Source of the DNA: a virus
Taxonomy: Duplodnaviria; Heunggongvirae; Uroviricota; Caudoviricetes
Strand: one strand, 5' to 3'
Virus record (IMG/VR): IMGVR_UViG_2667527839_000007
Length of the DNA stretch: 4,669 bases
Shown: piece after piece, positions 1 to 4,669 of the stretch
How the letters are laid out: every line of letters starts with the position of its first letter
Position numbering within the stretch: the stretch's first letter is position 1
Position numbers and translations under genes: made by a program
The notes under the pieces: model-generated
Seen by the model: the letters and a program-made list of their open reading frames with translations, nothing else
Databases searched by the model: none
What the model was told of the DNA's origin: nothing

Positions 1-51
1 AAGTCATCGGGCATTATCTGAACATAAAACACTATCAATAAGTTGGAGTCA

Positions 52-207
52 TTACCCTGACGTGCATTGCTCAAGTTTTTTAGCCAGCACAAAACTGGCT
101 TTTTTATAGCCATTGAAAACCAGCCGTAAGTAGCCAGGTGTTGAGCCAACTTTTCCGGCCAACTCGCCCTGCTGTTCTTTGGTTAAAGAGTCCCAATACG
201 CTTTCAT
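52..207 (-). CDS. Cro/YdaS-family small HTH regulator (51 aa), divergent from the CI-like repressor
   Basis: The ORF-track entry 52..510 is a read-through; the internal ATG at 205-207 (minus) is preceded by GGAGGT (plus 217-222) with a 9-nt spacer. Product MKAYWDSLTKEQQGELAGKVGSTPGYLRLVFNGYKKASFVLAKKLEQCTSG has an HTH-like core resembling, from memory, YdaS/Cro-type prophage regulators. Divergent position opposite a CI-like gene. Confidence 0.7.
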   Translation of the reverse strand: MKAYWDSLTKEQQGELAGKVGSTPGYLRLVFNGYKKASFVLAKKLEQCTSG

Positions 208-210
208 ACA

Positions 211-233
211 ATATGTACCTCCTGTGTACATAT
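211..233. promoter_or_regulatory. Operator 1: palindrome ATATGTAC-N7-GTACATAT
   Basis: Perfect 8-bp inverted arms at 211-218 and 226-233, core TGTAC-N7-GTACA. The 7-bp spacer contains the cro Shine-Dalgarno (plus CCTCCT 218-223). Same core as operator 2 and the site at 1018-1036. Confidence 0.55.
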
Positions 234-261
234 TACATGATTGAAATGAACCTTCAAGATA

Positions 262-282
262 CTTGTACCTTAGCGGTACAAG
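262..282. promoter_or_regulatory. Operator 2: palindrome CTTGTACC-N5-GGTACAAG (core TGTAC-N7-GTACA)
   Basis: Perfect 8-bp inverted arms at 262-269 and 275-282, centred about 50 bp from operator 1. Overlaps the candidate -35 of the cI promoter. Confidence 0.55.
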
Positions 283-297
283 GGTTTTAATTTCGTT

Positions 298-972
298 ATG
301 AAAACAATCCATGACATCCGGCGGTCTAACGCCAGAAAACTGAGAGATGGTGTTGGCGGGAATTCTTCCTTTGCCACTATGATTGATCGCGAGCCAACCC
401 AGACCAGCAGGTTTATGGGAGATGGGGCTACTAAAAATATCGGTGACAGCATGGCACGACACATCGAAAAATGTTTCGACCTGCCTGTCGGATGGCTCGA
501 TCAAGAACACCAGACAACGAACATCACAAAAAAACCTGATGTTTCAATCACTAATAAACAAATCACATTAGTCCCTGTCATATCATGGGTACAGGCCGGA
601 GCATGGAAAGAAGTTGGATATTCTGAGGTTGATTTGAGCACAGCAGAAACGTATCCCTGCCCTGTACCCTGTGGGGAAATGACTTATATCTTGCGGGTGA
701 TAGGTGATTCAATGATTGATGAGTACCGCCCGGGAGACATGATTTTTGTCGATCCTGAAGTACCTGCCTGCCACGGTGACGACGTTATTGCATTGATGCA
801 CGATACAGGCGAAACCACCTTCAAAAGGTTGATAGAAGATGGGACACAGCGTTATCTCAAAGCGTTAAACCCAAACTGGCCTGAGCCTTACATTAAGATC
901 AACGGTAATTGCTCTATAATTGGTACAGTGATTTTCTCCGGAAAACCAAGAAGATACAAAATCAAAGCCTAA
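298..972 (+). CDS. CI-like prophage repressor: N-terminal HTH domain plus C-terminal LexA/S24-type autopeptidase domain (224 aa)
   Basis: C-terminal half aligns by eye with lambda CI: VQAG cleavage-site motif (Ala100-Gly101, nt 595-600), GDSM with Ser138 (nt 709-711), TFKRL with Lys176 (nt 823-825), and the LNPNWPEP / GTVIFSG region. N-terminal about 70 aa is HTH-like. Divergent to the cro-like gene and followed by a strong terminator. Confidence 0.88.
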   Translation: MKTIHDIRRSNARKLRDGVGGNSSFATMIDREPTQTSRFMGDGATKNIGDSMARHIEKCFDLPVGWLDQEHQTTNITKKPDVSITNKQITLVPVISWVQAGAWKEVGYSEVDLSTAETYPCPVPCGEMTYILRVIGDSMIDEYRPGDMIFVDPEVPACHGDDVIALMHDTGETTFKRLIEDGTQRYLKALNPNWPEPYIKINGNCSIIGTVIFSGKPRRYKIKA

Positions 973-984
973 TCAATGTTTATG

Positions 985-1007
985 AACCTGCTTCGGCAGG
1001 TTTTTTT
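985..1007 (+). terminator. Rho-independent terminator of the repressor gene
   Basis: 7-bp stem AACCTGC/GCAGGTT with TTCG tetraloop followed by a run of 7 T (1001-1007), 13 nt after the stop codon at 970-972. The opposite strand has no T-run, so it is unidirectional. Confidence 0.8.
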
Positions 1008-1011
1008 ATAC

Positions 1012-1039
1012 TTGACAATGTACCTTTGAGATACATAAT
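1012..1039 (+). promoter_or_regulatory. PL-like early-left promoter (TTGACA-N16-CATAAT)
   Basis: Consensus -35 TTGACA at 1012-1017, a 16-bp spacer, and -10 CATAAT at 1034-1039 (5/6 match). Sits directly after the cI terminator, faces away from cI, and is overlapped by an operator-like site. Confidence 0.55.
1018..1036. promoter_or_regulatory. Operator-like site OL: ATGTAC-N7-ATACAT (one mismatch to the OR palindrome)
   Basis: TGTAC (1019-1023) N7 ATACA (1031-1035), inside the spacer and -10 of the PL-like promoter. A further TGTACC half-site lies at 1039-1044. Confidence 0.45.
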
Positions 1040-1216
1040 GTACCCAACCGAAACAACGAACAGGCAGGACGCCCACGAAGTAGCCGCCTAGGGCATATGA
1101 AGTCCAGGATGATTCGTTGAGTCATGTTGTGCCACCAGGCAATCATGTTAAAGCAGGTGTATGAAATGAAAGTCCAGATTTTAAACAATAACTGTGAAGT
1201 CGTTTGGGCGTAAAAC

Positions 1217-1423
1217 ATGACCGCGCGTAGACCAAGGGAGGAAAAAGTGGGAATAGTTAGAAATCAAGCAGATATATTGAAAATCAGCTCTGAATTACTT
1301 GGAGTTTTGAAAAGTGAGCTCACCGCACATGGCATCGAGCCCACTGACGAAAACTTAAGTTGGGTTTTGTCGATTATTCAACAATCACTCAAGCCCAGCC
1401 TCAGCAAACTTTTTATCGAGTAG
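1217..1423 (+). CDS. Hypothetical small protein, first ORF downstream of the PL-like promoter (68 aa from ATG 1217; 58 aa if GTG 1247 is used)
   Basis: The open frame has a weak SD before ATG 1217, but a strong AAGGGAGG (1234-1241) sits 5 nt before the in-frame GTG at 1247. N-terminus from 1217 is Arg-rich (MTARRPREEK). No family recognised. Its 3' end overlaps the convergent minus-strand ORF by 39 nt. Confidence 0.4.
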   Translation: MTARRPREEKVGIVRNQADILKISSELLGVLKSELTAHGIEPTDENLSWVLSIIQQSLKPSLSKLFIE

Positions 1424-1576
1424 TGCTTCGAACTTATCGTAAAGCTTGCTTATGTCGTCTATCGGGTTTTCTGACGTACTGTAATTTTTATCTGATGTCA
1501 TGGCAGCAGTCTGATATGCAGTGTGAGTCTTAACCGATAGTTGGAATAAATAAAGAATTTTTTCTTCTTTGGTCAT
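1385..1576 (-). CDS. Hypothetical small protein (63 aa), antisense to the early-left direction
   Basis: ATG at 1574-1576 (minus) preceded by AAGGAAAT (plus 1581-1588 complement) with a 5-nt spacer. Product MTKEEKILYLFQLSVKTHTAYQ...KKFAEAGLE is charged and likely helical. The longer ORF-track version (1385..1618) would start at GTG without an SD. No family recognised. Confidence 0.45.
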   Translation of the reverse strand: MTKEEKILYLFQLSVKTHTAYQTAAMTSDKNYSTSENPIDDISKLYDKFEALLDKKFAEAGLE

Positions 1577-1608
1577 AACTATTTCCTTCTTGGCTATATG
1601 AAAACACC

Positions 1609-1637
1609 AAGATACCACCGAGCCTGAAGTGGTGAAA
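1609..1637 (-). promoter_or_regulatory. Candidate promoter for the minus-strand small ORF (extended -10 TGnTATCTT)
   Basis: Minus strand reads TGGTATCTT (plus 1609-1617), about 25 nt upstream of the SD, with a weak -35-like TTCACC 16 nt further upstream. By eye only. Confidence 0.25.
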
Positions 1638-1837
1638 AGACAGGCACATAACAGCTAAGTATTTTCAACCAAAGAGAATCCTTAGCGTTGTGGTGAATGC
1701 GGCTCAGCGCACGCGGGTTAAGGTTGAGGCTGACAGTCGACCTTCTGTGGATACCCACCCGTCTGGTGTGCAACCTTCGCCAGGCACCGGGAGGCACCCG
1801 GCACCCGGCACCACAACTTTATGCTGTGTGTAGTCCT

Positions 1838-1884
1838 GGCGGTACCAGTTTGTACCCTTGCTTCCGGCTGGTACCGTCCTTTTT
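1838..1884 (+). terminator. Hairpin plus T5: candidate tL1-like terminator or attenuator upstream of the yfdP-like gene
   Basis: 9 perfect base pairs (1840-1848 CGGTACCAG with 1868-1876 CTGGTACCG), extendable to 11 with a G-U pair, a 19-nt loop, then TTTTT at 1880-1884. The loop is larger than in canonical terminators, so confidence is low. Confidence 0.35.
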
Positions 1885-2021
1885 ACAAAACAGAGAAGAG
1901 CATCACCGGACGACGGGCTCATAACCCAATCCATCCGGGCGGCTGCCACCGCAGGTGTTCTTCTCTGTTTTGTGGAGAAACTAATCGGCCTTGCAGGGTC
2001 GATATGATGAGGAGCAGCAAA

Positions 2022-2384
2022 ATGGCTAGCGAACGCAGTACTGATGTGCAGGCATTTATCGGGGAGCTGGACGGCGGCGTATTTGAAACCAAAATCGGCG
2101 CAGTTCTCAGTGAAGTCGCTTCCGGTGTGATGAACACGAAAACCAAAGGTAAGGTCTCACTCAACCTGGAAATCGAACCATTTGATGAGAACCGTGTGAA
2201 AATCAAACACAAACTCTCATATGTTCGCCCGACTAACCGCGGGAAAATTTCCGAAGAAGACACCACCGAAACGCCGATGTATGTCAATCGCGGTGGTCGC
2301 CTGACTATTCTGCAGGAAGACCAGGGACAGTTACTGACTCTTGCCGGTGAACCTGACGGAAAACTCCGCGCAGCAGGTCGTTAA
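2022..2384 (+). CDS. yfdP: YfdP-like prophage protein of unknown function (120 aa)
   Basis: ATG 2022 preceded by GAGGAG (2009-2014) with a 7-nt spacer. The ORF-track frame is open from 1821 but has no SD there. The 120-aa length and position at the head of a 120/274/178/120/101-aa gene series match my recollection of yfdP-yfdT in E. coli K-12 CPS-53; the symbol is assigned by synteny and length, not by alignment. Confidence 0.7.
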   Translation: MASERSTDVQAFIGELDGGVFETKIGAVLSEVASGVMNTKTKGKVSLNLEIEPFDENRVKIKHKLSYVRPTNRGKISEEDTTETPMYVNRGGRLTILQEDQGQLLTLAGEPDGKLRAAGR

Positions 2385-2449
2385 TATCGTTTTTAATTAA
2401 CTGATTATTTATCTCATCACTGAATATCTTTATATAGTGAGGACTTATT

Positions 2450-3274
2450 ATGTCTCAGAACTTAGACGCAACCGCAATTAATCAAATCCATGCCCTTATT
2501 TCTGCTCAGGGTGTTAATGAAATTATCAGTAAGATTGGTGCCGATGCTGTGGCATTGCCTGAGAATTTCCGCATTCATGATCTGGAAAAATTTAATTTAA
2601 ATCGCTTCCGTTTCCGTGGTGCGCTTTCCACTGCCAGCATCGATGACTTTACCCGTTATTCTAAAGATCTTGCAGATGAAGGCACCCGCTGCTTTATCGA
2701 TGCTGATAATATGCGTGCCGTCAGTGTGCTTAACCTGGGTACTATTGATGAACCAGGTCACGCAGATAACACCGCCACTCTCAAACTGAAAAAGACAGCA
2801 CCGTTCTCTGCTCTGTTGTCTGTTAACGGCGAGCGTAACTCCCAGAAGTCACTGGCAGAATGGATTGAAGACTGGGCCGACTACCTTGTGGGCTTTGATG
2901 CTAATGGTGACGCCATTCAGGCAACAAAAGCGGCTGCGGCAGTCCGTAAAATCACAATTGAAGCGAACCAGACTGCTGATTTTGAAGACAATGACTTCAG
3001 CGGCAAACGCTCCCTGATGGAGTCTGTCGAAGCGAAGACCAAAGACATTATGCCAGTGGCATTTGAATTTAAATGCGTTCCGTTTGAAGGCCTGAAAGAA
3101 CGTCCATTTAAATTACGACCCAGCATTATCACTGGCGATCGTCCTGTACTGGTTCTGCGCATTATTCAGCTGGAAGCGGTGCAGGAAGATATGGCTAACG
3201 AATTTCGTGATCTGCTTGTTGAGAAATTCAAAGACAGCAAAGTAGAAACCTTTATTGGTACTTTCACCGCCTGA
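2450..3274 (+). CDS. yfdQ: YfdQ-like prophage protein (274 aa; DUF2303-type as recalled)
   Basis: ATG 2450 with GAGG (2439-2442) and a 7-nt spacer. Long clean ORF of 274 aa, the same length as K-12 YfdQ as I recall it, sitting directly upstream of the HD-domain gene. Confidence 0.8.
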
Positions 3275-3286
3275 TTTCATTACTGC

Positions 3287-3308
3287 AAATGCCCCTGCGG
3301 GGGCATTT
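3287..3308. terminator. Inter-cistronic hairpin after the yfdQ-like gene (possible weak terminator, attenuator or processing site)
   Basis: AAATGCCCC (3287-3295), loop TGCG, GGGGCATTT (3300-3308): a perfect 9-bp stem 13 nt after the stop. It is followed by AT rather than a clean T-run, so intrinsic termination is uncertain. Confidence 0.35.
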
Positions 3309-3401
3309 ATGGAAACGTAATTAACTCAATAATCACCGGATGGTGAGGGCTTCCTTTTACCCAAACTCAGCGCGGTGCAGCGCATATACGTGGAGAACAA
3401 A

Positions 3402-3938
3402 ATGTCATTTATTAAAACTTTTTCCGGGAAGCATTTTTATTATGACAGGATAAATAAAGACGACATCGTGATTAACGATATCGCGGTTTCCCTTTCAAAT
3501 ATCTGCCGCTTTGCCGGTCATCTTTCTCACTTCTACAGTGTCGCCCAACATGCGGTGCTTTGCAGCCAGCTGGTGCCGCAGGAATTTGCTTTTGAAGCGT
3601 TAATGCATGATGCAACAGAAGCGTATTGCCAGGACATCCCCGCACCACTGAAACGCCTTCTTCCTGACTATAAACGGATGGAAGAAAAAATAGATGCAGT
3701 AATCCGTGAGAAATACGGGTTACCTCCTGTTATGAGCACGCCAGTGAAATATGCCGATCTCATTATGCTGGCAACCGAACGCCGTGATCTCGGGCTTGAT
3801 GATGGCTCTTTCTGGCCTGTACTGGAAGGCATCCCGGCAACAGAGATGTTCAACGTGATTCCACTGGCACCGGGTCATGCCTACGGGATGTTTATGGAAC
3901 GTTTTAACGATTTATCGGAGTTACGCAAATGCGCATGA
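3402..3938 (+). CDS. yfdR: HD-domain phosphohydrolase, YfdR-like (putative 5'-deoxynucleotidase family; 178 aa)
   Basis: ATG 3402 with GGAG (3392-3395) and a 6-nt spacer; the ORF-track start at 3375 is a GTG without an SD. HD-domain metal-binding pattern is visible: His50 (VAQHAV), His69-Asp70 (LMHDATEA), and downstream Asp residues. Length of 178 aa matches K-12 YfdR as recalled. Confidence 0.85.
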   Translation: MSFIKTFSGKHFYYDRINKDDIVINDIAVSLSNICRFAGHLSHFYSVAQHAVLCSQLVPQEFAFEALMHDATEAYCQDIPAPLKRLLPDYKRMEEKIDAVIREKYGLPPVMSTPVKYADLIMLATERRDLGLDDGSFWPVLEGIPATEMFNVIPLAPGHAYGMFMERFNDLSELRKCA

Positions 3939-4291
3939 ATGTTTTCGAAATGGAAGGGTTTCTTCGCGGGAAATGTGTACCGCGAGATCTGAAAGTGAAC
4001 GAAACAAATGCTGAGTACCTGGTACGTAAATTCGACGCGCTTGAAGCTAAATGTGCGGCACTGGAAAACAAAATAATACCAGTGTCAGCTGAACTGCCAC
4101 CAGCAAATGAAAGTGTTCTGTTATTTGATGCTAATGGAGAAGGCTGGCTGATTGGCTGGCGTTCTCTCTGGTACACCTGGGGACAAAAAGAAACCGGAGA
4201 ATGGCAGTGGACATTTCAGGTTGGGGACCTTGAAAACGTCAATATCACTCACTGGGCAGTTATGCCAAAAGCACCGGAGGCTGGAGCATAA
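3929..4291 (+). CDS. yfdS: YfdS-like prophage protein (120 aa; C-terminal DUF551-like motif)
   Basis: ATG 3929 overlaps the yfdR-like 3' end by 10 nt. The C-terminus (NITHWAVMPKAPE) resembles the conserved ending of phage DUF551 proteins as I recall it. Length matches K-12 YfdS. Confidence 0.75.
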   Translation: MRMNVFEMEGFLRGKCVPRDLKVNETNAEYLVRKFDALEAKCAALENKIIPVSAELPPANESVLLFDANGEGWLIGWRSLWYTWGQKETGEWQWTFQVGDLENVNITHWAVMPKAPEAGA

Positions 4292-4596
4292 TGACCACAT
4301 TTACCAATAAAGAACTGATTAAAGAAATCAAAGAACGAATCAGCAGCCTAGAGGTTCGAGACGATATTGAGCGCCGTGCTTATGAAATCGCACTCGTATC
4401 TCTGGAAGTAGAGCCAGATGAACGCGAAGCCTATGAATTATTCATGGAAAAGCGTTTCGGTGACTTAGTAGATCGTCGGAGAGCAAAAAACGGCGATAAC
4501 GAATACATGGCATGGGATATGACTCTCGGTTGGATCGTCTGGCAGCAACGAGCTGGTATCCATTTTTCAACAATGTCACAGCAAGAGGTGAAATAA
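4291..4596 (+). CDS. yfdT: YfdT-like small prophage protein (101 aa)
   Basis: ATG 4291 overlaps the upstream stop in a TAATG junction (translational coupling). Acidic, helical-looking product. Length matches K-12 YfdT as recalled. Confidence 0.75.
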   Translation: MTTFTNKELIKEIKERISSLEVRDDIERRAYEIALVSLEVEPDEREAYELFMEKRFGDLVDRRRAKNGDNEYMAWDMTLGWIVWQQRAGIHFSTMSQQEVK

Positions 4597-4669
4597 TGGA
4601 GCCATACAGCCTGAACCGCCCCGGGTTTCCTGGAGAGTGTTTTATCTGTGAACTCAGGCTGCCAGATCA
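4596..4669 (+). CDS. 5' end of a further small ORF (partial; at least 24 codons, contains CFIC)
   Basis: ATG 4596 in a TAATG junction with the yfdT-like stop, with GAGG (4586-4589) 6 nt upstream. Reads MEPYSLNRPGFPGECFICELRLPD and runs off the window end. Confidence 0.4.
   Translation, partial: MEPYSLNRPGFPGECFICELRLPD

Follow-up and report, generated by a model that had tools for sequence, protein, structure and literature searches.

Two small genes that converge and overlap at their 3′ ends, in prophage DNA beside a repressor gene, are inherited together and make up one allele of a hypervariable cargo slot. That they are one allele among many follows from the leader that the different cassettes share, from the unrelated cargos behind it and from the conserved flanks. 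The substitution patterns show that both open reading frames (ORFs) are real genes under purifying selection. What were "hypothetical" ORFs are now a defined, testable system, with a real plus-strand gene, a co-inherited unit and many alternatives behind one leader.

Genomic context

The window, the whole stretch of DNA analysed here, is 4,669 nt long and is identical to a temperate-phage remnant in Escherichia coli strain 81, where insertion sequences form the borders (IS1 on the left, IS3 on the right). Its nearest phage relative is Shigella phage SfII, with 99.4% identity across positions 1052-1700, and its flanks are common to SfV and the K-12 element e14. Judged by these matches, the window is a remnant of a prophage of the SfII/SfV/e14 type. 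The gene order begins with a cro-like gene on the minus strand (52-228), followed on the plus strand by a cI-type repressor gene of the LexA/S24 family (298-972; Peptidase_S24, E = 1.5e-26), which is annotated as a LexA family protein and named ymfK by PGAP. A terminator-like hairpin (984-1003) follows the repressor gene, and after it comes a promoter (1012-1039). At 1145-1213 on the plus strand lies a recombination scar, in which 21 codons from the start of SfV orf33 (MLKQVYEMKVQILNNNCEVVW) run into an alanine codon and a stop. Similarity to SfV ends near 1210 when the translation of SfV orf33 is compared with the window sequence, and the scar puts the left border of the cassette at about 1211. 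The cassette extends from there to about 1610 and holds the two small ORFs. To the right of both of them is a sub-threshold match to the prophage sRNA family STnc100 (1665-1886), and after that region come yfdP, yfdQ, yfdR, a DUF551 gene and yfdT.

Both open reading frames are genes

An earlier note on this DNA had described a convergent pair of small ORFs overlapping by 39 nt, and both are found where it placed them. The plus gene (phrog_15476) occupies 1247-1423, starts with GTG and encodes an acidic protein of 58 aa with 2-3 predicted helices. The minus gene (phrog_2605; WP_000159356.1; SfII_36) occupies 1385-1576, starts with the ATG at 1576 and encodes an acidic protein of 63 aa, predicted to be a helical hairpin. 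They overlap tail to tail on the two strands at 1385-1423, with codons that are exactly antiparallel, each the reverse complement of another. All relatives retain an overlap, of 39, 36, 33, 27 or 24 nt once the ORF ends had been fixed by hand.

The earlier note allowed that at least one of the two ORFs could be spurious. As the window contains 51 ORFs that reach 30 aa or more, many of them spurious, an open frame by itself is no proof of a gene. The plus ORF in particular is annotated neither in SfII nor by PGAP, and the minus ORF carries only the label "hypothetical protein" in both. A chance antisense open frame is nevertheless hardly credible for either ORF and is refuted by the analysis of substitutions and stops. 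About 140 nt of each ORF lie outside the partner gene, and these non-overlapping parts were compared by the Nei-Gojobori method in codon alignments of 18-19 diverged representatives. The pN/pS ratio was 0.40 for the plus gene (pS 0.65) and 0.36 for the minus gene (pS 0.76). Outside the overlap the named frame was open in every diverged relative (no stops in 19 plus and 18 minus sequences) and had the lowest pN/pS of the six frames; the five other frames held 16-64 stops. Shine-Dalgarno sites and start codons are conserved for both genes, and some members of the plus family are extended at the N-terminus, to as much as 171 aa, which again speaks against a chance frame. The conservation check that the note had proposed thus came out for both ORFs, not for one or neither.

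The start of the plus gene can be placed with the help of its relatives. Homologues of the plus protein are 57-64 aa long and begin at the position of GTG 1247, so this is the real start. It is preceded, at a distance of 5 nt, by the Shine-Dalgarno sequence AAGGGAGG (1234-1241, plus strand), and a purine-rich Shine-Dalgarno sequence stands before an ATG or GTG at the equivalent position in the relatives too. The same frame can be read from an ATG at 1217 (1217-1423, 68 aa), which has no Shine-Dalgarno sequence; given the start position in the relatives, we rejected this form. An N-type arginine-rich antiterminator, suggested by the residues "MTARRPREEK", was rejected on the same grounds. The range of 58-68 aa given earlier for the plus ORF therefore holds at its lower end, for the 58-aa form from GTG 1247, and not for the 68-aa form. 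Likewise, a strong Shine-Dalgarno sequence had been ascribed to each ORF: this is right for GTG 1247 and for the minus gene, which has AAGGAAA at 1582-1588 (minus strand), 5 nt upstream of its ATG, and wrong for ATG 1217.

Two small proteins of no recognised family

The note had recognised no family for either product, and the searches agree. The plus protein matches phrog_15476 (E = 7e-50) and the minus protein phrog_2605 (E = 1.4e-33), both PHROGs of unknown function. Neither protein has a match in Pfam, NCBIfam or PADLOC at E ≤ 0.1. Profile searches of the PDB drew a blank with the plus family, and those with the minus family gave hits at chance level only (E ≥ 0.7); a Foldseek comparison of the AlphaFold2 models of both proteins with the PDB and BFVD gave no match at E ≤ 0.001. 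Across the Pfam, NCBIfam, PADLOC, PDB sequence and fold searches there was no toxin or antitoxin family, no DNA-binding antitoxin domain, and no resemblance of either protein to defence, exclusion, toxin or antitoxin families.

The models themselves are simple helical bundles or hairpins: the plus protein is modelled as a bundle of 2-3 helices (pLDDT 73), the minus protein as a helical hairpin (pLDDT 77). The plus protein has a pI of 5.2 and no transmembrane segment (maximum 19-residue Kyte-Doolittle mean 0.80); the minus protein has a pI of 5.0 and no hydrophobic segment (maximum mean 0.46). Composition and models together show two small, acidic proteins, predicted to be soluble and helical. 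For the plus protein 49 relatives were found, and their conserved core corresponds to its last ~48 aa. In Edwardsiella and in some metagenomic relatives this core carries N-terminal extensions that bring the proteins to 121-171 aa, and in one Klebsiella protein it is preceded by a ClpX-type zinc finger. The minus family is small, with 16 representative clusters among 1.84 billion proteins.

The two genes are inherited together

Protein and translated searches found relatives of each gene in E. coli/Shigella, Klebsiella, Kluyvera, Atlantibacter, Serratia and Edwardsiella phage EPP-1, the last at ~40% identity. Both genes were matched, always converging, in 109 of 110 sequences (109 fetched loci plus the window). 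Once duplicates are set aside, these 109 two-gene sequences represent 33 distinct variants, drawn from six genera, and the minus gene is truncated in two of the variants (L109 and L110). The sole exception among the 110 is a Buttiauxella remnant (L014) that has the minus gene alone. Three further lineages were reached through the plus protein only; they adjoin repressors of different families, and the minus gene is present in them too, with an overlap of 27-36 nt. Looked at from the other strand, 42 of 43 loci with the minus family (M00) have the plus family opposite it, and the remaining locus is an ORF-picking error. Down to ~40% identity, the pair has thus stayed together in the company of at least four types of repressor and of several downstream backbones.

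The association is not absolute. In the L094/L095 and L235 prophages the plus gene is intact and the minus gene is frameshifted. These frameshifts, together with the remnant that has the minus gene alone, indicate that neither gene is indispensable to the other in a lysogen. Such strict co-inheritance fits a cognate pair, but it could also be plain linkage of overlapping DNA.

A hypervariable slot behind a conserved leader

On the side where the minus gene starts, the cassette adjoins a conserved leader of ~60 nt (1588-1645) that is common to all cassette types and better conserved than either gene; the minus gene is ~30 nt from it. Scanning viral contigs for the leader core retrieved more than 120 loci, and in at least 139 distinct loci the leader is followed, on the minus strand and at a fixed distance, by a Shine-Dalgarno sequence and an ATG. 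The minus-strand ORFs behind it fall into at least 27 clusters without detectable mutual similarity, about 24 of the 27 being ORFs of 55-163 aa. YmfI of e14 and an unannotated 81-aa ORF of SfV are among them, as are one membrane protein and some zinc-ribbon proteins. The flanks of the slot occur in 1,938 of 5,426 complete E. coli genomes and the present cassette in 61, and different cargo lies between the same flanks in SfV, e14 and others, which bears out the suggestion of the earlier note that this is a variable accessory position.

When 10 cargo families were scanned, seven matched PHROGs of unknown function and three matched none; PADLOC had no match for any of the 10, and Pfam gave sub-threshold hits only for nine cargo or related proteins (Tim44, and a ClpX zinc finger in P0060). 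Among the cassette types the genes overlap by anything from 4 to ~100 nt, and no cassette type has a terminator between them.

The plus-strand proteins of the slot are mosaics. The same N-terminal module can face several different minus genes, as is seen for a zinc finger of the ClpX type, for a coiled coil of the form "EPxIxANGxxDEExxxW" and for a module that starts with "MNEQNLKHVIALLLED"; the C-terminal part changes with the minus gene. This was followed in 52 non-redundant combinations that cover 17 minus families. When the 30 plus residues just outside the overlap were clustered, none of 19 C-terminal clusters was found with more than one minus family (adjusted mutual information 0.97); for the N-terminal segments it was 3 of 20 clusters (adjusted mutual information 0.81). 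Since the C-terminal parts track the minus gene and the N-terminal parts are shuffled, the unit of exchange is the C-terminal module of the early protein together with the small gene that opposes it. Such a unit suits a cognate pair, although linkage of neighbouring DNA may explain it too.

Roughly one in three complete E. coli genomes has the backbone of the slot, K-12 with e14 included, and every cargo family in it, this pair among them, is functionally dark. Hypervariable small-gene loci beside phage repressors have repeatedly proved to encode exclusion, defence or counter-defence. By its position and variability, then, the slot probably supplies small genes used in phage-phage or phage-host conflict, and it offers about two dozen candidates, each already matched with a partner and with a simple genetic switch.

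Expression signals

The earlier note placed the pair directly downstream of a PL-like promoter, and this could be confirmed. At 1012-1039 on the plus strand is a putative early-left promoter of the PL type, a strong sigma-70-type sequence, TTGACA-16-CATAAT, which matches the consensus at 11 of 12 positions. Inside it, at 1019-1035, is a copy of the operator motif TGTAC-N7-RTACA. The motif occurs in the window only there and at 214-230 and 264-280, where none would be expected by chance, and the other two copies belong to the cro/cI intergenic region. Because the motif is confined to this promoter and to the region between cro and the repressor gene, we infer that 1012-1039 is a PL under control of the repressor, which would both drive early transcription and be shut off in the lysogen. 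A consensus scan of 1217-1650 found no terminator-like site on either strand. With no intrinsic terminator between the genes, mutual antisense transcription, which the note had read from the convergent overlap, is the expected consequence. The region was also checked for a put-type antiterminator RNA: the PL leader showed no sequence similarity to HK022 20-32 kb, which we take to include PL/putL, and its predicted fold was unremarkable (z = -0.8).

For the minus gene, the signal for expression must lie in the leader or beyond it, as only a Shine-Dalgarno sequence stands between leader and start codon. The leader contains a candidate extended -10, TGgTATCTT (minus strand, 1617-1609), with a weak -35, TTTTCA, 18 nt upstream (minus strand, 1638-1633). 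This candidate agrees with the consensus at 8 of 12 positions and was not flagged by the generic consensus scan. Alternative leaders have TATTCT, TATGCT, TATACT or TATCCT as the hexamer. The TG and the TAT are kept, and the final T (position 6 of the -10) is invariant, though the neighbouring stem sequence changes, and a leader with TGnTATnnT precedes at least 27 ORF families at fixed spacing. This pattern of conservation suggests a promoter of the minus gene in the leader.

The same bases may serve a second purpose. Positions 1588-1593 can pair with 1607-1612 to form a hairpin (hairpin A) in the region of the candidate -10, and its stem differs between leader types, with compensating changes. 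In 73 of 80 variants (Wilcoxon p ~1e-8), G-U pairs make the plus-strand RNA the more stable form of hairpin A; the variant found in the window is an exception. The wobble pairs suggest selection of hairpin A as plus-strand RNA, so that conservation of the leader may serve the PL transcript rather than the minus promoter. The leader probably has a role in the PL transcript as well.

Likeness to known systems

Accessory slots beside phage repressors and convergent excludons are both well known, and the layout of the pair is already annotated in e14. There, too, the repressor is ymfK, PL and operator are identical, and the two convergent small genes, ymfJ on the plus and ymfI on the minus strand, are accompanied by the conserved leader and by an STnc100-like region downstream. 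The overlap is 63 nt for ymfJ/ymfI, and 83 nt for the convergent pair of SfV. YmfI and YmfJ differ from the proteins of the window in being ~100 aa long, in falling into other clusters and in having no relationship to them. By RNA-seq, ymfI-ymfJ has been counted among the convergent excludons (PMC12288877), and ymfJ is induced late in the SOS response with ymfM and intE, other repressor-controlled genes of e14 (PMC11002266). In the literature on ymfI and ymfJ we found expression data only and no function; being uncharacterised too, YmfI and YmfJ give no functional lead.

The pair also resembles ydaF/sieB of the Rac prophage. In Rac, which is otherwise unrelated, racR-ydaG-ydaF converge on the superinfection-exclusion gene sieB with a 4-nt overlap, and the sRNA KilS, kilR and further early-left genes follow. 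The comparison with sieB that the earlier note had drawn is thus apt for position and orientation: sieB is antisense to the early-left operon near the repressor, as is the minus gene of the window, and the likeness is one of position only. SieB is a membrane protein of ~160-190 aa. In the scheme of P22 and lambda the lysogen produces it, and the phage has an antagonist of its own in Esc, which is an internal product of sieB and not a convergent gene. The minus protein, in contrast, has 63 aa, is predicted to be a soluble hairpin without a hydrophobic segment and has no SieB match in Pfam.

Other classes fit in part. Like an excludon, the cassette consists of convergent neighbours with no terminator between them, each with a promoter or candidate promoter. 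An excludon is defined by overlapping transcripts and anticorrelated expression, both of which are predictions for the cassette; it also differs in that the coding regions themselves overlap, not just the UTRs. From type I toxin-antitoxin loci it differs because both strands encode proteins under purifying selection, where type I has a non-coding antisense RNA, although an added role at the RNA level may exist. As in moron loci and accessory hot spots, such as the position of rexAB in lambda and the defence and anti-defence islands of prophages, a variable insert sits between conserved flanks. Promoter and terminator are both part of a classic moron, whereas here the candidate promoter is in the backbone leader, a terminator is missing from the cassette, and each cargo goes with a particular C-terminal module of the early gene that faces it. 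This coupling recalls polymorphic toxin/immunity systems (CDI, Rhs and colicin-type), in which a C-terminal module likewise co-varies one-to-one with an adjacent small gene and N-terminal parts are exchanged. The differences are that the partner is convergent, not downstream on the same strand, that the parts are tiny and that there is no secretion context.

In the literature searched there was no account of the plus ORF as a conserved gene, of the strict co-inheritance of the pair to ~40% identity, of some two dozen unrelated cargos behind one conserved leader, or of a C-terminal module of an early protein that tracks the cargo. The start at GTG 1247, the two dozen or so alternatives behind the shared leader and the co-inheritance of the pair were likewise absent from the earlier note.

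Possible roles of the pair

Our working interpretation, held tentatively and at somewhat short of even chances, is that the two genes are a cognate pair: an early lytic gene and an antisense gene, probably expressed in the lysogen, that are coupled by convergent transcription. The plus gene would be silent in the lysogen; soon after induction or infection, its protein would be the first to be made from the PL transcript. The minus gene would be transcribed in the opposite direction from the extended -10 of the leader, most likely in the lysogen. Because no terminator separates them, each transcript would run antisense through the partner, and expression would then be mutually exclusive, as in an excludon; strong firing of PL should switch the minus gene off. 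The minus product would most likely be an effector made in the lysogen (for exclusion, defence or host modulation) and countered by the early lytic protein. This would be the effector/counter-protein logic of sieB/esc, without homology to SieB or Esc. A bolder extension, which we consider improbable, is that the slot is a polymorphic specificity system of phages of the e14/SfV/SfII type. The lysogen protein would recognise the cognate C-terminal module of the early protein, and a resident prophage would neutralise, or be neutralised by, only phages with the same cassette. If true, such phages would have, besides repressor and operator, a second tier of "immunity", with at least two dozen specificities that arise by exchange at a domain boundary and are switched by convergent transcription from a shared leader.

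The likeliest competing explanation, though still on the unlikely side, is that the genes are real and functionally unrelated: a gene of the PL operon and a separately transcribed moron, whose overlap reflects compactness and entails no coupling. The free combination of plus N-terminal parts with different minus genes elsewhere in the slot would agree with this, as would an overlap that varies between 4 and ~100 nt among cassette types, the ability of either gene to decay alone, and the want of complementary charge between the proteins (pI 5.2 versus 5.0). Against it, the pair stays intact to ~40% identity beside at least four repressor types and in several downstream backbones, the part of the plus protein beyond the overlap follows the minus family in every one of the 17 families tested, and the absence of a terminator from every cassette type is unexpected for independent units.

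The remaining explanations give the antisense arrangement a different purpose. Leftward transcription from the leader might act as a brake at the RNA level, curbing leaky PL activity in the lysogen by collision and antisense pairing, with the 63-aa product secondary; OOP RNA of lambda, which acts against cII, offers a parallel. Convergent geometry without a terminator suits such a brake, it is the leader and not the cargo that all cassette types share, and ymfI-ymfJ was scored as an excludon. Yet purifying selection clearly acts on the protein that the minus ORF encodes, the Shine-Dalgarno sequence and start of this ORF are conserved, and a brake made of RNA only would have no use for some two dozen distinct, intact coding cargos; we regard this explanation as decidedly improbable. 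The earlier note also listed a toxin-antitoxin-like module among its candidates. In such a module, or in an addiction module, one toxic protein would be neutralised by the other protein or by its antisense transcript. Two small co-inherited genes in antisense orientation, at a typical location in a prophage, do invite that comparison, but the details go against it and leave it very improbable. PADLOC, Pfam and NCBIfam have no toxin or antitoxin match; the genes converge on opposite strands instead of forming a co-directional operon, so the layout is not that of type II; the hydrophobic segment of a type I toxin is missing (maximum means 0.80 and 0.46); and each gene persists in nature with its partner broken.

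Further structure in the leader

Besides hairpin A, the leader contains interleaved inverted repeats, ACCAC/GTGGT and GCCTG/CAGGC, at 1614-1645, and these could form an H-type pseudoknot. Within the main leader family the stems are invariant, with no covariation and with variation in the loops only; compensated stems were seen in a single divergent locus (L046).

Exchange of cassettes between the early-left promoter and the early-left genes

The slot between the early-left promoter (PL, 1012-1039, + strand) and the early-left genes holds different small genes in different phages, and the window itself carries a trace of such an exchange. At 1145-1213 (+), 22 codons are identical to the start of orf33 in phage SfV and are then followed by a stop; this stub is a recombination scar from the event in which an SfII-type cassette took the place of the SfV-type one. 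The SfV cassette contains an unannotated 81-aa ORF on the minus strand (3360-3605 of the SfV locus; phrog_3311) that has a Shine-Dalgarno site, sits behind the same type of leader as the one at 1588-1645 in the window, and converges on orf33 with an overlap of 83 nt. It is probably a gene that was overlooked in the SfV annotation. The early proteins that the slot encodes on the plus strand have a mosaic build (L195, L196, L158, L178, L204 and L170 among the compared loci, and others): the same N-terminal modules, among them a ClpX-type zinc finger, a 'MNEQNLKHVIALLLED' module and a coiled coil of the form 'EPxIxANGxxDEExxxW', are joined to differing C-terminal modules, and it is the C-terminal module that tracks the opposing gene.

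The order of parts is also found outside these cassettes. In the Rac prophage of K-12, the early-left region (2406-3457 of the Rac locus) runs from the repressor through two small PL-proximal genes, a convergent antisense sieB and the sRNA KilS to kilR. Because the Rac parts stand in the same order as those of the window, the comparison suggests that early-left regions follow a recurring design.

Conserved leaders and putative operators

The conserved element of about 60 nt at 1588-1645 is common to all cassette types. It contains a hairpin (hairpin A) whose stem sequence covaries from one leader type to another, and for which the plus-strand RNA is the more stable form in 73 of 80 variants. 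After hairpin A, the repeats ACCAC/GTGGT and GCCTG/CAGGC interleave and, together with an A-rich third loop, make up a candidate H-type pseudoknot. Its stems do not vary within the main leader family, and compensated stems occur in one divergent locus (L046).

A second leader (1046-1135, +) lies directly 3' of PL and is 83-94% conserved in phages of Salmonella (ST64B), Klebsiella, Yersinia, Pantoea and Citrobacter that have nothing else in common with the query. Its predicted fold is not unusual, and no sequence similarity to the PL/putL region of HK022 was found. The motif TGTAC-N7-RTACA occurs in three copies (0 expected by chance), one within the PL promoter (1019-1035) and the others between the cro and repressor genes (214-230 and 264-280); these are probably operators of the repressor.

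Downstream of the slot, 1665-1886 (+) gives a sub-threshold match to STnc100 (RF02076), a prophage sRNA family that a 2026 preprint connects with the PasD sRNAs; the match scores 30 bits (E = 8e-4), and the gathering score is 47. The region ends in a hairpin and then a U-run near 1838-1886, and it overlaps an ORF annotated by PGAP as a frameshifted hypothetical protein, the e14 counterpart of which is ymfH.

Decay and retention of the gene pair

Several prophages keep an intact plus gene (1247-1423 in the window) beside a minus gene (1385-1576) that carries inactivating single-base deletions or a frameshift. The cases are loci L094/L095 (window positions 1434 and 1558) and L235 (2645-2830 of that locus); sequencing error in base runs may be the source of these lesions. 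In E. coli strain 81, the window corresponds to a remnant, some 4.6 kb long, between an IS1 on the left, just past a short cro-like gene, and an IS3 on the right, after yfdT. This remnant retains the two small genes, the repressor gene and PL in intact form.

Follow-up and report, generated by a model that had tools for sequence, protein, structure and literature searches.

A small RNA related to STnc100 and a predicted Y-shaped leader in the probable early-left operon of an SfV/SfII-like prophage remnant

The 445-nt island at positions 1577–2021 of a viral DNA stretch (Caudoviricetes; IMG/VR record IMGVR_UViG_2667527839_000007; 4,669 nt, hereafter the window) is composed of several separate modules on the plus strand, one of which, at 1686–1884, encodes a small RNA of ~195 nt, as shown by homology to a mapped transcript. 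The initial annotation had treated the island as a single element; the features that it named are all present, but they are divided among these plus-strand modules. In the explanation that we favor, with moderate confidence, the small RNA is combined with a terminator that gates the downstream genes, a seed that acts in trans and a Y-shaped leader, and the island forms the non-coding RNA part of the early-left (PL-side) operon in a remnant of an SfV/SfII-like prophage.

The GC content is 0.54–0.585 over positions 1601–2000, compared with 0.36–0.44 to the left and 0.36–0.49 to the right (200-nt windows), which bears out the original description of the island as GC-rich. Part of it is found in 2785 of 5426 complete E. 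coli genomes, about half, and an STnc100-like core in 1508 of the 5426, more than a quarter. The CPS-53 prophage of E. coli K-12 was rejected as a model, as the whole island is absent there and the junction falls just before the yfdP ribosome-binding site.

Structure does not extend across the whole of 1577–2021, as had been proposed: the left 60–80 nt (1577 to ~1640) lie outside the structured RNAs. This left edge comprises the 5′ untranslated region and probable promoter of an open reading frame at 1385–1576 on the minus strand. Read on that strand, the sequence contains a Shine–Dalgarno (SD) element (reverse complement of 1584–1590), a putative −10 element TATCTT (reverse complement of 1609–1614) and, separated from it by a 16-nt spacer, a putative −35 element TTCACC (reverse complement of 1631–1636); a consensus promoter scan did not call this putative promoter. 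An inverted repeat, ACCAC-N11-GTGGT, occupies 1614–1634, and a block beside a minus-strand start codon, GATACCACCG(A/C)GCCTGA(A/T)GTGGT(G/T)AAAAG..CAGGC, is kept in many relatives. Both this minus-strand promoter region and the separate Y-shaped leader at 1880–1978 had been missed in the initial annotation.

The small RNA has a predicted length of ~199 nt (192 nt when a 7-nt duplication is discounted), its 5′ end and terminator agreeing with the ends that RACE defined for sRNA-17. Its 5′ two-thirds form a compact multi-hairpin fold of the STnc100/PasD class that includes a pseudoknot, and its 3′ third consists of a single-stranded segment and then an intrinsic terminator. The fold is closed by P1, an acceptor-like helix of 9 bp between GUUGUGGUG (1687–1695) and CACCACAAC (1809–1817), in which pairs 4 to 7 each show four or five pair types over 34 diverse family members. 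Within it, hairpin A (GCG-GCUCAG-CGC, 1699–1710) is the early-left clade version of the family hairpin CCCCU-GUGCGG-AGGGG. The strand AAGGUUG at 1720–1726 then pairs with CAACCUU at 1771–1777, in the loop of hairpin D (1761–1785; GUCUGGUG, loop UGCAACCUU, CGCCAGGC), generating a pseudoknot that retains at least 5 bp in 30 of 33 diverse members with sequences that differ between members; in phiES15, for example, the strands are AAGGCUGG and UCAGCCUU. Hairpin E (CCGGG-AGGCA-CCCGG, 1787–1801) and the first nucleotides of the P1 3′ strand make up a family-invariant 19-mer, CCGGGAGGCACCCGGCACC (1787–1805), present exactly in at least 120 IMG/VR contigs and often in tandem arrays adjoining tRNA genes, while some relatives carry a compensatory version of the hairpin, GGUGG-AGGCA-CCACC. 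No paper containing the conserved 18- and 19-mers was found in a literature search. The covariation among homologues that had been suggested as a check was found, with compensatory changes in P1, the pseudoknot and the Y motif.

An Rfam scan of the window, another of the suggested checks, returned STnc100 (RF02076) as its sole match, at 1665–1886 with 30.0 bits and an E value of 8e-4. The gathering threshold of this family is 47 bits, and the window falls below it, as do SfV and SfII (39.5 bits) and ST64B (35.1 bits), relatives that lack the 7-nt duplication, while classic members score 53–147 bits. The shared features are the closing helix GGUG/CACC, in which P1 (..UGGUG/CACCA..) surrounds the hairpins, hairpin D, hairpin E within an identical 19-mer, the pseudoknot and an intrinsic terminator at the 3′ end; the pseudoknot, seen family-wide here, is absent from the Rfam model. 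Against membership stand the sub-threshold score and the departure of hairpin A from the family consensus: where STnc100 has its CCCCU-GUGCGG-AGGGG hairpin after GGUGAAU, the window has GCG-GCUCAG-CGC and then ACGCGGG, and two pairs of the model are mismatched in this region. On this sequence comparison, the window RNA appears to be a divergent, sub-threshold copy of STnc100.

The genomic setting also differs. STnc100/PasD members described in the literature are discrete, Hfq-associated prophage sRNAs, the function of which is not known, and those of the late region are stand-alone genes with strong promoters and terminators. Classic copies lie in late-region tRNA arrays or beside Q, stx or esterase genes, while that of the window belongs to the early-left operon, on the downstream side of cI, and lacks the TTGACx-17-TAAATT promoter of STnc100. 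It belongs to a distinct early-left clade that includes SfV, SfII, ST64B, phiES15 and several IMG/VR contigs. No sigma-70 promoter was found just 5′ of P1 in this clade, so the 5′ end of the small RNA may arise from a weak promoter or when the PL transcript is processed.

The tandem heptamer CACCCGG CACCCGG CACC reported at 1795–1812, beside GGCACCGGG at 1783–1791, is present as described. Its second unit (1802–1808, plus strand) is a 7-nt duplication specific to this strain; it separates hairpin E from the P1 3′ strand, two elements that abut in STnc100. Among the matches listed, the source genome is the only one of 445 nt and the relatives are of 438 nt; likewise, other E. coli copies have 48 nt where a 55-nt query spans the heptamer site. 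The duplication lowers the Rfam STnc100 score from 39.5 to 30 bits, and this copy may have been inactivated by it. That the tandem heptamer is a private duplication within an invariant family motif had escaped the initial annotation.

A small RNA gene was among the possibilities raised initially, and it is this one that the homology with sRNA-17 of E. coli K1 RS218 upholds, alongside the sub-threshold STnc100-class match. sRNA-17 is a 193-nt RNA from a mEp460-type prophage that was mapped by 5′/3′ RACE and Northern blotting and was reported to lack an Rfam homologue (PMC7719688). Comparison through an alignment with mEp460 and the published primer and probe sequences (PMC7719688) shows that both RNAs lie on the yfdP strand, between that gene and the repressor side, and have a common 5′ end (CGUUGUGGUGAAUGCG), P1 3′ strand (CACCACAAC) and terminator. 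The sizes are also alike, at 193 nt for sRNA-17 and 192–199 nt predicted for the window. The mapped 5′ end of sRNA-17 falls at the base of P1 and its 3′ RACE end at the terminator. Identity does not run through the full 193 nt, the alignment being confined to ~17 nt at the 5′ end, CACCACAAC and ~50 nt at the 3′ end; the internal ~110 nt comprise the STnc100 19-mer, hairpin D and pseudoknot in the window and another core in sRNA-17. sRNA-17 also lacks the RprA-like linker described below, having ACAGCCACUGCUUU in its place, and the upstream region, which contains a reported ArcA-bound promoter in sRNA-17, differs from that of the window. Replacement of sRNA-17 by a cat cassette led to more yfdP and yfdR reads (PMC7719688); the rise in yfdP may be polar read-out from the cassette.

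The terminator occupies 1838–1884 on the plus strand, where an 11-bp stem (1838–1848/1868–1878) encloses a 19-nt loop and precedes a run of just five U (1880–1884), in agreement with the 9–11 bp hairpin and T5 run that had been noticed. A simple terminator scan missed it because of the 19-nt loop. The proposal of a tL-type terminator was also sound, in that a genuine intrinsic terminator stands ahead of yfdP–T and forms the 3′ end of the small RNA. In ST64B, Eeyore, Kp4866-6 and others, the stem is wholly different in sequence yet still paired, and a T-run always follows it. As there is no promoter between this terminator and yfdP, it would double as a tL-type barrier, with yfdPQRST expressed only from read-through transcripts.

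Three GTACC motifs in this region had been thought to echo the operator half-site. All three exist, at 1842, 1852 (rather than 1853) and 1871, but two of them constitute the palindromic terminator stem (GGTACC) and the third lies in the non-conserved loop, so that the proposed echo does not hold. The loop motif differs in relatives, where the hairpin is kept by compensatory change. As operator half-sites the motifs were rejected, their spacing and orientation being unlike those of the TGTACC-N5-GGTACA operators at 215–285 and 1018–1045.

The single-stranded linker of the small RNA, UGCUGUGUGUAGUC (1822–1835, plus strand), matches the 3′ seed of host RprA at every position in an alignment with K-12 rprA. 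In both RNAs these 14 nt lie directly 5′ of an intrinsic terminator and are preceded by ACAAC, and relatives of the window element share at least 27 nt plus the terminator with RprA. This seed is the start of RprAproc, a 47-nt processed and functional form of RprA (PMC9262595). Set against a membership score of 70 bits for RprA (RF00034), an Eeyore-type relative matches at 41 bits, terminator included, while the window gives no RprA match at E ≤ 1. The two RNAs also differ in their 5′ domains and in location, the window element being prophage-borne and RprA residing at the ydiK-ydiL locus, and the rpoS-pairing segment of RprA is missing from the window element. Activation of rpoS by the linker was considered and rejected, as its duplex energies are no better than those of shuffled sequences (z ~0, against −2 for RprA). 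We infer that the linker would serve as an Hfq-type seed, through which the prophage RNA, or a 3′ fragment processed by RNase E in the manner of RprAproc, would act on some of the RprA targets in trans.

A further likeness is with DicF, from the dicBF operon of the Qin prophage, which is also an sRNA within a PL-equivalent operon adjoining an immunity region. The 3′ hairpin of DicF resembles the window terminator (GGCGGUAUCAG.. against GGCGGUACCAG..), and the relative L228 scores 28 bits to Rfam DicF. The resemblance is limited to the terminator: DicF is 53 nt long, is released by RNase III and RNase E, and has another seed and no structured 5′ domain.

Beyond the small RNA, folding energy and covariation define a Y-shaped three-way junction at 1880–1978 (plus strand). 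It consists of a basal helix P1 (1885–1904/1954–1973, extendable to 1880/1978), a P2 arm (1906–1938) and a P3 hairpin (1939–1952). The motif has a minimum free energy z-score of −4.84, and 38 distinct variants have 95% of cells paired, with nine compensatory pairs against zero to three in slid controls; Rfam gave no match for it at E ≤ 1. The P2 arm bears an invariant tip, CGGGCUCAUAACCC (1914–1927), the 14 nt of which are those of the anticodon stem-loop of E. coli initiator tRNA-fMet. Comparison with metZ shows a stem of three G-C pairs closed by a CUCAUAA loop, in which CAU occupies 1920–1922. Variants at the first, second and third positions of CAU occur in two, zero and zero viral contigs, respectively, against at least 120 contigs with CAT, and the first G of the tip varies in a single contig.

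Directly after P1 of the Y leader comes GGAGAA (1974–1979), conserved in essentially all variants and kept even in those with no U-run upstream. A small hairpin, CGGCC-UUGCAG-GGUCG (1986–2001), then stands ahead of the yfdP SD sequence (GAGGAG, 2009–2014) and start codon (2022). Its stems vary (GGCGG/CCGCC, GCGCC/GGCGU, GGCGGCC/GGCCGCC) around a retained U/G-GCAG loop. The CUCAU loop could pair with AUGAG at the start codon or ribosome-binding site in yfdP-type and sb37-type leaders but not in several others, and such pairing was therefore rejected as a general feature.

Read-through transcripts would fold into the Y leader, with the initiator-tRNA anticodon stem-loop reproduced exactly on one arm. 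The leader co-occurs tightly with the downstream module, above all with the 5′-deoxynucleotidase YfdR, which is found downstream in 74 of 78 non-redundant loci, and its most likely role is to control the translation, processing or stability of that module. The P1 helix, at 20–25 bp, is also long enough to act as a substrate of RNase III. There are precedents for such arrangements in E. coli: mRNA operators that mimic tRNA, such as the thrS leader, display a copy of a tRNA anticodon arm, and the metY-nusA-infB operon, in which a long hairpin separates a tRNA or tRNA-like gene from the mRNA, has a layout resembling this locus. Unlike these leaders, the Y leader copies the arm of the initiator tRNA, has no synthetase or translation gene downstream, is carried by phages, occurs within Enterobacterales only and is linked to yfdR. 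It appears to be an undescribed RNA motif, for which the structure is well supported and the function is what we infer.

A more ambitious proposal, which taken as a whole we consider rather doubtful, is that the Y leader represents a new phage RNA class that mimics initiator tRNA through its GGG-CUCAUAA-CCC arm, either docking at the 30S P site or engaging IF3 to control initiation on yfdP/yfdR, or acting as a decoy, expressed early, for nucleases that cleave the anticodon arm of tRNA-fMet (such as VapC/MvpT, in Shigella and Salmonella); that STnc100 and sRNA-17 are tRNA-derived, P1 corresponding to the acceptor stem and hairpin E to the T-arm; and that host RprA could descend from such a prophage RNA.

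The decoy idea can be carried further, so that both the STnc100 core, with its acceptor-like and T-arm-like parts, and the tRNA-fMet arm copy would be early anti-defence RNAs that sequester or divert host nucleases targeting tRNA, or host tRNA-binding factors. VapC/MvpT cleaves the anticodon arm of tRNA-fMet, and lambdoid phages keep anti-defence genes in the early-left operon, where the island appears to be located. The identity of the 14-nt Y tip with the tRNA-fMet arm and its near-invariant CAU would fit such a role, as would the position of classic STnc100 copies within tRNA arrays and the tRNA-like gene with the same acceptor helix that fills the slot of the STnc100-like core in L209, L228 and Phytobacter. 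We nevertheless judge this unlikely. ARAGORN and the Rfam tRNA model (RF00005) detected no tRNA in the window, the anticodon arm alone is copied, and we know of no nuclease that requires only this arm of tRNA-fMet. ARAGORN likewise found no tRNA gene in the sampled relatives, and among the relatives scanned Rfam tRNA matches occurred only in L209 (43.9 bits) and L228 (28.7 bits). The tight linkage to yfdR and the position in an mRNA leader suggest regulation in cis.

Regulation in cis could also take the form of antitermination, with the STnc100-like fold, made as part of the PL transcript, acting as a put- or nut-like element that allows read-through of 1838–1884 into yfdP–T, either by modifying the polymerase or by bringing in Nus factors or an N-like protein. 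The early-left clade has no recognizable promoter of its own and lies downstream of cI and PL and directly upstream of the terminator in many phages; several relatives have a boxA-like sequence, GUGCUCUCUUC, just 5′ of P1; and the untranslated PL leader of ~640 nt ahead of the element would favor Rho termination unless the polymerase were modified. To this explanation we give still less weight. In the window, the match to the boxA-like sequence is poor, late-region relatives are stand-alone genes for discrete Hfq-bound sRNAs, and sRNA-17 accumulates as a terminated 193-nt RNA. The earlier suggestion of a put-like RNA found no backing in HK022 either: an Rfam scan of its immunity region at E ≤ 10 gave no STnc100-like match, blastn of window positions 1000–1700 against HK022 gave no similarity, and its put sites lie just downstream of PL and PR, while the window element is ~640 nt from a PL-like promoter. 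With the pattern used, the cro side of SfV, ST64B and mEp460 yielded no nutR-like twin of GGAGAA and the UGCAG hairpin.

An element acting at the DNA level, such as a recombination sequence at mosaic junctions, an operator cluster or a cruciform, might account for the mosaic breakpoints at 1611, ~1673 and 1837 and for the over-representation of GTACC in the window (21 observed, 4.5 expected). It is very improbable, given that G-U pairs and a strand-specific U-run, seed and SD sequence fit an RNA, that compensatory changes extend across four separate helices, that the loop GTACC is not conserved and that homologue transcripts have been mapped. Least credible of all is a degraded protein-coding gene, for which one could cite the only PGAP annotation here (a "hypothetical protein, frameshifted" pseudogene at 1690–2007), a 113-aa reading frame annotated at the island position in SfII and frames of 47–81 aa on both strands, but against which stand the frameshift in the 445-nt and 438-nt versions alike, indels of 1, 7 and 20 nt among homologues that do not preserve a reading frame, the compensatory substitutions in RNA helices and the RNA demonstrated at the homologous locus. 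No Pfam family was matched by any reading frame inside the island, and with helices that covary this supports the original view of 1577–2021 as non-coding.

The analysis joins three things that have been treated separately: sRNA-17, the STnc100/PasD prophage sRNAs and the seed of host RprA. A functional seed would let temperate phages of E. coli, Shigella and Salmonella tap into part of the RprA regulon, in parallel with StxS, a mimic of RpoS activators. The family-wide pseudoknot and tRNA-like topology provide structural hypotheses for a class so far modelled as simple hairpins. The Y leader, with its exact copy of the initiator-tRNA anticodon arm and with yfdR as a defined genetic partner, is directly testable by mutation.

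In the island at 1577-2021, immediately upstream of yfdP, a small RNA gene with an intrinsic terminator at its 3' end precedes a structured leader, an arrangement established here either directly or by homology. The initial annotation had described it as GC-rich and free of SD-preceded ORFs, and it proves GC-rich and non-coding: its GC content is 0.54-0.585 versus about 0.36-0.45 in the flanks, and its ORFs are short and have no Pfam match, PGAP annotating nothing beyond a "frameshifted hypothetical protein" pseudogene. The heptamer repeat, the neighbouring complementary GGCACCGGG and the hairpin followed by T5 are each found as claimed. Three GTACC motifs are likewise present, with one at 1852 rather than 1853; the motif is over-represented across the whole window, coding regions included, at 21 copies versus 4.5 expected. 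The left edge, from 1577 to about 1640, probably holds the Shine-Dalgarno (SD) sequence and promoter/operator of the minus-strand ORF 1385-1576, and this block recurs beside a minus-strand start codon in relatives. Here the conserved GATACCACCGAGCCTGAAGTGGTGAAAAGACAGGC (1611-1645) contains a pair of nested inverted repeats, ACCAC/GTGGT and GCCTG/CAGGC; in locus L200 and in Mixta no STnc100-like core separates such a block from the RprA-like seed and terminator, which follow it directly.

The window matches the chromosome of E. coli strain 81 exactly and lies there in a decayed SfV/SfII-like prophage at tRNA-Thr/proA, whose cro side is interrupted by IS elements, with IS1, IS5 and IS3 insertions close by. 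A cro-like gene (52-207, minus strand) and a LexA-family repressor gene (298-972) are followed by a terminator (984-1003), a strong PL-like promoter (1012-1039, 11 of 12 consensus positions), ORF WP_000159356 (1385-1576, minus strand) and yfdP (2022-2384), then yfdQ (DUF2303), yfdR (5'-deoxynucleotidase) and yfdS and yfdT homologues; from this layout the plus strand is the sense of the early-left operon. Operator-like inverted repeats TGTACC-N5-GGTACA at 215-285 and 1018-1045 flank the cro/cI and PL promoters. ORFs 1217-1423 (plus) and 1385-1576 (minus) converge with an overlap of 39 nt; PGAP annotates only the latter, so that about 640 nt of PL transcript 5' of the small RNA would escape translation and in part lie antisense to a gene. 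In SfV (L002:1230-1418, minus) and ST64B (L004:407-595, minus), the region right of cro carries a C4 antisense RNA (82 and 80 bits) accompanied by isrK (64 bits), a P1-type immI-like RNA immunity module that the window lacks owing to the IS1 insertion. The K-12 prophage CPS-53 (L006, 5248-5604) keeps yfdP-T and has lost the entire island, with the rearrangement junction directly 5' of the yfdP ribosome-binding site; K-12 data are thus uninformative on the element.

At E<=1 the window matches a single Rfam family, STnc100 (RF02076), at 1665-1886 with 30 bits, below the gathering score of 47; undisrupted copies score 39.5 bits (SfV and SfII) and 35.1 bits (ST64B). The 19-mer CCGGGAGGCACCCGGCACC (1787-1805) is the invariant core of this family; at least 120 IMG/VR contigs carry it unchanged, often in tandem copies that adjoin phage tRNA genes and score 53-147 bits as STnc100. 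Across 34 non-redundant members the closing helix P1 covaries, and the loop of the penultimate hairpin (D, 1761-1785 in the window) pairs with a segment 3' of the first hairpin (A, 1699-1710) in 30 of 33, forming a pseudoknot missing from the RF02076 consensus structure whose strands diverge highly in sequence and covary extensively. The window RNA fits both elements on the plus strand, with P1 at 1687-1695/1809-1817 and AAGGUUG (1720-1726) pairing with CAACCUU (1771-1777), and its membership, in the structural rather than the formal Rfam sense, is therefore well supported. It belongs to a distinct early-left clade with GCGGCUCAGCGC as first hairpin. Members of this clade sit 3' of a cI-like gene in SfV, SfII, ST64B, several uncultivated phages and phiES15 (where kil follows), and do not have the TTGACx-17-TAAATT promoter found in late-region members. 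Classic STnc100 genes form tandem arrays of 2-5 in IMG/VR loci L008, L012, L016, L024, L026 and L073, each gene having its own such promoter and terminator, and the arrays adjoin phage tRNA genes and sometimes isrI. The second heptamer of the window is a private 7-nt duplication: among the matches listed, the source genome alone matches over 445 nt and the next-best E. coli matches span 438 nt, a 55-nt query across the site spans 48 nt in other genomes, and SfV, SfII, ST64B and mEp460 have a single copy. The duplicated CACCCGG (1795-1808) parts hairpin E (1787-1801) from the 3' strand of P1 and may inactivate this copy of the small RNA.

Experimental anchorage comes from sRNA-17 of an mEp460-type prophage in E. 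coli K1 RS218, a 193-nt RNA defined by 5' and 3' RACE and Northerns that increases in stationary phase and has, according to its authors, an ArcA-bound promoter and no Rfam homologue (PMC7719688). Its ends in the primer table are CGTTGTGGTGAATGCGCAGG... and ...GGCTGGTACCGCTCTTTT, and the orientation of RACE primer and Northern probe places it on the yfdP strand (PMC7719688). In the mEp460 alignment, sRNA-17 and the window share the 5' end, CACCACAAC and the terminator but differ in interior and linker; the window RNA, predicted at 1686-1884 (plus) by homology to these ends, is therefore a variant at the sRNA-17 locus. When a cat cassette took the place of sRNA-17, reads rose from 0.49 to 47 for yfdP and from 0 to 8.5 for yfdR (PMC7719688); the cassette probably reads towards yfdP, so the rise may be a polar effect, and it shows that transcription through the locus reaches both genes.

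The gap between the P1 helix of the small RNA and the terminator is filled by UUUAUGCUGUGUGUAGUCC, of which 14 nt (1822-1835) are identical to E. coli RprA (RF00034), where they likewise adjoin the 5' side of the terminator; in the relative from phage Eeyore the likeness extends through the terminator (Rfam RprA 41 bits, E 0.05, gathering score 70). The 47-nt RprA produced by RNase E processing, which works on its own (PMC9262595, PMC6202311), begins with this segment. The window does not share the part of RprA that pairs with rpoS, and the linker pairs with the rpoS leader no better than random. RprA nt 29-50, AAGCAUGGAAAUCCCCUGAGUG (K-12 rprA, L243:273-378), resembles the 5' end of classic STnc100, GCAUGGUGAAUCCCCCUGAGCG, and its ACAAC-seed-terminator part resembles the early-left clade; judged from these sequences, RprA might have descended from an STnc100-like prophage RNA via internal deletion.

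The leader at 1880-1978 folds far better than shuffled controls (z = -4.84) and has no Rfam match. Its invariant core pattern occurs in at least 120 viral contigs and 21 species genomes, all carriers being Enterobacterales, from Escherichia to Erwinia and Mixta, save one chance coding match and two probable contaminants. It forms a three-way junction of its own P1 (1885-1904/1954-1973), P2 (1906-1938) and P3 (1939-1952), with 95% of cells paired over 38 distinct variants and compensatory changes at 9 pairs versus 0-3 in slid controls. The apical part of P2 is invariant, and its tip CGGGCUCAUAACCC (1914-1927) reproduces exactly the anticodon stem-loop of initiator tRNA-fMet (metZ), with the three G-C pairs in succession and the loop CUCAUAA; scans for substitutions in the CAU triplet returned 2, 0 and 0 contigs at positions 1, 2 and 3, the first G of GGG varied in 1 contig, and the variant contigs examined are single point mutants. 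Leader P1 is followed by a conserved GGAGAA, a small hairpin (1986-2001) with covarying stem and U/G-GCAG loop, and the SD and start of the next gene. This gene varies; in 74 of 78 non-redundant loci YfdR is encoded within the following few kb, YfdP and YfdQ are downstream in 59 of the 78, and in SfII, where yfdP and yfdQ are deleted, the leader still precedes yfdR. In-frame AUGs at 2004 and 2007 precede the annotated yfdP start at 2022, and AUGAUGAGGAG (within 2004-2024) overlaps the yfdP SD and is partly complementary to the leader CUCAU loop. The variable P3 hairpin often has a UUGCAG loop, and in L010, L024, L046 and L131 a GUGGAG(A/U)A box and UUGCAG-loop hairpin come right after STnc100-like cores that have no Y motif; these recurrent modules could be repeated protein-binding sites. 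Elsewhere the slot of the core is filled by a tRNA-like gene (L209:1077-1203, minus; L228:3220-3344, plus; L246/L261, Phytobacter) with T-arm GGGUUCGAAUCCC, about 64 inserted nt and an acceptor helix UGUGGUU/AACCACA equal to the P1 helix of the small RNA, which suggests that STnc100-class RNAs are tRNA-derived. This replacement and the copied tRNA-fMet anticodon arm are what would favour a tRNA-decoy role for these RNAs, which we nevertheless consider unlikely.

In the terminator an 11-bp stem precedes U5; in relatives the stem is wholly replaced yet kept paired, always with a T-run next, and its sequence resembles the 3' hairpin of DicF. With an sRNA homologue at the locus and this intrinsic terminator, the suggested terminator and small RNA gene are supported. 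The remaining suggestion, a put-like RNA, taken here as a put/nut-like antitermination role for the STnc100-like core, would suit a promoterless clade placed upstream of a terminator, with a boxA-like sequence in some relatives; however, neither an Rfam scan nor blastn shows similarity to HK022, the pattern searched gave no cro-side twin and family members accumulate as terminated sRNAs, making it quite improbable. The compensatory changes across homologues in the small RNA P1, pseudoknot and Y junction, together with the indel pattern, and the lack of protein homology, contradict a DNA-only element and a protein-coding reading.

A small RNA at this locus is already published as sRNA-17, and STnc100 is already in Rfam. 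What is new is the link between the two, the early-left clade with the family-wide pseudoknot, the RprA-seed identity of the linker and, apparently, the Y-shaped leader with its initiator-tRNA arm, found neither in Rfam nor in the searchable literature. We regard the small RNA and terminator as very probable, and the composite of small RNA, terminator and leader as somewhat favoured, while any one specific leader mechanism is doubtful at best. The terminator would limit entry into yfdP-T, as no promoter lies between it and yfdP, and the RprA-identical linker may act as a seed of the Hfq type, perhaps once RNase E has processed the RNA as it does RprA. The leader, whose 20-25 bp P1 could be an RNase III site, would govern translation, processing or stability of the yfdR module, possibly via initiator-tRNA mimicry.

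Follow-up and report, generated by a model that had tools for sequence, protein, structure and literature searches.

An allele of the yfdP-yfdQ-yfdR-yfdS-yfdT block in an IS-bounded, SfV-like prophage remnant of Escherichia coli

The gene block and its described relatives

The closest described relative of the locus is the yfdP-yfdQ-yfdR-yfdS-yfdT cluster (b2359–b2363) of the E. coli K-12 cryptic prophage CPS-53 (KpLE1), which is integrated at argW. Noguchi and Katayama (2016) reported that initiation at oriC is inhibited by multicopy yfdQR together with yfdS or yfdT, and that YfdR binds domain I of DnaA directly and in a Phe46-dependent manner, in both cases for the K-12 alleles only (PMC4776307); the initial annotation of the present DNA had given the content of this study correctly. 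Deletion of yfdQRST left initiation unaffected, and the authors concede that the phenotype may be an artefact of overexpression (PMC4776307). YfdR has also been cited as competing with DnaB for domain I of DnaA (eLife 2025, PMC12122000). Another described relative is the complete, viable Shigella phage SfV, in which orf32–orf28 constitute the block, and further copies are present in SfIV, mEp460, cdtI, PhiR29, Kati and Stx2c phages.

The DNA analysed here, referred to as the window, is a stretch of 4,669 nucleotides that is 100% identical to a record of E. coli strain 81. By sequence comparison, its positions 2022–4596 carry an allelic form of the block yfdP-yfdQ-yfdR-yfdS-yfdT known from lambdoid SfV-like prophages. 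Positions 2003–4612 are colinear with K-12 CPS-53 at 98.9% DNA identity over 2,610 bp, and the two agree in the order, length, spacing and overlap of their genes. The initial annotation had recognized four co-oriented plus-strand genes of 274, 178, 120 and 101 amino acids at 2450–4596 and likened them to K-12 yfdQRST; the open reading frames and the RefSeq CDS coordinates in the strain 81 record agree on them, and alignment, the step on which that annotation had staked the likeness, gave 99.0–100% protein identity with equal spacing. Its extent of the module was too short, for the homology to K-12 includes a first gene, yfdP, which it had missed. A Shine-Dalgarno-like motif precedes each of the four genes from yfdQ to yfdT.

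YfdP (2022..2384, plus strand) is a protein of 120 residues, 98.3% identical to its K-12 counterpart, and is the upstream partner of yfdQ. YfdQ (2450..3274, plus strand), of 274 residues and 99.3% identical to K-12 YfdQ, matches DUF2303 (PF10065) clearly over residues 7–272 (E 7e-91, 304.6 bits, gathering cut-off 26.6). It has a homolog of known structure (PDB code 9o7m, E 7e-44), deposited with 36 chains, for which a literature search found no describing paper. The spacer of 127 nt between yfdQ and yfdR contains, as read from the sequence, a GC-rich hairpin of 9 bp (3287–3308, plus strand).

YfdR (3402..3938, plus strand) is a putative HD-domain phosphohydrolase of 178 residues counted from the ATG; the longest open reading frame begins further upstream, at a GTG (3375). 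It is 99.4% identical to K-12 YfdR and differs from it by the single substitution K16R. YfdS (3929..4291, plus strand; 120 residues, 100% identical to K-12 YfdS) is made of an Ea22-like N-terminal segment, the DNA of which shares 73% identity with the first part of the Ea22-like gene of HK022, and a DUF551 segment (PF04448, residues 50–117), which scores 22.2 bits and so only just exceeds the gathering score of 22. YfdT (4291..4596, plus strand; 101 residues, 99.0% identical to K-12 YfdT) has no family match in Pfam even at E 10; its N-terminus is common to EaA-type genes, residues 1–42 sharing 79% identity with the beginning of the EaA protein of phage PA2. Mutual likeness of YfdS and YfdT as the reason for their published redundancy is unsupported, given a BLASTP E-value of 0.33 and the lack of a Pfam hit for YfdT. 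The genes had been described as tightly coupled, which holds for yfdR/yfdS (10-nt overlap) and for yfdS/yfdT (ATGA, 1-nt overlap), as in K-12, but not for yfdQ/yfdR with their 127 nt of separation.

Among 5,426 complete E. coli genomes, 1,896 (about a third) contain 80% or more of the block, as do live phages such as SfV, SfIV and mEp460; the block is one of the commonest prophage cargoes of the species. The block is already known, its genes, their K-12 counterparts, the SfV-type position and DnaA binding all having been published. The find is thus correct but ordinary, since the block is a near-identical copy of the studied K-12 yfdQRST in a decayed SfV-like remnant; being published and widespread in E. 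coli, it carries little weight as a discovery.

The control region and the edges of the remnant

The window shares the layout of SfV, namely cro, cI, terminator, block, xis and int in the context of a thrW-type integrase, with ~97% DNA identity over 56–1234 and 1611–4612. Unlike K-12 CPS-53, the window copy lies at thrW, between IS1 and IS3. At the left edge (1..55) is the end of an IS1 copy, with the IS1A transposase CDS ending at 41, and other genomes align only from position 56 on. Homology ends at 4612, and the end of an IS3-family element (4613..4669), whose transposase CDS starts at 4654, forms the right edge and occupies the site of the xis start in relatives; in strain M8 the xis-like gene begins at the yfdT stop. 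In M8 a prophage of the same kind, apparently intact, occupies this thrW tRNA site.

The cro-like repressor gene (52..207, minus strand) has lost its C-terminus to IS1 and encodes 51 residues as opposed to 66 in SfV and M8. M8 carries a full ymfT of 201 nt, and the homology to SfV begins at position 5015 of the SfV locus (L003), inside SfV cro (4966..5166). The truncated protein matches the transcriptional repressor family phrog_35. Genes for replication, lysis and structural proteins, which M8 and SfV possess, are all missing from the strain 81 remnant. Hence the description of the immunity region as apparently intact fails, as cro is cut at the IS1 junction (55/56), IS3 sits at 4613 at the start of xis and the lytic genes are gone. 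An intact or inducible prophage would have a complete cro, its own xis start and lytic genes, and the remnant has none of these. What it keeps is the CI repressor, the operators and the candidate PL promoter.

The CI-type repressor (298..972, plus strand; annotated ymfK, WP_000848748.1) contains a LexA-like S24 self-cleavage domain (Peptidase_S24, E 1.5e-26), its translation shows the Ala-Gly, GDSM and FKRL motifs, and the same protein occurs in the apparently intact prophage of M8. Two operator-like palindromes of the form TGTAC-N7-GTACA lie between cro and cI (214–230 and 264–280), where the SfV annotation has a putative operator region. A third, with one mismatch, is found at 1019–1035 in the spacer of the candidate PL promoter (1012..1039, plus strand; TTGACA-16-CATAAT), which agrees with the consensus at 11 of 12 positions. 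Three matches to the operator pattern compare with 0.09 expected, and none of 200 shuffled sequences reached three. Between cI and this promoter an intrinsic terminator (984..1003, plus strand) is formed by an 8-bp stem followed by a T-run, and SfV has an annotated terminator at the equivalent site. With a CI repressor, operators flanking cI on either side and a candidate promoter that points outward on the same strand as the block, the region has the layout of a lambdoid early-left operon, and the early-left position given to the block initially is borne out by SfV, where it sits between cI and xis-int.

Two elements lie between the candidate PL and yfdP. The first is a mosaic insert (1217..1610), which replaces SfV orf33 and contains two small convergent open reading frames, 1217..1423 on the plus and 1385..1576 on the minus strand, which match the families phrog_15476 and phrog_2605 of unknown function. 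Positions 1235–1610 have no homology to SfV, and the insert is found in 6 of 78 related loci. The second is a GC-rich structured element (1665..1887, plus strand), which resembles the sRNA STnc100 (Rfam RF02076) with 30 bits and an E-value of 8e-4, below the gathering score of 47; the SfV copy scores 39.5 bits. Its predicted fold has an energy of -86.2 kcal/mol (z -2.2), and it ends in a terminator-like hairpin (1838–1887) with a stem at 1838–1850/1866–1878 followed by CCTTTTTAC. A transcript from the candidate PL would meet this hairpin and the opposing-strand frame 1385..1576 before reaching yfdP.

No N homolog was recognized in the window as an antiterminator, and no similarity to HK022 put was seen. 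The structured element itself was considered as a put-like antiterminator (1665–1886) and rejected, as Rfam gave nothing comparable in the HK022 PL/PR regions and sensitive blastn no similarity. Neither is it a general leader of yfdP, as it was not found in phiNP, PA2 and four divergent loci; its occurrence is limited to the SfV type, in 40 of 78 loci. A PL-driven block, as had been proposed, is supported by the near-consensus candidate promoter and the CI operator within its spacer, but remains only plausible because of the terminator-like hairpin between this promoter and yfdP.

K-12 CPS-53 has nothing of the DNA upstream of window position 2003, and with it lacks CI, the operators, PL and the element resembling STnc100. 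The window therefore preserves a control region that K-12 has lost, with CI, operators, a PL candidate and a structured leader. Since this upstream region is kept, strains and phages of this type are the right material for the study of natural expression of the block.

The function of YfdR and its partners

Taken as a whole, the locus is very probably an SfV-like yfdP–yfdT allele in an IS-bounded thrW remnant, the YfdR of which would act by way of PL. Repression by CI would be lost through RecA-stimulated self-cleavage of its S24 domain, transcripts from PL would then express the block, provided that they pass the hairpin at 1838–1887, and YfdR would hold back initiation in the host, while its conserved HD site would hydrolyse deoxynucleoside monophosphates. 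Four points count against this mechanism: the published phenotype needs multicopy genes, the deletion is silent, YfdR-like HD proteins range far beyond YfdQ, and the hairpin between PL and yfdP has no identified antiterminator to go with it.

The HD site of YfdR is well conserved. The residues His50, His69 and Asp70 of the 178-residue protein, named initially as the active site, are present as claimed, and together with Glu73 they do not vary among 64 YfdR-like sequences with 34–100% identity. The nearest relative of known structure is the HD protein Atu1052 (PDB code 2gz4, E 1.4e-13), and YfdR matches phrog_318 at 2e-109, a family annotated as dNMP phosphatase. Both scores against YfbR families are below the cut-offs (PF12917, 24.2 bits against 25.9; NCBIfam NF003009, the YfbR equivalog, 19.9 bits against 122), and YfdR is therefore a member of a separate HD subfamily. 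According to PMC4776307, which cites Zimmerman 2008 for the activity, YfdR is a structural homolog of YfbR with dNMP phosphatase activity, and its nucleotide affinity is given there as much lower than that of YfbR.

These features make it possible, if tentatively so, that YfdR is primarily a nucleotide-pool enzyme, an HD 5'-deoxynucleotidase acting on dNMPs in the early phase of phage development, and that the effect on DnaA is a by-product of overexpression. The invariant residues and the phrog_318 annotation are in line with this, as are the lack of an initiation phenotype on deletion and the caveat of the authors themselves (PMC4776307). YfdR-like HD proteins are found in 337 phage records, with very different hosts from Bacillus to Caulobacter and mostly without YfdQ, which is found in 184 records; because they range so far beyond YfdQ, DnaA binding may be a secondary trait of a general nucleotide enzyme. 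On the other hand, the binding to DnaA is direct and dependent on Phe46, a pool effect does not explain why the phenotype needs yfdQ and yfdS or yfdT (PMC4776307), and YfdR falls under the cut-offs of the YfbR families. A role in nucleotide pools is compatible with the PL-route action of YfdR and does not exclude it.

The distribution of the genes indicates a different core of the block. The sampled phage loci were seeded with four YfdQ queries, one of which gave only loci of 99–100% identity and three of which were distant YfdQ sequences that brought in diversity; within this sample a YfdP homolog accompanies YfdQ in 24 of 24 clusters, directly upstream in 22 of them, while yfdR is facultative and the occurrence of yfdS and yfdT is mosaic. 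The pair occurs in phages of Escherichia, Citrobacter, Vibrio, Pseudomonas and Xanthomonas. This suggests that yfdP-yfdQ is the conserved unit and that yfdR, yfdS and yfdT are lineage-specific additions, and the survey also suggests that functional work would best take yfdP-yfdQ as the unit. In the 74 related loci, all 74 strictly retain yfdP, yfdQ and yfdR together with the yfdQ-yfdR spacer. It is conceivable, though rather unlikely, that yfdP-yfdQ is an obligate module to which an enterobacterial lineage added a DnaA-binding HD protein, YfdR, and that the block of the remnant has become a DNA-damage-inducible brake on initiation retained by the host. The remnant in question keeps an intact SOS-cleavable CI, operators and PL but has no lytic genes.

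In distant phages yfdP-yfdQ lies in early DNA-metabolism regions beside RecT, an exonuclease, SSB and a DnaQ-like gene, and a recognizable Rec module is missing from SfV-type and LLS-type phages. The pair, with yfdR in some lineages, might thus be an accessory of DNA replication, recombination or repair in the slot that holds the Rec module in other lambdoid phages. The 36 chains in the entry of the YfdQ homolog, as in large oligomers, and the sensitivity to MMS and H2O2 on deletion of yfdQ, which PMC4776307 relays from published reports, would both fit, yet such a role is considered unlikely.

Early-left accessory regions often carry anti-defence or superinfection-exclusion cargo. That the block is cargo of this kind is very unlikely: yfdS and yfdT are indeed mosaic "ea"-type genes with N-termini common to Ea22 and EaA genes, but the strict retention of yfdP, yfdQ, yfdR and the spacer in 74 of 74 loci looks more like the mark of a core function than of exchangeable cargo. 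A PADLOC search of the block, with a library of defence rather than anti-defence systems, gave no hits.

Comparison with other HD proteins and DnaA-binding regulators

Both YfdR and the E. coli HD-domain 5'-deoxynucleotidase YfbR possess the H...HD metal-binding motif, although the nearest relative of YfdR with a solved structure is Atu1052 and not YfbR. To our knowledge, binding to DnaA is not a property of YfbR.

DiaA, Dps and SirA from B. subtilis, like YfdR, bind DnaA domain I and alter initiation (PMC4776307). YfdR shares the Phe46 surface of DnaA with DiaA and DnaB; for SirA the corresponding residue is Phe49, while the P protein of lambda, unlike YfdR, alters initiation through DnaA domain III (PMC4776307). 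The sequence of YfdR is not related to those of DiaA, Dps, SirA or lambda P. It differs from the other DnaA-binding regulators in being an HD-fold enzyme and in its requirement for YfdQ together with YfdS or YfdT in vivo (PMC4776307).

The yfdPQRST block

The window is 100% identical to positions 3719171–3723839 of the E. coli strain 81 chromosome (NZ_CP088131.1). The ORF listing matches the RefSeq annotation in showing the four co-oriented genes that the initial annotation had reported, yfdQ (2450–3274, 274 aa), yfdR (3402–3938, 178 aa), yfdS (3929–4291, 120 aa) and yfdT (4291–4596, 101 aa), all on the plus strand, and both place a fifth plus-strand gene, yfdP (2022–2384), 5′ of them. The unit includes yfdP and does not begin at yfdQ, as had been proposed. 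A Shine-Dalgarno-like motif precedes each of the five genes. The overlaps are 10 nt between yfdR and yfdS and 1 nt between yfdS and yfdT, but the tight coupling claimed for the module does not extend to yfdQ and yfdR, which are separated by 127 nt containing a 9-bp GC-rich hairpin (3287–3308).

The block is that of CPS-53, the cryptic prophage of E. coli K-12 MG1655. Protein identities are 98.3% for YfdP, 99.3% for YfdQ, 99.4% for YfdR, 100% for YfdS and 99.0% for YfdT, gene spacing and overlaps are the same, and window positions 2003–4612 show 98.9% DNA identity, while K-12 has lost everything to the left of position 2003. The finding is genuine and previously known, since the initial annotation is right in both its identification and its account of the literature. 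[quoted passage not shown] Deletion of yfdQRST gives no initiation phenotype, and the authors themselves allow an overexpression artefact as a possible cause. Later papers restate these findings and add no new mechanism. Binding of YfdR to DnaA has been shown by others under overexpression. The mechanism favoured here is the published one, by which YfdR from an expressed block binds DnaA domain I and lowers initiation, assisted by YfdQ and by YfdS or YfdT.

Of 5,426 complete E. coli genomes, 3,038 contain some portion of 2450–4596 and 1,896 contain at least 80% of it. Two places in strain 81 match a yfdQRST query, so this strain probably carries a second copy of the block.

Protein families and the yfdP–yfdQ pair

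Pfam assigns YfdQ to DUF2303 (7e-91) and YfdS, narrowly, to DUF551 (22.2 bits, cut-off 22), as had been anticipated; the expected HD call on YfdR appears there only as sub-threshold YfbR-like and HD_3 matches, and no Pfam family matches YfdT. YfdR is classed from its sequence as an HD protein and not as a YfbR equivalog, because it scores 19.9 bits against the NCBIfam equivalog cut-off of 122. Its closest solved relative is Atu1052 (PDB code 2gz4, 1.4e-13). The residues His50, His69 and Asp70, correctly named beforehand as its active site, are invariant among 64 YfdR-like sequences of 34–100% identity, which argues for YfdR keeping an enzymatic role as well.

PDB entry 9o7m, “YfdQ Protein”, contains 36 chains of one sequence and is a homologue of YfdQ (E 7e-44). 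A literature search for this entry found no paper; its deposition indicates that the YfdQ family is under active structural study. Fold searches with the AlphaFold models of YfdQ (pLDDT 77.6) and YfdP (67.5) gave no informative match, and none of the five proteins matches PADLOC. YfdQ and YfdP have been described as being without known function and unlikely to act as recombination proteins.

From annotated phages and IMG/VR, 162 loci were collected with YfdQ homologues of as little as 28% identity, a sample seeded by four queries and not unbiased, and the ORFs were searched with YfdP, YfdQ and YfdR profiles. At 80% identity the YfdQ proteins fall into 24 clusters. In this four-seed sample a YfdP homologue occurs in all 24, immediately upstream and co-oriented in 22, while a YfdR-like HD protein lies within 5 kb of YfdQ in eight and directly downstream in only three, those closest to the window. 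YfdR-like proteins are found in 337 phage records, from very diverse hosts, versus 184 records with YfdQ. On these counts the evolutionary core appears to be yfdP–yfdQ, joined by yfdR only in some lineages. The pair is found in phages of Escherichia, Citrobacter, Vibrio, Pseudomonas and Xanthomonas, and in distant phages it is set among genes for RecT, exonuclease, SSB and DnaQ-like proteins. Two IMG/VR contigs with distant yfdQ homologues have strong RT-15 RNA matches (RF03018; 166 and 188 bits) some 4.5 kb downstream of that gene (L125 9489–9679 and L131 9456–9646).

Among IMG/VR loci with near-identical yfdQ (n = 74–78 by feature), yfdP is present in 78/78 and the yfdQ–yfdR spacer and yfdR in 74/74 each. 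The halves of yfdS are present in 51/74 and 46/74 and those of yfdT in 37/74 and 32/74, and both genes are mosaic. YfdS and YfdT have no detectable similarity to each other. The N-terminal segments of their genes are common to Ea22-like and EaA-like genes of HK022 and PA2, and an NMR study of Ea22 describes DUF551 as a portable domain of Ea22 variants and YfdS.

The prophage remnant

The window is bounded by the ends of an IS1 (1–55) and an IS3-family element (4613–4669). The locus adjoins an integrase gene, tRNA-Thr and proA, a layout matched in E. coli strain M8, which carries at the same site a prophage of this type that looks intact, with cro (ymfT) at full length and genes for replication, lysis and terminase. 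Contrary to the initial annotation, the immunity region is not intact: IS1 has removed about 16 C-terminal codons of the cro-like gene (52–207, minus strand), and IS3 begins 16 nt past the yfdT stop, where an xis-like gene starts in M8. The CI repressor gene (298–972) is intact, encodes a Peptidase_S24 domain, and its protein has the same accession in M8.

About 12–20 kb left of the window (L001 1–7686, the strain 81 locus), a heat-resistance island (yfdX1, yfdX2, hdeD-GI, trx-GI, kefB-GI, psiE-GI, htpX and S1C protease) and a CP4-6-like island with yafW/ykfI toxin-antitoxin adjoin the remnant, with several IS elements between.

Control elements and expression of the block

Three TGTAC-N7-GTACA palindromes are present, versus 0.09 expected (three were reached in 0 of 200 shuffles). 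Two lie between cro and cI (214 and 264) and the third, with one mismatch, at 1019, inside the spacer of a candidate PL (TTGACA-16-CATAAT, 1012–1039), which is directed toward the block and follows the cI terminator (984–1003).

The candidate PL is about 1 kb from yfdP. A mosaic insert (1235–1610), seen in 6 of 78 related loci, carries two convergent ORFs (1217–1610; 68 aa, plus strand, and 63 aa, minus strand, with a 39-nt overlap), both matching PHROGs of unknown function; phage SfV has orf33 in its place. A GC-rich (~0.57) structured element with a multibranch fold follows (1665–1887), with a sub-threshold match to Rfam STnc100 (30 bits, gathering score 47; 39.5 bits for the SfV copy) and no counterpart in K-12 or the divergent yfdP–yfdQ phages. 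In strain 81 and M8 alike, PGAP labels it “frameshifted hypothetical protein”, which points to a non-coding RNA wrongly annotated as a pseudogene. Its 3′ end is a 13-bp terminator-like hairpin followed by the U-run CCTTTTTAC (1838–1887). Directly 3′ of it and just 5′ of the yfdP ribosome-binding site is a 25-nt inverted repeat (1885–1973) with arms 84% complementary and 39 nt apart. No N-like protein was found, nor any similarity to HK022 put.

The route of expression and the physiological role are inferred. In the remnant, CI and PL would control the block and so make it inducible by DNA damage, provided that transcripts pass the 1838–1887 hairpin. Of the proposed PL-driven early-left operon, the placement and a CI-controlled candidate PL hold at the sequence level, and PL may drive the block, although the terminator-like hairpin intervenes.

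The block is also carried by the viable phages SfV, SfIV, mEp460, cdtI, PhiR29 and Kati and by Stx2c-converting phages. In two block-carrying phages, SfV (L003 3826–4014) and PA2 (L007 505–692), matches to C4 antisense RNA and isrK exceed the gathering score; this is P1/P7-type antirepressor control. The early-left placement of the block and a CI-controlled PL are supported by the operator-like palindromes, the promoter direction and the order in SfV, which is the same: cro, operators, cI, terminator, orf33, orf32–28 (the block), xis and int.
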